Shown here one piece after another: positions 1 to 64,000 of a DNA stretch of 64,000 bases. Each line of letters begins with the position of its first letter. Position 1 is the stretch's first letter. The stretch is from Minisyncoccota bacterium (lineage in GTDB: Bacteria > Patescibacteriota > Minisyncoccia > UBA6257 > JAGOQP01). The notes beneath the pieces were generated by a model that saw only the letters and a program-made list of their open reading frames with translations, did not search any database and was not told where the DNA came from. The translations under genes and the position numbers were made by a program. The DNA lies in assembly GCA_041661795.1 (NCBI GenBank), contig JBAZTS010000002.1, positions 36,263 through 100,262 of the forward strand. Reading direction: 5' to 3'.

Positions 1-1468
1 AGAAGTTGAGGAAAAAAGGGCTCATTTGATTGAAAAAATAGTTGAAAAAGATGAGGTCTCAATGGAAAAATATTTAAACGGCCAAGAGGTTGATTTGGAT
101 ACTTTAAGAAAAATTATGCGCAAGGCCACCATTGAAAATGAAATTTTTCCGGTTTACTGCGGTTCAGCTCTAAAAAATAAAGGAACTCAATTGGTTCTGG
201 ACGGAGTAATTGATTATTTGCCTTCTCCTCTGGACATAGGTCATTTAAAACCGATAAAAGGAACAAATCCGAGTACGGGAGAAGAAATAATAAGAAAACC
301 AAGCGATGAAGAACCGTTAACGGCTTTGGCTTTTAAAATAGCCACTGATCCATTTGTCGGAAATCTTACTTATTTTAGAGTCTACAGCGGAATAATAAAA
401 AAAGGGACTTATATTCTTAACTCTTCAAAAGAAAATCAGGAAAGAATCGGTAGAATAGTCCGTATGCATGCCAATCACAGAGAAGATGTGGAGGAAATGT
501 ACGCTGGAGATATCGGCGCTATTGTAGGATTAAAAAATACATCCACGGGGGACACTCTTTGTGACCCTGAAAATCCAATAATTCTTGAAAAGATCATTTT
601 CCCAGAACCGGTTATTAATCTTAAAATTGAACCTAAAACCAAAATTGACCAAGAAAAAATGGGCATGGCTCTTAGGCGTTTGTCCGAAGAAGACCCAACC
701 TTTAGAGTTACGGGAGATTCGGATACTGGAGAAACTATTATTTGGGGAATGGGAGAATTACATTTGGAAATTTTGGTGGAAAGAATGAAAAGAGAATTTG
801 GAGTTGAAGCCGACGTAGGAAGGCCTCGGGTTTCTTATAAAGAAACTATCAAGGGGTCTGCCGAAGCGGAAGGTAAATATATCAGGCAATCGGGAGGACG
901 TGGTCAATATGGACACGTTAAGGTAAAAATTAAACCTCTTGAAAGAGGTAAGGGTTTTGTTTTTGCTAATCAGATCAGAGGAGGTGTTATTCCTCAAGAA
1001 TTTATTTCAGCCGTTGAAAAAGGTATAAAGGAATCTATGGAAAAAGGAGTTGTGGCAGGATATACTTTAACTGACTTTGAAATAACTCTTTTTGATGGTT
1101 CTTATCATGAGGTTGACTCTTCGGAGGCAGCTTTCAAAATTGCCGGGTCTATGGCTTTGCAAGAAGCGGCTAAACAAGCTCAGCCGGTTATATTGGAGCC
1201 AGTTATGAAAATTCAGGTTACTATGCCCGCTGATTTCTTGGGAGACGTTACAGGGGACTTGAACTCAAAAAGAGGTAGAATAGAATCGTTGTCTGACAGG
1301 GCTTTTGCTAAAGTTATTGATGCCAAGGTGCCCTTGTCGGAAATGTTTGGATATGCTACAAAGTTAAGATCAATTACTCAAGGAAGAGGGTCTTTTACCA
1401 TGGAATTTGACCATTATGAAGAGGTTCCTAAAAGCGTTGAACTATTAATTATAGAGGGAAAAAAATAA
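1..1468 (+). CDS. fusA: Elongation factor G, C-terminal ~480 aa (5' end cut by window edge; reading frame continues from nt 2)
   Basis: Translation shows EF-G domain II-V signatures ([50 protein letters not shown]). The frame is open to the window start. rplM-rpsI follow. Confidence 0.95.
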
Positions 1469-1472
1469 ATTT

Positions 1473-1814
1473 ATGGAATATACAATTGATTGCAAGGGGA
1501 GGAGTTTAGGAAGAGTGGCTTCGGAAGTTGCCTCTATTTTGCAAGGTAAAAGGGATCCTTCTTATGAACCGAGATTAGTCGGGGACGATACGGTTGTTAT
1601 CAAAAATGTTGACCAAATTAAACTTACCGGCAATAAGGGTCAGCAAAAAATTTATTATTCTCATACAACTCAGCTGGGACATCTTAAAGAAAGAAAAATA
1701 AAAGACGTTATCCAAAAACACGGAATGAAATTTATTTTGAAAAAATCGATTGTTAATATGCTTCCTAAAAATAAATTGAGAGTTGCGAGAATTAAAAAGA
1801 TGTCATTTGAATAA
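1473..1814 (+). CDS. rplM: 50S ribosomal protein L13 (short form)
   Basis: 113 aa; GRVASEVASILQGK and the KMLPKNKL-type C-terminus are typical of L13. Classic rplM-rpsI pair. Confidence 0.9.
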   Translation: MEYTIDCKGRSLGRVASEVASILQGKRDPSYEPRLVGDDTVVIKNVDQIKLTGNKGQQKIYYSHTTQLGHLKERKIKDVIQKHGMKFILKKSIVNMLPKNKLRVARIKKMSFE

Positions 1815-1819
1815 AAAAT

Positions 1820-2245
1820 ATGGAAAAGAAAAAAACAACCAAAAAGGCGGAGAAATATTTTGAGGCGGTCGGGAGAAGAAAAACTTCTACAGCCAGAATC
1901 AGAATATATCTTTCTAAAAAAGGAGACGACGGGTTTTTGATAAACGACAAGAATATATCTTCTTATTTTCCCATAAAAAATCATCAAGATACTGTTTTGA
2001 GCCCATTTAAAAGGTTGGATAATTTAGGCGATTTTTCCTTAACCGTTAAAGTTTCAGGTGGAGGAGTTTCTTCACAAGCCCAAGCTATAAGGCATGGTAT
2101 TGCCAGAGCTTTAATAATATTCAACCCCGATTTTAGAAAAAAGCTAAAATCTCTTGGATACCTTAAAAGGGATCCTCGTATGGTTGAAAGGAAGAAATAT
2201 GGATTGAAAAAAGCCAGACGAGCCCCTCAGTGGTCAAAGAGATAA
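1820..2245 (+). CDS. rpsI: 30S ribosomal protein S9
   Basis: GGGVSSQAQAIRHGIARAL and C-terminal RDPRMVERKKYGLKKARRAPQWSKR are S9 hallmarks. Confidence 0.95.
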   Translation: MEKKKTTKKAEKYFEAVGRRKTSTARIRIYLSKKGDDGFLINDKNISSYFPIKNHQDTVLSPFKRLDNLGDFSLTVKVSGGGVSSQAQAIRHGIARALIIFNPDFRKKLKSLGYLKRDPRMVERKKYGLKKARRAPQWSKR

Positions 2246-2247
2246 TT

Positions 2248-2316
2248 GGTATCTTGTAGCTTGTGATGTGTATTTTGGATGATAACCAGATACGAGCTAC
2301 TAAATACTAGCTACTA
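2248..2316 (+). terminator. Imperfect hairpin built of GT-rich and AC-rich words after rpsI (probable terminator)
   Basis: ggtatcttgtagcttgtgatgtg ... cagatacgagctactaaatactagctacta. It shares words (agatacgagctacta, tagctac) with the 21519-21596 hairpin. Confidence 0.4.
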
Positions 2317-2321
2317 ATAAC

Positions 2322-2756
2322 ATGACTGTTTCCCTAAAACCAATAGTTATCTTTTTTGTTGTTGTATTTATCATCTATATACCCACAATGATTTTTCAGT
2401 GGTATGTAGATTTACCTTGGATTGATATCCCTTTGCACCTAATGGGTGGAGCTTGGGTAGCTTTGCTTTTCTTTCGTCTTTTTGGAGACCTGTTTTTTGA
2501 GAAACTCTATGAACACAAATATGAGGCGGCTAGAGTTTTAATTTTGGCTGTGGCCTTTAGTGTATTAATAGGAGTTTTTTGGGAATTCTTTGAATATCTA
2601 CTCACTCAATATACCCCCATTGAATTTCAAGGGAGCTTGACTGATACCATGGGAGATCTTTTAATGGATATATTAGGTTCTCTGGCTATGGCTTATTTTA
2701 TCCTTTTTTATCTTTTCCCCAAGAAGAGGCAGGTCGTCTCTCAATTAGAAGGATAA
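2322..2756 (+). CDS. Hypothetical integral membrane protein (4 predicted TM segments)
   Basis: 144-aa ORF with hydrophobic stretches; no family recognised. Confidence 0.5.
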   Translation: MTVSLKPIVIFFVVVFIIYIPTMIFQWYVDLPWIDIPLHLMGGAWVALLFFRLFGDLFFEKLYEHKYEAARVLILAVAFSVLIGVFWEFFEYLLTQYTPIEFQGSLTDTMGDLLMDILGSLAMAYFILFYLFPKKRQVVSQLEG

Positions 2757-4019
2757 ATTAACTGAAGAAATCTTTCCTTCCTTAAGAAGATAAACAACTT
2801 CTTCTTCTTTGTCGTAAACCCAGGATCCCGGGTTATTTTTTATAGTAAACTTGTTGGCCGGCTTATATATACTTAGGTCTGAAATATCCAGAGTTTTTGA
2901 GGAATAATCTATAATGAAATGAAACGAATCATCAAGCCACTCAATCTGCTTGGTTTTTAGGGCGTCTATTATCTCAATTTTCATAATTTCTCCTTTTTTC
3001 TTTTCCAGTGTTACAATTTCGTCTTCAATAAAATAAATAAACGACTTTCCGTCTTTATCCTGATAAAACACTTTCTTTTCGTCAGGAGATATTTTAGCTG
3101 TTTTACCTGAGTGAGCCAATTGGAAAAAATTCTCATCTTTATTATTATAAAACCATATGCTTCCGTCTTTTAATATAAACAGTTGATAATTTTGACTGAC
3201 ATCAATGTTTTCTATTTGATTTCCGTTGAACGGGAGTTTTATTCTTCTGGTTTCTTCAATTAAATTCAAATCAGTGGTGGTGATAAAAGAGTCGGTTGAT
3301 GTGGAATTTTTTTGTTTTGTTGGTAATTCCACCAAATAAAGATTATTTCTTGCCACTGTCATTTTTTCTAAAATTCCCTCTTTTATTGTTTTAAAACTCT
3401 GTTTATTTATGTCTATCCAATAAATCCCCGTAGAAGTCCTGACTATAATTTTGTTTTCTTCTTGAGGATAAATACGAATGTCTTCTATTTTTTGTCTAAA
3501 AAAAGAGGATATTTTTGAATTAAGATTTATTATATTCGGACTATTTAGATTGTATAAGTAATAAATATTCTTTTGGTCGTCCAGAACAATGATTCTCTTA
3601 TCTTTTTTATCTAAAATAATATTTCCCTTAACGTTGTCGATTAATTGTTGTTCATCTATTTTTTGAGGAGCAAGTATGACATTGGAGATTCTGGCAACCT
3701 GAGAAGGGAAAACTTCTATATTTTTTTCATAATCAAGATATCCCTCCTTTTTTAATTCAAGGCGGTATTTTTTAGGCAAGACATTGGAGATTAAAGTCCC
3801 TTTTTGGATTAACCCTAAAGAACTGTCGTATTTTTTATCATTAAGGAATATATCCAAAGATCTTGGTTGCGCCTCAACATAAACAGCCCCAGTTTTAGTG
3901 GCGCTTAGAGTGGAGAAATCAAATCTATATCCTTGGGAATAATAAATAACCCCGGTTCCTATCAATAGGAAAATGACCAAAAAAGAGTAAAAAAGTTTTC
4001 TTCTGAATGGCAGAGTCAT
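2745..4019 (-). CDS. Membrane-anchored PEGA-domain-like protein
   Basis: N-terminal TM segment (LFYSFLVIFLLIGTGVIYY). The segment LDIFLNDKKY...YRLELKKEGYLDYEKNIEV resembles a PEGA domain. The rest looks beta-rich. Confidence 0.55.
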   Translation of the reverse strand: MTLPFRRKLFYSFLVIFLLIGTGVIYYSQGYRFDFSTLSATKTGAVYVEAQPRSLDIFLNDKKYDSSLGLIQKGTLISNVLPKKYRLELKKEGYLDYEKNIEVFPSQVARISNVILAPQKIDEQQLIDNVKGNIILDKKDKRIIVLDDQKNIYYLYNLNSPNIINLNSKISSFFRQKIEDIRIYPQEENKIIVRTSTGIYWIDINKQSFKTIKEGILEKMTVARNNLYLVELPTKQKNSTSTDSFITTTDLNLIEETRRIKLPFNGNQIENIDVSQNYQLFILKDGSIWFYNNKDENFFQLAHSGKTAKISPDEKKVFYQDKDGKSFIYFIEDEIVTLEKKKGEIMKIEIIDALKTKQIEWLDDSFHFIIDYSSKTLDISDLSIYKPANKFTIKNNPGSWVYDKEEEVVYLLKEGKISSVNLSF

Positions 4020-4117
4020 GTTGTAAAGTTGGCTATTTATGAATATTATTAACTAATACAGTTTTAAGCATACCTTTAAGTTGGGCTGTTTTCAATGACG
4101 ATTTATTTGACATTTTT

Positions 4118-5374
4118 ATGAAATTTATAGTAAACGGTAATAAAAAACTCAACGGGAACGTTGATATTAAGGGAGCTAAAAATGCCGCCTTAAAAATAAT
4201 TCCCGCGTCTATTCTGGCTTCTTCTCTTTGTGTTATAAAAAATATTCCACAAATAACCGATATAGAAAAACTTCTGGAAATATTAAAAGGAATAGGGTCA
4301 AAAGTTGAATTTAAAGACGGAGTACTCAAGATAGGTAATAAAGACATTAATTCTTTCCATCCGGATGAAAAATTGGTTAATAAATTCAGAGGATCTATAG
4401 TTCTAATCGGTCCTCTTTTGGCGAGATTTGGCGAGGCAGTTCTTAGTGAACCGGGGGGATGTTTAATTGGTTCAAGACCGATTGATGACCATTTAGATCT
4501 TTTTGAGCAAATGGGAGTTGGTATTGAATATAAGGATAATAAATTTTATTTTCACGGGAAACCAAAAAGCGGTCACATAGTTCTAAAAAAGATGAGTGTT
4601 ACGGCAACTGAAAATGCCATTATGGCGTCAGTTTTTTCCAAGGGTATTACTAAAATTCATATAGCGGCGGCTGAACCGGAAATAAAAGATCTGGCTGATT
4701 TTCTCAATAAAATGGGAGCTAAAATAAAGGGAGCCGGAACCAATGAGATAGAAATAGAAGGAGTGGATGAATTAAAAGGAGCGGAGTATGAAGTTTTGCC
4801 GGACAGAATTGAGATGGGAACATATTTAATAGCCGGTATTTTGACTAACTCGGAAATTACAGTTGGTCCGATTATTTCTTGCCATTCTGACCTGTTTTTT
4901 AAAAAATTAAAGGATGTTGGGGCAAAATTTGAAATAATAGAGAAAGACGGCAAAAAATATGTAAGAACTTTAAAAAGAGGGGATTTAATTCCTCAAAACA
5001 TAGACCCAAGACCATATCCGGGATTTGCCACCGATCTTCAGCCCCAATACGCGGTCTTAATGACTCAGGCCCAAGGCAAAACGGAAATTTTTGATACTAT
5101 GTTTGAAGGAAGATTTAGGTATATTGAGGAATTAAAATTAATGAAGGTTGAAGCCGAAATTTTAAATCCCAATAAAGCCATTATAAATGGTCCCGCTCAT
5201 CTAAAGGGAGCCGAGGTGTCGTGTTTGGATATTAGAGCTGGAGTAGCAGTGGTTCTGGCTTCTCTTATAGCGGAAGGAAAAACAACCATAAATAACATTG
5301 AATTTATAGACAGAGGGTACGAGGATATAGATGGAAAGCTAAGAGAGTTGGGGGCGGATATTAAGAGGGAATAA
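4118..5374 (+). CDS. murA: UDP-N-acetylglucosamine 1-carboxyvinyltransferase
   Basis: 418 aa. N-terminus NGNVDIKGAKNAALKIIPASILA, plus GGCLIGSRPIDDHL and DIRAGVAVVLASLIAEG, are typical of MurA. Confidence 0.95.
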   Translation: MKFIVNGNKKLNGNVDIKGAKNAALKIIPASILASSLCVIKNIPQITDIEKLLEILKGIGSKVEFKDGVLKIGNKDINSFHPDEKLVNKFRGSIVLIGPLLARFGEAVLSEPGGCLIGSRPIDDHLDLFEQMGVGIEYKDNKFYFHGKPKSGHIVLKKMSVTATENAIMASVFSKGITKIHIAAAEPEIKDLADFLNKMGAKIKGAGTNEIEIEGVDELKGAEYEVLPDRIEMGTYLIAGILTNSEITVGPIISCHSDLFFKKLKDVGAKFEIIEKDGKKYVRTLKRGDLIPQNIDPRPYPGFATDLQPQYAVLMTQAQGKTEIFDTMFEGRFRYIEELKLMKVEAEILNPNKAIINGPAHLKGAEVSCLDIRAGVAVVLASLIAEGKTTINNIEFIDRGYEDIDGKLRELGADIKRE

Positions 5375-5378
5375 TAAG

Positions 5379-5990
5379 ATGATTGAATTAGTATTATCTT
5401 GGATTGCCAATATTGTCATAGTAATTATTAACTCTACTGGTTATTTGGGGATTTTTTTGTTAATGGCTTTAGAAAGCGCTAATATTCCAGTGCCTTCGGA
5501 AATTATTATGCCCTTTTCAGGATTTTTGGTTTTTGGGGGAAATTTTAGTTTTTGGTTAGTGGTTTTAGCAGGAACATTTGGAAATCTTTTTGGTTCTCTG
5601 GTTTCTTTCCGGTTTGCCGAGTGGATAGTGGCTAGTCGTTCCAAATTTAAATTAATATCCCATATTTTTTCAGAAAAGTTTTTGTACAAATCTCATGTTT
5701 GGTTTGAGAAGTATGGCTATTGGTCAGTATTTTTTTCCCGTCTCTTACCGGTAGCAAGGACTTTTATTTCTCTCCCAGCCGGATTGGCAAAAATGAACAT
5801 ATGGAAATTTTCCATACTAACTCTTTTCGGGTCGTTTATCTGGTCTTGGATTTTAACTTACATTGGCTTATTTTTAGGGGTTAATTGGCACACTTTGGGT
5901 AAATATTTCAGACAACTTGATTTATTGATATTAGTGATTGTACTTATTCTATTTTTTTGGTGGCTTTATAATCACAATAAACGACACTAA
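5379..5990 (+). CDS. DedA family membrane protein
   Basis: YLGIFLLMALESANIPVPSEIIMPFSGFLV and RLLPVARTFISLPAG motifs. Confidence 0.85.
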   Translation: MIELVLSWIANIVIVIINSTGYLGIFLLMALESANIPVPSEIIMPFSGFLVFGGNFSFWLVVLAGTFGNLFGSLVSFRFAEWIVASRSKFKLISHIFSEKFLYKSHVWFEKYGYWSVFFSRLLPVARTFISLPAGLAKMNIWKFSILTLFGSFIWSWILTYIGLFLGVNWHTLGKYFRQLDLLILVIVLILFFWWLYNHNKRH

Positions 5991-6043
5991 TGCTCGTGTC
6001 TAAACACCTTTTTTAAAACGATTCTTTCTGGTAAAATTAATAC

Positions 6044-6769
6044 ATGTCTAAATTGGTGGTTTTAAATTGGAAGATGAATTTGCCCGATCTGCCGTCTTGG
6101 AGTGAAGCTTTGAAATTTAAAGGGAATAATAGAATTGTAGTTTGTCCTTCTTTCACTCATATAAATAAGCTAAGGAATTTATTAAAAGGAAAGGGGATAT
6201 ATATTGGGGCCCAAAACGTTTCTTATAAAGAAAATGGAGCTTTGACTGGAGAGGTGTCGGTTGAGATGTTAAAAGATGTCGGCGCTTCATATGCAATTAT
6301 AGGACATTCTGAAAGAAGATATGTTTTTGGAGAAACCGATGAAATTATAGCTAAGAAAGCAAAAGTTGTTCTTGAAGGCAGAATTACTCCTATTCTTTGT
6401 GTGGGAGAAACAAAGAAAATGACTAGAGAAAAATCCTGGAATTTTATCCGCTCTCAACTTCAAAAAGACTTATCTCTTACCCCTTACCCCTTACCCCTTA
6501 CCACTAGTTTAGTTGTGGCTTACGAGCCGGTCTGGTCTATTGGGGGAAATAAAAATATTGATGCGTCACATTCGGCTCATCTAATCGACAGAATAAGAGA
6601 GTTTCTATATACTAACTACAAGATGCGAGCCACCATCTTATACGGCGGAAGTGTTAATAGTAAAAATATTAAATCGCTTTTGTCTGTTGGTGAAATTGAC
6701 GGATTTTTGGTCGGGTCCGCCAGTTTAAAAAAAGAAGAAGTTAAAAAATTATTAAAATTAATAAATTAA
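6044..6769 (+). CDS. tpiA: Triosephosphate isomerase (carries an in-frame CCCCTTA x3 repeat)
   Basis: NWKMN, IIGHSERR, AYEPVWSIG and YGGSV motifs. The extra LTPYPLPLTT segment is encoded by the 6476-6502 tandem repeat. Confidence 0.9.
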   Translation: MSKLVVLNWKMNLPDLPSWSEALKFKGNNRIVVCPSFTHINKLRNLLKGKGIYIGAQNVSYKENGALTGEVSVEMLKDVGASYAIIGHSERRYVFGETDEIIAKKAKVVLEGRITPILCVGETKKMTREKSWNFIRSQLQKDLSLTPYPLPLTTSLVVAYEPVWSIGGNKNIDASHSAHLIDRIREFLYTNYKMRATILYGGSVNSKNIKSLLSVGEIDGFLVGSASLKKEEVKKLLKLIN

Positions 6770-6773
6770 TAAA

Positions 6774-7553
6774 ATGAACGAACAATCAAAAAATTCTCTT
6801 TTCGGAGCGCTAACTTTATTTGTCTTGGTTCTCACTGTTATTTTTGTTTATTCAATTTTTTGGGGACCTCTTCACAGATATTCTCAATCTTTAATCTCCC
6901 CAAGAACAATGGCGGTTTCGGCCTCGGATAAAGTAACCGTAAAACCGGATATAGCCAATTTATCTTTTTCGGTGATTACCGAGGGGATGGATACAGCCAA
7001 AGTTGTTGATGAAAACAATAAAAAAATAAATTTAGCCATAGATATTATTAAACAAGAAGGAGTAAGCGAGGAGGATATAAGAACATCAGAATACAATCTT
7101 TCTCCCGTTTATACCTATCCTACCAGGAGCTCTTCTGGCGAGTTTGTCCCAAAAATTGCCAAGTATACTCTGACCCAGTCGGTTTCTTTAAAAATCAGGG
7201 ATTTTACAAAAATCTCTGTTGTTTTACAAAAACTTCCGGCGCTTGGTATAAACAAGATTGAAAATATCTATTTTAGCATTGATGATCCAGATATATTTCT
7301 TTCCAGTGCTAGAGAAGGAGCTTTTAAAAAGGCCTTTGAGAAAGCGGATAAAATGGCCAGACAAAACGGAGTTAGCTTGGGAAGAGTCGTAAGCATTTCG
7401 GATTATTCCAATAACTATTATCCTACCTATGAAAAATATGGAATGGGAGGGGATATGATGTCGTCTTCTGCGTCACCCATCAGCGCTCCTGATATTCAGC
7501 CGGGAAGCAAGGAGTTGACTGTTAATGTTAGTGTCGTTTATGAAATCAAATAG
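6774..7553 (+). CDS. SIMPL/DUF541 family secreted protein
   Basis: N-terminal TM/signal segment. KVTVKPDIANLSFSVITEG and the C-terminal GSKELTVNVSVVYEI pattern are typical of 26-kDa periplasmic SIMPL proteins. Confidence 0.75.
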   Translation: MNEQSKNSLFGALTLFVLVLTVIFVYSIFWGPLHRYSQSLISPRTMAVSASDKVTVKPDIANLSFSVITEGMDTAKVVDENNKKINLAIDIIKQEGVSEEDIRTSEYNLSPVYTYPTRSSSGEFVPKIAKYTLTQSVSLKIRDFTKISVVLQKLPALGINKIENIYFSIDDPDIFLSSAREGAFKKAFEKADKMARQNGVSLGRVVSISDYSNNYYPTYEKYGMGGDMMSSSASPISAPDIQPGSKELTVNVSVVYEIK

Positions 7554-8328
7554 GAAAAAATTTGGAGCTTCTGTTGTTGTTATTTTGGTTGGGTTAATGA
7601 CTATAATCGGACTTTCTGATATCATTTTTATTATTCCCAATCAAAATAACCAAACAGATAATCAAGCCAAAACAATGGAAGAATCCGGTTTCTTAAACGC
7701 CAGCGATGGCAAAAAGATTTCCTATCAATACTTTAAATCTCCAGACCCAAAAGGATGGGTTGTTTATCTACATATGATGCCTTCTACTAAGGAGTCATTT
7801 TTTGATTTAGCCGTAAAACTACAAACTCTTGGATATGAAGGGATAAGTATAGATTTTAGGGGGCATGGGCAATCGGAAGGAGGGCCTGACGGTTATTTGA
7901 ATTTTTCTGATAGTGAGCATCAAAATTATTATAATGATGTTTTGGGAACCGTTGATTTTCTTGTAAGCCAAGGAGCCAAAAAAGAAAAGATATATTTTGT
8001 GGGCGCTTCTATTGGAGCTAATGTTGCTCTAAAATATTTATCTTTAAATAAAGAAACTACAAAAGCAGTCCTGCTTTCTCCTGGGTTTAATTATCGTGGA
8101 ATTACCACAAAAGATTTAGTTGTTAATCTTAGCGAAACAAAAGACATTCTTTTTGTATCCAGCCAAGACGACGAATCTAATTCTGGCGAGGTTGAAGAGT
8201 TATTTTCCTTGGTTCCGCAATCTGCAAAAAAAGATAAAGTTATTTTTGAAAAGGCCGGTCATGGGACTGATATGTTCGCCGTCCAGTCGGATTTATATGA
8301 AAAAATAATTAGTTTTATTACCAATTAA
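7540..8328 (+). CDS. Alpha/beta hydrolase (membrane anchored)
   Basis: GHGQSEG, nucleophile elbow GASIGAN (GxSxG) and C-terminal GHG. Start moved to the ATG at 7540 (MKSNRKKF), which overlaps the upstream stop. Confidence 0.7.
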   Translation: MKSNRKKFGASVVVILVGLMTIIGLSDIIFIIPNQNNQTDNQAKTMEESGFLNASDGKKISYQYFKSPDPKGWVVYLHMMPSTKESFFDLAVKLQTLGYEGISIDFRGHGQSEGGPDGYLNFSDSEHQNYYNDVLGTVDFLVSQGAKKEKIYFVGASIGANVALKYLSLNKETTKAVLLSPGFNYRGITTKDLVVNLSETKDILFVSSQDDESNSGEVEELFSLVPQSAKKDKVIFEKAGHGTDMFAVQSDLYEKIISFITN

Positions 8329-8341
8329 ATTAAAAAATAAG

Positions 8342-8956
8342 ATGGCCATAAAAAAGGATTACTTGTTGGTGTCTCTTATTGGACTGCTCTTTGGGTTGTT
8401 CTCGGCTCCTATTATAAAAAATCTAAATCTCTCATTTTTACCTTTTAGCTGGGTCGCTGTCATTGTTATTGTTGTATTGTTTACTTTGGGAGCTCCCGTT
8501 GCTCTTTTTATAGCGTCTTTTGTCGGCAAGAAAATTCCTGTCATTTTTCAATTTGCCAAATTTGCGGCTGTTGGAGCATTAAATACATTCGTTGATTGGG
8601 GAATATTGAACTTTTTAATATTACTAACTGGAACTGTTACCGGAGTAGGTTTTAGTATTTTTAAAGGAATTTCTTTCCTGTTTTCTGCGTCTAACAGTTA
8701 TGTTTGGAATAAATTTTGGACTTTTGGAGCAACTAATAAAGAAAATTCAGGAAAAGAATTTGGTAAGTTTATTATTATTAGTTTGATAGGATTTCTAATA
8801 AATGTAGGAGTGGCTTCTTTCATAGTAAATTATATATCTCCCTTCGGTGGCTTTTCTTTGACTCAGTGGGCTAACTTAGGAGCTTTGGTGGCTACTTTAG
8901 TGGCTCTTGTCTGGAATTTTGTGGGTTATAAGTTCTTTGTGTTTGACAGTAAATAA
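8342..8956 (+). CDS. GtrA family membrane protein
   Basis: FAKFAAVGALNTFVDWGILNFLI and the C-terminal WNFVGYKFFVF are GtrA-like. Confidence 0.8.
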   Translation: MAIKKDYLLVSLIGLLFGLFSAPIIKNLNLSFLPFSWVAVIVIVVLFTLGAPVALFIASFVGKKIPVIFQFAKFAAVGALNTFVDWGILNFLILLTGTVTGVGFSIFKGISFLFSASNSYVWNKFWTFGATNKENSGKEFGKFIIISLIGFLINVGVASFIVNYISPFGGFSLTQWANLGALVATLVALVWNFVGYKFFVFDSK

Positions 8957-8967
8957 AAAAGAGAGTA

Positions 8968-9067
8968 TAATGCCTCTTGAGTGAAGTGCCGAGCAGCCCT
9001 CTGCGATGATATCGATAGAGGATTGCCCTTTCGTTTCCCTCCGCCCTCGGGCGGAGGGTTTTGTTTT
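8968..9067 (+). ncRNA. Candidate small structured RNA or leader with its own -10 box and intrinsic terminator
   Basis: TATAAT at 8966-8971, then a locally GC-rich stretch with nested stems (cctct...agagg, gcgatgatatcga). Hairpin ccctccgccctcgggcggaggg (9037-9058) is followed by a T-run. Confidence 0.3.
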
Positions 9068-9175
9068 CATATATGTTTTTTGTTATTATATTAGTGGTGG
9101 TGGGAGAGCACTCACTCATAATAAAAAAACGGAGGTCACCCCCGCCACCATGAAATATAAGGTTCTCATTTAGTT

Positions 9176-10078
9176 ATGTTTATTAGGAAAAATGTTTTGT
9201 TGAAAAATTACAGCGGTTATAAGATCGGAGGACCAGCCGATTTTTTTTGTGAACCCAAATCAAAAAAAGAGCTTTTAACGGCTCTTAATTTTTCACTTAA
9301 AAAAAATATTCCGGTTTATATGTTAGGCGGAGGATTTAATATTTTAATTTCGGATAGTGGTTTTAGAGGTTTGATAATAAAGCCGAAAATAAATTATCTG
9401 GCTGTTAAAAAGAATGGTATGATCGCCGGAGCTGGTGTTGATTTAGGCAGGGCAATTAAATTTTCTTTGAAAAACGGATTGCTTGGACTTGAAGAATTCT
9501 CTGGAATTCCTGGAACTATTGGTGGGGCTCTTTACATAAATATTCATTATTATCAGGCGCTTTTAAATAATTTTGTAGAATGGATTGAATGTGTCGATAA
9601 TAAATTGAATTCGTACTTAATTAAAGCCAAGAACGAAAATTGGAAATATGAATTCTCTCAAATTCAAAAAAGCGGACTTATTGTTGTCAGGGCTTGTTTT
9701 AAACTAAAGAAAGTTAACCAGGAACAAAAATGGAAAGCAATTGGTAAGGCCGAAGAAATTATCCGGACTCGCTTTTACAAATACCCGCAAGAACCGTCGG
9801 CTGGCAGTGTTTTCCAAAACATTGATTCTAAAAATTTTTATGGGGCTCCTTCAATATCAGCGGCTCATTATATTGATCGCTTGGGTATGAAAGGAACGAG
9901 GGTGGGTGGAGCAGAAATTTCCGGGAGGCACGCAAATATGATTATAAATAAAGGCGGAGCTACCGCTAAAGATGTTATTAAGTTAGCTTCTTTAATCAAA
10001 AAACGAGTGAAGAATAAATTTGGAATTGAGTTTAAGCCAGAAGTTCAGTTTATTGGATTTAAAAGTGATCCTTTTTAA
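9176..10078 (+). CDS. murB: UDP-N-acetylenolpyruvoylglucosamine reductase
   Basis: YKIGGPADFF, LGGGFNILISD, GAGV, SAGSVFQN and HANMIIN motifs. Confidence 0.9.
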   Translation: MFIRKNVLLKNYSGYKIGGPADFFCEPKSKKELLTALNFSLKKNIPVYMLGGGFNILISDSGFRGLIIKPKINYLAVKKNGMIAGAGVDLGRAIKFSLKNGLLGLEEFSGIPGTIGGALYINIHYYQALLNNFVEWIECVDNKLNSYLIKAKNENWKYEFSQIQKSGLIVVRACFKLKKVNQEQKWKAIGKAEEIIRTRFYKYPQEPSAGSVFQNIDSKNFYGAPSISAAHYIDRLGMKGTRVGGAEISGRHANMIINKGGATAKDVIKLASLIKKRVKNKFGIEFKPEVQFIGFKSDPF

Positions 10079-10276
10079 GAAAAAAGTTTAAAAAAGAAAA
10101 AATTTTTAACTGTCGTGAAAGTTATCCACAGTTTTGGTTTCCATTTTGTTGTAAAATGTTCTAAAATTAGATTAGTAAAAGGTTAAAAACTTTTTCAACA
10201 TCATAGTTGAATAGTCGGCGGCTCTGGTGTTGGTAAAATTTATTTTTCTTCCATTAATCTTGGGAGAAATCATAAA

Positions 10277-10363
10277 ATGGCTAAGAAAAAAGCGGCCAAG
10301 AAAGGCAAGAAAGTTGCCAAAAAGGCCAAAAAATCAAAAAAATCAAAGAAATCAAAAAGATAA
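10277..10363 (+). CDS. 28-aa lysine-rich micro-ORF (MAKKKAAKKGKKVAKKAKKSKKSKKSKR)
   Basis: GGGAGA lies 8 nt upstream of the ATG. A clean terminator follows (aaaaccccttttggggttttt). Sits just upstream of hpf. Confidence 0.45.
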   Translation: MAKKKAAKKGKKVAKKAKKSKKSKKSKR

Positions 10364-10420
10364 ATTTTTGAACTAATTTTTAAGATTTACAAAAACCCCT
10401 TTTGGGGTTTTTGTTTTTTT

Positions 10421-10451
10421 ACCCCCACACTAATGGAATTAGTGTGGGGGT
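10421..10451. repeat. GC-clamped palindrome CCCCCACACTAAT-gga-ATTAGTGTGGGGG (family copy 1)
   Basis: 13-bp perfect arms. It ends about 9 nt before a TATACT box upstream of hpf. Related copies at 15334-15362 and 37311-37369. Confidence 0.8.
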
Positions 10452-10469
10452 TTATGGTAATATACTGGG

Positions 10470-10787
10470 ATGAAGATAATAGTAAAATCAACAGGTTTAG
10501 AGCTTTCTGAGGCGCTAAACGAATTTATAAGTATTAAGCTATCTTCTCTGTCTAAATTTATTGTAAAATTTGAGAAGAAATCAGAAGCTATTTTAAAAGT
10601 TGAAGTGGCTAGATCCACTAAGCATCGCCATAAAGGGGATGTCTATTACGTGGAGTTGTCATTAGCGCTTCCAAAAAATGATTTAAGAATAGAACAATAC
10701 GATGAAGATATAAGATCGGGAATTGATAAAGCCAAAAGAAAAATGGCTCTTGAAATAAAAAAGATTGATGACAAGCATTTTAGATAA
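10470..10787 (+). CDS. hpf: Ribosome hibernation promoting factor / RaiA family (short form)
   Basis: 105 aa; the N-terminus (MKIIVKSTGLELSEALNEFISIKL) and overall pattern are typical of HPF/YfiA. Confidence 0.85.
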   Translation: MKIIVKSTGLELSEALNEFISIKLSSLSKFIVKFEKKSEAILKVEVARSTKHRHKGDVYYVELSLALPKNDLRIEQYDEDIRSGIDKAKRKMALEIKKIDDKHFR

Positions 10788-13350
10788 AATTTTTTCTCCT
10801 CTTGGTTCTTACCGTAAGAGAGTGGTTAAGATAAATGATTTTGAAAAAGAATTGTCTTTGCTCTCTGATGAGGAAATTAAGAATAAATCTCTTAAATTAA
10901 AAGAGGGTTTTTCCGGTGATCAAGAATATCTGGAAAACAACCTTGAATTGGCTTTTGCTTTAGTTAGAGAATCCTCCAAAAGAAATTTAAAGCAAAGACA
11001 TTTTGATGTCCAGCTTATTGGAGGTTTGGCAATGTCAGATGGAAAAATAGTTGAAATGGCAACGGGAGAAGGAAAAACTTTATCAGCCACACTGCCGGCT
11101 TATCTTTATGGAATCAGTGGAAAAGGAGTTCATGTTATTACTGTCAATGATTATCTTGCCAAAAGAGACGCTGTCTGGATGGGACAGATATATGATTTTT
11201 TAGGATTAACAGTTAGTTGTTTAGTTCATGACGGGGCGTATGTGTATGATTCTAAATATACAAATGAAATTCAAAGTGAAGAAGTGGCAGATGAAAAAAG
11301 AGATGTTGTTGGGGGTTTTAAAGTAATTCAAGAGTTTTTGAAACCAATATCAAGAAGAGAGGCCTATTTGTCAGATATAGTTTATGGAACTAACCACGAG
11401 TTTGGTTTTGATTATCTTAGAGATAATTTGGCTTACAATTCTAAAAATCAGGTCCAACGAGAGCATTATTTTGCTATTATTGACGAGGTAGACAGTATTT
11501 TAATAGATGAAGCCAGAACTCCTTTGATTATTTCAGCTCCAGACGTTGAAGCGGCTCAATACTACAAGGTTTTTGCCAAAGTAGTTAGTTCTTTGGAGAT
11601 TGAAAAGGATTATACAGTTGAAGAGAAAGATAGATCGGCCGTTATGACAGATGATGGTATTGCCAAGGTGGAAAAAATGCTGAATATAGAAAATATTTAT
11701 GATGCTCAATCTGCTTCCCTAGTTCACTATCTTGAAGAATCTTTAAAAGCCAAAGCTCTTTTTAGAAGAGACAGGCATTATGTTGTTAAATCCACTCCTT
11801 CTGGCGAGGGAGAAATTATTATAGTTGATGAATTTACCGGTCGCTTAATGCATGGAAGAAGGTATTCTGGGGGACTTCACCAGGCCATTGAAGCCAAAGA
11901 GGGGGTGAGAATTCAAGAGGAATCAAAAACGTTTGCTCAAATAACTATACAAAATTATTTTCGTCTTTATGAAAAAATAAGCGGAATGACGGGAACCGCC
12001 AAAACCAGCGCTGAAGAATTTAGGAAGGTTTACGGATTGGAAGTTGCTGTTATTCCATCCAATAAGCCCAGAGTAAGAAACGATAAATCGGATTTGATTT
12101 TCAAAACAAAAGAATCCAAATATCAGGCCATCGTGGGTGCTATAAAAGAAATGGTTGAAAAAGGCCAACCGGTTTTAGTTGGCACAACATCAATAGATGA
12201 GAACGAACTTTTATCCTCATATTTTTCCAATGCGGGAATAAAACATGAAGTGCTTAATGCCAAAAACCACGAAAGAGAGGGAGAAATAATTGCTCAGGCC
12301 GGAAGGTCGGAAGGCGTAACTTTAGCCACCAACATGGCTGGAAGAGGAGTGGATATAGTTTTAGGAGGAAATCCTCAAGATGTTTTGGATGCGCAAAAAG
12401 TTAAAGATGCCGGAGGACTTTTTGTTTTAGGAACTCAAAGAAATGAAGCCAGAAGAGTTGATAATCAGTTAAGAGGGCGCTCGGGAAGACAGGGGGATCC
12501 CGGAGAAACACAATTTTTTCTTTCTTTGGAGGATGATATGTTAAGAATTTTTGGAGGAGACAGAATCAAGTCAATGATGAATAGAATGAATATGCCCGAT
12601 GACGTTCCCATAGAATCATCTTTAATCGGAAAAGTAGTGGACGAAGCCCAAAAGAAAGTTGAAGGAATGAATTTTGATATCAGAAAACACCTGTTGGAAT
12701 ATGACGATGTTTTAAACAAACAAAGAAAAGCTGTTTATAGGAAAAGACAAAATATCTTAGAAAGGTTAGAAAAAGGGGAGTTGGAAGATGTTTTAAAAGA
12801 ATTGATTTTAGACGTCCTTAAATTTATTTTTTCAAATCCAACCAAGGATTTGGATTCTATAAAACAATGGTTTGAAGAAGTCGGGTTGGTTAGTAAAGAA
12901 GAAAAAGACAGTTTTAACGTTGAACAAGTGGAAAGCTCAATAAATCAGGGAGTGTTGGATGAATTTATTCTATCTAAAATAAATAACGTCTGTCAGGACC
13001 CGCAAGTTGGATTAAAAATACTTGGGTCCTTGGACGGGTTTTGGACTAATCACTTGGAAAATCTGGAGGCCTTATTGGAATCGGTAAGGATGAGAGCTTA
13101 TGGTCAAAAGGACCCACTGGTTGAATATAAAAGAGAAGGCCATCAGCTTTTTAAGGATTTAATAATTAACGCTCAAGTTTGGGTTGTCTCTAATGTTTTT
13201 AAGGAAATTCAAATCAATCCCAACAAAAATGTTTCTCAGAAATCTTTAGATACGATATACGATATACGAAATACGGATTCCAAATTAGGCCGTAATGACC
13301 CTTGTTATTGCGGAAGCGGTAAAAAATATAAAAAGTGCCATGGAAAATAA
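10765..13350 (+). CDS. secA: Preprotein translocase ATPase SecA
   Basis: MATGEGKTL Walker A, IIDEVDSILIDEARTPLIIS, TNMAGRGVDI, and the C-terminal zinc motif CYCGSGKKYKKCHG. Confidence 0.97.
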   Translation: MMTSILDKIFSPLGSYRKRVVKINDFEKELSLLSDEEIKNKSLKLKEGFSGDQEYLENNLELAFALVRESSKRNLKQRHFDVQLIGGLAMSDGKIVEMATGEGKTLSATLPAYLYGISGKGVHVITVNDYLAKRDAVWMGQIYDFLGLTVSCLVHDGAYVYDSKYTNEIQSEEVADEKRDVVGGFKVIQEFLKPISRREAYLSDIVYGTNHEFGFDYLRDNLAYNSKNQVQREHYFAIIDEVDSILIDEARTPLIISAPDVEAAQYYKVFAKVVSSLEIEKDYTVEEKDRSAVMTDDGIAKVEKMLNIENIYDAQSASLVHYLEESLKAKALFRRDRHYVVKSTPSGEGEIIIVDEFTGRLMHGRRYSGGLHQAIEAKEGVRIQEESKTFAQITIQNYFRLYEKISGMTGTAKTSAEEFRKVYGLEVAVIPSNKPRVRNDKSDLIFKTKESKYQAIVGAIKEMVEKGQPVLVGTTSIDENELLSSYFSNAGIKHEVLNAKNHEREGEIIAQAGRSEGVTLATNMAGRGVDIVLGGNPQDVLDAQKVKDAGGLFVLGTQRNEARRVDNQLRGRSGRQGDPGETQFFLSLEDDMLRIFGGDRIKSMMNRMNMPDDVPIESSLIGKVVDEAQKKVEGMNFDIRKHLLEYDDVLNKQRKAVYRKRQNILERLEKGELEDVLKELILDVLKFIFSNPTKDLDSIKQWFEEVGLVSKEEKDSFNVEQVESSINQGVLDEFILSKINNVCQDPQVGLKILGSLDGFWTNHLENLEALLESVRMRAYGQKDPLVEYKREGHQLFKDLIINAQVWVVSNVFKEIQINPNKNVSQKSLDTIYDIRNTDSKLGRNDPCYCGSGKKYKKCHGK

Positions 13351-13354
13351 AAAC

Positions 13355-13376
13355 CCCGACACTGTCGGGATTTTTA
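13355..13376. terminator. Bidirectional intrinsic terminator between secA and the convergent pilin-like gene
   Basis: cccgac-act-gtcggg stem with an A-run before and a T-run after. Confidence 0.7.
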
Positions 13377-13387
13377 TTGATAGAATA

Positions 13388-15280
13388 TTATTGTTCTATA
13401 CAGTAAAGTCTATTAGTCAAGTTGCATGCCTCAATACCAGTGTAAGCCCAGCCACCGATAGCAGTGTTGGTGTATCCATAAGCTCCGTATCCACCCGCAG
13501 AGTTAGTTGTCCAGTTTGAACAGTCACTTGCCCCCTTGTAAAGTCCGGTAAAATCAAAATCTGTCCATACATAATCATTAACAAGAGTTCCATTTTCATC
13601 ATACTCTACTTTATTCATTAGATAATTTGTGCCATCAAATCTTACCCACGGCATTACGTATGGAGAAGTTGTTGTTGCCAAGCTAGAATCGGCGACAACA
13701 TAACCACCCATATTAATTAAACGTATCCAGTTATATCCTATTGTTGTTATTGGTTCTACGGTTGTACTGTATTGTCCAATAATTGCCTCCCACGTTCCGC
13801 CTAAGCTAGCAGCGTTTGCTCGTGCCTGACACTTAGCATGAGCTCCAGAAACTCCACCAAGATTTCCGTCATATAGAGCGGATGTTACAAATACTCTTTT
13901 TGTGAGAGTTGTTGTTGCCGATCCAGAAGCAACAGCCGCGTCAACATAGGCCTTTGTAGTGGCATCGGAATCAGCTGTGGGAGCAGCTAAGTTGGTTAGT
14001 TTGTATGTCGGCGTTGCACCAGTAAGTTTTATATTACCTTTAACTTCAAGCGCTTCTGTTGGAAGAGTTGAAGAAGATAATCCTATCCCAACTTTTGAAT
14101 TAGTTAAGTCCAAAGTCAGTGTTGATGTATCGGATAAAACTTGATAACCGGCAATACAAGGATTTCCAAGACAGATGTCATCTGTAAGAAGAAATTGAAC
14201 ATTTTTTCTACCATAAAATATCATATCATTAAGGGAACTTACTGCCGAAGATGCTCTGCCAAACCACCCTACCGCATAACCTTCATCATCTTCATTGCCA
14301 AAAGAACTTTTTGCTCTACTGGATGAGAATCCATATTGTGGTTCCGATGATACTCCTTCTGCCCACCAATATCCAAAATTATAAGGAGCTCTTGCAGACA
14401 AAACTGATCCGGCCACATCCAGTTTCGCTTTATATGCTGCTGACGTTGATGTTCCTATAACAACTTTATCTCCACTATTACCAACGGTAAAAACAGAAGT
14501 GCTTGAAGCTTTTATTCCCCCTGCGGTTTCTAAACTATAAGACGGAGCTGTTGTGCCTATTCCCACATTTCCTTGCACAATAAGTCCGTTTGAAGGAGCT
14601 GTGCTAGCTCCGGCATATGAAGACCCGATAGCCGCGCCTCCTGCTACGTCCAATTTATTTATTAAAGTTGAAACCCCTATCCCAACGTTTCCGGAAAATG
14701 CAGCGTTCTTCCATCTGGTTGGATTTATTCCAACAGAATATGAGTTGTCCGTTCCGGGAAGCAAATCGGAATCAAATGTCGCTGCCGAAGCTCTGGAAAC
14801 AGCTGATCTCAAACTTCTTGTTACGTTATTTCCTCCAACGTCTTGAGCAGATGATAAAGCCAAATCAATTTGAACCACGTCTTTTCCGGGATATTGAGTT
14901 AACTTCTTAAATTCTAAAGAATCAACCACCACTTTTTCATTAGTAAGCGCTTGAGCTGAATTATTTCCTTCTCTTATGTAAATTTGTCCTCCAGAAAGAT
15001 AAATTGTGGATGTGGTCGTATCTTTCATTCTTAGAACTAAGGAATCAGTGCTGGCTCCCGCTCCTATTTCTATTACGCTGGACTCTTTAACTAATCTTTG
15101 AATGGTATTCATCACAAAATTCAATTGACCCGATAACTCATTTTCAGCAGATTGCTCGACTTGGGTTTTTGTTACCGTTGTCATTATGCCAGTAATAATT
15201 CCTGTAGATATTGCCAAAATACCCACATAAATAAGCACCTCGGTTAAAGTAAAACCTTTGTTTTGTTTGTAGATTCTCAT
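13388..15280 (-). CDS. Giant type IV pilin-like protein with C-terminal DUF1554-like Cys-containing domain
   Basis: Prepilin N-terminus KGFTLTEVLIYVGILAISTG (G-1, F+1, E+5). C-terminus FVTSALYDGNLGGVSGAHAKCQ...RLYCIEQ resembles DUF1554. Confidence 0.75.
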   Translation of the reverse strand: MRIYKQNKGFTLTEVLIYVGILAISTGIITGIMTTVTKTQVEQSAENELSGQLNFVMNTIQRLVKESSVIEIGAGASTDSLVLRMKDTTTSTIYLSGGQIYIREGNNSAQALTNEKVVVDSLEFKKLTQYPGKDVVQIDLALSSAQDVGGNNVTRSLRSAVSRASAATFDSDLLPGTDNSYSVGINPTRWKNAAFSGNVGIGVSTLINKLDVAGGAAIGSSYAGASTAPSNGLIVQGNVGIGTTAPSYSLETAGGIKASSTSVFTVGNSGDKVVIGTSTSAAYKAKLDVAGSVLSARAPYNFGYWWAEGVSSEPQYGFSSSRAKSSFGNEDDEGYAVGWFGRASSAVSSLNDMIFYGRKNVQFLLTDDICLGNPCIAGYQVLSDTSTLTLDLTNSKVGIGLSSSTLPTEALEVKGNIKLTGATPTYKLTNLAAPTADSDATTKAYVDAAVASGSATTTLTKRVFVTSALYDGNLGGVSGAHAKCQARANAASLGGTWEAIIGQYSTTVEPITTIGYNWIRLINMGGYVVADSSLATTTSPYVMPWVRFDGTNYLMNKVEYDENGTLVNDYVWTDFDFTGLYKGASDCSNWTTNSAGGYGAYGYTNTAIGGWAYTGIEACNLTNRLYCIEQ

Positions 15281-15333
15281 ATGAGATTATTATATCACAA
15301 TGGTGATTTTTATTCACTAAGATTGTGGATAAA

Positions 15334-15362
15334 TCCCCACACTAATTCTATTAGTGTGGGGA
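15334..15362. repeat. GC-clamped palindrome TCCCCACACTAAT-tct-ATTAGTGTGGGGA (family copy 2)
   Basis: 13-bp perfect arms between the lepB-like stop and the pilin-like start. Adjacent to a TGTGGATAA box at 15324-15332. Confidence 0.8.
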
Positions 15363-15367
15363 TAAAC

Positions 15368-15973
15368 TTACCAGACAACCTTGCCTATGATGTTTTCTTT
15401 GGGTATTAAACCAAATCTGGTGCTATCCAAACTTCCTTCCGGAATGTTTCCTAAAATCAAAAAAGTGTCTTTTGGAATAATGGGATAATCTTTGGTATAC
15501 AACTTGAGCATGGCAGATTTTTGAGTAGATAAAACATAAGGAATAGATTGCTGGTTTCTCAATACTTTTTCGTTAACTATTATTTGATATCCGCTGTTTA
15601 TTTTTTTTAAGTTCCAAGAATCTCCATCTATGGCTTTTACTGTTTTTATGAGCGGTTCAGGATTGCCTGCATATTTGTATATGACAATATCATCTCTTTT
15701 GACTGGATTACACTTATAATATCCTTCCAAAACTTTTATTTTAGTTCCCGACTCTATTAATCCGCTCATGGAAGAACCAACTACGATGTCTTCTTTTTCG
15801 TCGTACGCGCAAGAAGAATTATTGGCAGAAACTATTTGTTTATCAGGGTGTTGGTTAATCTGAATCAGCTGGTCCGTGTTGCTTGATATGTTGAAAATAA
15901 TAATCAACAAAAAAATAACCGAGACGAGAACAAATATTTTGAATGTTTTTTTAAAAATCTTTGAATTTATCAT
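15368..15973 (-). CDS. lepB: Signal peptidase I-like S26 family serine peptidase
   Basis: GSSMSGLI (Ser box), RDDIVIYKY, IKTVKAIDGD, and LILGNIPEGSLDSTRFGLIPKENIIGKV (the GDN..S.DSR box). Divergent from lepA. Confidence 0.7.
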   Translation of the reverse strand: MINSKIFKKTFKIFVLVSVIFLLIIIFNISSNTDQLIQINQHPDKQIVSANNSSCAYDEKEDIVVGSSMSGLIESGTKIKVLEGYYKCNPVKRDDIVIYKYAGNPEPLIKTVKAIDGDSWNLKKINSGYQIIVNEKVLRNQQSIPYVLSTQKSAMLKLYTKDYPIIPKDTFLILGNIPEGSLDSTRFGLIPKENIIGKVVW

Positions 15974-16012
15974 AAATTGAACTTGATGCCTATTTAAATT
16001 ATACTTCTTTGT

Positions 16013-18334
16013 ATGTTAAGCGACAATATACGCAATTTTTGTATTATAGCCCACATAGATCACGGCAAATCTACATTGGCTGATAGGTTGCTTGAAATTA
16101 CAGGAACTATAGATAAGAGGAAGATGAAGAACCAATATCTTGATCAATTGGAATTGGAAAGAGAAAGAGGGATAACTATCAAAATGGCTCCTGTCCGCAT
16201 GCTCTATGCGCTGACTAACGCCGACTCTACGCCGACTGACGCAGACAATAAGAAATTAGATAATGCGAGTAGTCAATTATTGTATGAAGATTTAACCTAT
16301 AAAATAAGAGGAGTGTTGTTTGGCGTAAAGAAAAAAATAGGACTTGGTCATAAAGAAGTTATTTACCAAAAGGCCATAGAAGAAGAATTGACAAAAGAGA
16401 ACATACCTTTTGAAAAAGAAAAAATAATTAATATAGAACTTGATAATAAAAGTCTTGGCGTATACAGACCAGATTTTGTTATTGATAATAAAATTATATT
16501 AGAGATAAAATCTTTGCCTTTTATTGGAGATGTTGAGAAAAGGCAAGTTTGGACATATCTTAAGGGATCAGAATATAAATTGGCTTTATTAGTCAATTTC
16601 AATTCTAGAGATATTGATATTAAAAGAGTTGTGTATGATACAGCCAGAGAAATTCAGCGTGAGTCAGCGTTTAGTCAGCGTAAGTCGGCGCAGGTTGAGC
16701 AGTATGTGCTCAACCTGATAGACACTCCCGGGCATCCGGATTTTGGTTATGAAGTTTCCAGAGCTTTGGAAGCGGTTGAGGGGGCAATTTTGTTGGTTGA
16801 TGGAATGCAAGGAATACAAGCACAAACGTTATCTAATTTTTATGCTGCCAAAAAAGCCGGACTTACAATTATTGGCGCGGTTAACAAAGTGGATTTAAAT
16901 ATTCCTGACATAGATAAAGTTGTAATGGAAACAGCGGAGCTAATTGGTTGTGGGCCAGAACAAATTCATAAAATATCAGGAAGAACAGGAGAGGGAGTTC
17001 AACAGCTTTTGGGAGCAGTTATTCTTAGAATCCTACCTCCAAAAGCTGTAATTCCCAATTTCCAATTCCCAATTTCCAATTTTGGAAGGGCATTAATATT
17101 TGATTCTTTTTATGACGACCACAAAGGAATTATAGCCAGTGTCAGGGTATTTAATGGAGAATTTAATCAGTTTGATGATGTGGTTTTGGTGGCTGCTAAA
17201 GAAAAATTTAAAACAAAAGAAGTCGGATATTTTTCTCCGACCCTAAATCCTTCAAAAAGAATTTTAGAGGGAGAGATAGGTTATTTGGTTACCGGGATAA
17301 GAGACCCGTATAAAATAAAAATCGGTGACACGGTAATAGGTCACAAATCACAAGTCGCGCATCACGAATCGTATGCTTTGCCCGGATACAAAGAACCAAA
17401 GCCGGTGGTGTTTGTTTCTTTCTATCCAGACAATCCGGATGAATATGATGATTTAAAAAAATCTTTGGAAAGATTAAAGCTTAACGACTCTTCTTTTGCT
17501 TTTGAGCCGGATTTAAATGAAGTGTTGGGCAGGGGATTTAAAGGAGGATTTTTGGGAAAGCTTCATTTTGAAATAATTTCTCAGCGTCTTGAAAGAGAGT
17601 TTGGAATAAAAACAATCACATCTTTTCCTTCGGTCAGTTATAAAATAAAAACTTCTTCCAAACACTTAGCTCATCTAAAATTGGACGAAGATGGATTTTT
17701 CATAGCGTATAATCCCAAAGATATTCCTGAAGAATTTGAAAAGATATTAGAACCGATGATAAAAGTTGAAATTGTTTCATCACAAAAAATATTGGGAACA
17801 GTTTTGGGACTTAAAGATGCTTTTCGTTGGGAATACATAGAGACCCAACAATTGGGAGAAAAAGTTATTATTAAAACCAGAATGCCCTTGGCTGAGCTTA
17901 TCTCGGATTTTGACGACCAGTTAAAATCGGTTTCAGGTGGATTTGCTTCTTTTAGTTATGAAGAAGACGGCTATCAACAGGGCGATTTAATTAGGATGGA
18001 TATTTTAGTGGCAGACGAAATAGTTCCTGGGCTTTCTAGAATTCTTCCCAAAAAAGACATAGAATATCCGGCCAGGAAAATGGTTGTTCGCTTAAAGGAA
18101 GTATTGCCTCATCAGCAATTTACCCAAGCTATTCAAGCCAAAGTCGGAGGGAGAATTATAGCCAGAGAAACTATTGCGGCTTTAAGAAAAGATGTGACCG
18201 GATATCTTTATGGAGGAGACAGAACAAGAAAAATGAAACTTTGGAAAAAACAGCAAAGAGGCAAAAAGAAACTTCTTTCTATGGCCAAAGTGACCATATC
18301 TCCAGAAAACTTCAAGAAACTTCTTTCAAAATAA
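16013..18334 (+). CDS. lepA: Elongation factor 4 (LepA) interrupted in frame by a 162-codon nuclease cassette
   Basis: IIAHIDHGKSTLADRLL, RERGITIK, LIDTPGHPDF, NKVD and the C-terminal LepA domain (YGGDRTRKMKLWKKQQRGKKK). 773 aa versus about 600 aa for canonical LepA. Confidence 0.95.
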   Translation: MLSDNIRNFCIIAHIDHGKSTLADRLLEITGTIDKRKMKNQYLDQLELERERGITIKMAPVRMLYALTNADSTPTDADNKKLDNASSQLLYEDLTYKIRGVLFGVKKKIGLGHKEVIYQKAIEEELTKENIPFEKEKIINIELDNKSLGVYRPDFVIDNKIILEIKSLPFIGDVEKRQVWTYLKGSEYKLALLVNFNSRDIDIKRVVYDTAREIQRESAFSQRKSAQVEQYVLNLIDTPGHPDFGYEVSRALEAVEGAILLVDGMQGIQAQTLSNFYAAKKAGLTIIGAVNKVDLNIPDIDKVVMETAELIGCGPEQIHKISGRTGEGVQQLLGAVILRILPPKAVIPNFQFPISNFGRALIFDSFYDDHKGIIASVRVFNGEFNQFDDVVLVAAKEKFKTKEVGYFSPTLNPSKRILEGEIGYLVTGIRDPYKIKIGDTVIGHKSQVAHHESYALPGYKEPKPVVFVSFYPDNPDEYDDLKKSLERLKLNDSSFAFEPDLNEVLGRGFKGGFLGKLHFEIISQRLEREFGIKTITSFPSVSYKIKTSSKHLAHLKLDEDGFFIAYNPKDIPEEFEKILEPMIKVEIVSSQKILGTVLGLKDAFRWEYIETQQLGEKVIIKTRMPLAELISDFDDQLKSVSGGFASFSYEEDGYQQGDLIRMDILVADEIVPGLSRILPKKDIEYPARKMVVRLKEVLPHQQFTQAIQAKVGGRIIARETIAALRKDVTGYLYGGDRTRKMKLWKKQQRGKKKLLSMAKVTISPENFKKLLSK
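16208..16693 (+). mobile_element. In-frame cassette encoding a GxxExxY / PD-(D/E)XK nuclease domain, flanked by imperfect inverted word-repeat arms
   Basis: Arms 16208-16246 (gcgctgactaacgccgactctacgccgactgacgcagac) and 16655-16693 (cagcgtgagtcagcgtttagtcagcgtaagtcggcgcag) are about 80% complementary. Cargo carries GHKEVIY and PDFVI...LEIK. No stop and no in-frame ATG. Confidence 0.7.
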
Positions 18335-18362
18335 TTTTTATTTGTGTCTTTTTTTAAATAAG

Positions 18363-18459
18363 CTTTAGGAAAGATTTTGAGGCCATGCGGAAGACGGCGG
18401 TCTGAGCTAGAGGGATTTTTCAGCAGAAAAATACCCGTGCCTAAAAATTTTTTCTAAAG
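18363..18459 (+). repeat. 97-nt structured motif, copy A (three-helix element between lepA and the ftsB-like gene)
   Basis: 81/97 identical to the reverse complement of 46834-46930. The central 32 nt are identical. Five compensatory pair changes between the copies. Confidence 0.75.
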
Positions 18460-18511
18460 CGGATTAGTATTATTGGTTGTAAGTTATTGGCTGTCTTGTT
18501 ATTATTTACTT

Positions 18512-18787
18512 ATGAGTGTTAAGAGGGCTGTTTGGCTGACGGTTTTTGGTTTGTTTTTGCTACTTTTGTGGGTTAATTTATTTGTCATATTTAAAGAATT
18601 AAGAAAGTTGTCTTTGGAATACAAGCAAGTGAGTGAAGATTTTGTGAAACTGGAAGATGAAAACAAGATGATAGAAAGAGATATAGCTTTTTATTCTTTT
18701 CCGGCTAATTTAGAAAAGAATTTAAGAGAGAAATTTAATTATAAAAAAACGGGGGAGAAAATGATTATTGTTGTTCCGGGAAATTAA
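18512..18787 (+). CDS. Septum formation initiator (FtsB/DivIC-like) protein
   Basis: Single N-terminal TM segment followed by a coiled coil (LRKLSLEYKQVSEDFVKLEDENKMIERDI). Start placed at the ATG at 18512. Confidence 0.6.
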   Translation: MSVKRAVWLTVFGLFLLLLWVNLFVIFKELRKLSLEYKQVSEDFVKLEDENKMIERDIAFYSFPANLEKNLREKFNYKKTGEKMIIVVPGN

Positions 18788-18789
18788 AT

Positions 18790-19374
18790 ATGATTTTGTT
18801 TTTAAACAAGTACAAAAAATTGACCATTATTTTGTTAATAATGGCTCTTGTTGCGTTCGTTTTTATTTTAATTATCGGATTTGGAATTTATCCTTTGGCT
18901 ATAGCTGATGGAAAAATAATCACATCTCGCCAATACTACAAAAGCTATAATTTGGCTTACAATTATTTTAGCTATTTTAATAATTTTTACGGAGTCAAAG
19001 ATTCTCCCGAATTTGAAAAAGAAATGAAATTAACAGTAATGCAAGGATTAATTGACGAAATTATTGTTGATAAAAAACTTGCGCAGGAATTTAAAAAATC
19101 TGAATTACAGCAAAAAGTGAATGAGAAAGTAAATCAGATGTATGAGGGTGAAAACTTCAAAAAGATATTATCTGAAATCACCAAAGTTTCCGAAGATGAT
19201 ATAAAGAATTATTTTATTGAAAATCAGGCAAAAAATGATATATTGGCCGGTAGGCTGGATTTAGAAGGAAAAAACGTTGTCTCTTGGTTAGTTGAAAAAA
19301 GAAAAGAGATTAAAATTTATCTGTTGGCTCCACATATGAAATGGGAGAAAGGAGAAATAGAATGGAAAGATTGA
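18790..19374 (+). CDS. Hypothetical membrane-anchored protein (SurA-N-like helical region)
   Basis: 194-aa ORF with an N-terminal TM segment; no confident family. Confidence 0.45.
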   Translation: MILFLNKYKKLTIILLIMALVAFVFILIIGFGIYPLAIADGKIITSRQYYKSYNLAYNYFSYFNNFYGVKDSPEFEKEMKLTVMQGLIDEIIVDKKLAQEFKKSELQQKVNEKVNQMYEGENFKKILSEITKVSEDDIKNYFIENQAKNDILAGRLDLEGKNVVSWLVEKRKEIKIYLLAPHMKWEKGEIEWKD

Positions 19375-19385
19375 TATATAATTTG

Positions 19386-19456
19386 AGCGGGATACGGGAA
19401 TCGAACCCGCGCTTCAACCTTGGGAAGGTCGTGTATTACCACTGTACTAATCCCGC
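19386..19456 (-). tRNA. tRNA-Gly (anticodon CCC)
   Basis: Reverse complement GCGGGATTAGTACAGTGGTAATACACGACCTTCCCAAGGTTGAAGCGCGGGTTCGATTCCCGTATCCCGCT folds as a cloverleaf. The anticodon loop is TTCCCAA. Confidence 0.9.
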
Positions 19457-19477
19457 ACTAAGCATCTAGATAAGTTT

Positions 19478-20668
19478 ATGAAATATCTTAGAAATGTCAA
19501 AATAGAAAAGATAAGAAACAAAACCTGCGTTTTAAGGTTGGGTTTGGATATAAAGGATGGTGAGTTAAAAAATTCGTTGAGAGTTATAAAATCTATCCCG
19601 ACACTCAAATTTCTATTAAAAAACGACTGCAAAGTAGTGATAATTTCACATCGAGGTAGACCTCAAGAGGGGAAAGAGGAAAGTGAAAAGAGGAAAGTGA
19701 AAAGAGAAGAAACTTTAAGATCATTTGTGGAGATTTTTGAAAAACTACTAAAAACAAAGATTAGTTTTGATGACTCTTTTGATTTTAAAAAGATGAGTGA
19801 AAAGATTAAAAAACTTCACTCAAAATCTATAGTTATTGTTGAAAATATAAGATTAGTAAAAGGAGAAAAGGATGATAACGATAAGCTAGGGAGAGAATTG
19901 GCTTCTTTGGGAAATTTTTATGTGAATGATGATTTTTCTACCAGTCACAGAAAAAACGCTTCTTTATGTGCGATAACAAAATTCACACCTTCTTATGTTG
20001 GCCTGCAGTTTGAAGAAGAAATAAAGAATTTAGACAAAGTTCTTAAAAATCAAAGGAAGCCAGTTGTTCTGATTGTAGGGGGAGTTAAATTGTCGGACAA
20101 AGTTGGCGTAATAAAAAATTTCTTAAACAAGGCAGATTATGTTTTGACCGGTGGGGGAGTTTCCAATACTTTCTTTGCTGCTAAAGAAATTCCAGTTGGT
20201 GATTCGTTAATTGATAAAGAAATGATGAAAATGGCAAAAACCTTACTTAAATCAAAAAAAATCATTTTACCCCAAGACGTTAGGATAAAAGGAAAATCTA
20301 TATTGGATATAGGGGATAAAACCATTGAAGAATATAAAAAAATAATAGAAAAAGCAGGGACTATTATTTGGGGTGGACCGTTAGGATATTTTGAGGACAA
20401 AAAATTTGCCAAAGGAACATTTGAAATAGCCAGAGCGATTTTAAAATCAAAAGCTTTTTGTGTTATTGGCGGCGGAGAAACTACAGTCGCCTTTCTTAAG
20501 GCAACTCGCGGACTTACACGGACTTCACGCAGAACTACGCGGAAAACAGTCAGCGTCAGTCAGCGTTCAGTCGGCGTTGGTCAGCGCTTGTTTCTGTCTA
20601 CTGGTGGAGGGGCAATGTTGGAATATCTAGCAGGTAAAAAATTACCGGCTTTGGAAGCGCTTAAATAA
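19478..20668 (+). CDS. pgk: Phosphoglycerate kinase (two in-frame repeat insertions)
   Basis: ISHRGRP, NIRL, VNDDFSTSHR, GGVKLSDK and LSTGGGAMLEYLAGKKLPALEAL. Extra segments are encoded at 19687-19714 and 20504-20587. Confidence 0.93.
   Translation: MKYLRNVKIEKIRNKTCVLRLGLDIKDGELKNSLRVIKSIPTLKFLLKNDCKVVIISHRGRPQEGKEESEKRKVKREETLRSFVEIFEKLLKTKISFDDSFDFKKMSEKIKKLHSKSIVIVENIRLVKGEKDDNDKLGRELASLGNFYVNDDFSTSHRKNASLCAITKFTPSYVGLQFEEEIKNLDKVLKNQRKPVVLIVGGVKLSDKVGVIKNFLNKADYVLTGGGVSNTFFAAKEIPVGDSLIDKEMMKMAKTLLKSKKIILPQDVRIKGKSILDIGDKTIEEYKKIIEKAGTIIWGGPLGYFEDKKFAKGTFEIARAILKSKAFCVIGGGETTVAFLKATRGLTRTSRRTTRKTVSVSQRSVGVGQRLFLSTGGGAMLEYLAGKKLPALEALK
20504..20587 (+). repeat. 84-nt in-frame insertion in pgk made of reverse-complementary 10-nt words (empty version of the lepA cassette arms)
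   Basis: Left words are gacttacacg gacttcacgc agaactacgc. The spacer is ggaaaac. Right words are agtcagcgtc agtcagcgtt cagtcggcgt. It encodes TRGLTRTSRRTTRKTVSVSQRSVGVGQR just before the conserved STGGG. Confidence 0.7.
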
Positions 20669-20673
20669 TTATT

Positions 20674-21522
20674 ATGAAAGATATTGTTGTTTTATATCAT
20701 AAAGATTGCTGGGACGGATTTGGAGCTGCTTGGGCGGCTTGGAAAAAATTTGGCGATAAAGCTCAATATATCCCAGTTGGCTACGAAGAAAATCTACCCA
20801 AGGGTTTAATTAATAAGGAAATATATCTAGTTGATTTTTGCTATGAAGATAATTTAATGAAGAAGATTATTGGTAATAATAAAAAAGTTATAGTTATTGA
20901 CCATCATTTTAGTAGGGAGAAATTTATAAAAAGTGTTAAGGGTTGTATTTATGGAAGAAATAATTCTGGGTCAATTCTCTCTTGGAAATATTTTCATCCA
21001 AACAAAAAAGTTCCCATATTTTTGAAACACATAGAAGACATTGATCTATGGAGTTTTAAATTAAAAGATTCTTACGAAATTATGCTGGCGGTTGATTTAA
21101 AAACTCGCGATTTTAATAGTTGGAGTAAAATTGCCAAAGATTTAGAAGATAAAAAAACAAAAGGTAAATATATAAATGAGGGTAAGATAATTTTAAATTA
21201 TACCAATAGAATCGTAACTGATATTGCAAAAAAAGCTGTTCCTGTTTTGATTGACGGTAAAAAAGCCATGGCGGTTAATGGACCTCATTTTATACATTCA
21301 GAAATAGGAAATGTTTTACACAATAATGAATATCCAATCGGTCTGATTTGGCGAGCGGAAGGAAACAACATTTTTGTTTCTTTGAGGTCAAAAAAAGGAG
21401 GGAAAACAGATGTTTCTAAAATTGCCAAAAAATATGGTGGCGGGGGACATAAATCGGCATCGGGATTCGGGATAAAAAATGGGTTAGGTAAAAAACTTCC
21501 CTGGCGTATTATTAAGCAGTAG
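20674..21522 (+). CDS. DHH/DHHA1 family phosphoesterase (NrnA-like)
   Basis: DCWDGFGAAWAA, VIDHH and C-terminal GGGGHKSASGF motifs. Confidence 0.8.
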   Translation: MKDIVVLYHKDCWDGFGAAWAAWKKFGDKAQYIPVGYEENLPKGLINKEIYLVDFCYEDNLMKKIIGNNKKVIVIDHHFSREKFIKSVKGCIYGRNNSGSILSWKYFHPNKKVPIFLKHIEDIDLWSFKLKDSYEIMLAVDLKTRDFNSWSKIAKDLEDKKTKGKYINEGKIILNYTNRIVTDIAKKAVPVLIDGKKAMAVNGPHFIHSEIGNVLHNNEYPIGLIWRAEGNNIFVSLRSKKGGKTDVSKIAKKYGGGGHKSASGFGIKNGLGKKLPWRIIKQ

Positions 21523-21596
21523 CTTGTATATAGTAGCTCGTATCTTGTATAAGAGAAGATTGTATGCCAACTACTAGCTACAAGATACTAGATACA
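21519..21596 (+). terminator. Word-built imperfect hairpin after the DHH gene (probable terminator)
   Basis: gtagcttgtatatagtagctcgtatcttgtataag ... ccaactactagctacaagatactagatacaa. The arms are about 75% complementary by eye. Confidence 0.4.
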
Positions 21597-21604
21597 ATTT
21601 TATT

Positions 21605-22030
21605 ATGAATAAAATTATCATTTATACTGATGGAGGTTCTCGGGGGAACCCCGGGCCTTCGGCTCTGGGGGTTTATTTTAAGGATTTAAACAAAAAATAC
21701 TCCCAACATCTTGGCAAAGTCACTAATAATGAAGCTGAGTATCAGGCCATTGTTTTTGCTTTAAAAAAATCCAAACAATTAATTGGGAAGAAAAAAAGCG
21801 ATAAATCTCATATTGAAATTAGGTCCGATAGCCAGCTCATAGTCAACCAGTTGAGCGGAGAGTTTAAGTTGAAAGAAAAAGGCCTATGGAAATATTTTAT
21901 AGAAATTTGGAATTTAAAGCAGGAATTTGAGAAGGTGGATTTTGTTTATATTCCACGGGAGGAAAATAAAGTGGCCGATAGATTAGTTAACGAAGAATTG
22001 GATAAAGCGGGTGCCTCTAAATTATTTTAA
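21605..22030 (+). CDS. rnhA: Ribonuclease HI family protein
   Basis: IYTDGGSRGNPGPSA, NNEAEYQAIVFALK, DSQLIVNQ and IPREENKVADRL carry the DEDD residues. Confidence 0.85.
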   Translation: MNKIIIYTDGGSRGNPGPSALGVYFKDLNKKYSQHLGKVTNNEAEYQAIVFALKKSKQLIGKKKSDKSHIEIRSDSQLIVNQLSGEFKLKEKGLWKYFIEIWNLKQEFEKVDFVYIPREENKVADRLVNEELDKAGASKLF

Positions 22031-22073
22031 TTTTAGCTTTGACTTTTTCGATGTTGAGTTGTATTATCTTAAA

Positions 22074-22424
22074 AGATAAGTGAGTGATTGCCCTGACATT
22101 TGTTGGGGAGGAAAGTCCGGACTCCCATCTCCGACGTAACGTCGGAGTAAACGTATTCGCTAACAGCGAACTATCGCAAGATAAGAGGTGCGAACAGAGA
22201 CGAGTCCTAATGGAAACATTAGGGGTGAAACGGTCCCGACGCCTATTTCGGGTTAGGGACTCCGACATCCGCAAGGATCGTCGGAGCTAAATCCTTGCGG
22301 GGTGCAAGACCGTATCCGCCCAGGGCGGGTGAGTCGCTTGAACCTGAGAGTAATTGAAGGTCCAGACAAATAATCACTATCCCGACGTAACGTCGGGACA
22401 CAGAATCCGGCTTATAGCTTATCT
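22074..22424 (+). ncRNA. rnpB: RNase P RNA (bacterial type A)
   Basis: GGAGGAAAGTCCGGACTCC near the 5' end and ACAGAATCCGGCTTA near the 3' end. P1 pairs agataag with cttatct. GC-rich island followed by a terminator. Confidence 0.9.
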
Positions 22425-22506
22425 AAACATATCAAGAATCTCTCCTTAACGGGGGGATTTTTGATTGATTTATTAAGGGTTTTTTGATACTTTTAACAAG
22501 TTGCTT

Positions 22507-23556
22507 ATGTTTAAAAAATTTCAAGAAACTCTAAGTTTTGATGATGTTCTGCTGGTTCCGATTTATTCTGAAATTGTTTCCAGAAAAGAGGTTTTGTTAC
22601 AAACCAATCTTTCTTTAAAAAGAAAATTTATTTTAGATATTCCTATTTTTTCGGCTGCGATGGATACTGTTACCGAAAGTAAGATGGCAATTGCTTTAGG
22701 GAAAATGGGCGGGATAGGAATAATTCATCGTTTTATCACAACCGAAAAACAAGTAGTTGAAGTCAAAAAATCTAAATCCGCTGGTGTTAGAGTCGGAGCG
22801 GCGGTAGGAGTTAAAAATGGAGAAATGGAAAGAGCTAAGGCATTGGTCAACGCTGGAGTTGACCTTTTGGTTTTAGATATAGCTCATGGGCATTCCAAAT
22901 ATGGACTTGAAAAAACGAAATTGTTGAGAAAAATGTTTCCTAAAACTTTTATTATTGCCGGAACCGTGGCAACAGGAAAAGGATTTTTGGATTTAGCTAG
23001 AGCTGGAGCTGACGCTGTTAGAGTTGGAATTGGAGCCGGTTCCATATGTACTACTCGCATAGTTACCGGATTTGGAGTTCCTCAAATTTCGGCTATTTTG
23101 GATTGTCTTAGCGCTTCTAAAAAAACGGGAGTGGGTCTAATTTCTGATGGAGGAATAAAAAATTCCGGTGATATTGTTAAGGCCTTGGCAGCTGGGGCTT
23201 GTGCGATAATGACCGGAAATATTTTAGCTGGGACCGACGAAGCGCCCGGCAAGTTAATTACCTATCAGGGAAAGAAATTTAAAGTTTATAGAGGAATGGC
23301 TTCTTTACAAGCCAACCTTTCCAGGTTCGATAAAAAGAATAATAAAAATGAAATTATTGCCGAAGGAGTTTCGGGAGCAGTTCCTTATAAAGGAAGTGTT
23401 GTTGATGTTATTAAAAAAACGATCGGAGGCATCAGGTCGGGCCTAAGCTATGCTGGCGCCAAAGACATAAAAACTTTTCAGAAAAAAGCGTCCTTTATTA
23501 GAATTACTCCTTCTGGGTTTAGGGAAAGTAATTTTCATGATATATTTGTTAAATAG
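22507..23556 (+). CDS. IMP dehydrogenase / GMP reductase family protein (no CBS pair)
   Basis: [56 protein letters not shown] and YRGMAS motifs. ATG at 22507 preferred over the TTG at 22501. Confidence 0.85.
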
Positions 23557-23564
23557 TAAAAATT

Positions 23565-23975
23565 ATGAACAATAACAGTGATAAAAACAGTCCATTTTTT
23601 TCAGACATTTTTTGGAGGTATCTTACTCATATTTGGACAGTTGTTTTCATAATTTTAGTTGTCTGTGATTTTTTATACACCGGTAAATTTGAATATCTTC
23701 TTACTCCATTTTCCATTATCTATGGAGCGATTTTAAGCATTTTTGTTGGTACCAAGGAATTTGATAGATGGTATAACGTTTATAAATCAAAACAGCATCC
23801 TGGGGAATTATTTGTCATAGCTTGGAGCATTGTCGTTTTTGGCCTAGTTATCGCTTCTTGGGCTTTAGGGAAGAATTATCAAATTTCTTCCGATGTAATT
23901 TCCGTCTACATAATGGTACTGACAGTTTTTGCTATTACCCAAGGTTCAAAGAGGTTGCATCACAAAAGGAGGTAA
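23565..23975 (+). CDS. Hypothetical membrane protein (4 TM)
   Basis: 136-aa hydrophobic ORF; no family recognised. Confidence 0.45.
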   Translation: MNNNSDKNSPFFSDIFWRYLTHIWTVVFIILVVCDFLYTGKFEYLLTPFSIIYGAILSIFVGTKEFDRWYNVYKSKQHPGELFVIAWSIVVFGLVIASWALGKNYQISSDVISVYIMVLTVFAITQGSKRLHHKRR

Positions 23976-23979
23976 ATTT

Positions 23980-25950
23980 ATGAGTATTTTAAAAAGAACA
24001 TTAATTTTTCTTTTTGGGGCGTTTATTCTTTTTTCTGTCGGAAATTTTGCCTATGCTCAAGGGGCTGATTCTTTAAAATATTACTATTACAAATTAATAG
24101 ACGTTTCTTTGTTTGTTAATTCCGACTCAAGCGTTAATGTAACGGAAAAACAAACGTTCAGTTATCAAGGGAATTTTCATAAAGGATGGAGAAGTATCAA
24201 CTTAGACGGGATTGGCGAAGTGAGTGACGTTTCTATTGTAGATGGAACTACTGGAAAGGCGCTAGAATATTCATATTCAAAACTCAGCCCCGAGGATTCA
24301 TCCAGCTGGGGGAAATTTACTCATTATAAATCTAGTGGAGACGAAGGAGTTTATCAAAATATTGAGTGGTACTATAATCTCTCCGATACTGACCACGATT
24401 GGATTATAAGATATAAAATTGCGGATTCAGTTTCTTTTTATGATAATTATGATCGTCTTTATTTGGATATTTTTTCTGACAGTGCTTATAACGTTCCGAT
24501 AGATCAGGTGGATGTCTCTGTTTATTTCCCCGGGCATACTTTGGACCAAAATTATCAGGCATTATATTACAGGTCTTTTGGCAAAAACGGAGATTTTACA
24601 CTAAATCAAAATAGTAATACTCTCGTGTCAAAGGCCTCCAATTTTTCTTCAAAGGAATTCTTAACTGTTGATGTTAAATTTCCAAAGGGGATTGTTGTTG
24701 AAATTTTTAGACCCAAGGCGTCTTTAGGAGATCTTTGGGGAATATTTGCGTCCATAGCTATCTCAATTATTTGTCTTATCATCGGATTTTTCTATTGGCT
24801 TTTTCAGGAGAAATTTAAAAAGGGCAAAGGAGTTATAATTCCGCAATATGAACCGCCAAAAGGCATTAAGCCGGCCATGGCCGAGTTTGTGATAAAAGAA
24901 TCGGTTGGACCCAAAGGAATATCTGCTACTATTGTGGATTTGATTGTCAGGAAATATATAGAGATTGAAGAAATGCCCGTAAAAAAATCAAAGATGCTTC
25001 TTCTCAAGATATTTGTGGGGATTATTCCTCTTGCTGTTTTAGCATCCTTTCTCGTATCTGTTTTGCTTTCTGACGCCGGAAGTGTTTTTTTTGGACTGTG
25101 GCCCTTCTTTGCCATTATAATTGTTATTTCTTTGGCTAAAATATTTTTCTCTTTTGGAAAGAATTTTTCTAAGACGCGTAAGTCATTTAAAATGATTTTA
25201 ATTAAGGACTATCAAAATGATCTACATTTAAACCATTATGAAAAGAAACTTCTTGATACGATTTTCTCTGAAAATAACAGTTTAATGTTTGGATGGGGTA
25301 TTCCTTTTTCAGAATCCGCAAAGTTTAGAAAAATGTATAGCGGAATTTTGGAATTTAAAAAAGAAGTTGGAGAAGAGTTGGAAAAAATAAGCGGAATATA
25401 CACGGCTTCTCCATCCAAGGAATACAGGTGGAAAGTCAGAGTTTTTCTTTCTTATATATTAGCTACCGGAATATTCATATTTGGTTCGTTCTTTTCTGTC
25501 TTTGTGGGCGGAGTGGAATATTCTCATCAGATGGTAATGTTTTGGGCTTATGGTTTTGCCGCCATTTATTCATTGCGTTCTTTTATAAAATACGAAACCC
25601 GGCTTTCTCACGAGGGGAATATTTTAAAAGAACATCTCTTGGGTTTTAAATATTTTTTGGAAACGGTTGAGGGAAGAAGAATACAGGATCTAACTCCGGA
25701 AATGTTCCAGACATTTTTTCCTTACGCGGTTGTTTTTGGAATAGAAAGCAAGTGGACTAATCATTTTTCATCTTTATTTATTCAAGACCAGCAACTTTCA
25801 GGCGGGTATATTAATCCGTCCATAGCGGTTGGACTTTCTTCGTCTTTGTCGTCTGCTTTTAATGTTGGCGCAACTGGAGGAGGAAGTGGTGGATTTGGAG
25901 GCGGAGGCGCAGGTGGTGGTGGAGGAGGCGGTGGCGGTGGAGCCAGTTAG
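23980..25950 (+). CDS. DUF2207 domain membrane protein with poly-glycine tail
   Basis: Signal peptide, then the N-terminal beta domain (VNVTEKQTFSYQGNFHKGWRSI), several TM segments, and a C-terminal GGGSGGFGGGGAGGGGGGGGGG tail. AAAGGAGG lies 8 nt upstream of the ATG at 23980. Confidence 0.8.
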   Translation: MSILKRTLIFLFGAFILFSVGNFAYAQGADSLKYYYYKLIDVSLFVNSDSSVNVTEKQTFSYQGNFHKGWRSINLDGIGEVSDVSIVDGTTGKALEYSYSKLSPEDSSSWGKFTHYKSSGDEGVYQNIEWYYNLSDTDHDWIIRYKIADSVSFYDNYDRLYLDIFSDSAYNVPIDQVDVSVYFPGHTLDQNYQALYYRSFGKNGDFTLNQNSNTLVSKASNFSSKEFLTVDVKFPKGIVVEIFRPKASLGDLWGIFASIAISIICLIIGFFYWLFQEKFKKGKGVIIPQYEPPKGIKPAMAEFVIKESVGPKGISATIVDLIVRKYIEIEEMPVKKSKMLLLKIFVGIIPLAVLASFLVSVLLSDAGSVFFGLWPFFAIIIVISLAKIFFSFGKNFSKTRKSFKMILIKDYQNDLHLNHYEKKLLDTIFSENNSLMFGWGIPFSESAKFRKMYSGILEFKKEVGEELEKISGIYTASPSKEYRWKVRVFLSYILATGIFIFGSFFSVFVGGVEYSHQMVMFWAYGFAAIYSLRSFIKYETRLSHEGNILKEHLLGFKYFLETVEGRRIQDLTPEMFQTFFPYAVVFGIESKWTNHFSSLFIQDQQLSGGYINPSIAVGLSSSLSSAFNVGATGGGSGGFGGGGAGGGGGGGGGGAS

Positions 25951-25965
25951 TTTATTATAAAAAAA

Positions 25966-26000
25966 TCCCGTCCCGACAATTCTATCGGGACGGATTTTTT
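25966..26000. terminator. Bidirectional intrinsic terminator
   Basis: tcccgtcccga...tcgggacgga stem flanked by an A-run and a T-run, between convergent genes. Confidence 0.8.
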
Positions 26001-26002
26001 GA

Positions 26003-26257
26003 TTACATCTTTTCCTCTTCTTTTTTGTCTACTTTACACTCTGGGCAATCTTTGCAATCTTTCCAACTCTTACAGCTTTTACATCCGCACCATGAGCAAC
26101 CCCAACCACTTTTACACTTATGTTTGAAGCACAAACTAATTCCAACAACTATCAAAGCTATGGGCCAAATAAACCCCCAAACGCTTCCGGCCACTATTCC
26201 CAATGTTTCCAAAAGGAATACAGCTCCGATGATAACTAATATCAATCCTAAAACCAT
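26003..26257 (-). CDS. Small 2-TM membrane protein with cysteine-rich tail
   Basis: LiaI/DUF5668-like N-terminus (LGLILVIIGAVFLLETLGI...WPIALIVVGISL) followed by CFKHKCKSGWGCSWCGCKSCKSWKDCKDCPECK. Confidence 0.6.
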   Translation of the reverse strand: MVLGLILVIIGAVFLLETLGIVAGSVWGFIWPIALIVVGISLCFKHKCKSGWGCSWCGCKSCKSWKDCKDCPECKVDKKEEEKM

Positions 26258-26371
26258 ATTTTTATTTGCTATTACAAACCGCGACCTTTTCTGTTACAAT
26301 ACGTCTAATCTAATGTAGTGATTATACAGAGTCGTCTGTATAAATCAATTATCAATAATAAATAAACAAGT

Positions 26372-27334
26372 ATGAGAAAATTATCAGTATTATCATTAGT
26401 TTTAGCGGGTCTTTTGATGGGAACTTTGGCTTTTGCCCAAAATTCTACCGGTACCAATCCGGCTATTTGGGGCATAAAGCAGGATATAAAAGAAGAAAGG
26501 GAAGATTTTAATGACGATACAAATAAGTTGCGGGAGCAAAACAGGGAGGAAATTAAAAATACTCTCAAAAACTCTATTGAACAAAACAAGGAGTTAAAAG
26601 AACAGTTTAGAGAGAAATTTCTTAAAACTGCTACCGCTACAATTGAAGAGATAAAAGATCAAAGAGAGCAGATGACGAAAGTATTAAAGGATAATAGAGA
26701 AGACGCTAAACAGTTTATTGAAGAAAAGAGAGAAGCTCTTAAGGAAAGTTTTGAAAACAGAAGAGAGGCCTTTAAACAAATGGTTGAACAGAAGAGGGAA
26801 GAAATAAAAGATTTAATAGAGCAACGCCGAGAAGAGTTTAAAAATAAGCTTGAAGGATTTAAAGATGAAAAGAAAAAAGAAGTAGCCCAAAGAGTTGATG
26901 ATAATTTGGACAAAATAAACAAAAATCGTTCCGATCATTTTGCCTCAGTTGTTGATAGGTTGGAAAAGATTTTGGCTAACATTGAATCAAGAACTGACAG
27001 GGCTCAAAGTGCTGGTCTTGATGTGACTTTAGTTAGAACCGCAATTACTGAAGCAGAAAATGTTATAGCTTCTGCCCGAACAGCCATAGAAAAACAAGCG
27101 GGAAATACTTACGTAGTTACTTTAACTACCGAAAACAGCTTGGGTCAGGATTTGAAAACTGCCAGAGAGAAACTTTACAACGACTTAAAAGTTGTTAAAG
27201 AGGCGGTGGAAAAAGCTCGTGACGCTGTCCATAAATCAGCCACCACTCTTGGACAAGTTCAGGGAATAAATGATTTGGATGATGACGATGATGATGACGC
27301 AACTGCAACTTCAACAGCTACATCAACAAATTAA
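26372..27334 (+). CDS. Secreted coiled-coil repeat protein with poly-Asp / Ala-Thr-Ser tail
   Basis: Signal peptide (LSLVLAGLLMGTLAFA), repeated EQ/KREE heptad-like units, and the tail DDDDDDDATATSTATSTN. Confidence 0.6.
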   Translation: MRKLSVLSLVLAGLLMGTLAFAQNSTGTNPAIWGIKQDIKEEREDFNDDTNKLREQNREEIKNTLKNSIEQNKELKEQFREKFLKTATATIEEIKDQREQMTKVLKDNREDAKQFIEEKREALKESFENRREAFKQMVEQKREEIKDLIEQRREEFKNKLEGFKDEKKKEVAQRVDDNLDKINKNRSDHFASVVDRLEKILANIESRTDRAQSAGLDVTLVRTAITEAENVIASARTAIEKQAGNTYVVTLTTENSLGQDLKTAREKLYNDLKVVKEAVEKARDAVHKSATTLGQVQGINDLDDDDDDDATATSTATSTN

Positions 27335-27357
27335 AATTAATCAACTCAAATAAAAAT

Positions 27358-27654
27358 ATGGAACAGATGCAAAATCAAACTCCTAATATGGAAAATATGT
27401 CATCGGGAGAAAAATCAAAGTCATGGGTTTATGTAGTTGTTGCTGTAATTGCGATTCTTGTTTTTTGCTGGTTTTTCTTTGGAGAAAGGATAAAGACCTA
27501 TGACTTTAACAACCAATCACTTCTTCCTTCGGAACAGAGTCAGAACACCTCTCCTGATTCTTTAACTTCTATAAATGGTGATTTACAGAGTATTGATTTG
27601 GGAGATTTGAACGTAGAATTTCAGGCGGTGGATAAGGATATAAATTCGTTGTAA
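27358..27654 (+). CDS. Hypothetical single-pass membrane protein
   Basis: 98-aa ORF with one TM segment (WVYVVVAVIAILVFCWFFF). Confidence 0.4.
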   Translation: MEQMQNQTPNMENMSSGEKSKSWVYVVVAVIAILVFCWFFFGERIKTYDFNNQSLLPSEQSQNTSPDSLTSINGDLQSIDLGDLNVEFQAVDKDINSL

Positions 27655-27781
27655 TTGGTAGAGGAAAGAGATAAGAGAAAAGGGAAAAGTAATAAGTAAT
27701 AAGCAACAAAACAAGACGCTCTAAACGGGTGTTTTGTTGATATTTATCGGGTTTTGATGTAAATTTTGAAAGGTAACTAAT

Positions 27782-27852
27782 TGGGAGATCGTCTAATGGT
27801 AGGACAGCGGCCTTTGAAGCCGTGAATCGGGGTTCGAATCCCTGTCTCCCAG
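27782..27852 (+). tRNA. tRNA-Gln (anticodon UUG)
   Basis: TGGGAGATCGTCTAATGGTAGGACAGCGGCCTTTGAAGCCGTGAATCGGGGTTCGAATCCCTGTCTCCCAG folds as a cloverleaf. The anticodon loop is CTTTGAA and the T-loop is GGTTCGAATCC. Confidence 0.9.
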
Positions 27853-27856
27853 CAAT

Positions 27857-28315
27857 ATGAACATTGTAGATAAGGCCGAATTGTTTGCTAAAGAAAGATA
27901 TTTAGCAAACGACCCAATTCATCAGTGGAGACATATTCAGAATGTAATGGAAAGGGCTCTTTTGATTGCTCAGAATTTTGATGACATTGATTATGAAACT
28001 CTTAAGTTAGCAGTAATTTTTCATGATATAGATTATCGGTCATATGATACACATGTTGATGCAAGCGCAAAAGTTGCAGAGAAATTTCTAAGTGAGAATA
28101 ATTATCCTAGGGAAAGAATTAATAGGGTGAAGGAAGTTATATTTGATCATTCAACGCCACATCGCGAAAAACAAGGAGAAGCGGAGTCTTTAGAAGGAAA
28201 GATAATTTATGATGCGGATAAATCTATATTTATCACTGACAAAAAAACGTACGATAAATATTATCCAAAATTATATTTAAAAGAAACCAAAAATTTGGTT
28301 GTTATCTATAAATAA
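27857..28315 (+). CDS. HD domain phosphohydrolase
   Basis: HQWRHIQNV ... IFHDIDY ... YDADK (the H...HD...D pattern). Confidence 0.75.
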   Translation: MNIVDKAELFAKERYLANDPIHQWRHIQNVMERALLIAQNFDDIDYETLKLAVIFHDIDYRSYDTHVDASAKVAEKFLSENNYPRERINRVKEVIFDHSTPHREKQGEAESLEGKIIYDADKSIFITDKKTYDKYYPKLYLKETKNLVVIYK

Positions 28316-28414
28316 ATTATTAACCAAGACGCGTCGGGGTTTTTGTTGGAATGTATTTAAAAAAGCTTTATAATACTTACGTATTCTAGTCCTAAACTGG
28401 AATACACCGTAATT

Positions 28415-28918
28415 ATGACAAATAAAATATCACATGATAGTGAAACTTTAGCTGATGGACAGCAGGTTATAACTGCTTGTGCTTTTATCCATCAAAAATT
28501 TAATGGAATTGAAAAAGTTTTTTTACCAAAAAGAGCAACGACAAAAAAGTTTTTGCCGGATGTATATGAACTGCCTGGTGGTCACATTAACTACAGAGAA
28601 GATATTGTTGACGGTCTTAAGCGTGAAATAATGGAGGAATTTAATATGAAAGTAAGAGTTGGTGATCCATTTGCTGTCTTTACATATAATAACGACATCA
28701 AAAAATCTCATTCTATTGAAGTTATTTATTTTGCTGAGTTTTCCGATCCAATAGAAAATATCAAGATTCATCCGGAGGACCATTCTTGTTTTGATTGGGT
28801 TGGAGAGAACGAATTGGATAAAGTTTATACAGAGAATAAGAAATCCGATGACCCGGAAATGCAATCTATACAAAAAGGATTTAAAATTCTAAACGGAGAA
28901 TCGCCAGCGTTTAATTAA
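28415..28918 (+). CDS. NUDIX hydrolase
   Basis: Nudix box LPGGHINYREDIVDGLKREIMEEFNM. Confidence 0.8.
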   Translation: MTNKISHDSETLADGQQVITACAFIHQKFNGIEKVFLPKRATTKKFLPDVYELPGGHINYREDIVDGLKREIMEEFNMKVRVGDPFAVFTYNNDIKKSHSIEVIYFAEFSDPIENIKIHPEDHSCFDWVGENELDKVYTENKKSDDPEMQSIQKGFKILNGESPAFN

Positions 28919-28920
28919 AT

Positions 28921-29634
28921 ATGAAAAACATCAAAACAAAAAAGCAGAGTTTAAAAAAAATTGGTCCTGACCGCATGACCACAGAGGGGAGAAAAAAATT
29001 CTTTGGTTTTTATAAAACTAATAGATCAAGAGCTCTAATAGGTTTTTTAAAGGATATTGCAAAAAGCAAGACCAACAGAAAAAGAATTTCTGCTTATTTA
29101 GGAAATAGAGAAAAAATAAACTGTTTGATTATGGGTTGTTCACATTGGGCTAATCCTAGAGACACGGCGAATTTTTTGAAAAGTTTTAATAAAAATTTAA
29201 ATATTAATCTTGCGGTTCTGGACGTATTACCCGATGCTCTTTTGGAAAGTGTTAGACATAATATTGATTGTTTGCCCATCATAACTCCCGCGCAAAAAAC
29301 TCCGTTTTTGGATAATTATTTTGATATTATAATCTGTGACTGTCTTTTGACTTGTTGTAGTTTTGACCAGCACGAACCAGTAATCAAAGAAATGAGTAGG
29401 GTCATAAAAAGAAAGGGTCTACTTATACTGGGAATTGTGCATTCTAAACGTAATATCACTTTTAAAATGACGGAACGACCTATTGTGAACTATTGCAGAC
29501 CGTTTAAGGATTATCAGAAACTTTTTGGTAAATATAACTTCATATTTCCGCCAAACTCTTCGGTTGAAACGCAACTTCCGGGAAAATGGAGCCAGATGAA
29601 AATCGCAAATGGTATTGTGATCAAGAGAAAATAA
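28921..29634 (+). CDS. Putative class I SAM-dependent methyltransferase-like protein
   Basis: LIMGCS..., DIIICDCLL and RVIKRKGLLILG resemble methyltransferase motifs I, II and post-II. This is a weak call. Confidence 0.45.
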   Translation: MKNIKTKKQSLKKIGPDRMTTEGRKKFFGFYKTNRSRALIGFLKDIAKSKTNRKRISAYLGNREKINCLIMGCSHWANPRDTANFLKSFNKNLNINLAVLDVLPDALLESVRHNIDCLPIITPAQKTPFLDNYFDIIICDCLLTCCSFDQHEPVIKEMSRVIKRKGLLILGIVHSKRNITFKMTERPIVNYCRPFKDYQKLFGKYNFIFPPNSSVETQLPGKWSQMKIANGIVIKRK

Positions 29635-29648
29635 TTAAAAGATTCGTT

Positions 29649-29900
29649 ATGTTCTTTGTTTATATTCTCAAATGCTCCGATAAATCTCTTTACGTAGGAT
29701 GTACCAATGACCTTGAGAAGAGATTAAAACAACACAACGAGTCAAAGCAGGGAGCGCATTATACTAAAATCAGAAGGCCGGTCACGTTAAAATATTCTCA
29801 AAAATTCAGGACTCTGGCTCAGGCAAGAAAAAGGGAAGCCGAAATAAAAACATGGCGCAGAAGCGAAAAAATTAAATTAATAAATTCTATAAAAAAATGA
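29649..29900 (+). CDS. GIY-YIG nuclease family protein (small, stand-alone)
   Basis: FFVYILKCSDKSLYVGCTNDLEKRLKQHN...REAEIK. Start placed at the ATG at 29649. Confidence 0.85.
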   Translation: MFFVYILKCSDKSLYVGCTNDLEKRLKQHNESKQGAHYTKIRRPVTLKYSQKFRTLAQARKREAEIKTWRRSEKIKLINSIKK

Positions 29901-30015
29901 TTATCCTTGGCCGTATCCCGCGTTAGCGGGTAGACTACAACAACGAAATGTTCACCCCCTGACATTTTTATAAAAATTTATGAGGGTTAACAAAGTGATA
30001 TAATAAGAATTAAAT

Positions 30016-30579
30016 ATGAAAAAGGTTTTATTATTACCAGGGTGGATGAGAACTCTTAGATTATACAAAGCTCACAATGATTTTGATGTGCGCATAGGAA
30101 AACTAGATGATGAATCTGTACTAGCTGATTATGTTATTGGTTTGAGTTTGGGAAGTTTAGCTGTATTGCAACAAGTTGAAAGTATCAAAGGAAAAATAAT
30201 TTTAATAAATCCTCCTCTTCCAAAAAAAAGCATTCTAATTTGGTTTGTTAACTGGCTGAAGTTTATTGTAACCGAGGGTCTATTTTTTGAAAGACAAAAA
30301 TTTACCAGAAATCCGATCAAGTTTATTTCCGCGTTAATTGTCTGTGTAAAATTACTTAATGTAGATTTTTCAAAAACGTTGGACAGCATAAAAGGGCGGT
30401 TATTGATAATTAGAGGAAGAAACGATAGATTTTTCTGTAATGATAAGACTATAAAATTTCTGAGTGCCAGGGAAATTAGAATTATAGAAATTAATGGAGG
30501 ACATAATTGGTGTGAAGAAATAGAAAAAACAATAAACGATCTGACTAAAGACACCGGTTCAGAATTATTGCCAAAGTGA
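30016..30579 (+). CDS. Alpha/beta hydrolase-like protein
   Basis: GLSLGS nucleophile elbow and a C-terminal NGGHNW His region. Weak call. Confidence 0.5.
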   Translation: MKKVLLLPGWMRTLRLYKAHNDFDVRIGKLDDESVLADYVIGLSLGSLAVLQQVESIKGKIILINPPLPKKSILIWFVNWLKFIVTEGLFFERQKFTRNPIKFISALIVCVKLLNVDFSKTLDSIKGRLLIIRGRNDRFFCNDKTIKFLSAREIRIIEINGGHNWCEEIEKTINDLTKDTGSELLPK

Positions 30580-30591
30580 TATAATAAACTT

Positions 30592-30903
30592 ATGAGTTTC
30601 ATAAAAAACTACATTAATTATCTGAAAGATAATCCTAATAAATATTGGTTTAAGAGAAAACTGTATGGATGGGGATGGGTGCCGGTTAGATGGCAGGGAT
30701 GGGTTGTTATATTGGCTTTTATTCTTTTTATTGTATTGAGCGGAATGGATATGGAGTCCAATATAACTCCCACAGACGGCCAGTTAATATTGTTTTTTGT
30801 AAAAATTGTTTTATCTGTAGCGGTAGTGATGTGGATTTGCTACAAAACCGGAGAAAAACCCAAATGGCAATGGGGACCGCCTCAAAATTCAAATCAAAAA
30901 TAA
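30592..30903 (+). CDS. Hypothetical 2-TM membrane protein
   Basis: 103-aa ORF with two hydrophobic segments. Confidence 0.4.
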   Translation: MSFIKNYINYLKDNPNKYWFKRKLYGWGWVPVRWQGWVVILAFILFIVLSGMDMESNITPTDGQLILFFVKIVLSVAVVMWICYKTGEKPKWQWGPPQNSNQK

Positions 30904-30906
30904 ATT

Positions 30907-31602
30907 ATGCAAATAAAAATTCTTTCTTGGAATATATGGTGGGATTGTCAATTTGAGCAAGTTGCCGAGTTTTTGAATTCTTCCAATGCCGATATTATCG
31001 GTCTGCAGGAAGTATCTCCAGAGGATAAAAATAGGGATGTTATCGGCTATCTAACAAAACTTGGTTATCAATATGTATTTTCTCCAATTGTAGATATACA
31101 AAACAAAGGTTATAAAAAAGAACCTGTAGGGAACGCTATTTTTAGCAAGTTTGATATCTTAAAAAGCGAAACCCATATTTTGTCTGAAGTGGATAGTAGG
31201 ATTGCCATAGAGGCAGATTTCAAAATAGGAGATAAAGAACTCAATGTTTTCAACGTTCACTTGCTCCATACTCATCAAAATCCATCAGAGATACAAGCTC
31301 TTCAAGCCGAAAATCTTATCAAAATTCTTCCTGATAAAAATACTGTTGTTATGGGCGACTTTAACGCCACACCAGAAAGCGATGCAATAAAAAGTATGAA
31401 CAGTGTTTTAAAAAATGTTGCTGATGATTCAAATCCGACCTGGAGTTTGGATGAGAAGGGTTGCCCTGTGTGTAAGGTGGGGGACTTAAAATATTGTTTG
31501 GATTATATCTTTGTTAGCAAAGATATCCAATCACACTCATTCAAAATCGAAAATCCTAAAGGATCTGATCATTTGCCGATTTCGGTTATGATTGAAATAT
31601 AA
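30907..31602 (+). CDS. Endonuclease/exonuclease/phosphatase (EEP) family protein
   Basis: ILSWNIW, IIGLQEV, VMGDFN and C-terminal GSDHLPI. Confidence 0.8.
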   Translation: MQIKILSWNIWWDCQFEQVAEFLNSSNADIIGLQEVSPEDKNRDVIGYLTKLGYQYVFSPIVDIQNKGYKKEPVGNAIFSKFDILKSETHILSEVDSRIAIEADFKIGDKELNVFNVHLLHTHQNPSEIQALQAENLIKILPDKNTVVMGDFNATPESDAIKSMNSVLKNVADDSNPTWSLDEKGCPVCKVGDLKYCLDYIFVSKDIQSHSFKIENPKGSDHLPISVMIEI

Positions 31603-31640
31603 GAATTTTGTCATATCTTAAAACAGAGTCAAAAATAAAA

Positions 31641-32186
31641 ATGGAAAAAATAACTCACCAGGGGAAAATAATAGAAGTTGTTCAAAAAGAAGTTGAGCAA
31701 AACGGGAAAGTTAAAACTTTTGAATTTGCGCGCCGTTCTCCCGGGACACGTCTGATTATCCCAAAGGAGGACAAAATTCTCTTGTCAAAAGAATTTAGAC
31801 ATGAAGTAGAAGGATATGACTACCGTCTCCCGGGAGGGAAAGTGTACGACTCTTTGGAAGAATACAATTTGGCTCTTCAATCGGGTGTGGATATTGGCGA
31901 AATGGCAAAAAAGGCGGCCATAAAGGAAGCGCGAGAAGAAACCGGAATTGAAATAAAAGATATTTCATTTATACATAAGTCGGTTTGCGGAGCAACTGTG
32001 GTTTGGGATTTGTTTTATTTTGTTGTAAACGACTTTAGTGAAACATCCAGACAGTTGGAGGATGGCGAAGATATAGAGGTTGAATACGTTTCTCGCGACA
32101 AAGTGAAAGAGATGTGTCTAAACGGAACAATCGGAGAGGAGCGATCCGCCCTTGTTTTGATTAGATATTTGGGTGGTGGATTCTAA
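31641..32186 (+). CDS. NUDIX hydrolase (ADP-ribose pyrophosphatase-like)
   Basis: LPGGKV...AAIKEAREETGI Nudix box. The ATG at 31641 is preferred over the TTG at 31608. Confidence 0.8.
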   Translation: MEKITHQGKIIEVVQKEVEQNGKVKTFEFARRSPGTRLIIPKEDKILLSKEFRHEVEGYDYRLPGGKVYDSLEEYNLALQSGVDIGEMAKKAAIKEAREETGIEIKDISFIHKSVCGATVVWDLFYFVVNDFSETSRQLEDGEDIEVEYVSRDKVKEMCLNGTIGEERSALVLIRYLGGGF

Positions 32187-32236
32187 AATGACTATTATAG
32201 AGCTTGTGGAGGTCCAATGTTAGTAGATAAAGATTT

Positions 32237-32863
32237 ATGAGTAAAGAACTATCACATAAAGAAATAACAGACTATTTCCGATCTAATATTTATGAGGCTA
32301 TTTCTTCATATAATGCTTGGAAAATGTTGTCGTATTCTAAATCTAATAAAGTGGTTTCTGATGATATGGCAAAAAGATATCTTGAAATACAAAATTACCA
32401 TCCGGGATTTTTTGCGACAGCAGAGCGTGCCTTTTTAGTTGATTTTGTGATTATGTCACTACATCCATTTGACCACAGAGATGATTCTTATTCACTTTAT
32501 AAAATAAACAAGGAAGATACAGAAGATTTTATTAATAACAATGAGAGTGTGGTAGCCGCTTTACGGAATTTAAGGAATAAACTTTTTGCACATAGAGATG
32601 CTGATATAAATAATACAAAAAACTTAATAATTCCTTCGGTTGTTAATCAAAATAAATATTTTGAAAATTTAATTGATTTTTATAATAAGCTTACTTCTGT
32701 GGTTGACGAGTCATCAACAAATTTCGTTAATGCGAAGGAGATTAAATTAGATATAGAGAATTTATTTATGAATTTATATCGAGGCGAGGCTATTAGGAAA
32801 AAACAAATTGATATTGAATGGTTGTGGGAGAAAGACAATAAAAAAGCTTCAGATATTTTATAA
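32237..32863 (+). CDS. HEPN-like (AbiU2-type) protein
   Basis: All-helical 208-aa ORF with LRNLRNKLFAHRD, which contains an R-x5-H HEPN-type motif. Family assignment is by eye only. Confidence 0.45.
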   Translation: MSKELSHKEITDYFRSNIYEAISSYNAWKMLSYSKSNKVVSDDMAKRYLEIQNYHPGFFATAERAFLVDFVIMSLHPFDHRDDSYSLYKINKEDTEDFINNNESVVAALRNLRNKLFAHRDADINNTKNLIIPSVVNQNKYFENLIDFYNKLTSVVDESSTNFVNAKEIKLDIENLFMNLYRGEAIRKKQIDIEWLWEKDNKKASDIL

Positions 32864-32868
32864 ATTTG

Positions 32869-33309
32869 ATGAATTTAAATAAAATCCAAGAATTCGCTAA
32901 AAAGATATTAAGAAATTCAACTAAGACAAAGAATTCTTTGTCTAGCTTGGCAAAAGATAATTGTAGTGAACTGACTAGATTAGTGGGGTGTTTTATTCTA
33001 AAATCACAAAGTGGAGTTACTGTATATGTGTTAAAAGGGGACAGAGTTTTTGGTAAGAAACAATCTCATGATATATTGGCTTTACATGATAAAAACGGGG
33101 TTTTTGTTATAGACCCATCCGTTTGGCAGTTTTTTCCAAACAAGAAGAGTATTCTTATATCCAACAGTAAGAATATAAAGGACGCTATTAAATCAGCAGA
33201 AAAGATATATGGCGGAAAGTGGAAAGTATCCGAAAAACTGTCGCTGAAGAAATGTTTGAAAAATCAAAAAAAGTGGATTTCTGTCATCCGTAAAAATAAT
33301 CAAAAATAA
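32869..33309 (+). CDS. Hypothetical protein (possible partner of the HEPN-like gene)
   Basis: 146-aa ORF that starts 3-6 nt after the upstream stop; no family recognised. Confidence 0.4.
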   Translation: MNLNKIQEFAKKILRNSTKTKNSLSSLAKDNCSELTRLVGCFILKSQSGVTVYVLKGDRVFGKKQSHDILALHDKNGVFVIDPSVWQFFPNKKSILISNSKNIKDAIKSAEKIYGGKWKVSEKLSLKKCLKNQKKWISVIRKNNQK

Positions 33310-33311
33310 TC

Positions 33312-33878
33312 ATGAAAACAGCCGTAATCATTCACGGGAGTCCGACTAAAAAAGAATATTTTACACGCAAGAAACCAAGTCAGTCCAATAAACACTGGTT
33401 GTCCTGGATACAAAAAGAACTCAATTTGAAAGGTATTCTTGCTCAAACTCCTGAATTTCCGGAACCCTACAAACCTGTTTACGAAAAATGGTGTTCTGTT
33501 TTTGAGCAATTCAAAATTGATGAAAACACCATGCTTATAGGTCACAGCTGTGGCGGGGGATTTTTGGTAAGATGGCTAAGTGAAAACAAAGTAAAAGTTG
33601 GAAATGTAGTTTTAGTAGCTCCTTGGATAGACCCAAATCATTATTTAAAAACCAATTTTTTTGATTTTAAAATAGACCCAAATTTAGCGAAAAGAACCAA
33701 AAAGCTGATCATTTTTGAATCCAATAATGATTTTAAAGAGATACAGAAAAGCATTGATATATTAAGAACCAAGCTAAAAGGCGCCAATTTTAAAAAATTC
33801 AAAAATATGGGGCACTTTATATCAAGTAGTATGAAAACCGACAAATTTCCTGAATTATTGAAAGAGCTTATAAAATGA
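33312..33878 (+). CDS. YdeN/RBBP9-like serine hydrolase
   Basis: IIHGSP..., GHSCGG nucleophile elbow, C-terminal GHF. Confidence 0.7.
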   Translation: MKTAVIIHGSPTKKEYFTRKKPSQSNKHWLSWIQKELNLKGILAQTPEFPEPYKPVYEKWCSVFEQFKIDENTMLIGHSCGGGFLVRWLSENKVKVGNVVLVAPWIDPNHYLKTNFFDFKIDPNLAKRTKKLIIFESNNDFKEIQKSIDILRTKLKGANFKKFKNMGHFISSSMKTDKFPELLKELIK

Positions 33879-33891
33879 AGTATATAAAAAT

Positions 33892-34470
33892 ATGAACAAA
33901 TTATTTGATAAAAACAAAACTGCGTTAGTTATTATTGATCTTCAAAAAGGAATAATAAACCGACAAACTTATCCACGTAAATCTTCCGTTGTTGTCTCAA
34001 ATGCCACTAAATTAGCCGACGTATTCAGAGAAAATTCTATGCCTGTATTTTTGATTCGGGTTACTGCATCTCCAGATATGAAGGATGGCTTAAAGCCAAT
34101 TACTGACAGTCCGACTGGAACGGAAAATAAAAAAGATCCTGATTGGGCGGACATTGTTTCGGAGCTCGTTCCAAAAGAAGACGATTTTGTAATAACTAAA
34201 AGGCAATGGGGTGCTTTTTATAACACAGAGCTGGATCTTCAGCTAAGAAGACGTAAAATTGAAACCATTGTGCTTTGTGGCATTTCAACTAATATCGGAG
34301 TAGAAAGCACGGCTAGATTTGCCTATGAGTATGGCTATCAGCAAATTTTTGTAGAAGACGCTATGGCATCAGGAAAATCAAAAGAAGAACACGAAGCAAC
34401 AATAAAGTATATTTTTCCAAGAATAGGGCGTGTACGAAAAACCGACGAGATTATCAATGAGTTTAAGTAA
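33892..34470 (+). CDS. Isochorismatase family cysteine hydrolase
   Basis: TALVIIDLQKG, ITKRQWGAF and VLCGISTNIGVESTAR (catalytic Cys). Confidence 0.85.
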   Translation: MNKLFDKNKTALVIIDLQKGIINRQTYPRKSSVVVSNATKLADVFRENSMPVFLIRVTASPDMKDGLKPITDSPTGTENKKDPDWADIVSELVPKEDDFVITKRQWGAFYNTELDLQLRRRKIETIVLCGISTNIGVESTARFAYEYGYQQIFVEDAMASGKSKEEHEATIKYIFPRIGRVRKTDEIINEFK

Positions 34471-34515
34471 ATTACATATAAAAATTTATGAAACGGGTTA
34501 TTATAGTCCATTGTT

Positions 34516-35196
34516 ATGCTGAATAAGATATTTAATAGAATCCCCAAACTTCCATTATCCGCTTTAATATTTTATTTGGTTGTTCTTTTGTTTTGGAAAC
34601 TTGGTATTATTCCCAGCCCAGCCAATGCCCTTACCTTTCTTGAGGGGTTGTATGAATCTTACGGATTGGTAGGTCTTTTTATTGCTTCGTTTCTTGAGGG
34701 AGTAGTTTATCTTGGGCTTTATTTCCCTGGTTCTTTTATAGTTGCTTTGACGGTTATTTTGTCCAACGGTTCGTTTCTGTCCTTGCTTTCCATAAGTTTG
34801 GTCGTAGCTTGCGCGCTAACCATAACTTCTCTGATTAATTATCTTATTGGAAAAAGCTTAACCAAAAATAAACCAAATAGTAGTTCGTTGACAGTCAACA
34901 AACAAATTGTATCTAAAGGTTTAGTCGCTTCTATGCTACACCCCAATTCTCTGGCTTTTTATTTTTTAAACTTGGGAATAAAAAAGGAAAATTTACTAAA
35001 AATAGTATTTGTTCCTATTTTTATGACTCTTTACGGTCTTGCTCTGGGGTACCTGCTTTATTCAGTAAAAGAACCTCTAAAAAGAGCGGCCGATAGTCCC
35101 TACGCTCTTATAACCTTAATTTTTATCTGGATAATAATCGCTTTTATCGTGGAGAGTCGCAGAAATAAAGATCTTGAGAAAGATAAACAATTATAA
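34516..35196 (+). CDS. Hypothetical multi-pass membrane protein (DedA/VTT-like N-terminus)
   Basis: LFIASFLEGVVYLGLYFPGS resembles the DedA core; otherwise unassigned. Confidence 0.45.
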   Translation: MLNKIFNRIPKLPLSALIFYLVVLLFWKLGIIPSPANALTFLEGLYESYGLVGLFIASFLEGVVYLGLYFPGSFIVALTVILSNGSFLSLLSISLVVACALTITSLINYLIGKSLTKNKPNSSSLTVNKQIVSKGLVASMLHPNSLAFYFLNLGIKKENLLKIVFVPIFMTLYGLALGYLLYSVKEPLKRAADSPYALITLIFIWIIIAFIVESRRNKDLEKDKQL

Positions 35197-35201
35197 AACA
35201 T

Positions 35202-35921
35202 ATGAGAAGCATACTAATCAAATCTATTAACGGCAGAAAAATGCCTCTTGTTATGGCGCATATGGGGGGATTGTCTCATGGGAGACCAAATTCCATTCAA
35301 GCTATTAGAAATAGTACAAAATACAATCCTGACATATTTGAAATTGATGTTAGAAAAAGCAGAGACAATATTCTTTTTTGTCACCATGGTTCTTTGCCAT
35401 TCGGTATAATATTTTCTCAAATCCTCTTTCTCTTTCGGTTCAATTTTATAGTTAAATTGCTTGGACAGATAAATACTCTTGATGAGATATTGGAAGCTAT
35501 TCCCCAAAACATTATTGTGTATTTGGATATAAAAAGCGGTTATATTACAAGTGATGACTTATTGAAAGTTATTAACAAATATCCAGCTCATCAAATATGG
35601 ATGGCTGCATATAACTTGAATTATTTAAAAAGATTGCGCGCAAAACTCGGAGAGAATTATGTATATGTTTTTAATCGTCCCATAGTTTTCTTAAATCACT
35701 TTTTAAACAACTCAAAAGGCATTGCTGATATTGTTCAATTGTTTATATGGCAGTGGAAAGAGCGTGTTGTCCAAAAAGTAAACAGTAACGGTATTGAAGT
35801 TCATTTGGCTCACTGGTTCGTTCCTCTGTCCAGAAAATATATAATTGGTAAGAAATATAATAATATATGGCTCACTTATGATGATCTTCGTTTGACACAA
35901 ACATCAAAGCAACTTTCTTAA
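35202..35921 (+). CDS. Glycerophosphodiester phosphodiesterase-like protein
   Basis: VMAHMGG...NSIQAIRN...FEIDVRKSRDNILFCHHG matches the GDPD N-terminal pattern, with HMG in place of HRG. Confidence 0.6.
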   Translation: MRSILIKSINGRKMPLVMAHMGGLSHGRPNSIQAIRNSTKYNPDIFEIDVRKSRDNILFCHHGSLPFGIIFSQILFLFRFNFIVKLLGQINTLDEILEAIPQNIIVYLDIKSGYITSDDLLKVINKYPAHQIWMAAYNLNYLKRLRAKLGENYVYVFNRPIVFLNHFLNNSKGIADIVQLFIWQWKERVVQKVNSNGIEVHLAHWFVPLSRKYIIGKKYNNIWLTYDDLRLTQTSKQLS

Positions 35922-35979
35922 TTTATTGAATAAAAAATCAACTATTCTTACAATGTCTTCTTTGCCTCTTTTATAGATT

Positions 35980-36627
35980 TTAGTATCTTAATACCTTATT
36001 AATTCTCTCTACCGCCAAATTCATATTCCTCATTCCCTGACCGACAGGATAGTAGGTTGGATAAACTAAAAACTTTTTGTTTCTGACATTTAAAGTTTCA
36101 CCTTCTTTATTTTTATAATTGCTTACTTTTATTTTTTTATCCAAAAGAATCGAACTTACTTGATTCCCAAAGGTTATAATTTTTTTGGGATTGACCGACA
36201 AAATTTCTCGGAACATCAAATCCAGATATTCTCTAAAAATTCTATCATTAAGGGAATGAGCGTCTATTTGGGTGCACTTTGCTAAATTGGTTATATAAAC
36301 TTTGTTTTCGTTAATTTCTTGATAGATATTTTTTGAAAAGTCATAAGTCCAGTCACCAAACTTGATCTTTTGCGTTTTGTCAAAACTGCTTTTGGAAATA
36401 AACTCTAATTTATATAAAAGCTTCCATATATTTTTTGTTCCCAGCCACGGAGCTCTCAACCCTTTCCAATTTTTATCGGCGGATATGTTCCTTGCCGTGG
36501 GATTCATAAAAATAAGCATAATCTGGGGACTTCTAATACACCCGGCTCCGTATACGGAATTGAGATTAGAATGGCCGTGTAGAACCTGTAGTCGGTCAAA
36601 TCTTTTATGTAGGTGCTTTAACTGCAT
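35980..36627 (-). CDS. Uracil-DNA glycosylase superfamily protein (divergent)
   Basis: IMLIFMNPTARN, YITNLAKCTQ and a UDG-like length and layout. Weaker match than the family-4 UDG at 43325-43930. Confidence 0.5.
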   Translation of the reverse strand: MQLKHLHKRFDRLQVLHGHSNLNSVYGAGCIRSPQIMLIFMNPTARNISADKNWKGLRAPWLGTKNIWKLLYKLEFISKSSFDKTQKIKFGDWTYDFSKNIYQEINENKVYITNLAKCTQIDAHSLNDRIFREYLDLMFREILSVNPKKIITFGNQVSSILLDKKIKVSNYKNKEGETLNVRNKKFLVYPTYYPVGQGMRNMNLAVERINKVLRY

Positions 36628-36861
36628 TTGTTTTATTATATACTATCAGTGTACAATATCCCTATGGACCAATTGGACCCAAAAATAACAGAAACACTTG
36701 AACAGAAAATAGATAAACTTCAGCGTTCAATAAGCAGATTAAATAAAATATTTCTTTGGACACTGATAATAGGTGTTGTCTTGTTTGTCTTGCCTTTGAT
36801 TGGACTTTTGTTTGTGATACCTCAGCTGTTTTCAAGTTATAGTAATGTATTGAATTTTTAA
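36628..36861 (+). CDS. Small membrane protein (start uncertain)
   Basis: A helical N-terminus followed by one long TM segment (IFLWTLIIGVVLFVLPLIGLLFVIP). Confidence 0.35.
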   Translation: MFYYILSVYNIPMDQLDPKITETLEQKIDKLQRSISRLNKIFLWTLIIGVVLFVLPLIGLLFVIPQLFSSYSNVLNF

Positions 36862-36864
36862 TAT

Positions 36865-37176
36865 ATGAAAATAATAAAAAATGCTTTAGTGAGCGCGGTG
36901 CTGGCGGTTTTGTATATAGGATTAGTCGCCACAGTAATGACCAACATAGAAAAATTATTTGGTGAGGGAGATCCAAAAACTGTTTTGGTTCCGATGTCAT
37001 TTTTGATTTTATTCGTATTCTCAGCGGCCTTGATGGGAATAATTATTCTTGGAAAACCGATTTTGTGGTATCTGGACGGATTTAAGAAAGAGGCGGTTAA
37101 ACTTGTTTTTTATACATTAGGATTTCTGTTCATGTTTCTTGTTGTGGCTTTTCTTGTTCTTGTTTTGTTTTTTTAG
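36865..37176 (+). CDS. Hypothetical 3-TM membrane protein
   Basis: 103-aa hydrophobic ORF. Confidence 0.45.
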   Translation: MKIIKNALVSAVLAVLYIGLVATVMTNIEKLFGEGDPKTVLVPMSFLILFVFSAALMGIIILGKPILWYLDGFKKEAVKLVFYTLGFLFMFLVVAFLVLVLFF

Positions 37177-37310
37177 CCATACTATTCTTTTTACACCATC
37201 CTCTCTGCGCTTTTTATCAGCTCTTCCTTTTTTCTTTTGTTTATTGTATACCCTAATCAGTACTAAAAGAGAGCGATAAGGGCTCTTTTTACAGCTCTTT
37301 GACAGATACA

Positions 37311-37369
37311 CCCCCACACCAATTTTGCTTATTATCGTCAAGTGCGTGTTGGCAGAATTGGTGTGGGGG
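37311..37369. repeat. GC-clamped inverted repeat CCCCCACACCAATT ... AATTGGTGTGGGGG (family copy 3, 31-nt loop)
   Basis: 14-bp perfect arms that share the CCCCCACAC clamp with copies 1 and 2. Upstream of the 37419 gene. Confidence 0.75.
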
Positions 37370-37418
37370 TAAATAGCGACTCTGCAAATCAGATTTAATA
37401 GAGTTTTAATGCAAAAAT

Positions 37419-38006
37419 ATGAAAAAAATAGCTTTTCTTACGGCTTTTTTGGTCTTGGGAGTAATCTTAGTATCCGGCGTAGCTAAAGCCGAATCTACTG
37501 ACGGAGTAGTAACAGTTGTAAGTCAGGAAGAGGTTTTAACTCCAGAGCTTTCTCAAATTCTTAAAGATGGATTGGATGCTTTGGAAATTACCTTAAATCA
37601 GGTAAAAGCTCGTCTTGACTCTCAGTTGATCTCAGAAGAGAAAAAACCGATTGTTGACCAAAGTTTGGTGATTATAAAAAATAGCTTGGTAACTATTGAT
37701 TATACTCTTGAAACTTTAAGCTTAGCTCCGTCTGCCGATTCGTCCGTTGCTTCCGATGTAAATCTTTCTCCGATTGTTATTAATCCGGCGGAAAATCAAG
37801 AAACATCCAATGTCGCATCTAAAGATAACTTGCTGACAGGAACAGTGTCTAATAAAACAACTTTGACTGTTGTGGGAGCGATTGTGGGATTAGCGCTGAT
37901 AGGACTAATAATGTGGTTTATTATGCGGAAACCAAAATCTAAAACCCTTCAAACAGTTCAGACGCATCAAACTCAAGAATCTTCAGATATTCCAAAACAG
38001 GCCTAA
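37419..38006 (+). CDS. Secreted protein with C-terminal TM anchor
   Basis: Signal peptide (FLTAFLVLGVILVSGVAKA) and a C-terminal TM segment (LTVVGAIVGLALIGLIMWFIM). Confidence 0.5.
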   Translation: MKKIAFLTAFLVLGVILVSGVAKAESTDGVVTVVSQEEVLTPELSQILKDGLDALEITLNQVKARLDSQLISEEKKPIVDQSLVIIKNSLVTIDYTLETLSLAPSADSSVASDVNLSPIVINPAENQETSNVASKDNLLTGTVSNKTTLTVVGAIVGLALIGLIMWFIMRKPKSKTLQTVQTHQTQESSDIPKQA

Positions 38007-38141
38007 AAATAAATCCTCTCATTTCGAGAGGATTTATTTTTATAATATTTTGTGTAATTTTTATATCTATCATTTCTTGCTACAGCAACCAGATTTATAT
38101 ATAACCGGTACTTAATATGTAATTTTTTGTATATAGTATTT

Positions 38142-38167
38142 GGTATACGGTATACGATATTCGGTAT
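38142..38167. repeat. 26-nt word repeat (ggtatacggtatacgatattcggtat), inverted copy of 51147-51172
   Basis: 24/26 identical to the reverse complement of 51147-51172. Lies immediately after the dnaX stop. Confidence 0.7.
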
Positions 38168-38168
38168 T

Positions 38169-39272
38169 CTATTTTAGATTCTCTATTATAGCTATCTCAA
38201 AGGGCACCAAGGGGAAAGGATTGTATTTCATTTGGGAGTAGGCGGTGATGAGCGCTTTTATAAGTTTTATCTGCTCGTCCGTATCTATTTTAGCCGAATG
38301 TTTTTTTATTTCTTTTATTTGGCTTTCGGCCAATTCCTTTTCAAATATCTTTTCCAGTTCCGGATTAAGATGTAAAGAAAGAACCCTTCTTAAATATTCT
38401 GTCAGATCTTTGTTAAATTGAAAAAGATTGTATCCCTGACTGTTTATTTCGTATAAAAATTCCAGCGACTTTTGTAAGTCCTTTTTTATGACCAAATCGG
38501 CCATTTTTATTGTTTTTAGAAAATCAACTTTTCCCAAGATGCTTTCCACGTATTCAACGGTAATATTCTTGCCCTTCATGGAAACAATCTGGTCAAAAAG
38601 AGATTCGGCATCTCTTAAACTTCCTTCAGCTAAAAAGGCAATCATTTCCAAAGCTTCTTTTTCGTATTCTACTTTTTCTTCTTTGGCGATAAATGAAAGT
38701 TTTTTTATAATCTCCTGTAGTGTCAGCTTTCTAAAATGAAATCTCTGGGTTCGGGAAACAATAGTGGGAGGGAGCTTGTCGTATTCGGTGGTGGCTAATA
38801 TAAAAACGGCATGGGCTGGCGGTTCTTCTAAAGTTTTTAAAAGAGCGTTAAATGCCTGTGGAGTGAGCATGTGAACTTCATCTATGATAAAGATTTTGTA
38901 TTTAAGATAAGAGGGGAGTGTTTTTATGTTTTCTTTGAGATTTCTTATTTCATCTATTCCTCGGTTGGAAGCGGCGTCAATTTCAACGACATCCAAAGCT
39001 CTGCCTTCTTCAACTTGTAAACAGGCGTGACATTCTCCACAGGGCTCTCCTTGCTTGGCAAAGTTTTCGTCCTCTTGTCTTTTCTGGCAGTTAATTATTT
39101 TGGAAAAGATTCTGGCGATAGTTGTTTTGCCGGTTCCTCTTGAACCGTAGAAAAGATAGGCATGAGAAATTTTACCTTCCTTAACTGAATTTTGAAGTAT
39201 GGTAACCGTATTTTCCTGACCGTAAATATCAGCAAGTTTTTTTGGTCGGTATTTTCTATAAATAGCTAACAT
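38169..39272 (-). CDS. dnaX: DNA polymerase III subunit gamma/tau (short form)
   Basis: YRPKKLADIYGQ, HAYLFYGSRGTGKTT, the zinc module CGECHACL, IFIIDEVHMLT and SRTQRF. Confidence 0.93.
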   Translation of the reverse strand: MLAIYRKYRPKKLADIYGQENTVTILQNSVKEGKISHAYLFYGSRGTGKTTIARIFSKIINCQKRQEDENFAKQGEPCGECHACLQVEEGRALDVVEIDAASNRGIDEIRNLKENIKTLPSYLKYKIFIIDEVHMLTPQAFNALLKTLEEPPAHAVFILATTEYDKLPPTIVSRTQRFHFRKLTLQEIIKKLSFIAKEEKVEYEKEALEMIAFLAEGSLRDAESLFDQIVSMKGKNITVEYVESILGKVDFLKTIKMADLVIKKDLQKSLEFLYEINSQGYNLFQFNKDLTEYLRRVLSLHLNPELEKIFEKELAESQIKEIKKHSAKIDTDEQIKLIKALITAYSQMKYNPFPLVPFEIAIIENLK

Positions 39273-39278
39273 ATCAAT

Positions 39279-39309
<31 letters not shown>

Positions 39310-39325
39310 TAAAGAGCTATGAAAT

Positions 39326-39923
39326 AAAAAAAGCCCGCCGGTGTCTTCCGAGGAAGTCCTGGCGGGGTGGAACAGGTGGTGCGACCTTAGCTCACTCGGT
39401 GCTGTCGAGTTCGCTCGCCCGATATACTCTCCGGGTGATACGAGAGCTCGAATCTGCCGAGACGTGACGCGTGGTCACTTTTTGCTAAGGTTTTTTGGGG
39501 TGCTGCTCCTCTTCCTGTTCGGTACTTTCTAAGAACGGTTCCCACACCGTTCTCGCCGGCGAGCTTAGCTCGCGCAGGGTAGAGGCGCCTCCTAAAGGAG
39601 GCAAAACATGAGTACAAATTCGGAATTGGATTTTTGTGAGTTTCCGGACTCACTATCTCGTTTGGTGCACCTCCCGAGAAGTCCTTTTCCTTCCACTTAT
39701 TATTGGGCCAGTTTGAGATCAGCGGTGGACACTCAAACTGTTTGCGTGCTTTCACCGAGCTTGCCGGATTTACTCGGATCTTTGGTGAGATGGCGCAACC
39801 CCACAGTTTTGACCTCCCTCAGCTGCGCGCGCAACTGAGTTGTCAGCTCACCTAGTGACAGAGGCCCCCTTTTTGACCGTTTTTTCTTCTTGGTCCGGAA
39901 GGGTTTCCGTGCTACATTTTTAT
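39326..39923 (-). ncRNA. GC-rich ~600-nt transcription unit of unknown identity (large structured RNA candidate)
   Basis: It runs from a near-consensus promoter (39930-39957) to a strong terminator (cccgccagg...ccggcggg plus U7). It is dense in local hairpins (gcgagc-tta-gctcgc, gcctcc-taaa-ggaggc, cagtttgag...ctcaaactg, gtgagt...actcac). Only composition-type ORFs are present. Confidence 0.4.
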
Positions 39924-39929
39924 GCCTGT

Positions 39930-39957
39930 ATTATACTCCTTTTGTTTTATTTGTCAA
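39930..39957 (-). promoter_or_regulatory. Sigma-70-type promoter TTGACA-16-TATAAT driving the GC-rich unit
   Basis: The minus strand reads ttgacaaataaaacaaaaggagtataat. Both hexamers are perfect. Confidence 0.6.
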
Positions 39958-40020
39958 GTACCCATAATAAAGTTCTAAAAACCTTGGAATTTAGTGTTTT
40001 TGGCTATATAATTAATTAGT

Positions 40021-40737
40021 ATGTTTGAAATGAAGTCGGTTGAGTTCTCTGGGCCCCTGGACAAGCTTTTGGAACTTATTGAGGGGAAAAAAATGGATAT
40101 AACCAGAATCAGTTTAGCCGAAGTGACGGCTGATTTTTTGACATATCTTAAAGACCTAACGCAGGCAAATCAAGAAAATAAAAATGACTCTCTTTCAAGA
40201 ATAATAGCTGATTTTTTAGTGGTGGCTTCTCAATTGATTTTGATAAAATCTAAAGCTATACTGCCCGAGATAGAACTTTCTGAAGAGGAAGAGGAGAGCA
40301 TTCAAGATTTGGAGAAACGCTTGGAGCTTTACAATCAAATCAAACCGATGTTGGCTGTCTTAAAAAAATCGTGGAAAGAAAACAGTCCCTCTTTTTCAAG
40401 AGAAATGTTTTCTTCAATACAACCGGTTTTCTATCCTCCCTTAAAAATTTCAATAAATGACTTAAAACTTTCACTGCAGTCGCTGGTTGATTCGCTGGGA
40501 TCATTTATTCTGGAAACGGAAAAGATAGAAAGACAAATATTTACGCTGGAGGAAAAAGTGGCAGAACTTTCCCAAAGAATTACAGATGGGATTTCAAAGT
40601 TTTCCCAGGTTATTTCAAAGAAATCAAGACAGGAGGCGATTGTTATGTTTTTAGCCCTGCTTCACTTGTTAAGAGATCAGGTTCTAAGAGTCAAACAATC
40701 GGAAATTTTTAAAGAAATAGAATTAGAAAGAGTATAA
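40021..40737 (+). CDS. scpA: Segregation and condensation protein A
   Basis: FSGPLDKLLELIEGKKMDITRISLAEVTADFL is typical of the ScpA N-terminus. scpB follows. Confidence 0.9.
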   Translation: MFEMKSVEFSGPLDKLLELIEGKKMDITRISLAEVTADFLTYLKDLTQANQENKNDSLSRIIADFLVVASQLILIKSKAILPEIELSEEEEESIQDLEKRLELYNQIKPMLAVLKKSWKENSPSFSREMFSSIQPVFYPPLKISINDLKLSLQSLVDSLGSFILETEKIERQIFTLEEKVAELSQRITDGISKFSQVISKKSRQEAIVMFLALLHLLRDQVLRVKQSEIFKEIELERV

Positions 40738-40746
40738 AATAATTTC

Positions 40747-41325
40747 ATGGAAGAAAATAAACAAAATCAAAATAATGTGGCGGCTTTGGAGGCGGTAATG
40801 TTTTTATACGGGGAACCGATGGATTTGGAAAAATTGTCCAAGGTTATGAAAATTTCTACAGAGGAAGCCAAGACGGCTCTGGAGGAATTGAAAAATAATC
40901 TCTTGTCGGAAAATAGGGGACTTATCCTTATTGAAAAAGGAGGGTCTTTTGTCTTGGCCACTAAGCCGGAGTTTTCATCTTTTTTGGATAACTTTGTCAG
41001 AGAAAATTTAAAAGAGGATTTAACTCCCGCGTCCTTGGAAACTCTCTCTTTAATCGCTTATTTTTCTCCAATTTCCAGAGCTCAAATTGATTATATCAGA
41101 GGAGTCAATTCCAGCTTTATATTAAGAAACCTACTAATAAGAGGTCTTGTGGATAGAAAAATGAAAGGTAATATGTATCTTTACGAACCAAGTTTTGATT
41201 TCTTAAAACATCTTGGACTGGAGAACATTTCCCAGCTTCCAGAATTTGTTCGCTTCCAACAGATAAAAGATAATTATTTTTCTGCAGAATCAAGTAAATC
41301 CGAAAATCAACCAGCATTCATATGA
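40747..41325 (+). CDS. scpB: Segregation and condensation protein B
   Basis: LEAVMFLYGEPM, LSLIAYFSPISRAQIDYIRGV and LLIRGLV winged-helix repeats. Confidence 0.9.
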   Translation: MEENKQNQNNVAALEAVMFLYGEPMDLEKLSKVMKISTEEAKTALEELKNNLLSENRGLILIEKGGSFVLATKPEFSSFLDNFVRENLKEDLTPASLETLSLIAYFSPISRAQIDYIRGVNSSFILRNLLIRGLVDRKMKGNMYLYEPSFDFLKHLGLENISQLPEFVRFQQIKDNYFSAESSKSENQPAFI

Positions 41326-42269
41326 AATTACAAGCTCTTATTTTAATATTTGTCATTGTGATTTCTTTTTATGTATTAAAGGAAGGATCGTCCATATCCC
41401 AAGGCAAATCCGAAATTGACCAGTCGGTCGGCATGGCTTCTTTGGGGGAAATTAATAATGGTGAACCAATAGTGGTAAAAGAAGAAATTACTGTTATCCC
41501 TGCCAACGCTGTTGTTGAGTCGCCTAAAATAGAAAAAGATGAAGAGCTTCCGATAAATTGCCGGTCGGTTAGTTCTAAAATTTTTGCCATAAAAGATTTG
41601 GATGATAATAAAGTTATTTTAGAAAAAAATCCTGATAACCATTGGCCGGTCGCTTCTATTACCAAGTTGATGACGGCCATAGTTGCTTTAGAAAATCTTA
41701 ATCTTTCCAGTGTCGTGGAAATAACTCAGGAAGCTATTTTGTCGGCTGACGGTTTTAGTACGCTGGCGATAAAAGAAAAGTATTCAGTTGAAGATTTATT
41801 GGAGGCCTCTTTGGTTTTTTCCAGTAACGACGCTTCTTATGCTTTAGCGCAGGGGTTAGGGCAAGATATATTTGTTCAAAAGATGAACGACAAAGCCAAA
41901 GAAATAGGTATGAGTCAAACATCTTTTGTTGAGCCGTCGGGACTCTCTTATCTTAATCAATCAACCGCCAATGATCTGGCTACACTACTATCATATATAT
42001 ACAGAAACCATCCTCTTATTTTAAATATGACCAGGCAGAAAACCGCTTCAATAAAAGAAAGAGTTTCTGGGAAAACAAAAAAGTTTTCCAATATAGATTT
42101 GTTTGCCGGACAATCCAACTTCTTTGGAGGAAAAACTGGGTTTATAGACCAGTCGGGAGGAAATTTGGTTACTTTATTTCAGAAAGGTGGTAAGATGTTT
42201 TTTGTAGGAGTTTTGGGAAGTCAGGACAGATTTGGAGAAGTGAGTAAATTATTAGAGTGTATTGAATAA
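41322..42269 (+). CDS. D-alanyl-D-alanine carboxypeptidase (S11 family)
   Basis: SxxK motif ASITKLMTA, SxN motif SSNDA, and KTG in GGKTGF. Confidence 0.8.
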   Translation: MKLQALILIFVIVISFYVLKEGSSISQGKSEIDQSVGMASLGEINNGEPIVVKEEITVIPANAVVESPKIEKDEELPINCRSVSSKIFAIKDLDDNKVILEKNPDNHWPVASITKLMTAIVALENLNLSSVVEITQEAILSADGFSTLAIKEKYSVEDLLEASLVFSSNDASYALAQGLGQDIFVQKMNDKAKEIGMSQTSFVEPSGLSYLNQSTANDLATLLSYIYRNHPLILNMTRQKTASIKERVSGKTKKFSNIDLFAGQSNFFGGKTGFIDQSGGNLVTLFQKGGKMFFVGVLGSQDRFGEVSKLLECIE

Positions 42270-42271
42270 TT

Positions 42272-43321
42272 ATGTTAAGTTCCCAGGTCATAAGAGTTTT
42301 AATGTTGATGGGCGTGTCGTTCGTAACGGCTTTGCTTTTAACACCCTTGGTAACCAAGTTTCTTTATCGTTACAAAATGGGAAAGCAAATCAGGCAAAGT
42401 GCCGAAACCCCCATATTTTCCGCTTTACATAAAAACAAAGAAGGAACGCCAACTATGGGCGGAATAATAATTTGGGCAACCGTTCTTGGTTTGTCTCTTA
42501 TCTTTTTTATTCTTAATCTTATTTTTGACGGATTTTGGGATTATTTTAATTTTGTTGACAGAGCGCAAACTTATCTTCCGATTGCAGCTATGTTGATTGC
42601 CGCTATCTTAGGACTAGTAGATGATTTGTTTGGAGTTTTTAAAAGAGGGCCTAATGGCGGGGGAATGTCTGCTAAAAGAAAGTTAATAATTTATCTTGTT
42701 ATATCTTTGATTGGTGCTTATTGGTTTTATTTCAAACTTAACTGGACGATTCTTCATATTCCTTTTTTAGGGAGCTTTGAAATTGACGGATGGTATATTC
42801 CCTTGTTTATATTTATTATTTTTGCCTCGGCTTTTTCGGCTAACGAAACTGATGGCTTAGACGGGCTTTTGGGCGGAGTTTCTCTTTTTTCATTTGGCTC
42901 GTTGGCGGTTGTCTCTTTTGCTTTGGGAAGATACGAGCTGGCGGCTTTTTCTACTGTAGTGGCTGGAGCCCTGTTGGCTTTCTTGTGGTTTAATATTTAT
43001 CCGGCCAAGTTTTTTATGGGGGACACTGGTTCTATGGCTCTTGGTATTACCATGGGAGTTATAGCTTTGCTCACCAATACCATTATATTCTTACCTTTAT
43101 TTGCTCCGATATTGGTTATTGAATCGCTGTCCGTAATAATTCAGATGATTTCTAAAAAACTTTTTAAAAAGAAAATATTTCTTTCCACTCCCATTCACCA
43201 TCACTTTGAGGCCTTGGGGTGGCATGAATCCAAAGTAACAATGAGATTTTGGATTATAACGGCCGTCTCCAACGGCCTGGGACTAGTCCTGTTTTTCCTT
43301 TCAAGAATCGTGTTGAGATAA
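42272..43321 (+). CDS. mraY: Phospho-N-acetylmuramoyl-pentapeptide transferase
   Basis: GTPTMGG, VDDL, NETDGLDGL, MGDTGS and PIHHHFE motifs. Confidence 0.95.
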   Translation: MLSSQVIRVLMLMGVSFVTALLLTPLVTKFLYRYKMGKQIRQSAETPIFSALHKNKEGTPTMGGIIIWATVLGLSLIFFILNLIFDGFWDYFNFVDRAQTYLPIAAMLIAAILGLVDDLFGVFKRGPNGGGMSAKRKLIIYLVISLIGAYWFYFKLNWTILHIPFLGSFEIDGWYIPLFIFIIFASAFSANETDGLDGLLGGVSLFSFGSLAVVSFALGRYELAAFSTVVAGALLAFLWFNIYPAKFFMGDTGSMALGITMGVIALLTNTIIFLPLFAPILVIESLSVIIQMISKKLFKKKIFLSTPIHHHFEALGWHESKVTMRFWIITAVSNGLGLVLFFLSRIVLR

Positions 43322-43324
43322 ATA

Positions 43325-43930
43325 TTAAAGAAATTCTTTTAGAACTTTAAAATCCTCTTTTAAAGTGTCTTTTGTTTTATTGTTGTAGATAGCAACTGCC
43401 GGGTGGTAGAGAGGAATAATAGTTATTAATCTTCCCGAAAGTGAATTTGTTTTAAAAACTTTCCCATGAAGTTGGCTTATCGGTCCAAGCTCGTTGTGGA
43501 GTCCCATCTTTTCCATTATATAAGCCATAGAAAATCTTCCCAAAGAAGCAATAACTTCTGGTTGAATAATTTCAATTTGTCTGTCTAAAAAAGGTCCATA
43601 TATTTTTATTTCTTCTGGTAACGGGTCTCTGTTTTGTGGGGGTCTGTCTTTAACGATGTTGGTTATGTAAACATTTTCTCTTTTAAGACCTATTGAATCG
43701 CAAAGCTCATCTAAAATCTTTCCTGCCGCTCCGCAAAATGGATGACCTGTTTTTGCTTCGTTTCTTCCTGGACCTTCTCCTACAAACATTATTTTGGCAT
43801 AGTGGCTCCCTTGCCCGATAACGGGAAAGTAATTATTGTCTACCCGATATTGGTAGAGAGGAGAGTCCTTTAAGTCAATTACCTCATCTCTTATCTTTTT
43901 TAATTCTTCATCTCTATTTGTGTCTTTCAT
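43325..43930 (-). CDS. udg: Uracil-DNA glycosylase, family 4
   Basis: IMFVGEGPGRNEAKTGHPFCGAAGKIL, YITNIVKDRPPQNRDP and LYHPAV. Confidence 0.9.
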   Translation of the reverse strand: MKDTNRDEELKKIRDEVIDLKDSPLYQYRVDNNYFPVIGQGSHYAKIMFVGEGPGRNEAKTGHPFCGAAGKILDELCDSIGLKRENVYITNIVKDRPPQNRDPLPEEIKIYGPFLDRQIEIIQPEVIASLGRFSMAYIMEKMGLHNELGPISQLHGKVFKTNSLSGRLITIIPLYHPAVAIYNNKTKDTLKEDFKVLKEFL

Positions 43931-43992
43931 ATTTTGGACAAATGCTATTTTTTATGTAATTATACCAGAAAGAGTTCTTTTTCAAAATTTTT

Positions 43993-44721
43993 ATGTATAA
44001 AAGAAGTGATCCTTTCAAACAAGGAGAAGATTTCAAATTAAGCCGAAGCAAACTTGAAGCATTTACACAATGCCCAAGATGTTTTTATTTGGACAGACGT
44101 TTAAAAATTCCTCAGCCCTCAGGGCCGGCCTTTACTCTTAATTCGGCAGTTGATGCTCTTTTAAAGAAAGAATTTGATATTCACAGGGCTAAGGGTTCTA
44201 CCCACCCTCTTATGAAGGAGTATGGAATAAAAGCAATTCCTTTTTCCCATGAAAATATAAATATTTGGAGAGAGAATTTTAAAGGTGTGACTTTTTATCA
44301 CGAGCCCACTAAGTTAACAATTTCAGGGGCTATTGATGATATTTGGCAAGACGATTCTGGAAAACTTTTTATAGTTGATTATAAAGCCACCAGCACTACC
44401 GCTGAACTTTCTTTGGATACCGAATACCGTCAGGCCTATAAGAGACAAATGGAAATATATCAGTGGCTTTTTAGGAGAAACGGATTTGATATTTCTGATA
44501 TCGGATACTTTGTTTATGCCAACGGAAGAAAGGATAAGGAGGCCTTTGACGGCAAACTGGAATTTGACGTTCAAATCATTACTTATCATGGAAATGATTC
44601 ATGGGTGGAAAAAACGATAATTGATGCCAGAAAATGCCTTGATTCAGATGATCTTCCTCAAAGTTCTCCAACTTGCCAGTTTTGTGAATATAGGAAAAAG
44701 GCCGTCAAAGTAGAAGAATAA
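43993..44721 (+). CDS. PD-(D/E)XK nuclease family protein (Cas4/RecB-like Cys cluster)
   Basis: CPRCFYLD at the N-terminus, IDDIW...FIVDYKAT core, CQFCEY at the C-terminus. Confidence 0.75.
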   Translation: MYKRSDPFKQGEDFKLSRSKLEAFTQCPRCFYLDRRLKIPQPSGPAFTLNSAVDALLKKEFDIHRAKGSTHPLMKEYGIKAIPFSHENINIWRENFKGVTFYHEPTKLTISGAIDDIWQDDSGKLFIVDYKATSTTAELSLDTEYRQAYKRQMEIYQWLFRRNGFDISDIGYFVYANGRKDKEAFDGKLEFDVQIITYHGNDSWVEKTIIDARKCLDSDDLPQSSPTCQFCEYRKKAVKVEE

Positions 44722-44730
44722 ATACATGAC

Positions 44731-45426
44731 ATGAAAGTGCATCGATTTTTTATTGACAAAGATCTGTCGGAATACAATCTAAATCTTTCCGATTCAAAAA
44801 TTATTAATCAAATAAAAAATGTTTTGAGATTGAAAATTGGAGAGGAAGTGTCTTTTTTTAATGGCCGAGATGAAGTTTTGGCAAAGATAAATTCATTGGA
44901 AAAAGATAAAATTCTTTTTTCGTGCAAGAAGATATCCATCAAAAAAGACAGAGGAATTATAGTTTCTTTGTACTGTTCCGTTGTCAAAAAGGACAAATTT
45001 GAATGGATTGTGGAAAAAGCATCCGAAGTGGGGATTTTTAAAATTATTCCTGTCATATCTTCCAGAACAATAAAAACATCTCTTAATCTAAAAAGATTGA
45101 ACGATATATCCAAAGAAGCGTCCGAGCAGTCAGGAAGGATAACCTTGCCTCTTATTAGCGATATAATGACTTTTAGCCAATCCATAGAAGATGCCAAATT
45201 CAATAAAATGAATGTTTTTTTAAACACCGATATTGATGATCGAAAAATTCCCAAAATCGGAGATGGAGAAAGTATTGGAATATTTGTAGGTCCAGAAGGC
45301 GGATGGACTCAAGAAGAATCTGATCTTGCCAAAAAGAATGGGTTTTTGGAAAAGTCCTTAGGGAATAATATTTTTAGAACCGAAACTGCTGCTATTGTTG
45401 CTTCCTATTTATTTGCCAATAGCTGA
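44731..45426 (+). CDS. rsmE: 16S rRNA (uracil1498-N3)-methyltransferase
   Basis: The HRFFI N-terminus, KFEWIVEKASEVG and FVGPEGGWTQEE. Confidence 0.85.
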   Translation: MKVHRFFIDKDLSEYNLNLSDSKIINQIKNVLRLKIGEEVSFFNGRDEVLAKINSLEKDKILFSCKKISIKKDRGIIVSLYCSVVKKDKFEWIVEKASEVGIFKIIPVISSRTIKTSLNLKRLNDISKEASEQSGRITLPLISDIMTFSQSIEDAKFNKMNVFLNTDIDDRKIPKIGDGESIGIFVGPEGGWTQEESDLAKKNGFLEKSLGNNIFRTETAAIVASYLFANS

Positions 45427-45448
45427 AGTTTTGTATTAGAATACAGAC

Positions 45449-45901
45449 ATGACAAGAAAAAAATACTTTATGTTGGCGGGCGTGGTGGTGGTTATTTTAG
45501 TAGGTGTTTTTCTGTTTTTAAATAAAGACGGAGGATTTACGGTTTTGGCTTCTTATAATAATCCGATTTATAAATATAGTTTAGGTATACCCAAAGAGTG
45601 GCAGGGAAAATATGAAATTCAAGAATCGTCAGATTTTAGGACGGCCTCTTTTATTTATTCCAACGACCAAAAAAAGAGTCCTATTATGACTTTGGTTATT
45701 TTTAATAAAAATGAATGGGATTTAATTCCGGATAAATCTGGGGCCGGGACAGAGCTTGGAACAAAAGATAATAATGTCTTTCTATATTTGGCTTATCCTA
45801 TTTCTCAAGGCAATCCTTATGAAGGCCAGGCAGGAAAAGAATTTTCTTCTTTTGTAAAACAAGCTAATTTGGTAGCTAAAACATTTAAATTTGCTGAGTA
45901 A
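45449..45901 (+). CDS. Hypothetical secreted/anchored protein
   Basis: 150-aa ORF with an N-terminal TM segment. Confidence 0.45.
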   Translation: MTRKKYFMLAGVVVVILVGVFLFLNKDGGFTVLASYNNPIYKYSLGIPKEWQGKYEIQESSDFRTASFIYSNDQKKSPIMTLVIFNKNEWDLIPDKSGAGTELGTKDNNVFLYLAYPISQGNPYEGQAGKEFSSFVKQANLVAKTFKFAE

Positions 45902-46328
45902 TTTTATGTGGCTTTTATACGCTTTTTTGGCATCTGTTTTCGCTGCTTTGGTGGCTGTTTTGGGAAAATTAGGCCTGAAAAATATAGACCCGATTTTGGC
46001 AACTACAGTCAGAGGGATAATTATGGCGATCTTTCTTTTTGTTGTAACTTTAGGTTTGAACAAAATAAATCTGACTAATATTAAATCAATTTCTACAAAA
46101 GATTGGGGGTTTATAGCTGCATCGGGAATAGCCGGAGCTTTGTCTTGGCTTTTCTATTTTGTGGCTCTTAAAAACGGCAGCGCTTCAAAAGTTTCGGCTA
46201 TTGACAGGACCAGTATAATTTTTGTCATTTTTTTGTCCGCCTTATTTTTAGGAGAAAGTTTTGGATGGAAAAGCGCTTTCGGGGCTTTGTTTATAGCTTT
46301 GGGAGCGATTCTTATTACTCTTAGATAA
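45891..46328 (+). CDS. EamA-like small DMT transporter
   Basis: Five hydrophobic helices. GKLGLKNIDPILATTVRG and ISALFLGE are EamA-like. Confidence 0.7.
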   Translation: MLSNFMWLLYAFLASVFAALVAVLGKLGLKNIDPILATTVRGIIMAIFLFVVTLGLNKINLTNIKSISTKDWGFIAASGIAGALSWLFYFVALKNGSASKVSAIDRTSIIFVIFLSALFLGESFGWKSAFGALFIALGAILITLR

Positions 46329-46331
46329 TTA

Positions 46332-46817
46332 TTATTTTATCTTCTGTATTGAAACATCATCTTCTTTTTGAATGGACAATTTGTCTATAGTTCCGGCATT
46401 TATTTCTAAGACCATATCAATTAATTGCTGAGGTAAAATTGTTATCGGATCTTCTCCGTTTTTTGGGTAATCAACATTTTTATCTACTCTCACCACTTTA
46501 TTGTTATTAATCCAGACAAAGTCCAGCGGGAATTTCATTTCTCTCATTGAAAATCCAACCGCCTGGCTTGTTCCAAAAATGAATAACATTCCTTTATCTT
46601 CTTCCATGAAAACTACTCCAGAAAGGCCTTGCGCTTTTTTATATGAAGAAGCCGAAACTTGAGCTTCTATTTCTTTTCCGTTGATTGATATTATGGCCGT
46701 GTTTTCGTCGTTCCATTCTATTTCTCCCTTTTGATAATAATTACTTACGATAAACCAAATCAAAAACAGCAAAGCAACGGAGATTATTATGATGAATAAA
46801 ATAGTAATCATTTTCAT
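46332..46817 (-). CDS. DUF192 domain protein
   Basis: GLSGVVFMEEDKGMLFIF...MREMKFPLDFVWIN...VLEINAG matches the DUF192 pattern. Confidence 0.75.
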   Translation of the reverse strand: MKMITILFIIIISVALLFLIWFIVSNYYQKGEIEWNDENTAIISINGKEIEAQVSASSYKKAQGLSGVVFMEEDKGMLFIFGTSQAVGFSMREMKFPLDFVWINNNKVVRVDKNVDYPKNGEDPITILPQQLIDMVLEINAGTIDKLSIQKEDDVSIQKIK

Positions 46818-46833
46818 GGGTTTTATTATTTCG

Positions 46834-46930
46834 TTTCAGAAAAGGTTTTGGGGCACGGGTATTTTTCTGCTGAAAAATCCCTCAAGCTCAGCCCGTCGGC
46901 TTCCGCACGGTCCCAAAACCTTTTCTAAAA
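46834..46930 (-). repeat. 97-nt structured motif, copy B (ends 16 nt upstream of the DUF192 start codon)
   Basis: Its reverse complement aligns without gaps to 18363-18459 (81/97). Changes in the outer stem and the inner hairpin are compensatory. Confidence 0.75.
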
Positions 46931-46955
46931 CTACAAATATGTTAAAATCATTATT

Positions 46956-47384
46956 ATGAAAAATTATCTATATATAGCAATTGTGTTGGTTTTAGTTATC
47001 GGGGGAATCGTATATAATTCTTATAATAAAAATAACATAAATAATATGAGTAATACACAAGAGGGACTTATTATTGAGGACTTGATAGTTGGCGGTGGAA
47101 AAGAGGCGCAGGTTAAAGATAGTGTGGTGGTGAATTATGTAGGCACTCTTACCGATGGAACTAAGTTTGATAGCTCTTATGATAGAGGTCAGCCATTTCC
47201 TTTTATACTGGGAGCGGGCGACGTCATAAAGGGTTGGGACAAGGGAGTTTTAGGGATGAAAGTCGGTGGTAAAAGAAAATTAACAATTTCTCCCGAACTG
47301 GCTTATGGCGACAGTGGAGCCGGGTCAATTATCCCTCCCAACGCCACCTTGATATTTGAAGTTGAGTTATTAAAAGTTGAATAG
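46956..47384 (+). CDS. FKBP-type peptidyl-prolyl cis-trans isomerase
   Basis: [37 protein letters not shown]...[14 protein letters not shown]. Confidence 0.9.
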
Positions 47385-47386
47385 AA

Positions 47387-48235
47387 ATGAAAATGAGGAT
47401 TGGGGCTCATGTTTCTGCTTCCGGAGGTTTAGGAGAAACGATAAAGAGAGCTAAAGAAATAGGTGCTAACACCATTCAAATTTTTGGCGCTTCTCCTGTC
47501 AGATGGCAAGCGTCTTTACCGGATAAAAAAGAGGCGGAAAAATTTTATTTAGAAGCAAAAGAAAACGACATCTTACCTATTTTTCTTCATGCCCCCTATC
47601 TTATTAATTTACCCAGTCAAAAAGAAAATTTACCCTCTCTTTCAAAAAATCTTTTAAAAAAACATTTGGAAATATCAAATGCCATTAAAGCCAATGGTGT
47701 TATTTTTCATATAGGTTCTAGGGGAGACAGGGAAGAAAAAGAAGGTCTAAAAATTGTAATTGATTCAATTAAACAAATATTAGAAGACGTTAAAGAAGGA
47801 AATCTTCTGATAGAAAACAGCGCTGGAGCTGGAAATTTGGTTGGTGACACCTTAGAAGAGATATCGGAAATCATAAAGAGTGTGAAAAGTAATCGCTTAG
47901 GAATGTGTTTGGATACGGCTCACGCTTTTGAATCGGGAATACTTCCCGACTATTCCAAAAAATCCATTGATGAATTTTCAAAAAAAATTGATAAGTTAAT
48001 CGGATTTGATAAGATTTTGGCTGTCCATCTTAACGACAGCAAAACGCCCTCTTTCTCAAACAAAGACAGACATGAAAATATAGGGGAGGGAATGATAGGA
48101 AAAGAGGGTATAAAGAATTTTATTAACCATAAGGACTTTAAAAAACTCCCATTTCTTCTTGAAGTTCCCGGGTTTGACGATAATGGACCGGATAAAAAGA
48201 ATATTGATATAGTCAAATCTCTCGTGGTAGAATAA
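47387..48235 (+). CDS. nfo: Deoxyribonuclease IV (endonuclease IV)
   Basis: IGAHVS, FLHAPYLINL, IENSAG, CLDTAHAF, HLNDS, DRHENIG and LLEVP. Confidence 0.9.
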   Translation: MKMRIGAHVSASGGLGETIKRAKEIGANTIQIFGASPVRWQASLPDKKEAEKFYLEAKENDILPIFLHAPYLINLPSQKENLPSLSKNLLKKHLEISNAIKANGVIFHIGSRGDREEKEGLKIVIDSIKQILEDVKEGNLLIENSAGAGNLVGDTLEEISEIIKSVKSNRLGMCLDTAHAFESGILPDYSKKSIDEFSKKIDKLIGFDKILAVHLNDSKTPSFSNKDRHENIGEGMIGKEGIKNFINHKDFKKLPFLLEVPGFDDNGPDKKNIDIVKSLVVE

Positions 48236-48240
48236 GCAAG

Positions 48241-48321
48241 ATGAATAAGAAAAGAAAAATTGCCGGCAGGAAACACGCTAAAAAAGCTGGCAAGAAGATA
48301 AAGTCAATTCGTAACCGTTAA
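48241..48321 (+). CDS. 26-aa basic micro-ORF (MNKKRKIAGRKHAKKAGKKIKSIRNR)
   Basis: ATG-initiated ORF that fills the nfo to HAD gap. No SD visible. Composition resembles the 10277 micro-ORF. Confidence 0.3.
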   Translation: MNKKRKIAGRKHAKKAGKKIKSIRNR

Positions 48322-48326
48322 GGTTT

Positions 48327-48998
48327 ATGAAACCCCTGGCTATATTTGATATAGACGGAACTATATTTAGAAGCTCTTTAGTTATAGAACTTAACAGGGC
48401 TTTAGTTAAATATGGTGTTTTTCCTCCGATAGTGGAAAAGGAGATAGAACATCATTATATAAAGTGGGTGAATAGAAAAGGTGACTATGATGATTATATC
48501 AATCAAGTTATTAAGGCATTTGATAAAAGGATAGAGGGATGTTCGGTGGAGGATATAAAAAGAGTCAGTGAGGTTGTTATCAAGGAACAGAAAGATAAAG
48601 TATATCGTTTCACTAGAGATCTTATAAAAGAAATAAAAAAGAAGTATGTTTTGGTGGCTATTTCCGGGTCTCCTATTGAAATTGTAAAGATATTTGCAAG
48701 AAAATGGGGATTTGAAGTTTTTTATGGAACTTTCCATTATTCTAAAAATGGAAGATATACCGGTGAAATTAACGTGCCGGCAAGAAACAAAGAGAAAGTA
48801 GTTCTTGATTTGAAAAATAAAACTGGTTGGAGTTTAAAAAACTCTATTGGTGTAGGGGATACTGAAACTGATATCGGATTTTTGAAATTAGTTTCTAAAC
48901 CAATTTGTTTTAATCCCAACAAAAAACTTTACAATATCGCTAAAAAGAACGATTGGAAGATTGTTGTTGAAAGAAAAGACATGGTCTACAAAATATAA
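48327..48998 (+). CDS. HAD-IB family hydrolase
   Basis: FDIDGTIF motif I, SGSP motif II, GVGDTETD motif IV. Confidence 0.75.
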   Translation: MKPLAIFDIDGTIFRSSLVIELNRALVKYGVFPPIVEKEIEHHYIKWVNRKGDYDDYINQVIKAFDKRIEGCSVEDIKRVSEVVIKEQKDKVYRFTRDLIKEIKKKYVLVAISGSPIEIVKIFARKWGFEVFYGTFHYSKNGRYTGEINVPARNKEKVVLDLKNKTGWSLKNSIGVGDTETDIGFLKLVSKPICFNPNKKLYNIAKKNDWKIVVERKDMVYKI

Positions 48999-49663
48999 TG
49001 TTATACGTTGTTTCTACTCCAGTCGGTAATTTAAAAGATATTTCGGAACGTGCTTTAGAAACATTGAAAAATGTTGATTTTATAATTGCTGAAAGTCCGA
49101 CCGACTCAATAAAACTTCTTAACGCTTATTCTATAAAAAAAGAAATAGTTAAGTATAACGACAAAAATAACAAGTTGGTTGTTAATAAAATTGTTGAACG
49201 GCTGGAGAATGAAAATGCCGCTTATATAACGTCTGCTGGAACTCCTGGCATAAGTGATCCTGGTGCTGATTTGGTTAAAAAAACAAGAGAAACTGGAGTG
49301 ATAATAAATATAATTCCTGGAGCATCGGCTTTAGTTAGTGCCGTTGCCGTTTCTGGAATAAGAGCCAAGCTGTTTACATTTATTAGTTTTCCGCCAAAAA
49401 AATCGGGGCAGATGAAAAATTTTTTTGATGAATATAAAGAAAGAAAAGAAGTTTTGGTATTTTTTGAATCAACCCATCGTATATTAAAAACTTTAAATAT
49501 TTTAAAAGAAACAGTGCCTGATTGTTATGTTTGTGTAGCCAAAGAAATGACCAAGATATTTGAAAATTATTTTACCGGAAGTCCACAGGAGGTTATTGAT
49601 AAAATTAGTGAATTGCCTAAAAACGTAAGAGGGGAGTTTACGATTGTGATTGACTTTAAATAA
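48998..49663 (+). CDS. rsmI: 16S rRNA (cytidine1402-2'-O)-methyltransferase
   Basis: LYVVSTPVGNLKDIS, AGTPGISDPG and FESTHR. Confidence 0.9.
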   Translation: MLYVVSTPVGNLKDISERALETLKNVDFIIAESPTDSIKLLNAYSIKKEIVKYNDKNNKLVVNKIVERLENENAAYITSAGTPGISDPGADLVKKTRETGVIINIIPGASALVSAVAVSGIRAKLFTFISFPPKKSGQMKNFFDEYKERKEVLVFFESTHRILKTLNILKETVPDCYVCVAKEMTKIFENYFTGSPQEVIDKISELPKNVRGEFTIVIDFK

Positions 49664-49698
49664 ATAAAAAGATATTTTTCTGTTAAGGGGGATGGATA

Positions 49699-49926
49699 AT
49701 GGCTAGAAGAAAACCGGCAAGATCGATAACCATAGATAGGATGACAAGGATGATTTGCGGAGTGCTGATTCCGTCAATTATCCTTCCTCGACTACAAGAG
49801 GCGGAAGACATCGCCCTTCGGACTCTGGGGGCTTTAGGAAAGTCCCAGAGTGAAGCTCGTCATCTTTTCTGGGTGGCTATTGAGACACTCGCCAAGAGTG
49901 AGCAGATTTCCAACGGCACGCAATAG
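49699..49926 (+). CDS. GC-rich 75-aa hypothetical protein (compositionally foreign island E)
   Basis: AAGGGGGA lies 6 nt upstream of the ATG. A GC-clamped terminator (aggcgcggaac-ttg-ttccgcgcct) follows. The sequence is visibly more GC-rich than its flanks. Confidence 0.45.
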   Translation: MARRKPARSITIDRMTRMICGVLIPSIILPRLQEAEDIALRTLGALGKSQSEARHLFWVAIETLAKSEQISNGTQ

Positions 49927-49975
49927 ACAGCTCTTTCCAACTATAGGCGCGGAACTTGTTCCGCGCCTTCTGCAT

Positions 49976-51133
<1,158 letters not shown>

Positions 51134-51146
51134 TTATAATAATCAT

Positions 51147-51172
51147 ATACCGAATACAGTATACCGTATACC
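51147..51172. repeat. 26-nt word repeat (ataccgaatacagtataccgtatacc)
   Basis: 24/26 identical to the reverse complement of 38142-38167. Related words (cgatatacggtctacggtttacagt) recur at 51226-51250, inside the 5' end of the next gene. Confidence 0.7.
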
Positions 51173-51178
51173 GCAAAA

Positions 51179-52666
51179 ATGACTAAGTATATTAAATCTA
51201 AATTAAATAGTTGCTTTTCTTATCCCGATATACGGTCTACGGTTTACAGTTCCCGTTCCTTCACCCTTGTAGAACTCCTCGTCGTCATAGGTATCCTAGC
51301 AGTCCTTACTACAGCAGTCGTTATCATCCTCAATCCTGCTGATTATCTTGCTCAATCTCGTGACTCTAGAAGAATGAATGACCTCTCTCTCCTCAATAAC
51401 TCTCTCCAGAACTTAGAAGCCATAGACCCTACCATATCTTTTGGAACATCTCTTACCGTCTATATCTCCATCCCAGACGATGCTTCTTCTACCTGTGGAA
51501 CCTTAGGATTACCCAATCTTTCTTCAGGATATACATATAACTGTGTCTCTACAGCTAATCTCACCAAAACAGATGGTACAGGTTGGGTTCCTGTCAACTT
51601 TACTACTCAATCTATTGTTCAATTATCTGCTCTTCCTATAGATCCTACTAATACCCCTACAGATGGACTTTATTATACATATACTCCTGGAGGGAGTTGG
51701 CATCTAAGATCTATTCTTGAATCATCTAAATATCAATCCAAAGCTCTAAACGATGGAGGCACATCAGACAACGCCTTTGAAACAGGAACGAACATGGCTC
51801 TTGCTCCAGCAGTATTCCCCAACAACTGGATAAAGGTTCCCGGAAGCTCCACATACAATACCTCTGATTTTTGGGTTATGAAGTATGAGGCCAAGTATGA
51901 CAAGGATAATGATGGAAAAGGAGATGCAACATCATATTGTAGATACGGTGGTTATAATTCAATTTCTATTGGTTGTGTTACTGGTGGCAGTTTTATATCC
52001 TCAGCTTATGGTTTTCCTGTTGCTACCGCTTATTCTGCTTCTGACGCTAACAATGCCTGTTCTTCTACCGGTGCTCATCTTGTTACAAATAACGAATGGA
52101 TGACGATCGCCAGAAATGTAGAACAAGTTGATTCCAACTGGACAGGCGGTTCTGTTGGTTCCGGAAAATTATTTATTGGCAACTATGGTTATTGTTATGG
52201 AGTTAGTAATTGCTATACCTTTAGTGGCACGTTTCAAGATTATGGAACTAATAGAAACTCAAGAGCAAAGTTGACTCTTTCCAATAAGGAAGAAATATAT
52301 GACTTTTCTGGTAATATGGCCGAAAATGTAAAACTCGGATCTTCTTTTGCTATTACCGAAGCAAATCATCCGGATGCGATCAGTATAGGAGATTGGGCCA
52401 ATAATGATTTTTTATCTCTTACTAGTTATGGAGATTTTTCTTCTTATGATAATCTAGGACCATCTGATGACTCATGGACTAATGCCAGTCAAGGAGTTGG
52501 ATATATGTATCATTGCGATGGATGTTCTTCTGGTGGCGCCTCAACAATAATTAGAGGAGGATCAGTTGATTCTCAAGCCGCTGGAGCTCCTGGAATATAT
52601 ACGATTCGTCTGCGTTATATAGGTGGCGATTATAATGCTTATAGTGGTTTTCGCTGCGCTAAATAA
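51179..52666 (+). CDS. Type IV pilin-like protein with C-terminal FGE/SUMF1-type (C-type-lectin fold) domain
   Basis: SFTLVELLVVIGILAVLTTAVV pilin helix. The C-terminal domain carries FWVMKYE, GAHLVTNNEWMTIAR and RGGS...GFRCAK. Confidence 0.75.
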   Translation: MTKYIKSKLNSCFSYPDIRSTVYSSRSFTLVELLVVIGILAVLTTAVVIILNPADYLAQSRDSRRMNDLSLLNNSLQNLEAIDPTISFGTSLTVYISIPDDASSTCGTLGLPNLSSGYTYNCVSTANLTKTDGTGWVPVNFTTQSIVQLSALPIDPTNTPTDGLYYTYTPGGSWHLRSILESSKYQSKALNDGGTSDNAFETGTNMALAPAVFPNNWIKVPGSSTYNTSDFWVMKYEAKYDKDNDGKGDATSYCRYGGYNSISIGCVTGGSFISSAYGFPVATAYSASDANNACSSTGAHLVTNNEWMTIARNVEQVDSNWTGGSVGSGKLFIGNYGYCYGVSNCYTFSGTFQDYGTNRNSRAKLTLSNKEEIYDFSGNMAENVKLGSSFAITEANHPDAISIGDWANNDFLSLTSYGDFSSYDNLGPSDDSWTNASQGVGYMYHCDGCSSGGASTIIRGGSVDSQAAGAPGIYTIRLRYIGGDYNAYSGFRCAK

Positions 52667-52668
52667 TT

Positions 52669-54618
52669 TTATGAAGATGCTTTTTTAATTGCCTCCATTT
52701 CTTTTTTTATTTGAGTAGCTTTTTCAAACTGTAAATTTCTCTGTGCCATTTCCAGTTTTTGCCTTAATTCTTTCAAATAATCCCTCTTAAATTCACTGCT
52801 GATATTTTTGAACTCTTCGCTTTTCTCTTCTTTATTATCTAATAATGTATTTTTTATTTCTTTTATTATGGCCTGTGGCTTTTTATTGTGTTTGCGATTA
52901 TATTCCTGCTGAATTTTTCTTCTTCTGTCCATTTCGGATATTGCTCCTTTCATTGATTTAGTAGTTTTGTCGGCATACATAATCACATGGCTGTTTAAGT
53001 TTCTGGCAGATCTTCCGGCAATTTGAATGAAAGAAGTTTTATCTCTTAAAAATCCTTCTTTGTCGGCGTCTAAAATAGCTATTAATGAAACTTCAGGTAA
53101 ATCCAATCCCTCTCTTAATAAGTTTATCCCAACCAGAACATCAAACTTTCCGGTTCTCAAATCAAAAAGAATTTTTGGTCTTTCCAATGTATCAATTTCG
53201 GAATGTAAAAACTCAGCTTTTATTTTTTTATCCTTAAAATGTTGAACTAGGGCTTCTGACAAGCGCTTGGTAAGAACAGTTACTAAAACTCTTTCTTTCC
53301 TTTTTATTCTTTCTTCTATTTCTTTTATTAAGTCAGGGATTTGATTTTCCGTGGGGCGAATCTCAGTTTCCGGGTCCAAAAGATAAGTTGGTCTGACAAT
53401 CTGTTGGGCAACCAAAGATGATTTTTCCAATTCATATTCAGCTGGGGTAGCCGAAGCAAACAAACATTTATTTATTTTTGAATGAAACTCGTTAAATTTA
53501 AGAGGTCGATTATCTAAGGCCGATGGTATGCGAAATCCGTGTTCTATAAGAGTTTCTTTTCTGGCTTTGTCGCCGTGATACATCCCTCTTACCTGAGGAA
53601 GAGTCATGTGGGACTCGTCTATAATCATCAAAAAATCTTTAGGAAAATAATCAATCAAAGTGAATGGGGGACTGTCTGGTTTTCTTCCCTCAAAATAACG
53701 GGAATAATTTTCAATTCCTTTACACCAGCCAACTTCAGATATCAAAGCCATATCATAATTAGTCCTTCTCTTGAGACGCTCGGCTTCTATCATTTTTCCT
53801 CTTTCCTGAAGTTTTTTAACTTGTTCTTCCAAATCCAAACGTATATTGGATATGGCTACTTGTCTTACACTCTCTTCCGATGACCAGAATTTTGCCGGAA
53901 ATAAATTAATTTCTTTTATATCTTTACTTTTTCCAAACGGCGCTTCCATTTCCACTATTTTCTCAATTGATTCGTGGTTTATCTTAAATCTGTATAAAAT
54001 ATCTCCTCCCGGGGGCCAAACATCTATAAACTCGGCCCTCTGTCTAAAATTTCCTCTCCAAAAACCAAATTCGTTTCTCTCAAACTGTAAAGTTAGTAAT
54101 TTTTTTAGAAGTTCTCTTTTAGTTGTTTTTTGACCCACTTTTATTTTTAAAGAAAGATTTTTGTATGCCTCTGGAGAACCCAAATTATAAATACAGGAAA
54201 CAGAAGCCACGATTATGGTGTTTGGATTTTTTAAAACTGATTGGACGGCCGCGTGTCTTAGTTTGTCTATCTCTTCATTAATTTGAACTTCCTTTTCTAT
54301 ATAAGTATCGGATGTGGGTAAGTAGGCCTCTGGTTGGTAGTAGTCGTAGTAGGAAACAAAATAATGGACATTGTCTTTAGGAAATATCATTTTAAATTCT
54401 TCATAAAGCTGGGCGGCTAAAGTTTTGTTATGGGAAATAACTAAGGTGGGCTTGTTAAGTGCCTGAATGGTGTGGGCCATAGTAAACGTTTTACCGCTTC
54501 CGGTAACTCCCAAAAGTGTCTGGAATTTATTGTTTTTACGGAACCCAGAAACTATCTGTTTTATAGCTTTGGGTTGATCGCCAGCTGGCTTTAGTTTTTT
54601 TGATATATTAAATGGCAT
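52669..54618 (-). CDS. uvrB: Excinuclease ABC subunit B
   Basis: PAGDQPKAI, GVTGSGKTFT, DESH, LREGLDLPEV and the C-terminal UVR domain. Confidence 0.97.
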   Translation of the reverse strand: MPFNISKKLKPAGDQPKAIKQIVSGFRKNNKFQTLLGVTGSGKTFTMAHTIQALNKPTLVISHNKTLAAQLYEEFKMIFPKDNVHYFVSYYDYYQPEAYLPTSDTYIEKEVQINEEIDKLRHAAVQSVLKNPNTIIVASVSCIYNLGSPEAYKNLSLKIKVGQKTTKRELLKKLLTLQFERNEFGFWRGNFRQRAEFIDVWPPGGDILYRFKINHESIEKIVEMEAPFGKSKDIKEINLFPAKFWSSEESVRQVAISNIRLDLEEQVKKLQERGKMIEAERLKRRTNYDMALISEVGWCKGIENYSRYFEGRKPDSPPFTLIDYFPKDFLMIIDESHMTLPQVRGMYHGDKARKETLIEHGFRIPSALDNRPLKFNEFHSKINKCLFASATPAEYELEKSSLVAQQIVRPTYLLDPETEIRPTENQIPDLIKEIEERIKRKERVLVTVLTKRLSEALVQHFKDKKIKAEFLHSEIDTLERPKILFDLRTGKFDVLVGINLLREGLDLPEVSLIAILDADKEGFLRDKTSFIQIAGRSARNLNSHVIMYADKTTKSMKGAISEMDRRRKIQQEYNRKHNKKPQAIIKEIKNTLLDNKEEKSEEFKNISSEFKRDYLKELRQKLEMAQRNLQFEKATQIKKEMEAIKKASS

Positions 54619-54626
54619 AATTTTCT

Positions 54627-54654
54627 GCCACCTTTTTGGTCAGAAAAAGGTGGC
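54627..54654 (-). promoter_or_regulatory. Perfect 11-bp hairpin that sequesters the uvrB Shine-Dalgarno
   Basis: Minus-strand RNA reads GCCACCUUUUU-cugacc-AAAAAGGUGGC followed by agaaaauu and AUG. The AAGGUGG SD is fully paired. Confidence 0.5.
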
Positions 54655-54842
54655 GCCAAAACTGACAACCCTGTATATCCTCTCAAACAAATGAAACAAA
54701 TATCTCGCTTTGTCTTGAACTCGTATCTGCTATACTCACACACTCAAGACACTAAAAGCTCATATTTGCTTTATTTGTTAGTGTTCGGACATACGGGTTG
54801 ATATTTAGCTAATAATAGCCCTAAATCTAGTGTTTGTTAATA

Positions 54843-54871
54843 TTGACTTATTAGTAATAATATGATATACT
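54843..54871 (+). promoter_or_regulatory. Sigma-70-type promoter TTGACT-17-TATACT for GC-rich island A
   Basis: ttgacttattagtaataatatgatatact. The AT-rich promoter abuts the GC-rich transcribed region. Confidence 0.55.
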
Positions 54872-54962
54872 CAAAACAAGTTTCGAAACCGCTTCACTGC
54901 CGTGAACAACACTACAGAAAGAGCGGTCGGAGCACTGCTCTTTCACAGAAAGGGGAACTTCG

Positions 54963-55361
54963 ATGAGTGGGATCGCTTGGTTTTTCGAGGTGTTCGCTCT
55001 GCTGTTTTTCGTGGGGACTCTGGGCGTTGCTTTCATCGGACGCCGCATCCTCAAGGCGGAGCAGGAGTCGTCGGTTCTGATGTCTTTCCTCCAGATCTGC
55101 AGTGGAGCGCTCTTCATCTTCTACGTTTTCGGACTGGGTCAACTCATGGCTCTGTCTGGACTGGAAGGTGCAAGGGCGCCCCGGTGGCTGATTCCGGGCA
55201 CCTACATCACTCTCACCATCTTCAGCGCGTTGACTCGGCTGGCTCTTCCAAGGTGGGGCAGTGACAACAAAGCGATGCAACTCTGGAGTGTCGTCAGCGT
55301 CCTGACGTTCCTACTCGGCACGTTCTGCCTCGGGGCGTACTCGTCCAACTACTTCGAGTAG
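54963..55361 (+). CDS. GC-rich 132-aa four-TM membrane protein (compositionally foreign island A)
   Basis: AAAGGGGAA SD. Four hydrophobic helices (WFFEVFALLFFVGTLGVAFI, LQICSGALFIFYVFGLGQLMAL, GTYITLTIFSALTRLAL, LWSVVSVLTFLLGTFCLGAY). Own terminator. Confidence 0.65.
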   Translation: MSGIAWFFEVFALLFFVGTLGVAFIGRRILKAEQESSVLMSFLQICSGALFIFYVFGLGQLMALSGLEGARAPRWLIPGTYITLTIFSALTRLALPRWGSDNKAMQLWSVVSVLTFLLGTFCLGAYSSNYFE

Positions 55362-55386
55362 GTCTCCTTCTTCAGCTCTTCAACTG

Positions 55387-55420
55387 GCGGCGTCTCTCAC
55401 GAGGCGCCGCACTGCTTTTT
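55387..55420 (+). terminator. Intrinsic terminator of island A
   Basis: gcggcgtctc-tcac-gaggcgccgc followed by a T-run. Confidence 0.7.
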
Positions 55421-55467
55421 ATATGGTTATAAAATTTATATAAATTTCCCCGTCAATATAAATCCGC

Positions 55468-56607
55468 TTAATCGGTATATGTCCGTGACCGACGTAGTCG
55501 GTGGTATCGTATAGCAAATCTGTGGGCTTCGTTTCTTAACGAAAGTAATGTATTTTTAACATCTTCGGGGATTTGGCTCAAGCTGATAGGGGATTTTGAA
55601 TAGGGACTGTAAATCAATCCTTTTGTTTGTGATCTTTTATATTTCTTGCCAACATCGTTAATTAACTTACCATTACAATTAGAACGATCGTTGTAATTGT
55701 AATGGTGTGGATTATTACCCACAGATTGCAATTTGCCCACGTTTAGTTTTGCTAGAGCTATCATCGGAATCTTAATTGTTTTGAGTTGTGAGATTTGTGA
55801 TTTTCCTCCGTCAATGATAATTAAATCCGGATATTTCCATTCTTTGTGGTTAAGGCGTCTTTCTATAATTTCTTTTATTGAAGCCGGGTCATTGGCTCCT
55901 TTTATCGTTTTTATTTTAAATTTTCTGTAAAGATTTTTATTAGGTTTATTTCCGATAAACGTTACCATTGAGCCAACTGACAAACTACCTTGGGTATTGG
56001 AAATGTCGTAGCACTCAATATGTGTTTTTTCTCCATTATATAAACGAAGAAAAGTTTTTAATCCATTAACCACCTGGATGTATTTTTTTACTTCGATATT
56101 ATGAGCGGAACATAACCCTAAGTGATAATACAAGCACGGCTTTTCCGGTTTATTTTTACATGTGCGATAGGGGAATATTCTTCTGATTATCAATAAGAGA
56201 TGCTTAATCTCTTTTGCGTCTACAAACGGGCCAACAAAATCGGCTTTAAATTTTTTTGTTTGGTGTGTTAAAAGCACTCTGGGGTACTTTTCGTCGGTAA
56301 AAGCTATATACAAAAAATCCTTGTCATCTTTAAGTTCAATGTTATATTTTGGCTGATACTGTCTAACTAATTTTCTTTCTAAAATCAAGGCGTCTTTTTC
56401 AGATGGGGTTTCTATAAAATCTAAGTCAGCTACTTGTTTGTAAAAATTAATAGAAGCATTCTCTTGTCTAGAAAAATGCGATTCTATTCTCTTTTTTATA
56501 TTAATAGCTTTTCCGATATACAAAATCTTCTCATTCTTATCTTTGAAAATATATACTCCCGGTTTCTTAGGAAGTGCTTTTATCTTATTCTTCAGGATTG
56601 TTTTCAC
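55468..56607 (-). CDS. uvrC: UvrC-like excinuclease subunit, short form (GIY-YIG plus RNase-H-like endonuclease region; no UVR or HhH2 domains seen)
   Basis: PGVYIFKDKNEKILYIGKAINIKKR (GIY-YIG), IECYDISNTQG, PDLIIIDGGKSQ, IALAK and RNEAHRFAI. 379 aa versus about 600 aa canonically. Contains the palindrome at 55669-55706 in frame. Confidence 0.8.
   Translation of the reverse strand: MKTILKNKIKALPKKPGVYIFKDKNEKILYIGKAINIKKRIESHFSRQENASINFYKQVADLDFIETPSEKDALILERKLVRQYQPKYNIELKDDKDFLYIAFTDEKYPRVLLTHQTKKFKADFVGPFVDAKEIKHLLLIIRRIFPYRTCKNKPEKPCLYYHLGLCSAHNIEVKKYIQVVNGLKTFLRLYNGEKTHIECYDISNTQGSLSVGSMVTFIGNKPNKNLYRKFKIKTIKGANDPASIKEIIERRLNHKEWKYPDLIIIDGGKSQISQLKTIKIPMIALAKLNVGKLQSVGNNPHHYNYNDRSNCNGKLINDVGKKYKRSQTKGLIYSPYSKSPISLSQIPEDVKNTLLSLRNEAHRFAIRYHRLRRSRTYTD
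55669..55706. repeat. Palindromic element copy a (inside uvrC, in frame)
   Basis: accattacaattagaacgatcgttgtaattgtaatggt. On the minus strand it encodes part of NNPHHYNYNDRSNCNGKL. Confidence 0.85.
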
Positions 56608-56644
56608 TGTTTTTTTATTTTTATCCTTATCTTAATCTTAATCT

Positions 56645-56682
56645 ACCATTACATTTAGAACGATCGTTCTAAATGTAATGGT
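56645..56682. repeat. Palindromic element copy b
   Basis: accattacatttagaacgatcgttctaaatgtaatggt is a perfect 38-nt palindrome. It ends 2 nt from the stop of the 56685-57245 gene. Confidence 0.9.
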
Positions 56683-56684
56683 GG

Positions 56685-57245
56685 CTAGATTTTCTTTATA
56701 GTCCCCATTTTTCCTATTTCCAATATCTCCACGTATTCGTTTATTCTCATTTTTTCTAAATCTTCCACAAACTTTTTAGGAATTTTTATTTTTCCTATCC
56801 AGACACTTTTTTGCAACATTTCAAATCCAATATTCTTTACAGCTGATCTTAACCAAGCCCTCTTCCTTTTAAATTTTTCCGGAACATCAAAAGCTATCAA
56901 AATAACATTGTTTCCGGCTTCTTTCTTATAATCTAAAGCTGGAGATTGATTATTGGATACCCGGTTAATAAGTTTTTTGGCTTTTTTAGTAATCTTGATA
57001 ATCAACCCCTCTTTTTGTTCTATGAGTCCGTCTTTCTTAAGACGATAAATCATTACCCTATATCTGTTTCTTATTTTTTCTTTCTCTGTTTTGATAGTCT
57101 CATTTTTAGTGCCGATTCTATTTAAATTGTCTCTTAATATAGACGTTGAGCCCCAAGAGAATAAAAACGCTTCAAAAGCATTAGAGTATGTTTGTCTATC
57201 TACATTATTTAGAAAACTTATTGTTTCTCTATTTCTTGCCCTCAT
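56685..57245 (-). CDS. PaaX-like / Cas2-fold-like putative regulator (wHTH plus ferredoxin-like C-terminal domain)
   Basis: wHTH-like RVMIYRLKKDGLIEQ. The C-terminus VILIAFDVPEKFKRKRAWLRSAVKNIGFEMLQKSVWIG resembles the PaaX C-domain or Cas2 beta-alpha-beta core. Bracketed by palindrome copies b and c. Confidence 0.55.
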   Translation of the reverse strand: MRARNRETISFLNNVDRQTYSNAFEAFLFSWGSTSILRDNLNRIGTKNETIKTEKEKIRNRYRVMIYRLKKDGLIEQKEGLIIKITKKAKKLINRVSNNQSPALDYKKEAGNNVILIAFDVPEKFKRKRAWLRSAVKNIGFEMLQKSVWIGKIKIPKKFVEDLEKMRINEYVEILEIGKMGTIKKI

Positions 57246-57269
57246 AACAATATTATATCATCATTTATT

Positions 57270-57306
57270 ACCATTACAATTAGAACGATCGTTCTAATTG
57301 TAATGG
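57270..57306. repeat. Palindromic element copy c
   Basis: accattacaattagaacgatcgttctaattgtaatgg lies 24 nt upstream of the 56685-57245 gene start. Confidence 0.9.
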
Positions 57307-57417
57307 AGGGAGTATATATGATTAAGAATATTAAATAATTATCATAGAGTTATTATGATTATAGATTGATTTTATCGTTTTAATTAAAGAGTGCCTTATA
57401 AATTAGCACGGACCGCT

Positions 57418-57570
57418 TTATGGGCGGTCCGGGATGGGTGGAGCGGGTGCGGGCTTGACCACTTTGGCCACGAGGCCGATTAATATGGTCAGCATTGAAA
57501 CGGGTACTACGGTGGCGATGATGACGGACGATTCCACCACCACCAGAGACCACTTGACTAGGTAGTGCAT
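57418..57570 (-). CDS. GC-rich island B gene 4: 50-aa hydrophobic protein (not in the ORF track)
   Basis: AAAGGAGGU lies 4 nt upstream of the ATG. Product is MHYLVKWSLVVVESSVIIATVVPVSMLTILIGLVAKVVKPAPAPPIPDRP. The start overlaps the gene 3 stop. The stop codon sits in the loop of the ggaccgc...gcggtcc hairpin. Confidence 0.55.
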   Translation of the reverse strand: MHYLVKWSLVVVESSVIIATVVPVSMLTILIGLVAKVVKPAPAPPIPDRP

Positions 57571-57689
57571 TCAACCTCCTTTCTTCTGAGAATCTTGGTG
57601 ATCCACAGATAGAGGTTGTATCCTGTTTGAATAACGTGGGCCATCTTTTGGCCCAGTATTGTCGTCCGATGAAACGTTGTTGTAGACAT
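57558..57689 (-). CDS. GC-rich island B gene 3: 43-aa protein
   Basis: AAAGGAGA lies 4 nt upstream of the ATG. Product is MSTTTFHRTTILGQKMAHVIQTGYNLYLWITKILRRKEVECTT. The longer 100-aa track ORF in this frame lacks an SD. Confidence 0.45.
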   Translation of the reverse strand: MSTTTFHRTTILGQKMAHVIQTGYNLYLWITKILRRKEVECTT

Positions 57690-57703
57690 CACGTCTCCTT
57701 TGG

Positions 57704-57949
57704 TTAGGCGATGGCGCCGGGGTATTCTTCGGAGATCTTCTCGATCTCTTTTTCCTCTTTCTTCACTTGGTCTGTGAGCACAAGGAAGAAAAAGATGATG
57801 GCCATGATTCCCACAAGAGTGGCAAAGGCCCATGAAAAGCTCTTGGGGAGTTGGAACCATCGTGATAAGTGATATCCTCCAAAAGTGAGAATTACCACGG
57901 CCACGGTCGCTCCAACTTTACGGAGCAAGTTGAGTAGTCCCGGGAACAT
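57704..57949 (-). CDS. GC-rich island B gene 2: 81-aa two-TM protein with acidic/basic tail
   Basis: AAGGAGGAG lies 4 nt upstream of the ATG. TM segments are VGATVAVVILTFGGY and WAFATLVGIMAIIFFFLVL, followed by the tail KKEEKEIEKISEEY. Confidence 0.65.
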   Translation of the reverse strand: MFPGLLNLLRKVGATVAVVILTFGGYHLSRWFQLPKSFSWAFATLVGIMAIIFFFLVLTDQVKKEEKEIEKISEEYPGAIA

Positions 57950-58193
57950 TACTCTCCTCCTTTTTGGTGTACATCTTTCGAAGTTTCTCCTGTAGAGCGT
58001 TGAGCCCCGTGAAGACCAGGGCTCCGGTCAGAAACCCGATACAAGCCAACGATCCTCGGATCTCCAATCCTGGAGGCAGTGGAACTCGGTCTGCCCATAG
58101 GACCGTGAAGAAACAGGAAGCAGCAGTTGAAAGGCCAACGAAAGTGAACCAAACCACTCTTGCGATCAACTCCAGAACTTTTCCGATTTTCAT
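57918..58193 (-). CDS. GC-rich island B gene 1: 91-aa two-TM protein with charged tail
   Basis: GAGGAGGA lies 6 nt upstream of the ATG. TM segments are VVWFTFVGLSTAASCFFTVLW and LACIGFLTGALVFTGLNAL, followed by the tail QEKLRKMYTKKEES. The layout is holin-like. Confidence 0.65.
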   Translation of the reverse strand: MKIGKVLELIARVVWFTFVGLSTAASCFFTVLWADRVPLPPGLEIRGSLACIGFLTGALVFTGLNALQEKLRKMYTKKEESNVPGTTQLAP

Positions 58194-58280
58194 GCTCTGA
58201 TCCTCCTCTGTTTTTCACATTATAATAATCATTGAATTTTGTCCATGTTTGATTTAGAATAACCCTTTGGTTGGCATTTT

Positions 58281-61193
58281 ATGAAAAAAGAGAATCAATC
58301 AATAGAAATAATCGGGGCGCGTGTCCACAACTTAAAAAATGTGGATGTTTCTATACCTAAAAATAAATTGGTAGTTGTTTGCGGAGTTTCTGGTTCCGGA
58401 AAATCATCTTTAGCTTTTGATACTTTATACGAAGAGGGACAGAGAAGATATTTAGAAAGTTTGTCCTCTTATGTCAGACAGTTTTTAGGAGGATTTAAAA
58501 AACCAGATGTTGAAAAAATAATCGGCTTGTCTCCGACTATCGCCATCAACCAAAAAAGCGTTTCTTCCAATCCGCGTTCAACTGTGGGCACAATAACTGA
58601 AATTTACGATCATCTCCGTCTTCTCTTTGCTCGAGTTGGAATTCCTCATTGTCCAAATGACAACATTGTCATAACCGCTCAGACACCACAAGAAATCGCC
58701 AATAGAATTATTGACTTGGCTCATAACAACGAAATTGTTTTGCTGGCTCCAATAATCTCGGGGAAAAAGGGTCAGCACCAGGCGATTTTTGACGAGATTG
58801 AGAGGGGCGGATATTCACAGGTCAGGGTTGATGGGTATTTTTATCCCATTGCCGAAGCCAAAAATATTTCTCTGGATAAAAATAAAAAACACGATATCGA
58901 AGTTACCGTAGGTAAGTTTTTTACTGGAGTAAAAATAGATATCCAAAGAAATATATCCAAAATGGAAAGAGAGGCATTGAAAAACAAAAATAAAAAGATA
59001 GATAAGTTGATAAAAGAAGAAAAGTTAGAACTTTTAGAAAACATCAGAAAAGGACTGGCCATGGGGCAGGGAAATATTGTTGCTCATACCAAGGGGAAGG
59101 ATTTTTCCTTTTCCGAGAATTATTCCTGTTCTAAATGCGGATTTTCTTTACCCAAAATTGAACCCAGAACTTTTTCATTCAACAGTCCTTTTGGAGCTTG
59201 TAAAAATTGTCAGGGATTGGGAACTAAACTTGAAATAGATTTGGATTTGATAATCAACCCGGAAATCTCTTTGGAAGCGGGAGCTATAAAGCCCTGGTTT
59301 TCTTTAAGCCGTATGGGAAGAAGAGCTCTTGGCGCCAATTGGCAGAGATTTGTTACTGAGACCATTATTAGGGATTCTGGGCTGTCCCCAAGAACTCCTT
59401 TTGGAAAACTTCCCAAAGAAGTCCAGGATAAAATTTTATATGGTGATAAAGAAAATTATACTCATCTTAAAGACGGCGATTGGGAAGGAAAAACTTTATT
59501 TGAGGGAATTATTCCTCGCTTGGAGCGACTTTATTACGAAACTGAATCTGATTTTATCAGACAGGAACTTTCTAAATACATGCTTGAAAAAACCTGTCCC
59601 GTTTGTAATGGGTCGCGTTTAAGAGAAGAAGCATTGGCGGTAAGAGTGGGAGGAAAGAACATTTCTGAATTGACTTCAATGGCGGTTTTGGATTTTGTTA
59701 GTTTTTGCCAAAAACATATTTATGAAAAAATGTCGGAAAATCAAAAAACGGTTGCTGTTTCAATAATCAAAGAAATTTCCACTAAATCAAATTTTTTAAT
59801 TAACGTTGGTTTGGAATATATGAACTTGGGAAGGTCAGCGACTACTTTGTCAGTAGGAGAAAATCAAAGAATCCGCCTGGCTACCCAGTTGGGTTCTGGA
59901 TTGTCTGGAGTGATTTATGTTTTAGACGAACCGACTATTGGGCTTCATCCTCGCGACACTGACCGTCTCATAAAAACATTAAAAGAACTTAGAGATTTAA
60001 ATAATACCGTGATTGTGGTGGAACATGATGAGAGGGTTATAGAAAGCGCCGATTGGGTTATTGAAATTGGACCATTAGCCGGAGAAGAAGGTGGCAAGGT
60101 TGTTTTTGAAGGAACGCCATCAGATTTGAAAAAATCAAAAACGTTAACTGGATTATATTTTGCCGGCAAGAAAAAAGCGCAATCGGGACTTTCTAAAAAT
60201 AATTCTGAAAATAAAGAATTTATAAAACTGTATGGCGCTTCACAGTTTAATTTAAAAAACATAAATCTTTCCATTCCTTTAAAAAAATTTGTCTGTGTGG
60301 CAGGAGTTTCGGGCTCGGGTAAAAGCACGTTAATGTTAGATGTTTTTGCCAAGGCCCTTCAGAAAGAAGTTCTTAGGATGAGCGTGGCTGTAGGTGAATA
60401 TAAAAAACTTGAGGGGGAAAGAAATATAGACAAAGTGGTTATTATTGACCAAAGTCCTATCGGCAGAACCCCTCGTTCCAATCCGGCTACTTATACGGGA
60501 ATTTTTACTCCCATTAGACAATTTTTCACTCGCTTGGAAGAGTCGCAGATAAGGGGATATGGGCCATCATATTTTAGTTTCAACGTTAAGCCGGGAAGAT
60601 GTGAGGCCTGCAGAGGGGAAGGATTTAAAAAGGTGGAGATGTATTTTTTGCCGGATATGTACGTAGAGTGTGAAGTTTGTAAAGGCACCAGATTTTCTCC
60701 CGAGGTTTTGGATGTTAAATATAAAAACAAAAACATTGCTGATGTTCTTTCTATGAGCGTTAAGGAAGCGCTGGCGTTTTTTCACCAGTTTCCTTTTATT
60801 GGCGATAAGTTAAAAATTCTTGATGAAATCGGTCTTGGATATATGAAACTGGGACAGCCGGCGACAACTTTGTCGGGAGGAGAAGCTCAAAGGATAAAAC
60901 TTTCCGATGAACTTGCCAAAAGAGCTACAGGAAGGACTATTTATATTTTAGACGAACCGACTGTGGGACTTCACTTTGAAGACACAAAAAAACTTTTATA
61001 TATTTTGCGCTCGTTGGTTCTAAAAGGTAATACGGTTTTAGTTATAGAACACAATCCTGATGTTTTAAAAGAATCGGACTGGATTATTGAACTTGGTCCC
61101 GAAGGTGGAGACAAGGGAGGAAAAATAATTTTTGAGGGAACACTGGAAGAGATAAAAAAGAAAAAAACAATGACGGGGAAGTATTTAATATGA
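58281..61193 (+). CDS. uvrA: Excinuclease ABC subunit A
   Basis: Two ABC modules ([15 protein letters not shown] and [10 protein letters not shown]; LSGGEAQR signatures) plus zinc modules (CSKCGF...[14 protein letters not shown]...CEVCKG). Confidence 0.97.
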
Positions 61194-61411
61194 AGATAAT
61201 AATCATCGTAAAACCAAATAAAAAAGAAAATAAGGTTGTGAAAATAGGAGAGAACATTTTTGAAATTTATACGAATCAACCGGCTAAAGAAAATAAAGCC
61301 AATTTGGATATTATTCAACAAATGTCCAAGTATTTTAAAGTATCAAAATCAAAGGTTTCTATATCTTCCGGATTAAAGTCAAAGAAGAAAATTTTGGAAA
61401 TAAATATATAA
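61190..61411 (+). CDS. DUF167 (YggU-like) protein
   Basis: IIVKPNKKENKV...NQPAKENKANLDII...SKVSISSGLKSKKKILEI matches the DUF167 pattern. Confidence 0.8.
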   Translation: MKIIIIVKPNKKENKVVKIGENIFEIYTNQPAKENKANLDIIQQMSKYFKVSKSKVSISSGLKSKKKILEINI

Positions 61412-61941
61412 AAAAAGGGGGCTCCCGGTGTTGCTGGGAGCCCAAAGTGCGGTAAGGAGGTCAATGTACGATGCGGTGCCTGCCGTGCGTCGCTTCGCTC
61501 GTTCGGGTCTTGGTGGTTCAGATCAGGGCCAGTCGTGCCCGAAAACTTAACTTTCTGGCCCATTGCTTCTCGGCACGCATGGTTTCTCCTTGCATGGATT
61601 TTTGGTCCACGCAGCTCTGCCCTCAGCGCTTGACGGTGGCCTCGTCGTTGGTGCGGTGGTTGTTCTGACGCTGTTGCATGGGATTTCTCCTCGCGTGAAC
61701 GTCGTCGGTTGTTGGTGCTAGCTATGGCTCAAGTCAAGCTTTCTTTTCGGTGAGCTTGACGAGCAGTGCTAGCGCCTGTTCTGGGTTTCGTTTTTTATCG
61801 GTATAACCTTCACAAGGTTATACCAGGGTTTCCTTCCTGATTGGCGGTCAAGAAGGTTGTTTAATCATCCAGCATTGTCCTAACTAACGGAACGGCGGTT
61901 CGACGTCCACGTGCATCGCTTTCCTCCTTATGTAGTTTACT
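61410..61941 (-). ncRNA. GC-rich ~530-nt transcription unit (large structured RNA and/or SD-led micro-ORF cassette)
   Basis: Promoter at 61948-61976. Terminator gggctccc-agcaacac-cgggagcccc plus U7. The 5' uaaggagg...cgaugc can pair with the 3' gcaucg...ccuccuua. It contains an 11-bp GUGA-capped hairpin (ggtataacctt gtga aggttatacc). No ORF over 25 aa has a plausible start. Confidence 0.4.
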
Positions 61942-61947
61942 TATTTC

Positions 61948-61976
61948 AGGATAAAACAAAAACGGCTATTAGTCAA
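61948..61976 (-). promoter_or_regulatory. Sigma-70-type promoter TTGACT-17-TATCCT for the GC-rich unit
   Basis: The minus strand reads ttgactaatagccgtttttgttttatcct, located just after the SDR stop codon. Confidence 0.45.
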
Positions 61977-61991
61977 ATATTTTTGTGAAAC

Positions 61992-62693
61992 TTACTTTTG
62001 ATGCTGAAACACATCTATTATCAAATTTTGGTCGGGGATAATTTCTTTTTTTAATGCTTTGACAATGACCTGAGCAACTTGATTTGGAGTATGTTTTGGT
62101 TCATGGTCGGGAAAACATGTTTTAAACATTCCAGTATCGGTTGAGCCGGGAGTAATTGTAAAAACGTCTATATTGTATTTGGAAAGTTCGTCTTTTAACG
62201 ACTGAGAAAGATTTATAATCGCCGCTTTAGTTAGAGAATAAATAGAGAGTCCTTCAATCCCGTAAAATCCGGCTCCAGAAGAAATATTGACGATTAATCC
62301 GGATTTCTTTTCTTTCATAATTTCAAGAACCCTTTTTATAACATTTAAAGTTCCTTTGATGTTAACGTCTATAATAAAATTCCAGTCAGGATAATCGGTT
62401 TCTTCAAAATTTTTATTCTGGGCAACAGCCGCATTGTTTACTAAAATATCTATACTTCCGAATTTATCAATCGTTTCTTCAATAACTTTTTCAACATCTT
62501 CTTTTGTTCTTATATCGCCTTGAGTAACTAAAAAATTGGGATTTTTTAAAATCACTTCCGTATCCAAATTATCGGGGATATTAATGGAAACCGTAGAAAC
62601 TTTACATCCTTGGTCAAGCAAGAGTTTGGCTGTTTCAAGACCTATTCCCGACGTTGCTCCAGTTATAAATACAACTTTATTTTTTATGTCCAT
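61992..62693 (-). CDS. SDR family oxidoreductase
   Basis: TGATSGIG, NNAA and the S...YSLTKAA catalytic triad region. Confidence 0.9.
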   Translation of the reverse strand: MDIKNKVVFITGATSGIGLETAKLLLDQGCKVSTVSINIPDNLDTEVILKNPNFLVTQGDIRTKEDVEKVIEETIDKFGSIDILVNNAAVAQNKNFEETDYPDWNFIIDVNIKGTLNVIKRVLEIMKEKKSGLIVNISSGAGFYGIEGLSIYSLTKAAIINLSQSLKDELSKYNIDVFTITPGSTDTGMFKTCFPDHEPKHTPNQVAQVIVKALKKEIIPDQNLIIDVFQHQK

Positions 62694-62743
62694 AAGATTA
62701 GTATATAGTATTTAGTAGTTAGTATATAGTATAATAGAAACAA

Positions 62744-63790
62744 ATGGATACCCAAAGCTTTGTAATTCTCATAATTATCCAAGCCGCTTTTCTTGCGGGT
62801 ATTTATTTTGTATTTAAAAAATTATCTACAAAAAAGCCGGAGGATTCTTCTTTCTTGATGATCCAAAATCAGCTTAATGAGCTGACTAAAAATATGGACT
62901 CTAAACTGGGGGAATCACATAAGGCCGCTCAGCACCAATTCTCCGAGAGCGCCAAAATTATTCGCGATGTTACCGAACGCTTAACCCGTCTTGATGAAAC
63001 CAATAAGCAGGTTATTGATATCACCGACCAGCTTAAGAATCTTCAAGATATTTTAAAAAATCCAAAACAAAGGGGAGTTCTTGGGGAATATTATCTAGAA
63101 ACAGTTTTAAAAAATGTTTTGCCTCCCGGAGTTTTTCAAATGCAATACGAATTTGCCGACGGCAATATCGTTGATGCGGTAGTTTTTGTGAAAGACAAAA
63201 TAATTCCCATTGATTCCAAGTTCAGTTTGGAAAATTACAACAGAATTCTGGAAGCTAAAACGGATGAGGACAGAAAAAGATTTGAAAACGCTTTTTCCCA
63301 AGATTTAAAAAACAGAATTGATGAAACATCCAAATATGTTCGTCCGGAAGAAAAAACGACCGAGTTTGCTTTTATGTTTATTCCATCCGAAGCGGTGTTT
63401 TACGACTTATTAATAAACAAGGTTGGAGTAATGCAATCCAACACCAGGAGCTTGATTGATTATGCTTCGGGAGAAAAGAAAGTGGTAATTGTTTCTCCAA
63501 CAACATTCTTGGCTTATTTACAAACTGTGCTTCAGGGCCTTAAAGCCATGCAGATAGAAGAATCGGCTAAAGAAATCAAAAAAAGAGTTATTGATTTGGG
63601 AAAACATCTGGCCGGTTACGACAGTTATTTTAGTAAGCTTGGAAATCATCTTTCTACGACCGTTAATGCTTATAACTCGGCTTATAAGGAACTGGGAAAA
63701 ATTGACAAGGATGTTTTGAAAATCTCTGGCGTAGCTCCGGGGATAGAAGTCAGCCAGATAGAAAAACCAAGAGAAGAAGAGGAGGAATAA
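62744..63790 (+). CDS. rmuC: DNA recombination protein RmuC
   Basis: N-terminal TM segment, coiled coil, then GVLGEYYLE, DAVVF...IPIDSKF and FMFIPSEAVF...SPTTFLAYLQTV. Confidence 0.9.
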   Translation: MDTQSFVILIIIQAAFLAGIYFVFKKLSTKKPEDSSFLMIQNQLNELTKNMDSKLGESHKAAQHQFSESAKIIRDVTERLTRLDETNKQVIDITDQLKNLQDILKNPKQRGVLGEYYLETVLKNVLPPGVFQMQYEFADGNIVDAVVFVKDKIIPIDSKFSLENYNRILEAKTDEDRKRFENAFSQDLKNRIDETSKYVRPEEKTTEFAFMFIPSEAVFYDLLINKVGVMQSNTRSLIDYASGEKKVVIVSPTTFLAYLQTVLQGLKAMQIEESAKEIKKRVIDLGKHLAGYDSYFSKLGNHLSTTVNAYNSAYKELGKIDKDVLKISGVAPGIEVSQIEKPREEEEE

Positions 63791-63899
63791 ATTTTTGTTG
63801 ACTTTGTTAAGAATTTGAATAGAATTTTGACTGTAAAGAGCAGGGTCGAAAGCTTAACTTTACAAACCTTTAACTTTATAAACTTTAATAACTAATAAT

Positions 63900-64000
63900 A
63901 TGAATTTAAAACCACTTTCTAATCGTATAGTTCTTGAGCCGGTAGGCGAGGAAAAAGTAACTCAATCGGGGATAGTTCTTCCCGAAAGCTCGGAGGCAAA
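63900..64000 (+). CDS. groES: Co-chaperonin GroES, N-terminal 33 codons (3' end cut by window edge)
   Basis: MNLKPLSNRIVLEPVGEEKVTQSGIVLPESSEA matches the GroES N-terminus. TTGACT-16-TAGAAT promoter at about 63799-63826. Confidence 0.85.
   Translation, partial: MNLKPLSNRIVLEPVGEEKVTQSGIVLPESSEA

Follow-up and report, generated by a model that had tools for sequence, protein, structure and literature searches.

The lepA (EF4) gene at 16013..18334, on the forward strand of the 64-kb stretch of DNA analyzed here (the window; all features below lie on the same strand), holds in its middle an in-frame segment that encodes a GxxExxY nuclease between two inverted, repetitive arms. This raises the question of whether the segment is an old domain of LepA, an intervening sequence removed from RNA or protein, or a mobile element, and at which of these levels its repeats act. 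Our comparisons suggest that the segment is probably one copy of a family of selfish, hairpin-armed GxxExxY cassettes that would be mobile at the DNA level in Patescibacteria and translated straight through. We infer the mobility of the cassette from comparisons among related loci and its read-through translation from the preserved reading frame; no transposase or integrase was found within the cassette. The literature searched on GxxExxY/PF13366, in-frame palindromic elements, intervening sequences, and CPR insertions did not describe this architecture, which is consistent with an earlier sequence-only reading that knew of no such class; the segment is, however, a member of a large family and not a one-off.

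Host gene and position of the insert

The 773-aa open reading frame recognized earlier was borne out, and all features of LepA membership are present in it: an equivalog score above the cut-off (TIGR01393, 645.5 bits in two matched stretches; cut-off, 533.9), the LepA_C domain (PF06421, E 8e-32), and intact G1-G4 motifs, with the DTPGH and NKxD columns invariant in the LepA alignment. The AF2 model of the product resembles the PDB LepA entries 9a76, 5j8b, and 3cb4, and it places the insert in the surface loop between beta2 and beta3 of the G domain, with both beta2 and beta3 intact. The central claim of the sequence-only reading, that the LepA G domain is interrupted in frame by a stem-flanked GxxExxY cassette, holds. 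Translation likewise confirmed that 16208-16693 comprises 162 codons with neither a stop nor a methionine codon. The end of the insert had to be moved: the segment as claimed finishes with the residues KSAQ (Q227), but the element takes in V228-E229 (16694-16699) as well, and the host restarts at about Q230/Y231 rather than directly past 16693. Calling the host an essential-type gene was too strong, since LepA is dispensable in model bacteria. PGAP names some nested LepA proteins "GxxExxY protein", and its record for the lepA of the window is 711 aa long, a length compatible with a start at Met63.

The cargo nuclease

The cargo (residues 88-212; 16274..16648) brings neither a start nor a stop codon with it, and profile searches were strongly positive for the GxxExxY/PD-(D/E)XK assignment that had been made from the sequence alone. 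TIGR04256 (GxxExxY) matched over the whole model (1-116/116) with 108.6 bits (cut-off, 35; E 2.2e-31), and PF13366 (PDDEXK_3) matched with 103.4 bits (cut-off, 22; E 1.3e-29). Its motifs read GHKEVIY (G112-H-K-E115-V-I-Y118), RPDF (with P153-D154), and EIK (E164-I-K166); the codon of E115, the invariant Glu of GxxExxY, lies at 16355..16357, and the PD...ExK catalytic core (D154 ... E164-I-K166) spans 16472..16510. In an alignment of 80 family members, the GxxExxY and PD...ExK columns are invariant, as is Y95 of the QxxxY motif (Q178-x-x-x-Y182; 16544..16558; alignment columns Q91 and Y95), with Q91 nearly so. Among 65 LepA-nested cargos, the E, PD, ExK, and QxxxY residues are at least 95% conserved. 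Judged by these conserved residues, the cargo is predicted to be catalytically intact. The QxxxY motif (Q178, Y182) is typical of nucleases of the RecB/Cas4/lambda-exonuclease type; the cargo, 125 aa in length, has the PD-(D/E)XK (restriction-endonuclease-like) fold, and fold searches placed Cas4 nearest to it.

A junction resolvase identity was considered for the cargo and rejected, as the matches to T7 endonuclease I (PDB by sequence, E 0.85 only) and to Pfam Phage_endo_I (E 0.009) were too weak to warrant that name. The PHROGs and PADLOC libraries contained no match to the cargo. The GxxExxY family extends to 5840 representative clusters at E ≤ 1e-3 and has no known function; the literature on GxxExxY/PF13366 offered no biochemical data, activity, or target for any GxxExxY protein, and the activity of PDDEXK_3 is entered as "Unknown" (PMC3424549).

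Arms and closing stem

The left arm (16208..16246) consists of 3.7 tandem 10-nt words (CGCYGACTNA) and encodes ALTNADSTPTDAD. The right arm (16654..16690) is inverted relative to the left one, consists of 3.6 tandem 10-11-nt words (TCAGCGTNAG), and encodes QRESAFSQRKSA. Tandem Repeats Finder delimited the same arrays at 16209-16246 (3.7 copies of a 10-nt unit) and 16654-16690 (3.6 copies), and 6 copies of the word GACTNACGC were counted in the 64-kb window, where 0.24 would be expected. Together with the spacer that leads to the cargo (16247..16273), the left arm corresponds to an N-terminal tether (residues 69-87), and the right arm contributes to a C-terminal tether (residues 211-227). Both tethers fall below a pLDDT of 50 in the AF2 model and appear disordered, and the LepA core and the cargo are each confidently predicted; the lepA product is modeled as an intact LepA that bears a folded nuclease on disordered tethers.

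The complementarity of the left and right arms amounts to 35/44, and their duplex reaches -55.3 kcal/mol, compared with -28.8 ± 4.6 kcal/mol when the right arm is shuffled (z -5.7). When the 521-nt region is folded whole, the arms close the structure (z -4.95). This upholds the earlier description of the arms as imperfect inverted repeats of roughly 10-nt words, with the nested pairing register now given as 16207-16242 with 16657-16692. Arms paired at -46 kcal/mol within their own locus and at -38 kcal/mol across loci, a comparison that does not separate the loci because CGC-rich words are common to all arms. The predicted nested LepA is marked by the peptides MLYALTNADSTPTDADNK, ESAFSQR, and SAQVEQYVLNLIDTPGHPDFGYEVSR, along with peptides of the cargo.

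Palindromes at the junctions

The left junction forms a quasi-palindrome (16193..16215), recognized by reading the sequence and by its MFE fold, in which the host codons V61-R62-M63 (GTCCGCATG) pair with the first codons of the element: CGCAT at 16196-16200 pairs with ATGCG at 16206-16210, and GTC pairs with GAC over a 2-nt bulge. This junction is degenerate in the lepA copy of the window but a perfect, covarying 9/9 complement in relatives. At the right junction, an inverted repeat forms a palindrome with 11-bp arms and a 5-nt loop (16691..16717), in which the end of the element, CAGGTTGAGCA (Q-V-E-Q), and the host sequence TGCTCAACCTG (V-L-N-L) are perfect reverse complements. Complementarity of 9/9 was observed at the right junction in 12/26 filled loci, against 3.1% of cross-locus pairs (p ≤ 1e-4), and at the left junction in 5/26, against 1.4% of cross-locus pairs (p 6e-4). 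The terminal ~9 nt of the element are the exact reverse complement of the adjacent host codons and covary with synonymous variants of the host; such flank-complementary, covarying termini are new in this analysis.

The site in RecG displays junction palindromes as well, in three covarying variants. No such palindromes could be made out at the domain II site of lepA, at the site in GT2, or at a subset of the RecG right junctions. No longer co-conversion tract was found around the insertion, filled and empty alleles differing only in the 9 nt complementary to the ends of the element, and inspection by eye gave no convincing target-site duplications. Perfect palindromes of a P-nucleotide-like kind span the loop center at a few loci, at about the rate expected from the choice of Ile/Val-Tyr codons.

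Fate of the insert in RNA and protein

The sequence-only reading had left two alternatives, a tolerated in-frame domain insertion and an element removed at the RNA level. We favor the former, since the frame is open in every copy except that of one relative (L088), the cargo lacks start and stop codons, and the AF2 model readily accommodates a nested domain; the latter is disfavored by the lack of an intron match, the lack of a G·U wobble excess, and the symmetric loops of the stem. Removal from RNA would act through the stem or the junction hairpins, by RNase III or by an endonuclease-plus-RtcB path, and would yield a mature mRNA for normal LepA. RNase III cleavage alone, however, would cut the mRNA apart, and the significance of the long closing stem, which speaks for such removal, has to be set against its shape: it contains only symmetric internal loops (1x1 and 2x2) and no bulge-helix-bulge motif. 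The mismatches in the arms (100 transversions, 21 top-strand G·U, and 33 bottom-strand G·U) are mostly transversions, and no excess of G·U on the mRNA strand was detected, for which reason the reading of the arms as an RNA structure was dropped.

Searches for known RNA families pointed the same way. At gathering thresholds, an Rfam scan of the 64-kb window returned only RNase P and two tRNAs, with no intron and no rRNA, and a permissive Rfam scan of 16000-16900 returned only a chance miRNA match (E 0.19). A group I or group II intron was rejected, as no ribozyme covariance model matched. The long enclosing stem of an rRNA-type intervening sequence is present, but its host codes for protein and the location is not an rRNA helix. 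Pairing between exon and element that covaries with host codons at both junctions does recall intron guide pairings, and the in-frame TAA at the right junction of L088, in an otherwise intact lepA, also lends some support to removal; such a stop codon could mean that the gene is a pseudogene, that the sequence contains an error, or that the segment is removed before translation. All other copies examined, which come from more than 10 host families, keep the frame open from arm through cargo to arm, and the cargo of nested copies never has its own start or stop, which counts against removal from RNA because efficient removal would not select for an open frame. We consider removal from RNA quite unlikely.

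Excision from the protein after translation, as by an intein, is very improbable. The insert shares with inteins its place between the conserved motifs of a conserved protein and its in-frame, nuclease-bearing nature; nevertheless, Pfam and NCBIfam revealed no Hint or intein domain in the lepA product. The first residue of the insert is Ala66, its end reads A-Q-V-E, and the next host residues are Q-Y, with no Cys/Ser/Thr nucleophile and no His-Asn, and the flanks are disordered, low-complexity peptides that stem from DNA repeats. An intein was rejected for want of a Hint domain and of junction nucleophiles.

Distribution among LepA relatives

Among 80 related species, the exact site is filled in 14, empty in about 55, and occupied by short fillers in about 10. 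The filled loci appear in at least 7 places of the LepA tree, adjoining empty neighbors, and the LepA proteins with the most similar cores lack an insert at this site. With 14/80 species filled, the segment is far from shared by the whole clade, which speaks against an old, fixed domain. The cassette is carried by full-length LepA in at least 67 clusters drawn from NCBI, ENA, JGI, and Logan assemblies. That the insert arose from assembly or binning, as a chimeric join at repeats, is hardly credible: although these repeats do break assemblies, as seen from the many related entries on short contigs whose proteins are incomplete and stop close to the right arm, the identical protein is found on contigs as long as 156 kb (P0110), both frame and domain are intact, and the same architecture recurs in these full-length LepA clusters from independent assemblies. 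Three outcomes had been named beforehand as refuting the sequence-only reading, namely no family match for the cargo, clade-wide presence, and an assembly artefact, and none of them was observed.

Host-core identity hardly predicts cargo identity (Spearman 0.05, Mantel r 0.12; 2080 pairs). LepA hosts that are 91-92% identical carry cargos that are 52-54% identical, with different arms, and hosts that are 58% identical carry cargos that are 85% identical; the type of arm word tracks the cargo clade, not the host clade. A decay series is visible at the lepA site, from a truncated cargo (P0163) to cargo-less hairpins (P0113, L040), several of which lie in the LepA of P0113. The two best-scoring matches to the cargo (74% and 70% identical) sit at another lepA site, in domain II, in the insert-bearing LepA of syntenic relatives, and the right arm of these cassettes is nearly identical to that of the lepA cassette in the window; in all, three sites within lepA harbor cassettes of this type. 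These patterns together form a homing-type comparative signature: the same site, a patchy distribution, uncoupled phylogenies of element and host, and degenerate copies.

Related cassettes in other genes

The window contains a second host gene, pgk (19478..20668), which encodes 396 aa; PGK in the syntenic relatives L089 and L090 has 373-375 aa. Arm alignment, repeats, and synteny identified within pgk a cargo-less hairpin of the same arm family (20503..20590), which is in frame, encodes the peptide TRGLTRTSRRTTRKTVSVSQRSVGVGQR, and is absent in the syntenic relatives. Arm words were looked for beside other GxxExxY genes, as the sequence-only reading had suggested, and they were found flanking free-standing ones; six arms, taken from the lepA type, free-standing GxxExxY genes, and the pgk hairpin, have 25 invariant columns. 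Cargos 60-81% identical to the LepA-nested ones lie in frame in RecG, GatB, RtcB, LeuRS, GT2, and GT4, with shared arm peptides, and those in asparagine synthase and transketolase are 51-62% identical to LepA-nested copies and about equally close to free-standing genes. In the cargo tree, the cargos of LepA, RecG, GT2, GT4, GT1, GatB, RtcB, Wzy, and LeuRS are intermixed in one clade, with those of asparagine synthase and transketolase outside it. Nested cassettes occur in more than 10 unrelated protein families. A LepA-specific cargo clade, apparent in the first sample, was abandoned after exhaustive sampling intermixed the cargos of other hosts.

This breadth bears on the possibility that the insert is an old domain of LepA, particular to the lineage and passed on vertically, that serves the host in some way, perhaps as a ribosome-tethered nuclease, the complementarity of the arms being incidental or left over. 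The nested copies keep their catalytic residues and the junction peptide SAQVE recurs, as such a domain would predict, but the grouping of LepA-nested cargos that also spoke for it in the first sample became a mixed nested clade under wider sampling. Patchy distribution with empty nearest neighbors, uncoupled host and cargo identities, whole cassettes that differ between hosts 92% identical, and truncated remnants all stand against an old domain, as does the recurrence of one cassette type at three places within lepA and in proteins of more than 10 unrelated families, and the same arms recur around free-standing genes and as cargo-less hairpins. We consider an old LepA domain unlikely. The recurrent SAQVE outer junction and the near-monophyly of nested cargos would also fit a single old insertion whose interior was swapped later.

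Proposed mechanism and significance

In the reading we prefer, that of a selfish mobile cassette, the unit would comprise a left arm in which 10-11-nt words are repeated in tandem, a Cas4/RecB-like PD-(D/E)XK nuclease of 125 aa, and an inverted right arm of the same words, and in its nested form it would run as one continuous reading frame that lacks both a start and a stop codon. The lepA mRNA would be read through, and LepA would carry the folded nuclease on two disordered tethers encoded by the arms; the cassette would be a selfish element and not an adaptation of LepA. Members of the family would be gained, swapped, reduced to cargo-less hairpins, and lost, moving between sites and unrelated genes, and only copies that land in frame in permissive loops would survive selection. 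The arms and the flank-complementary termini would act in DNA, not in mRNA. The nuclease may make or process breaks where DNA forms a hairpin or cruciform, or under the guidance of such a structure, and the cassette may then be copied in through break repair or single-strand template switching. The ~9-nt termini could be "guides" that pair with the target or products of fold-back (quasi-palindrome) synthesis. A further step, which we put forward tentatively as possible rather than probable, is that these cassettes constitute a distinct mobile class, a third way besides introns and inteins, retained in both mRNA and protein, whose site is found or kept by ~9-nt termini that pair with both host flanks; this would amount to DNA-guided, programmable targeting by a 125-aa Cas4-like nuclease.

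These observations expose a blind spot in annotation, as many housekeeping proteins of Patescibacteria appear to hold a folded nuclease that pipelines misname or mis-start, and they give the GxxExxY family a testable context in the form of hairpin-armed cassettes. Should mobility be confirmed, selfish nuclease genes could maintain themselves inside conserved genes with no need for splicing of either RNA or protein, and the enabling feature would be palindromic DNA that keeps one frame open and codes for hydrophilic, disordered linkers. The covarying termini suggest either target recognition by base pairing or strong templated mutation at hairpins, and both readings are relevant to genome engineering and mutational mechanisms. 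The elements also map insertion-tolerant loops in LepA, RecG, GatB, RtcB, PGK, and other proteins.

Comparison with known systems

The cargo differs from the Cas4, RecB, and lambda-exonuclease nucleases in its length of only 125 aa and in having neither an Fe-S cluster module nor a CRISPR context, and from the PD-(D/E)XK homing endonuclease I-Ssp6803I in that the latter resides in a group I intron. In IS200/IS605 elements and group II introns, internal segments of the element pair and covary with the flanking target. The former use 4-nt non-canonical DNA guides and a Y1 transposase, and the latter EBS/IBS RNA pairings, a ribozyme, and a reverse transcriptase, whereas the cassette shows ~9 nt of Watson-Crick pairing at both ends as local hairpins and has no such enzyme. 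In REPIN-RAYT systems, an enzyme gene lies between inverted repeats that also occur genome-wide as enzyme-less hairpin doublets, a likeness to the cassette with its inverted repeats and enzyme-less hairpins. RAYTs are HUH/Y1 transposases and REPINs are extragenic, however, and neither is translated within a host protein; the cargo is a PD-(D/E)XK nuclease and not an HUH/Y1 transposase of the REPIN/RAYT or IS200/IS605 kind. Eukaryotic Foldback transposons have long inverted termini of short tandem repeats, and many copies lack a central coding region; when autonomous, they use a DDE-type transposase and are not nested in frame. The inverted termini of short tandem repeats and the coding-free copies are what the cassette shares with these eukaryotic elements.

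Among intervening sequences in rRNA, the 23S IVS of Coxiella burnetii encodes S23p (PMC4990558). Intervening sequences with an ORF likewise place a long stem around a small ORF in a conserved gene and are regarded as selfish; they lie in rRNA, are cut by RNase III without religation, and encode a four-helix-bundle protein with its own start. The cassette instead has an mRNA host and a continuous frame, and no RNA signature was found for it. Inteins with a homing endonuclease are likewise in-frame selfish nucleases in conserved proteins, including helicases and other nucleic-acid enzymes, and are likewise patchy, with cycles of gain, decay, and loss. Their nuclease is LAGLIDADG or HNH, compared with PD-(D/E)XK in the cassette, which has no Hint domain, no junction nucleophiles, and no sign of removal from the protein.

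Rickettsia palindromic elements (RPEs) and other intragenic MITEs are palindromic selfish DNA that lies in frame in unrelated housekeeping genes and is translated as extra surface peptides (PMC10969869). The cassettes resemble RPEs as a palindromic repeat family in frame in unrelated housekeeping genes, and by layout the likeness is seen in the cargo-less hairpins, at 20503-20590 in pgk and in the LepA of P0113; a short peptide as the only product describes these cargo-less copies alone and not the cassette with its 125-aa nuclease. RPEs are ~150 bp long, carry no enzyme, and are confined to Rickettsia, whereas the cassette has arms of tandem 10-11-nt words, often a whole nuclease inside, and termini that reverse-complement the host flanks.

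A nuclease cassette nested in frame within LepA

The lepA ORF (16013..18334) encodes a LepA/EF4 protein of 773 aa that scored 645.5 bits against TIGR01393 and also matched the LepA_C, EFG_C and EFG_III domains in our profile searches. The added stretch is preceded by ...ITIKMAPVRMLY and followed by YVLNLIDTPGH, which places the insertion point in the beta2-beta3 hairpin, with G2 on one side and G3 on the other. A sequence-only reading had proposed that a stem-flanked GxxExxY nuclease cassette splits the G domain in frame at 16208-16693, and our searches confirmed this, as the cargo matched the family model over its full length (TIGR04256, E 2.2e-31; PF13366, E 1.3e-29) and the frame was open, with neither a stop nor a Met in 16208-16693. 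The overall segment was correct; its right end had to be moved two codons on, to 16699. The NCBI record for exactly this protein (P0110) is 711 aa long, a length that fits a start at Met63 with loss of the G1 motif. Several insert-bearing LepA proteins are labelled 'GxxExxY protein' by the annotation pipeline. A tandem repeat at 17050-17082 (AATTCCCAATTTCC x2.3, coding for AVIPNFQFPISNFG) occupies the G domain-domain II linker of the same gene, where relatives carry other palindromic fillers.

The AlphaFold2 model of the 773-aa protein, built on a 104-sequence alignment, reached a pLDDT of 85.4. Its LepA part was normal (structural matches 9a76, 5j8b and 3cb4), with beta2 (59-66) and beta3 (230-237) intact, and cargo residues 88-210 adopted a confident fold. 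Because the arm-encoded residues 69-87 and 211-227 had pLDDT values <50, the arms are predicted to code for flexible tethers. Cargo residues E115, D154, E164, K166, Q178 and Y182 align with columns that are invariant in the family alignment, and these columns were at least 95% conserved among 65 LepA-nested copies.

Hairpin arms and related elements in the window

Both arms are tandem arrays of a 10-11-nt word, with 3.7 copies in the left arm (16209-16246) and 3.6 copies, inverted relative to the left, in the right arm (16654-16690). They are complementary at 35/44 positions and pair much more strongly than shuffled controls (z -5.7), and the minimum-energy fold of the cassette region is closed by them (z -4.95). 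Six copies of the word GACTNACGC are present in the window where 0.24 would be expected, four of them in the lepA arms and one in pgk. In that gene (ORF 19478-20668), an in-frame hairpin of this arm family, without cargo, spans 20503-20590, before the STGGGA motif; the pgk of syntenic relatives does not have it. An alignment of six arms from lepA, pgk and the free-standing GxxExxY gene of related locus L081 retained 25 invariant columns. The same pgk loop holds different hairpin-type fillers in loci L033 and L054, and a perfect tandem repeat in the N-terminal part of the window's pgk (19673-19706; AAAGAGGAAAGTGA x2.4) may be a further in-frame repeat filler.

Elsewhere in the window, a GC-rich island at 39300-39900 (45% vs ~35%) contains only small ORFs and folds on the + strand with z -4.5. 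Rfam, tRNA and tmRNA searches gave no match there, and the island may encode a structured RNA not yet described. GC-rich stretches of ~45 nt at 18375-18418 and 46867-46926 resemble two copies of a single intergenic repeat in opposite orientations, and the region 55000-62000, where GC is 0.39-0.44 vs ~0.35 in the rest and long GC-rich runs are found at several places, may be foreign DNA.

Level of action

Of the mismatches in the arms, 100 were transversions; G.U pairs numbered 21 on the top strand and 33 on the bottom strand, with no wobble signature on the mRNA strand. This, together with the failure of any intron model to match in Rfam scans and the symmetric internal loops of the stem, argues against action at the mRNA level. 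Intein-like removal from the protein is opposed by the absence of both a Hint domain and junction nucleophiles in profile searches. The nested copies examined are open through arm, cargo and arm, without a start or stop of their own, with the sole exception of L088. In its cassette-bearing lepA (P0003, 3660-3700) the right arm is followed immediately by an in-frame TAA (..SAS*ECILNLIDTPGH), which splits the gene call into ORFs of 223 and 491 aa. This TAA could mark a pseudogene or an error, or it could have arisen as a side product when the palindrome was copied. Read-through translation of nested cassettes is the simplest reading of these sequences.

Comparative signs of gain, exchange and decay within LepA

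Of the 80 LepA loci compared across related GTDB species, 14 carried a GxxExxY insert of 163-200 aa at the exact beta2-beta3 site, ~55 had an empty loop of 16-22 aa, and ~10 had short palindromic fillers. AT-rich fillers of the 'EIRNSKLEI' type occupy this site in L029 and L059. Filled loci fell at no fewer than seven places on the LepA core tree with empty nearest neighbours, and the loci that group with the window's LepA (L010-L015, 72-74% identical) have no insert there. Searching the whole database recovered PF13366 within full-length LepA in at least 67 clusters. Across 2080 pairs drawn from these proteins, host and cargo identity are uncoupled (Spearman 0.05, Mantel r 0.12): the host of P0150 is 91-92% identical to those of P0195 and P0200, with cargos only 52-54% identical and different arms, and cargo identity can reach 85% between hosts 58% identical. 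Decay intermediates include a truncated cargo in P0163 and cargo-less hairpins at the beta2-beta3 site in P0113 and L040.

The best-scoring matches to the window cargo, P0112 (74% identical; L090 4014-6347) and P0113 (70%), are insert-bearing LepA proteins of syntenic relatives with a core 69% identical, and both carry the cassette at another lepA site, the domain II loop (GDT..ALPGYKEP), with a right arm nearly identical to the window's. P0113 (L089 5001-7469) has one cassette and ~4 cargo-less hairpins, a hairpin alone occupying its beta2-beta3 site. A third site, in the C-terminal half after SIAYRV (~residue 400), is used in P0220. P0117 also has a cassette at one of these two sites. These comparisons demonstrate that cassettes bear the marks of having been gained, exchanged, degraded and moved between sites; judged from sequence, the cassette behaves as an inserted, exchangeable unit that shifts site within lepA.

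Other hosts and free-standing genes

An exhaustive cargo search returned 5840 representative clusters at E <=1e-3. In the majority of the best matches the GxxExxY domain lay inside a long protein; among the matches listed, 41 domains were nested and 47 N-terminal. Nested-cargo hosts by Pfam included RecG (at least 7 clusters), DEAD helicase, GatB, RtcB, LeuRS, asparagine synthase, transketolase, GT2, GT4/GT1 and Wzy_C, and arm-encoded peptides of the same kind flanked the cargo on both sides in each non-LepA host family. Cargos in RecG, GatB, RtcB, LeuRS, GT2 and GT4 were 60-81% identical to LepA-nested cargos, for which the mean LepA-to-LepA identity was 58%. Cargos of most host families were mixed in one clade of the cargo tree, with the GatB cargo sister to a LepA cargo; those of asparagine synthase and transketolase fell outside it, more distant and comparably close to free-standing genes. 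Arm word types (..GAC.., ..GAA.., ..GAT.., ACAGACA) tracked the cargo clade, not the host clade.

Free-standing GxxExxY genes (L081, L084, L086, L090) have their own start and stop and are flanked by the same kind of arms. Since the L090 arms consist of AT-rich words (TGCTAAT / ATTAGCA), word sequence is variable and architecture constant. In relatives such genes adjoin pgk or lepA (L090 8662-9060, L001 5400-5756, L071 6733-7047). The family also includes a large group of 430-530-aa proteins that begin with GxxExxY and continue into an unassigned partner (P0253-P0321) and ~260-277-aa proteins with two tandem GxxExxY domains (P0272-P0364). Near genes that bear a cassette, small ORFs for GIY-YIG nucleases were seen repeatedly (L088 6578-6672, L089 8662-8913, L093 1496-1798), upstream of pgk or directly 3' of a GT2 gene with a nested cassette.

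Flank-complementary junctions and a possible mechanism

At the beta2-beta3 right junction, the element ends in 9 nt (codons Q-V/I-E) that match exactly, as reverse complement, the host L/F-N-L codons lying a few bases further on. Covariation was seen in seven haplotypes, including the pairs CAGGTTGAG / CTCAACCTG, CAAGTTGAA / TTCAACTTG and CAAATTGAG / CTCAATTTG, and complementarity was 9/9 in 12/26 filled loci vs 3.1% of cross-locus pairs (permutation p <=1e-4). On the left, the element's first codons (H-P/S/A-D/H/N) are the reverse complement of host V-R-M codon variants, with 9/9 in 5/26 filled loci vs 1.4% of cross-locus pairs (p 6e-4). In the window lepA, the right palindrome is a perfect 11 bp (16691-16701 with 16707-16717) and the left is degenerate. 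Junction loops measured 6, 8, 9, 14 and 15 nt, in differing frames, across loci. The L-N-L codons of filled alleles avoid TTA and CTA, whose complements are stop codons, and beyond the 9-nt stretch the host sequence showed no resemblance to other filled alleles. The RecG site has flank-complementary termini too, with three covarying left-junction variants. These termini are a new feature. They are possibly guide-target pairings required for insertion or excision, which would account for the fixed outer boundary and the covariation; alternatively, fold-back, quasi-palindrome-templated synthesis may have produced them, which would account for perfect complementarity without selection.

With its architecture, nested fold, catalytic-residue conservation, shared arms and flank-complementary termini demonstrated, we infer a selfish DNA element whose nuclease would help it to spread, with the vacant site or DNA in hairpin or cruciform form as the substrate, and whose arms would double as recombination or template-switch handles and linker-coding sequence.

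Comparison with known systems

In the literature on the GxxExxY family and this architecture we found no description of the cassette, family statements being limited to 'function unknown'. As insert-bearing proteins are already in public databases, some named 'GxxExxY protein', the sequences are known and it is the element class that appears undescribed. Rickettsia palindromic elements are likewise in-frame palindromic selfish DNA, but lack an enzyme (PMC10969869). Endonuclease-bearing inteins come near the cassette but splice; rRNA intervening sequences with ORFs are similar but reside in rRNA and are removed at the RNA level; and REPIN/RAYT systems are extragenic and use a Y1 transposase. 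IS200/IS605 elements and group II introns offer an analogue in target pairing, although their enzymes differ. Each of these systems shares part of the design, and none of those compared unites all the features of the cassette.

Follow-up and report, generated by a model that had tools for sequence, protein, structure and literature searches.

A 99-bp base-paired intergenic repeat, probably a mobile interspersed element, in a genome of the Patescibacteria

The window analyzed here, i.e., the whole 64,000-nt stretch of a 156-kb contig, carries two copies of a 99-nt repeat (copies A and B), and a third (copy C) lies on a different contig of the same MAG (Table 1). The copies occur in three gene contexts. 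(i) Copy A lies in sense between co-directional genes, 28 nt after the stop codon of lepA and 17 nt before the -35 box of the promoter of an FtsB-like gene; as an earlier note on this DNA had it, the ATG of the latter (position 18512) follows 52 nt downstream. (ii) Copy B takes up the greater part of the 138-nt spacer that separates the divergently oriented FKBP and DUF192 genes and ends 16 nt before the DUF192 ATG (46817), a distance that was also given correctly before. (iii) Copy C is located between two co-directional genes, is antisense to both, and lies 16 nt after the stop codon of a lamin-tail-domain gene and 7 nt before the -35 box of a strong promoter (TTGACT-17-TGnTATAAT). Pfam searches recovered the neighbors named previously (LepA; DivIC, below the cutoff; and DUF192) and added FKBP. 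The genes flanking the three copies share no function.

Table 1. Coordinates and properties of the repeat copies, their helices and variable pairs, and the nearby promoter-like sites (window coordinates unless indicated)
Feature	Position	Strand	Details
Copy A of the 99-nt repeat	18362..18460	+	Covariance model, 113.6 bits
Copy A, P1 5' arm	18362..18383	+	22 nt; pairs with 18439-18460
Copy A, P1 3' arm	18439..18460	+	
Copy A, hairpin P2	18387..18407	+	2-bp base GC/GC, 4-bp tip AGAC/GUCU, loop GGCG
Copy A, hairpin P3	18412..18436	+	GGGAUUUUUC-AGCA-GAAAAAU(A)CCC; invariant in all three copies
Core, 32-nt run	18410..18441 (copy A)	+	Identical in all three copies
Copy B of the 99-nt repeat	46833..46931	-	Covariance model, 113.8 bits
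Copy B, P1 5' arm	46910..46931	-	
Copy B, P1 3' arm	46833..46854	-	
Copy B, hairpin P2	46886..46906	-	Tip AGCC/GGCU, loop GACG
Copy B, hairpin P3	46857..46881	-	Invariant
Copy C of the 99-nt repeat	L032 7644-7742	-	Full length; covariance model, 109.7 bits
Pair 1:97 (97-nt numbering)			C-G in A, U-A in B
Pair 12:86 (97-nt numbering)			A-U in A, G-C in B
Pair 18:80 (97-nt numbering)			A-U in A, G-C in B
Pair 11:87 (97-nt numbering)			G-U in A, G-C in B
Pair 32:39 (97-nt numbering)			A-U in A, C-G in B
FtsB-like gene, promoter-like site	18477..18505	+	TTGTAA-17-TGnTATTAT; -10 ends 6 nt before ATG; downstream of copy A
DUF192 gene, -10-like site	46825..46830	-	AATAAT; 7 nt before ATG, 2 nt downstream of copy B
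FKBP gene, -10-like site	46943..46948	+	TGnTAAAAT; 7 nt before ATG, 11 nt outside the copy B 5' end, on the other strand
lepA, -10 box			TATACT; 7 nt before ATG

LepA/EF4 (window 16013-18334, plus strand) owes its length of 773 aa to a PDDEXK_3 (GxxExxY) nuclease-like domain inserted in the GTPase domain (residues 93 to 206); this architecture recurs in more than half of the 120 best homologs, all of CPR/Paceibacterota type, some of which are named only "GxxExxY protein" by NCBI. Next to copy C (L033 10001-12508; contig Ga0172379_10001246 of the same MAG), a gene for a 247-aa hypothetical protein is followed by a bAvd gene and one for a reverse transcriptase (RT), a set that constitutes a diversity-generating-retroelement-like cassette; a 58%-identical homolog of the 247-aa protein in another genome (L036) likewise precedes an RT. 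About 5 kb beyond this cassette, two LAGLIDADG ORFs (in the ENA version) lie in a stretch with no other called genes, which may be an intron-bearing rRNA gene. The same MAG also encodes an isoleucyl-tRNA synthetase-like protein of 1,180 aa with a His_Phos_1 domain within the class I synthetase core (L033 4233-7775).

Copies A and B align without gaps over the 97 nt first reported, with 81 of the 97 columns invariant, and an exact-match search bore out the complete identity of the central 32 nt: the window contains the 32-mer GAGGGATTTTTCAGCAGAAAAATACCCGTGCC at just two places (18410-18441 on the plus strand and 46852-46883 on the minus strand), and none of 100 shuffles contained it. The closing stem, previously put at about 21 bp, is present but measures 22 bp, and because one invariant G-C pair lies just outside the original ends, the unit is 99 nt rather than 97 nt long. 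It consists of a 22-bp terminal inverted repeat (TIR) around a 55-nt asymmetric core. The 22-nt termini, which read GYTTTAG...CTRAARC, are complementary in all three copies (97% of cells paired). Similarity between the copies stops at the 5' end, and on the 3' side it tails off after about 9 nt more (109-nt arms); apart from these 9 nt, the flanks are unrelated. In each of the three copies, one frame of the named strand (that given in Table 1) stays open over 31 codons, but no frame has a start codon at its head, and we do not regard the repeat as peptide coding. No direct repeat flanks copy A, B, or C under any choice of boundary, so that the earlier remark that no target-site duplication (TSD) is visible was correct; this counts against a classical MITE.

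A covariance-model search with filters off, a check proposed in the earlier note, recovered no window copies beyond A and B, and 18.5 kb of extra sequence at both ends of the same contig yielded none either; the genome nevertheless holds a further copy, C, which was the sole locus obtained from a junction-pattern scan of JGI metagenome contigs. Its contig and the window belong to one MAG, assigned to Candidatus Paceibacterota, with the NCBI locus-tag prefix WC705 (WC705_03260 adjoins copy C, and WC705_01635 and WC705_01825 are window proteins), and both contigs are found in ENA assembly ERZ27249449 and Logan run SRR6484324. GenBank proteins MFA6136034-MFA6136345 are also from this MAG. The common prefix, assembly, and run rule out an origin of copy C from a second organism. 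Thus, about 103 kb of a single genome (the window, the 18.5 kb of extensions, and a 20.7-kb locus around copy C) contains three copies. The Logan short-read contigs of A, B, and C end inside the core, where 31-mers stop being copy specific, as is expected of a genomic repeat; the 99-bp repeat breaks short-read assemblies at each copy.

Searches elsewhere recovered nothing comparable. Among 185,579 species genomes, the pattern TGCGGAAG-N6-16-CTGAGCTNGAGGG gave 20 chance hits, every one of them in an unrelated GC-rich taxon and none matching the model (best score, 15.6 bits); pattern scans of IMG/VR were empty save for one chance hit; and the sole BLAST match in phage and plasmid collections, to the terminase gene of a mycobacteriophage, spanned 33 nt and was due to chance. 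The repeat therefore appears to be confined to one lineage, and to one genome, in the collections searched, which are incomplete in that the metagenome scan missed the window's own contig, apparently held by JGI. An Rfam 15 scan of the window at the gathering threshold returned RNase P RNA and two tRNAs and left the element unmatched, and at E <= 10 the element region drew only eukaryotic snoRNA/miRNA noise of 10 to 17 bits, in keeping with the previous failure to fit it to a known riboswitch consensus. The RNase P RNA is of bacterial type A (window 22072-22430, plus strand; 138.8 bits), and its cmscan alignment shows insertions and deletions against the model consensus; the tRNAs lie at 19386-19456 (minus strand) and 27782-27852 (plus strand).

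Comparison with relatives provided information on the history of one of the sites. The lepA-ftsB spacer is 53, 36, and 47 nt long in three syntenic relatives, versus 177 nt here, and the orthologous ftsB-like genes have a TATAAT 7 to 9 nt before the ATG. Contigs of relatives collected via LepA (64 to 72% identical) contain no copy by two covariance models, with filters on or off, or by nhmmer --max, and the same models and nhmmer found none in contigs collected via the copy C neighbor protein (58 to 65% identical); the weak model hits in relatives are ordinary long hairpins that lack the core. Site A is hence empty in three syntenic, though distant, relatives, and a gain at this site in the present genome is the parsimonious reading but is not proven. 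Homologs of the copy C neighbor have no element nearby, and synteny is not conserved there. None of the DUF192 homologs exceeds 40% identity. We also observed small free-standing GIY-YIG and PDDEXK_3 genes in relatives (L024 13662-13913 and L027 8662-9060), inserted in an ftsB-PGK region whose synteny is otherwise kept; selfish endonuclease genes appear to move in the genomes of these relatives.

The element folds into a three-way junction, in which P1 is the closing stem of 22 bp, P2 is a short hairpin with an interruption, and P3 is a hairpin of 10 bp. ViennaRNA placed this three-helix fold well below shuffled controls (z = -4.8 for copy A and -6.3 for copy B), and RNAalifold independently predicted the same consensus fold. 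All of the pair switches listed in the earlier note (1:97, 12:86, 18:80, 11:87, and one in the inner hairpin) are present. Its count of five compensatory changes between A and B holds for four, which are double-sided, whereas the fifth, 11:87, only goes from wobble to Watson-Crick. The inner-hairpin switch (33:40 in the 99-column numbering) sets copy A apart from both B and C, which have C-G. Two departures had escaped mention: copy B has an A.C mismatch at pair 20:78, and pair 17:81, a G-C in B, is a G.A in A (both in the 97-nt numbering). The third hairpin, described as invariant, is so in all three copies, as is the 2-bp base of P2. When the three copies are aligned, standard pairs account for 98.2% of the 114 pair cells, and seven pairs (six in P1 and one in P2) are changed on both sides; only 1 of 500 column shuffles reaches this paired fraction together with this count of double changes, and slid registers give 0 to 2 such pairs, statistics of covariation that are weak in that they come from three copies in one genome and are not a phylogenetic test. 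The earlier claim of selection for pairing stands to the extent that double substitutions keep pairing beyond what shuffles or slid registers do.

The pairing belongs to one particular strand. Substitutions are mostly transitions, with P1 pairs shifting along A-U/G.U/G-C, and there are five G.U pairs on the named strand versus one on its complement; two of them, in P1 of copy A, make its named strand fold better. The named strand folds better than the complement in all three copies (RNA energies of -35.5 versus -25.5, -44.2 versus -41.4, and -47.0 versus -36.5 kcal/mol in A, B, and C, respectively), and DNA parameters agree. Together with the maintained pairing, this indicates that the single-stranded structure appears to be under constraint and suggests that a folded single strand, of DNA or RNA, is the form that matters. 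The constraint is uneven: 16 of the 44 P1 columns vary versus 5 of 55 in the core (Fisher P = 0.0012), and the invariant run of 32 nt is itself improbable (permutation P = 0.0016). Pairing of one particular strand is thus maintained, with the core more constrained than the arms. Termini less conserved than the core are the reverse of what is usual for transposase-bound TIRs, and a core more conserved than its stem is the pattern of a functional RNA.

Analysis of the promoters placed copies A and B outside their neighbors' leaders. Hexamers resembling -10 boxes occur 6 to 8 nt before the start codon in 18 of 71 genes, versus about one gene at each other offset, and the 18 include each of the four genes next to copies A and B. 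This suggests that leaderless mRNAs are widespread in this genome; a full-text literature search found no paper that combined leaderless mRNAs, promoters, and Patescibacteria. Given such start-proximal boxes, copies A and B lie upstream of their neighbors' promoters and outside the 5' UTRs. All three copies have a neighboring gene's -10 or -35 box at a distance of 2 to 39 nt, and no promoter or terminator travels with the element in a conserved form, there being no -10 box at a constant distance from the three copies. Scans of both strands gave no terminator-like site at the 5' or the 3' end of the element, the sole hits being a 5-bp stem in the core, and no expression platform (terminator or start-sequestering helix) was found at any of the copies. 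As a separate observation, upstream of dnaX (39273-39300, minus strand), CTTTATA is repeated four times in tandem, giving four phased TATACT boxes.

We consider the element probably to be a lineage-specific, non-autonomous small interspersed repeat of the MITE/ERIC/RUP/BOX/Correia kind. It is represented by at least three insertions in AT-rich intergenic spacers, with no fixed orientation or position relative to genes, and the MITE that the earlier note had entertained as its alternative fits better than a regulatory RNA, given the dispersed copies, their unrelated contexts, and the empty site. Copy number, contexts, empty site, maintained pairing, and strand asymmetry all come from tool results. 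MITE-type repeats are AT-rich and intergenic, with TIRs and a strongly base-paired structure, and affect the mRNAs with which they are cotranscribed (PMC3049150, PMC10969869). Our full-text literature search found no paper describing such repeats in Patescibacteria, and the two papers in which MITEs and Patescibacteria both appear name each a single time; we regard this one as a new repeat family, with three copies in one genome, within a known kind of element.

Its resemblance to strict MITEs, such as Correia of Neisseria, RUP of S. pneumoniae, and QMITE2 of Coxiella, extends to the length of about 100 bp, AT richness, lack of coding capacity, TIRs around a core (within a range of 22 to 29 bp), a strongly base-paired transcript, and several dispersed intergenic copies in either orientation. 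It differs in having no TSD, no cognate IS or transposase in the available sequence, termini less conserved than the core, three known copies, and a CPR host. A transposase, an HUH or RAYT enzyme, or a longer element with the same termini was looked for and not found in the about 103 kb. The lack of a TSD, the lack of a transposase, and a core conserved above the termini are atypical for a MITE, and we therefore keep in view a functional RNA or a recognition module inside the repeat. REP/REPIN-RAYT systems and the palindromes of IS200/IS605 propagate as folded single strands, without TSDs and with strand asymmetry, and the REPIN hairpin is about 100 nt long. These constitute a mechanistic analogy and not a case of membership: no RAYT or TnpA gene was seen in the about 103 kb analyzed, no conserved GTAG-type tetranucleotide occurs at the flanks, and REPINs conserve their arms (REP units) and vary the loop, the reverse of the present pattern. 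REPINs normally number tens to hundreds of copies. ERIC copies, like those described here, show structure-preserving substitutions. ERIC/IRU and BOX are likewise imperfect palindromes of about 100 to 130 nt, intergenic, often cotranscribed, and variable in orientation, but they have simple or modular hairpins instead of a three-way junction and come from a different phylum; they are absent among the Rfam matches, and we set them apart by description, with no direct sequence comparison. Their effects on mRNA have been attributed to the RNA fold (PMC3049150), and the TSDs of MITEs decay with time (PMC10969869).

Under this interpretation, propagation would need one strand to fold into a long stem capped by the three-way junction. 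The conserved core would be the part recognized by an enzyme acting in trans, and the stem would need only to pair; this would explain why the arms drift via A-U, G.U, and G-C while the core stays fixed. The compensatory changes may then have built up along the element's own line of propagation and not under selection for a host function, and effects on the host would be incidental. Copy A is probably cotranscribed in sense as the 3' tail of the lepA mRNA, and copy C would be cotranscribed in antisense after its upstream gene; in these transcripts the 22-bp duplex could serve as a 3'-end stabilizer or as an RNase III substrate. Copy B, placed between two divergent leaderless promoters, is probably part of neither mRNA. 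More generally, this structured and apparently mobile 99-bp repeat shows that elements of its kind persist in the small, streamlined genomes of CPR/Patescibacteria, and if the core is an active RNA or the site of a single-strand-specific mobilizing enzyme, it would offer a handle on the mobility system of an uncultured phylum.

That the termini evolve faster than the core, as in a functional RNA, leads us to retain an alternative that we judge unlikely, namely, that a structured RNA with a function is contained in, or identical with, the repeat: a small RNA would be expressed from every copy, and its conserved three-way-junction core would bind a protein or ligand or self-cleave, P1 would serve only to close the fold, and dispersal would be secondary. 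Hammerhead and twister ribozymes occur in many genomic contexts. The significantly greater conservation of the core, the compensatory changes in the stem (mostly transitions through G.U) and the one in P2, the excess of G.U pairs (five versus one) with the better folding of the named strand in every copy, and the P2 internal loop GGA/GA of copy A, which as read from the sequence could form tandem sheared G.A pairs, are all consistent with such an RNA. Small self-cleaving ribozymes (hammerhead, twister, pistol, and hatchet) share with the element a three-helix junction, a conserved core, covarying stems, and multiple copies per genome in unrelated contexts. Against it, the element brings along no conserved promoter or terminator, which also speaks against the small RNA proposed earlier; copy C is antisense to the sole obvious transcription and copy B sits between divergent promoters; no homolog was found in the other organisms searched; and the covariation statistics, from three copies of one genome, are weak. 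It also appears distinct from the known self-cleaving ribozymes, as no Rfam ribozyme, riboswitch, or sRNA matches even at E <= 10 and the sequence lacks the CUGANGA...GAAA core of the hammerhead. A doubtful variant that combines the two readings is that the invariant 55-nt junction core is a new RNA module, either a self-cleaving ribozyme or a protein- or ligand-binding fold, spread in Patescibacteria by a mobile repeat. Each insertion would then deliver an active RNA, and the conserved core would be explained along with a closing stem that merely keeps its pairing.

Action at the level of DNA, with the 55-bp core as a site for a host protein (a nucleoid protein, regulator, or recombinase) beside promoters, is improbable. 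Its long invariant core and the location of all three copies 2 to 39 nt from a neighbor's -10 or -35 box would suit such a site, but each copy has its own spacing and orientation with respect to the promoters, and where spacers are as short as in this genome, an insertion between genes falls near a promoter in any case. Moreover, the core is not palindromic, recognition of duplex DNA leaves the pairing-preserving double changes unexplained, and relatives lack the element in the same spacer.

The earlier note's main proposal, a cis-regulatory 5' leader or riboswitch controlling the DUF192 and FtsB-like genes, is largely refuted, and we regard it as very improbable: the sense orientation of copies B and A, 16 and 52 nt before the respective start codons, and a weak site resembling a promoter (9 of 12 matches), located within the FKBP gene and upstream of copy B, speak for it, but leaderless-type -10 boxes intervene between the element and both start codons, the ftsB-like genes of relatives keep their TATAAT in element-free spacers of 36 to 53 nt that are too short to hold it, copy C is antisense with no downstream gene, expression platforms and Rfam matches are lacking, the neighboring genes are functionally unrelated, and among DUF192 homologs of at most 40% identity a conserved association is not visible. 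The case carries a warning for motif hunting, as compensatory changes between two intragenomic copies near start codons mimic a riboswitch, and in a genome with leaderless mRNAs a riboswitch-like element close to starts can actually lie outside the transcripts.

Several other candidate identities of the element were rejected. A composite transposon or invertible segment between the inverted copies A and B would span 28 kb of housekeeping DNA that is syntenic with relatives. The termini have a low-complexity likeness to a type II CRISPR repeat (GTTTTAG...CCCAAAAC), but there is no array. In an integron attC, the consensus has R''/R' core sites RYYYAAC/GTTRRRY, a variable center, and a position at the cassette end; the element has ends reading GYTTTAG...CTRAARC, is most conserved at its center, and is accompanied by no integrase or cassette array. 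An intrinsic terminator, in which a U tract comes straight after a G+C-rich hairpin, was dismissed: P1 is AU rich, the named strand continues with CGGAUUAG, CGAAAUAA, or CCAAAUAA, and the scans detected no terminator-like site. A stand-alone sRNA promoter carried by the element is contradicted by unrelated upstream flanks with no constant-distance -10 box, and a similarity to 5S rRNA or SRP RNA gave no Rfam signal.

The window contains two further sets of palindromic sequences. A hairpin, TTTACCCCCACACTAAT...ATTAGTGTGGGGGTTTAT, occurs in two spacers (10418-10455 and 15329-15366), with the copies 92% complementary, and represents either another small palindromic repeat or a terminator common to both sites. 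A near-perfect palindrome of 38 to 46 nt, ACCATTACAATTAGAACGATCGTTCTAATTGTAATGGT, is present in three copies (55662-55707, 56638-56683, and 57263-57308), located inside uvrC, between uvrC and the gene for a PaaX-like regulator, and upstream of the regulator, in the vicinity of uvrA and uvrB; its center, GAAC-N4-GTTC, resembles a Cheo/LexA-type SOS box, and these palindromes may be operators.

Follow-up and report, generated by a model that had tools for sequence, protein, structure and literature searches.

The pgk gene of this Patescibacteria DNA carries, within its reading frame, an 80-nt palindromic block that is probably a cargo-less (solo), MITE- or RPE-like copy of a mobile family present in many Patescibacteria (CPR) lineages. 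We show the anatomy of the block, its membership in that family, the kinship of its arms with those of a nuclease cassette in lepA, a presence/absence polymorphism at the pgk loop, the occurrence of cargo and solo forms at identical sites of lepA and recG, and a frame that stays open through the block. Judged from sequence, the mobility of the family is supported by copies about 80% identical in unrelated genes and genomes, by a patchy distribution over the PGK tree and by filled and empty alleles that are 93% identical; the mobile process postulated in an earlier, sequence-only reading of this DNA is therefore one with which we agree. The window referred to here is the whole stretch analysed, 64,000 nt in length.

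The palindromic word block that had been noticed within pgk is indeed present, but it consists of four words on either side rather than three. The host gene and the parts of the element are as follows.

19478..20668, + strand: pgk (phosphoglycerate kinase) ORF, host of the element; 396 aa, full-length PF00162 match (E 1e-92)
20485..20506, + strand: small 5′ hairpin (agtcgcc / ggcaact region) adjoining the element upstream; encodes part of the helix after GGGET (VAFLKAT)
20507..20586, + strand: whole element, 80 nt; four words with core CGCnGA to the left and four with TCnGCG to the right of a 6-nt loop
20507..20543, + strand: left arm; cores CGCGGA, CACGGA, CGCAGA and CGCGGA at 20507, 20517, 20528 and 20538
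20544..20549, + strand: loop between the arms, aaacag
20550..20586, + strand: right arm; cores TCAGCG, TCAGCG, TCGGCG and TCAGCG at 20550, 20560, 20571 and 20581

Both arms are 37 nt long with words spaced at 10/11/10 nt, and the GC content of the element is 0.59 against 0.33 in the rest of pgk. Of the two arms, the right one is clean and the left one degenerate: the latter matches the reverse complement of its own right arm at 25/37 positions and can pair with it at 26/37 when G–T is counted. From GGGET to STGGGA the window PGK has 43 residues and its closest relative (P0002) 23; by this comparison the element appears to have taken the place of part of the ancestral loop, with a surplus of about 20–22 codons, a size also indicated by a filled/empty pair of alleles that differ by 66 nt. 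The sequence-only reading was thus correct that there is a surplus, and overestimated it at 84 nt (28 codons). The stem of the small 5′ hairpin is predicted in the window and in most of seven other filled pgk loci, most clearly (9–11 bp) in L121, L122 and L124, and lies within the tract that differs between filled and empty alleles. A protein identical to the window PGK (P0001) bears the source name MAG Candidatus Paceibacterota phosphoglycerate kinase.

One could object that a variable loop may hold such a block by chance or as ordinary low-complexity sequence, unrelated to the arms in lepA. The loop does vary in length, some empty alleles carry simple tandem words (GTCAAAA four times in L129), and other short tandem duplications are present in pgk and lepA of the window. 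Nevertheless, this reading is refuted by word and array counts far above those of shuffled sequence, and we hold it to be extremely improbable: in the window AGTCRGCGT is observed 7 times with 0.16 expected, and arrays of at least three words 3 times with 0.14 expected. The GC contrast, a stereotyped 4+4 layout across the Patescibacteria loci examined and the match of 31/37 between the right arms of pgk and lepA speak against it as well. Among the matches listed from our word-pattern scans, 61/80 arrays have exactly four words at 10/11/10 spacing, so that the low-complexity outcome entertained in the sequence-only reading does not hold.

The second element of the window lies 4.3 kb upstream of the pgk element, within lepA.

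16013..18334, + strand: lepA ORF, with the cargo-bearing element in its G domain; 773 aa, Pfam GTP_EFTU, LepA_C and EFG_C plus PDDEXK_3 at aa 93–206
16209..16245, + strand: left arm of the lepA cassette, four CGCnGA words; 32/37 against the reverse complement of the pgk right arm
16268..16657, + strand: GxxExxY / PDDEXK_3 nuclease domain, the cargo, in frame with lepA
16654..16690, + strand: right arm of the lepA cassette, four TCnGCG words; 31/37 against the pgk right arm

The arms in pgk and lepA have the same four-word, 37-nt, 10/11/10 layout and agree at 31/37 positions on the right (84% identical) and at 26/37 on the left, which bears out the earlier assignment of the pgk words to the family of the lepA arms. 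The same reading also drew on the two copies having the same orientation relative to their host genes; since the element is palindromic, such orientation is uninformative and this argument is void. The cargo ORF (125 aa) scores above the curated cut-offs for TIGR04256 and PF13366 with the PD-(D/E)XK catalytic residues and fold intact; it encodes a PD-(D/E)XK nuclease and no recognised transposase. A sequence search of the cargo against solved structures gave T7 endonuclease I as its sole match, which was insignificant (E 0.55), and a fold search gave generic PD-(D/E)XK matches without a specific functional assignment; GxxExxY proteins are listed as of unknown function (PMC3424549). In the lepA insert PDDEXK_3 is the sole Pfam domain, a Hint/intein domain being absent, and Rfam finds no intron in the window; having no splicing module, the insert would remain in the mature LepA protein.

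Cargo forms with the same arms were found in lepA of the window and in L104, L128, L045 and L172. The Saccharibacteria genome L104 carries its cassette at the same lepA site as the window. In L128, the genome with the closest PGK in our search (53% identical), the cassette occupies a different lepA site and its nuclease is 74% identical to that of the window. At this second lepA site, filled by GxxExxY cargo in L128, there is a solo hairpin in L104, L119 and L164, and one recG site, between motifs II and III, is filled by the cargo in L045 and by the solo form in L086. These pairs of forms at identical sites, together with the shared four-word, 37-nt arms, support the view that the pgk block is a cargo-less form of the lepA element, as the sequence-only reading proposed. 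Cargo more similar than its host, which would be a sign of horizontal transfer, was not seen: cargo and host diverge in parallel, the cargo being as conserved as LepA itself (67% versus 66%, and 51% versus 47%). Given that cargo divergence tracks host divergence, long vertical residence, with the cassette an old resident, also fits.

Across Patescibacteria, loci were gathered by word-pattern scans of genome contigs and of metagenomes (58 loci). Among the matches listed there are 32 solo hairpins, with a modal length of 79–80 nt and loops mostly of 5–7 nt, and 23 of these lie within ORFs of at least 250 aa. The pgk element is 80–82% identical to copies in a cysteine desulfurase-type class V aminotransferase, PolX and lepA, and 80% identical to a copy in the CCA-adding enzyme; another family copy lies in pheT, and the flanks are unrelated. 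The protein-gene hosts comprise pgk, lepA, recG, PolX, tsaD, pheT, the CCA enzyme, the class V aminotransferase, a pseudouridine synthase, uvrB and several tRNA-synthetase genes. Copies are found in addition in 16S and 23S rRNA genes, in RNase P RNA (at the tip of P12 and in variable regions) and in intergenic regions, and in one 16S gene the word arms flank a group I intron. Half-arrays, with left or right words only, occur in pgk of L124/L129 and at 3′ gene ends in L003, L007, L008 and L027. The window holds two elements in its 64 kb and other single loci, for example L104 and L164, hold 3–5. None of the 58 loci from the metagenome word-pattern scan was at least 95% identical to the window, and a three-word pattern gave only 4 matches in 2.9 million viral contigs.

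The mirror layout invites the alternative of a templated repair scar, in which both 3′ ends of a double-strand break were extended by repeated addition of a word of about 10 nt and then joined, giving an inverted 4+4 array whose loop captured cargo secondarily. The periodicity and symmetry are what addition to both ends would produce, half-arrays of left or right words exist, the cargo varies (a nuclease ORF or a group I intron), and the L124/L129 alleles differ by a replacement lacking a target-site duplication. We nonetheless judge this alternative unlikely, considering that strictly four words at a fixed 10/11/10 spacing across distant lineages would be hard to obtain from a processive adder, that elements from unrelated loci agree at about 80% over their full length, including the spacers, which points to copying as a unit, and that no candidate enzyme or template was found.

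At the pgk loop itself, seven other PGKs among the Patescibacteria (CPR) loci fetched have the 4+4 architecture, though not all in one reading phase, and filled PGKs are scattered over the PGK tree. P0005 (filled, L124) and P0023 (empty, L129) share 92% identity at the protein level and 93% at the DNA level; within the stretch from GGGET to STGGG the filled allele has a tract of 114 nt where the empty one has 48 nt, a net gain of 66 nt. No target-site duplication was seen in this one pair, which comes from other genomes than the window's, and the change is a replacement, not a clean insertion. Filled PGKs share the flanks AxFQxA and PR-L-F, an enrichment with p = 0.0015 by a crude test; as the PR of the shared tail is encoded by the last word itself, it is chiefly the P0005/P0023 pair that suggests co-conversion of flanking sequence. 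About one-fifth of the sampled CPR PGKs are lengthened in this loop, as a rule by residues rich in Arg/Lys/Asn/Gln. P0012 and P0033, 99.7% identical, differ by an unrelated 18-aa insert at the same place, so loop tolerance could explain why insertions recur in pgk.

With respect to the protein, the sense strand of the element has no stop triplet in any frame and the antisense strand has eight. Were the left arm perfectly complementary, cores 1 and 3 would each acquire an in-frame TGA through the T at their centre. The sequence-only reading had seen a length divisible by three and the lack of a stop as an argument for selection; the lack of a sense stop stands, the length does not, and since the element is 80 nt long and any given frame across one arm is open about 50–60% of the time, the argument reduces to survivorship and describes no property of the element. 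Copies are read in phase 0 in 4 cases, in phase 1 in 8 and in phase 2 in 6, with both 0 and 1 occurring at the pgk loop. PGK orthologues, the alignment of which had been proposed as a check, differ in phase at this loop and do not conserve the peptide; on these grounds it is the DNA word array that is conserved, as in a DNA element rather than a selected peptide. To go by the continuity of the ORF, the element would be translated as PGK residues 344–370, which include eight Arg/Lys and no acidic residues. AlphaFold2 keeps the fold of the window PGK (mean pLDDT 92), with the first residues of the insert continuing the preceding helix and residues 352–370 at low confidence (pLDDT 47–52); according to this model the insert would be tolerated in a surface loop.

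An adaptation at the level of the protein has nevertheless to be considered, by which CPR PGKs were selected for a basic flexible loop that binds, for instance, RNA, a membrane or another protein, and the palindromic DNA arose as a by-product. The one-fifth of sampled CPR PGKs lengthened here, usually with Arg/Lys/Asn/Gln-rich residues, and the modelled helix extension are in its favour. We find it quite doubtful, and more so than the repair scar, in view of a word array that is conserved where the peptide is not, in three phases overall and two at the pgk loop; of the same DNA in non-coding RNA genes and intergenic regions; of filled and empty alleles that coexist at 92% protein identity; and of the low pLDDT over residues 352–370.

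The other functional alternative is an RNA hairpin comparable to an rRNA IVS, recognised in the transcript (e.g. by RNase III) and either excised or controlling the stability or translation of pgk mRNA, its reading as protein being incidental. The same hairpins do occur in 16S, 23S and RNase P RNA, where helix extensions must form, and the arms surround a group I intron in one 16S gene. Moreover, CPR rRNA genes have short unclassified insertions at sites known in other bacteria as RNase III-cleaved IVS sites (PMC11270868). Folding, a further check put forward with the sequence-only reading, is significant for the 80-nt pgk element (z = −3.7; 1/500 shuffles equally good), and for the lepA arms joined by a tetraloop z is −8.1. 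Still, pairing is limited to the conserved word: it amounts to 28% at the core centre, where right-arm statistics are confounded because the metagenome search pattern fixed A at that position, and to 24–38% at the outer spacer positions, which is about chance, with no sign that helix stability was selected outside the motif. Covariation as proof of RNA structure was rejected, compensatory changes being almost absent (RNAalifold covariation term +1.25 kcal/mol; two-sided change in 4/24 pairs), and pairs hardly vary in this hairpin family because the core sequences are conserved. Rfam has no family matching the pgk hairpin, either at the gathering threshold or at E up to 1. Further, copies in long genes keep the host frame open even though a random frame would be open only about 50–60% of the time per arm, and without the entire block the PGK loop would be shorter than that of all 120 homologues. 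Taken together, these data make a functional RNA hairpin in pgk improbable.

Returning to a mobile DNA element, we suggest how it may be built and may spread. Each arm would be a run of four words of the form A-CGCnGA-C at 10/11/10 nt, about one word per turn of B-DNA; two arms inverted around a loop of 5–7 nt would give the solo form of 79–80 nt, and a GxxExxY nuclease between them the cargo form. In pgk the element would have taken the place of a portion of the surface loop that joins the helix following GGGET to the strand preceding STGGG, and would be transcribed and translated along with the gene. It may persist there because the loop tolerates insertions, the sense strand is stop-free and the net change in length keeps the frame. 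As for spreading, the nuclease, or a host enzyme that recognises word arrays, could make a double-strand break, to be repaired with a filled allele as the template; such a gene conversion, akin to homing, would take neighbouring gene sequence with it, and new sites would be reached only rarely. A break triggered by either enzyme and followed by gene conversion is the route we favour, if tentatively. Points that speak against a mobile element are the low copy number in the window, the degenerate left arm in pgk and the absence of a target-site duplication in the single filled/empty pair, besides a possible ascertainment bias, as both collections of loci were gathered by word pattern.

Among known systems, RPEs offer one parallel: they are short palindromic repeats lying in frame in many unrelated housekeeping ORFs, giving translated fusions predicted to be compatible with the host fold (PMC10969869). 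By that description, the present family resembles them as a palindromic repeat of a reduced genome, in frame in unrelated housekeeping ORFs, with the fold kept in the PGK model; however, RPEs are about 150 bp long and belong to Rickettsia (Alphaproteobacteria), whereas the element here is of 80 nt, in CPR, and has arms that are strict arrays of four CGCnGA words shared with a GxxExxY nuclease cassette. To our knowledge, RPEs have neither an internal 10–11-nt word periodicity nor a form with nuclease cargo; reportedly they also occur in RNA genes (Ogata et al. in 2000 and 2002 are said to have described this). With MITEs the element has in common two recognised features, terminal inverted arms and small size without an ORF of its own, as well as arms common to a larger ORF-bearing element, dispersal and the possibility of in-frame fusion. 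It differs from them in that the one filled/empty comparison revealed no target-site duplication but replacement of a tract between conserved codons, and in that the partner ORF encodes the 125-aa PD-(D/E)XK nuclease, not a recognised transposase.

The cargo form is reminiscent of homing endonuclease genes, given that a nuclease ORF sits at conserved sites of conserved genes (the lepA G domain, recG between motifs II and III), that the same site is filled in distant lineages and that alleles differ by a replaced tract including flanking gene sequence. In contrast to inteins and group I introns, the lepA cargo form has no splicing module, and homing-type cleavage by it is putative. rRNA IVSs, including those reported in CPR, are insertions that form stem-loops on the rRNA helices of small genomes and in some cases contain an ORF, and the known IVS-encoded protein is the four-helix 23S_rRNA_IVP, not GxxExxY (PMC11270868). 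The family is like them in that the same word arms lie in 16S, 23S and RNase P RNA genes, but the pgk copy is inside a protein-coding ORF with its frame kept, where excision by RNase III would destroy the mRNA. Yeast mitochondrial GC clusters are GC-rich palindromes spreading through an AT-rich genome and able to lie in frame within a coding gene (var1); unlike the present element they are organellar, and they are not known to be related to it in sequence or to have four-word arms or nuclease cargo.

We found no description of this element in CPR in the literature searched. Possibly, four-word arms and a GxxExxY nuclease together represent an undescribed class of homing-type elements, which would colonise conserved genes without a splicing module and survive in frame in protein surface loops and as helix extensions of rRNA and RNase P RNA, the solo hairpins being footprints or non-autonomous copies; we advance this with reserve. 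Were it so, the class would explain some of the lineage-specific inserts that Patescibacteria have in their proteins and structural RNAs, and would provide a first function for the large GxxExxY family. Insertions in CPR rRNA genes are well known, and the present finding points to a defined, recognisable DNA element that besides rRNA genes occupies core protein genes, without breaking their frame, and RNase P RNA. Such inserts lengthen CPR proteins and disturb alignments, which matters for annotation and phylogenetics. The family also makes an independent second case, beside Rickettsia, of palindromic DNA in essential genes of a small genome, in this instance with a candidate autonomous partner, and it links GxxExxY / PDDEXK_3 proteins with one particular DNA motif, four CGCnGA words at 10/11/10.

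Finally, several GxxExxY hits in the protein search are short lepA fragments (181–228 aa) comprising nuclease and GTPase domains, one of which has the source name 'GxxExxY protein, partial'.

We interpret the GC-rich block within the pgk gene of the window as a probable cargo-less copy of a mobile palindromic element, the cargo form of which carries a GxxExxY nuclease. The window is AT-rich (GC 0.36), and its pgk product is identical to P0001, a PGK named in its source record 'MAG: Candidatus Paceibacterota bacterium' phosphoglycerate kinase, which places the source genome among the Patescibacteria (CPR). The element is built of words of about 10 nt (core CGCnGA in the left arm, TCnGCG in the right), and the features concerned are as follows.

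Element-bearing genes in the window
19478–20668, plus strand: pgk ORF, 396 aa, PF00162 match over its full length
20485–20506: small 5' hairpin adjoining the element
20507–20586: element in pgk, 80 nt, GC 0.59 (0.33 in the remaining pgk)
starts 20507, 20517, 20528, 20538: left cores CGCGGA, CACGGA, CGCAGA, CGCGGA
20544–20549: loop between the pgk arms, 6 nt
starts 20550, 20560, 20571, 20581: right cores TCAGCG, TCAGCG, TCGGCG, TCAGCG
16013–18334: lepA, with a PDDEXK_3 / GxxExxY domain in frame (aa 93–206)
16209–16245 and 16654–16690: four-word arms flanking the lepA nuclease domain

Words are spaced 10/11/10 nt in both pgk arms, and the block is beyond chance: AGTCRGCGT occurs seven times in the window (0.16 expected), each time within the pgk block or the two lepA arms, and arrays with at least three words occur three times (0.14 expected). 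The sequence-only reading had placed the block correctly, but its parse into 3+3 words and 84 nt was slightly off, 4+4 words and 80 nt being found. The element folds as a single long imperfect hairpin (−30.3 kcal/mol, z = −3.7, equalled by 1 of 500 dinucleotide shuffles; z = −3.85 with the 5' hairpin added), with arm-to-arm pairing at 26 of 37 positions. Of the two arms it is the left that has degenerated, partly because of coding constraint, since the exact complement of TCAGCG would create an in-frame TGA at left cores 1 and 3. The sense strand of the element holds no stop triplet in any frame, and the antisense strand holds eight.

The right arms of pgk and lepA match at 31 of 37 bases, and the lepA left arm agrees with the pgk right arm, once the latter is reverse-complemented, at 32 of 37 positions, compared with only 25 of 37 for the left arm of pgk itself. 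The arm match and the presence of cargo and solo forms at common sites elsewhere bear out the earlier suggestion that the pgk block is the cargo-less form of the lepA element. L128, the genome whose PGK came closest in our search (53% identical), has a GxxExxY cassette that is 74% identical to that of the window and shares its AGTCAGCGT words. This cassette lies at a second site in lepA, between GDTI and ALPGYKEP, where L104, L119 and L164 have solo hairpins; L104 (Saccharibacteria) also has cargo at the window's own lepA site, and recG between motifs II and III holds the cargo form in L045 and the solo form in L086. Free-standing GxxExxY genes with flanking word arms are found in L070, L125 and L128. 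In the related genomes L125 (4229–4627) and L128 (4178–4576) such a gene lies between pgk and a DHH-family gene, its flanking arms being AT-rich and of another word kind (TGCGAAT / ATTAGCA); the corresponding gap in the window is 5 nt only. The lepA cargo retains the family-invariant E, D and E-x-K residues, and its divergence runs parallel to that of the host, which indicates that the nuclease is under selection; it may be a long-term resident.

Word-pattern scans of genome and metagenome collections matched many Patescibacteria loci. Among the matches listed, 61 of 80 arrays comprise four words, no more and no fewer, at successive gaps of 10, 11–12 and 10 nt, and there are at least 32 solo hairpins (modal length 79–80 nt, loops mostly 5–7 nt), 23 of the 32 listed lying within ORFs of at least 250 aa. 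The window pgk copy is 80–82% identical to copies with unrelated flanks.

Hosts of the element in other genomes
by Pfam: RluA-type pseudouridine synthase, PolX, TsaD, PheT, CCA-adding enzyme or poly(A) polymerase, class V aminotransferase
recognized by eye: recG, uvrA, uvrB, valS, leuS, ppsA
L055 4181–7331: 16S rRNA gene of a Jorgensenbacteria MAG, 3151 nt, at least four word arrays
L104 6755–7393: RNase P RNA of a Saccharibacteria MAG, 639 nt, three solo hairpins of 80–83 nt

In the 16S rRNA gene an arm pair (5990–6026 and 6282–6318) flanks a group I intron (6074–6283), so that the arms can enclose cargo besides the nuclease; word arms also occur in a 23S rRNA gene. The three hairpins in the RNase P RNA, one at the P12 tip and two in variable regions, account for its length of 639 nt against about 370 usually. 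No solo hairpins were found in the window's own RNase P RNA (22072–22430).

About a fifth of 120 CPR PGKs have extra residues in the GGGET–STGGG loop; most span 26–30 residues from GGGET through STGGGA, against 49 in the window. DNA was examined for seven of these, and all seven have the window-type architecture of four CGCrGA words, an A-rich loop and four TCnGCG words, with conserved cores and variable spacers; a small 5' hairpin precedes the element in most of them. Insert-bearing PGKs are scattered across the neighbour-joining tree of the family. P0005, which carries the element, and P0023, which lacks it, show 92% identity at the protein level and 93% at the DNA level, and differ by replacement of 48 nt by 114 nt between the GGGET and STGGG codons, with no target-site duplication at the tract in this one pair. 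The element is missing from close relatives of P0023 too, which suggests that P0005 gained it recently, through replacement of the tract. The element is read in phase 0 in the window and L121 and in phase 1 in L124 and L125; because phase varies even at one loop, what is conserved is not the peptide.

Tentatively, and at somewhat less than even confidence, we favour spread by nuclease-triggered, recombination-dependent copying between alleles, given that the replaced tract includes flanking pgk sequence, that distant lineages carry the element at the same sites and that the nuclease is intact. Loop tolerance alone could also lie behind the recurrence at this site: P0012 / P0021 and P0033 / P0044, PGKs 99.7% identical, are set apart by 18 residues of unrelated insert (SRHLFKTNLEGGIPPAAG) at this loop, which is thus a hot spot for insertions in general, of several kinds. 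In the pgk genes of L124 and L129, left-type arrays lie near the 5' end (nt 80–118), mixed ones after the GRP motif (200–270) and right-type ones overlap the stop codon, so that half-arrays flank conserved host sequence. The loop after SHRGRP bears word arrays in other CPR PGKs; in the window it holds an exact 14-nt tandem duplication (19673–19706, AAAGAGGAAAGTGA x2.4), residues 61–80 having low model confidence, and lepA holds another (17050–17081, AATTCCCAATTTCC x2.3).

Arm pairing is essentially confined to the conserved word (77% and 69% at positions flanking the core, 28% at the core centre, 24–38% at outer spacer positions), and compensatory changes are almost absent from the RNAalifold consensus. 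We infer that this pattern suits a recognition motif, unconstrained at its centre and arrayed in inverted orientation at intervals of about one turn of DNA, better than it suits a hairpin under selection for stability.

AlphaFold2 keeps the fold of the window PGK (pLDDT 92), extends the helix after GGGET (333–351) into the insert and gives low confidence to residues 352–370 (pLDDT 47–52); the element-encoded stretch has eight Arg/Lys and no acidic residues. Its position in a surface loop and the preserved reading frame explain why the element is tolerated. A length divisible by three, proposed earlier as a trait of the element, does not hold, the element being 80 nt. Survival in frame reflects filtering and is no trait of the element itself: across an arm, a given frame is open in only about 50–60% of cases.

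Among known elements the nearest parallel is with the Rickettsia palindromic elements, whose copies likewise lie in frame within numerous housekeeping ORFs (PMC10969869). The pgk element resembles MITEs but differs in that the one pair of alleles compared, P0005 and P0023, shows no target-site duplication and in that the partner ORF is not a known transposase; the lepA cargo form is like homing endonuclease genes but has no splicing module, and the pgk copy, unlike the otherwise similar rRNA intervening sequences, is coding. The GxxExxY / PDDEXK_3 family is catalogued as of unknown function (PMC3424549). A survey of CPR rRNA insertions mentions short ones that it leaves unclassified, but neither four-word arms nor protein-gene copies are described there (PMC11270868), and no description of the element family was found in the literature searched.

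Other palindromes are present in the window. A second, unrelated family comprises three copies (0 expected) of a 38-nt sequence, ACCATTACAWTTAGAACGATCGTTSTAAWTGTAATGGT, one of them in frame inside uvrC and read as HYNYNDRSNCNG, the others intergenic.

Other palindromes and the uvrC host
55468–56607, minus strand: uvrC, Pfam GIY-YIG + UvrC_RNaseH_dom
55669–55706: 38-nt copy within uvrC
56645–56682 and 57270–57307: intergenic 38-nt copies
49947–49973: perfect single-word hairpin, GGCGCGGAAC-TTG-GTTCCGCGCC

The single-word hairpin, between convergent ORFs (49699–49926, plus strand; 49976–51127, minus strand), looks like a terminator, yet is built on the same CGCGGA word.

Follow-up and report, generated by a model that had tools for sequence, protein, structure and literature searches.

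The window analysed here, a 64,000-nt stretch of a 156-kb Minisyncoccota contig (ENA ERZ27249449 k141_214873) that DnaX relatives assign to Candidatus Paceibacterota (CPR/Patescibacteria), carries the genes dnaX (38169–39272, minus strand; Pfam DNA_pol3_delta2, 1.8e-46) and scpA (40021–40737, plus strand; SMC_ScpA) in divergent orientation. The spacer between them holds a GC-rich unit that points in the direction of dnaX and is bounded by a promoter and an intrinsic terminator. Its elements, together with a repeat that separates it from dnaX, are as follows.

39952–39957, minus strand: −35 hexamer TTGACA of a promoter with a 12/12 consensus match and a spacer of 16 nt.
39930–39935, minus strand: −10 hexamer TATAAT, from the same promoter scan and the sequence.
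39326–39923, minus strand: predicted transcript of ∼598 nt, with a probable start ∼7 nt past the −10 hexamer and an end at the U-tract; GC-rich, A-rich/U-poor, hairpin-rich and very probably non-coding.
39334–39366, minus strand: hairpin of the intrinsic terminator, CCCGCCaGG...CCgGCGGG, enclosing a CUUC/GAAG stem (−18.9 kcal/mol, z −3.22).
39326–39332, minus strand: U7 tract of the terminator, following the hairpin with one C between.
39279–39311, no strand assigned: heptad tandem repeat AAGTATA, 4.7 copies, between the terminator and dnaX and outside the RNA.

Exact-protein look-ups with DnaX, ScpA and UvrA located the same sequence in the Logan assemblies of SRR6484324 and SRR18595301. These, the only other copies found, are 100% identical and so offer no population variation for analysis.

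The first-pass annotation had described a perfect TTGACA-16-TATAAT promoter on the minus strand, and the promoter scan bears this out: the site at 39957–39930 scores 12/12 and is the sole perfect one within 38000–41000. The GC hairpin and U7 (39332–39326) that it had placed ahead of dnaX are likewise present, having been overlooked by a pattern scan because the stem is bulged. The segment in between is as GC-rich as had been stated, with a GC content of 0.475–0.565 across 39300–39900 (200-nt windows) versus 0.30–0.40 in the flanks, and 50–57% for the body versus 36% in the genome, and the edges of this block coincide exactly with the perfect promoter and the strong terminator. No transposon-like terminal repeats or target duplications were found flanking the unit. 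The RNase P RNA gene of the window (22072–22430) is built in the same manner, with a TTGACT-17-TATTAT promoter, a GC-rich body, an intrinsic terminator and an A-rich/U-poor sense strand (A 0.29 and U 0.21, compared with A 0.29 and U 0.18 in the unit). RNase P RNA, however, is a universally conserved family, whereas the unit has neither family nor homologue.

The unit is very probably non-coding. Its 3-base periodicity has a signal-to-noise ratio of 0.35, whereas dnaX reaches 6.5, scpA 6.9 and uvrA 4.4, and two ORFs from GC-rich islands elsewhere in the window reach 6.1 and 4.3; the values of these real genes and island ORFs were exceeded by 0/500 shuffles. RNase P RNA scores 1.3. The ORFs of 122 aa (minus strand) and 63 and 76 aa (plus strand) listed by the first-pass annotation are there as described, and open-frame lengths lie within chance on both the sense (143 codons, P=0.06) and the antisense strand (P=0.71). 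A collection of 15 billion proteins contains none of the three ORFs, while it does contain, as NCBI, JGI and Logan gene calls, ORFs of 50–132 aa that lie in islands 2 and 3 of this contig, and the dnaX-scpA gap has zero gene calls in three assemblies. Pfam and PHROG searches with the ORFs of the unit gave no match.

It is therefore extremely improbable that the unit is a small-protein gene, encoded either by the 122-aa ORF or by the following one.

39608–39838, plus strand: antisense ORF of 76 aa with AGGAGG 6 nt upstream of its ATG, judged spurious by its periodicity, its chance length, its absence from gene calls and its lack of a homologue.

The Shine-Dalgarno (SD) motif ahead of this ORF, on which the first-pass annotation had based a possible coding function, does exist; SD-led small ORFs are real in other GC-rich islands, and the promoter strand has a rather long open frame of 143 codons. 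Against this, the periodicities of the 76-aa ORF and the 143-codon frame are only 0.53 and 0.06, respectively, and the pipelines that called the short ORFs of islands 2 and 3 called neither candidate. The AGGAGG is one arm of the palindrome GCCTCC-TTTA-GGAGGC, and the ORF runs antisense to the promoter/terminator pair on a strand that has no credible promoter. A full HMMER search of the 76-aa ORF against 1.84 billion representative proteins yielded no real homologue; its lone match (E=2.4e-7) was rejected as a tandem-repeat artefact for which BLASTP gives no alignment. The lack of an SD before the 122-aa ORF, which had been held against that ORF, is uninformative, since an SD precedes only 4/54 native genes of the window.

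The unit folds better than its composition predicts. All the local perfect hairpins named previously are present, and in total we counted 15 perfect Watson-Crick hairpins versus 6.6 expected (P=0.004; stem ≥5, loop 3–16; 1000 dinucleotide shuffles), with 85 paired bases versus 35 in the shuffles (P=0.002). The hairpins include:

39709–39740, minus strand: longest perfect hairpin in the count, with a 9-bp stem CAGUUUGAG/CUCAAACUG and a 14-nt loop.
39532–39553, minus strand: 8-bp perfect hairpin from the same count, AGAACGGU/ACCGUUCU, with loop GUGGGA.
39587–39602, minus strand: hairpin GCCUCC-UUUA-GGAGGC, whose 3′ arm on the opposite strand is the apparent SD of the 76-aa ORF.
39559–39573, minus strand: hairpin GCGAGC-UAA-GCUCGC, with the motif GAGCUAAGNUCGC found again at 39381–39393.

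Folding of the entire unit gives −212.7 kcal/mol (z −3.35) on the promoter strand, and the z-score of the opposite strand is more negative (−5.13). Most of the hairpins, being perfect Watson-Crick palindromes, are equally present on both strands.

Throughout the clade dnaX and scpA keep their divergent arrangement, with a variable spacer. Contigs of relatives, including L085, were reached through ScpA homologues, and their dnaX-scpA spacers compare as follows.

This window: 748 nt.
L085, the nearest relative among the matches listed (DnaX 79% and ScpA 64% identical): 756 nt.
L086: 292 nt.
L177: 262 nt.
L088: 131 nt.
L176: 97 nt.
L091: about 100 nt.
L173 and L174: M3 peptidase gene inserted.

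Relatives with DnaX 74–78% identical have gaps of 131–292 nt at the site, and others have gaps of 97–262 nt. These short gaps imply that the unit is dispensable or recent. In L085 the site is occupied by a counterpart that points the same way, ∼590 nt long and 54% GC, with a TTGACA-17-TATACT promoter (11/12), a terminator of −23.7 kcal/mol, fold z-scores of −7.5 (sense) and −5.4 (antisense), a periodicity of 0.50 and no Rfam match. Shorter promoter/terminator units stand before dnaX, co-oriented with it, in L093 (∼290 nt, GC-rich) and in L092 (tRNA-Asn-like).

The regions upstream of dnaX in relatives, which the first-pass annotation had proposed for comparison, could thus be collected, but they yielded no homologue of the unit, and the L085 counterpart has no detectable similarity to it in sequence or, under alignment, in fold. 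Between these two units, nhmmer, blastn and tblastx are all empty and there are zero shared k-mers; RNAalifold on their MAFFT alignment gives a folding term of −21.6 kcal/mol versus −213 and −263 kcal/mol for the single sequences, leaving essentially no common fold. The pair may descend from one ancestral unit that has become unrecognisable in sequence but has retained its length, composition and foldedness; alternatively, the site may have been filled twice. The same three programs found no homologue of the unit among about 180 related loci listed, which included 80 genome and 80 metagenome loci around dnaX relatives among the matches listed, and nhmmer and blastn found no paralogue within the window. 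In phage and plasmid collections blastn returned only short AT-rich chance matches, and the exact hairpin pattern retrieved nothing from IMG/VR.

The position of the unit bears on whether it serves dnaX in cis as a long leader, such that transcription from the strong promoter would enter dnaX on terminator bypass (attenuation). In both the window and L085 the unit is directly upstream of dnaX and in the same direction, the shorter units of L093 and L092 are also co-oriented, and the terminator is merely 54 nt from the dnaX ATG. We nevertheless consider this improbable. A TATACT box lies after the terminator, 7 nt ahead of the dnaX ATG, as in other leaderless genes of the window, and the heptad repeat, read on the dnaX strand, supplies repeated TATACT −10-like boxes in the dnaX promoter region. 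The many native genes with a −10 box ∼7 nt before the ATG indicate leaderless mRNAs, so dnaX, with its own such box, most likely has a separate, leaderless transcript and the unit is probably not its leader. In addition, dnaX has no such leader in most relatives, regulatory leaders are normally conserved whereas the unit is not, and no riboswitch, T-box or leader family of Rfam matches the unit.

A covariance scan with Rfam 15, as the first-pass annotation had recommended, assigned the unit to no known family. In 39250–40020, on both strands, there was no match at the gathering threshold, nor at E≤10 with permissive filters, to models that include SRP, tmRNA, tRNA, group I and group II intron, OLE, ROOL, GOLLD and rRNA; ARAGORN called neither a tRNA nor a tmRNA. 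The absence of SRP domain IV, tmRNA ends and group II domain V reported earlier therefore agrees with these searches. Elsewhere in the window Rfam 15 recognises the RNase P RNA, at 138.8 bits, and two tRNAs, so the RNAs of this genome are not generally unrecognisable.

This makes it very improbable that the unit is a known RNA diverged or interrupted past recognition, be it a tmRNA, an SRP RNA that has expanded at the Firmicute-type ffs-dnaX position, or a tRNA or tmRNA gene into which a divergent group I intron has been inserted. In Firmicutes, the SRP RNA gene (ffs/scr) lies upstream of dnaX, and the unit resembles such a gene in having a promoter and a terminator at its ends and in lying immediately before dnaX with the same orientation. 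However, it is two to six times too long, no SRP model matches it at E≤10, domain IV is not seen by eye, and the site is empty in most CPR relatives. SRP RNA is absent upstream of dnaX from 20 related CPR loci, so the Firmicute analogy invoked by the first-pass annotation does not transfer. For tmRNA, there is no T-arm plus acceptor geometry and, by eye, no frame ending in an Ala-rich tag. For a group II intron, there is no RF00029 match, the 5′ end is not GUGYG, and the unit lies between genes, under a promoter of its own.

The interrupted-tRNA variant draws on the slot itself, in which ARAGORN calls an 89-nt tRNA-Asn(GUU) upstream of dnaX in L092. At ∼600 nt the unit is longer than a tRNA and a typical group I intron lacking an ORF would be together. 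In Patescibacteria, group I introns missed by standard annotation are frequent in tRNA-Asn genes, and some of these introns escape RF00028 and ARAGORN (PMC13011429). The unit is like these intron-containing tRNA genes (group I, 35/36; PMC13011429) in being a GC-rich candidate RNA gene missed by standard annotation, but it differs in having no exon halves, T-arm or Intron_gpI match. A search of the unit for the T-arm and acceptor, and by eye for the D-arm, found none of them, by a T-arm/acceptor pattern strict enough also to miss the odd T-loop of the L092 tRNA; RF00028, a model that divergent patescibacterial introns are reported to escape (PMC13011429), is without a match at E≤10. The lack of tRNA halves makes an intron-split tRNA unlikely.

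The window has three further GC-rich islands, so that four lie within 25 kb. The other three are:

54963–55361, plus strand: island 2, a 132-aa membrane-protein gene, annotated as hypothetical, with clear periodicity.
57418–58193, minus strand: island 3, four small membrane ORFs, all SD-led, in one operon, annotated as hypothetical, with clear periodicity.
61412–61976, minus strand: island 4, with a promoter-like site and a terminator, without a long ORF or periodicity, z −6.65; resembles the unit.

Two of the islands are thus membrane-protein genes, so GC-richness alone is no evidence of RNA here, which weakens the premise of the first-pass annotation that a GC-rich island marks a structured RNA. 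The sense strands of these coding islands also fold at z near −4, and a fold z-score therefore cannot separate RNA genes from GC-rich mRNAs in this window. The coding cassettes share with the unit this level of sense-strand folding, a GC content of ∼52–56%, a native-type promoter and terminator, and orphan status; they differ in their SD-led membrane-protein ORFs, codon periodicity and annotation, all of which are missing from the unit. No shared motifs or protein-level similarity were found among five GC-rich units. Across about 470 kb of AT-rich loci from other CPR contigs, large islands of this kind are uncommon, so this genome may have acquired a set of GC-rich cassettes, of which the unit could be one.

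Accordingly, there is a real though minor chance that the unit is a recently acquired or decaying foreign GC-rich cassette, from the same insertion wave as the membrane-protein islands, which is transcribed by chance and has no function at the RNA level. At least two of the four islands are coding cassettes of the same design, a GC-rich payload between a native-type promoter and a terminator, and such islands are rare elsewhere. Most relatives are without the unit, L085 has a different sequence at the site, conservation of any kind was not found, and perfect palindromes suit young sequence or DNA-level features. On the other hand, the GC-rich block is bounded exactly by promoter and terminator, neither coding periodicity nor a decayed frame can be traced in it, and its excess of hairpins and folding is significant. 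The phage and plasmid collections hold no match, and in a genome that is small and streamlined, a perfect consensus promoter would be unexpected on DNA of no use.

Considered together, these data are most consistent with a model in which the unit is a stand-alone gene for a lineage-specific, hairpin-rich, stable ncRNA of ∼600 nt, an extra unit in the dnaX-scpA spacer of a Candidatus Paceibacterota bacterium, to which we assign a probability of roughly 50%. The unit has a gene-like architecture from promoter to terminator, shows no coding signal in any intrinsic test run and folds in excess of shuffled sequence, in keeping with the independent noncoding RNA unit put forward by the first-pass annotation; from these features we infer that its RNA is transcribed and stable. 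In this model, a sigma-70-type consensus promoter would start transcription near 39923, and the polymerase would cross ∼598 nt of GC-rich, A-rich and U-poor body until the strong intrinsic terminator halts it 54 nt ahead of dnaX. The resulting RNA would remain untranslated and form a chain of stable local hairpins with A-rich linkers. We infer that such an RNA would most likely be stable and act in trans, for example as a protein-binding scaffold or a decoy.

A wider reading, which is speculative and rather unlikely, places the unit, its L085 counterpart, island 4 and the L112 and L093 units in one unrecognised kind of patescibacterial RNA, strongly expressed, 300–600 nt long and densely folded. 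Length, GC content, foldedness and sometimes the slot would be kept in this kind, while the sequence turns over beyond the reach of homology searches. Conservation of shape or composition only has precedents in 6S RNA and eukaryotic lncRNAs.

As a candidate orphan ncRNA gene, the unit invites comparison with OLE, ROOL and GOLLD, large ornate bacterial RNAs with cryo-EM structures (PMC12286853). It is like them in its ∼600-nt size class and in being a stand-alone, ORF-free, strongly folded GC-rich block in an AT-rich genome. In contrast, it matches none of their covariance models at E≤10, and these families are defined by many covarying homologues, whereas the unit is a singleton among about 180 related loci listed. 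Simple perfect hairpins make up most of the unit, in place of the conserved multi-junction cores of those RNAs, and its host belongs to a different phylum, the Patescibacteria, with no tRNA or prophage context.

The CPR/Patescibacteria have tiny genomes and a poorly known RNA biology. For genome scans, the locus carries a caution, in that some GC-rich islands of this genome are small-protein genes, ordinary apart from being orphans; coding islands are told from candidate RNA islands by codon periodicity and by gene-call controls, and not by fold z-scores. Should the unit prove to be acquired DNA without activity, the dnaX-scpA spacer would still stand out as a slot for variable insertions in the clade. 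If it is a real and abundant RNA of 600 nt, few RNAs other than ribosomal ones would be as large in a genome of this kind, and it would be, like OLE, ROOL and GOLLD, a target for structural work.

GC-rich islands of the window include, besides the ~598-nt candidate RNA unit between dnaX and scpA, a second unit without a long ORF.

Features of the window
22039–22465: RNase P RNA gene (RF00010, 138.8 bits)
39279–39311: heptad tandem repeat AAGTATA, 4.7 copies, between the RNA-unit terminator and dnaX
54963–55361 (flanks 54880–55440), plus strand: GC-rich gene for a 132-aa membrane protein, between uvrB and uvrC
57271–57306: perfect AT-rich palindrome of 36 nt, CCATTACAATTAGAACGA/TCGTTCTAATTGTAATGG
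57418–58193, minus strand: operon, GC-rich, with four small ORFs encoding 91, 81, 43 and 50 aa
61412–61976, minus strand: GC-rich unit without a long ORF, ~550 nt, GC about 0.52

The unit at 61412–61976 has a promoter-like site (TTGACT-17-TATCCT) and a terminator of −17 kcal/mol followed by a U run, and its sense strand folds with a z score of −6.65 against shuffled sequence. Codon periodicity is absent (1.17), nothing in Rfam matches the unit, and the only ORFs within it are tiny, encoding 10–20 aa behind Shine-Dalgarno (SD) sites. We consider it a further candidate for an orphan noncoding RNA.

Further RNA-like units, bounded by promoter and terminator and unannotated, are found at three dnaX loci of CPR relatives (L092, L093 and L112); none of these units matches Rfam. 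The L112 unit lies 0.6–1.1 kb upstream of dnaX, with one gene intervening.

RNA-like features at dnaX loci of relatives
L092, 2810–2898: upstream of dnaX, an odd tRNA-Asn(GUU) of 89 nt whose T-loop is aberrant
L093, 2690–2985: GC-rich unit of ~290 nt, upstream of dnaX, fold z −4.0
L112, 1830–2420, minus strand: GC-rich unit of ~560 nt, fold z −7.4

Read on the dnaX strand, the heptad repeat of the window becomes a series of TATACT boxes resembling −10 elements, and it is also the exact break point of the Logan assembly. The nearest relative found, L085, carries about five copies of ATACNNN in the same place (~2055–2095). Directly downstream of dnaX in L085 is a bAvd/23S_rRNA_IVP four-helix-bundle gene (567–926). 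Such genes are frequent companions of diversity-generating retroelements; we saw no link between this one and the RNA unit.

Two other GC-rich islands are coding. The 132-aa gene has its own promoter (TTGACT-17-TATACT) and terminator and a strong periodicity of 6.1; NCBI annotates its product as a hypothetical protein, for which neither a Pfam nor a PHROG family was found. A GC-rich blip at ~25.8–26.1 kb (25880–25950) was rejected as an RNA, being the Gly-rich C-terminal tail, encoded by GGN repeats, of a 673-aa protein. In the four-ORF operon, three products are hydrophobic and every ORF is preceded by a strong SD (AGGAGG or AGGAG), in a genome whose native genes are nearly devoid of such sites. 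The 36-nt palindrome, which sits directly upstream of a 186-aa PaaX_M-like ORF, is probably an operator.

Of the 54 long ORFs in the window, just 4 carry a motif resembling an SD. In many of the 54, a TATAAT-like box stands ~7 nt upstream of the ATG, suggesting that leaderless mRNAs are widespread. The RNase P RNA gene provides a useful internal standard for the architecture of stable-RNA genes in the same genome: its promoter (TTGACT-17-TATTAT) stops 5 nt short of the RNA, and a terminator lies immediately 3′ of the RNA.
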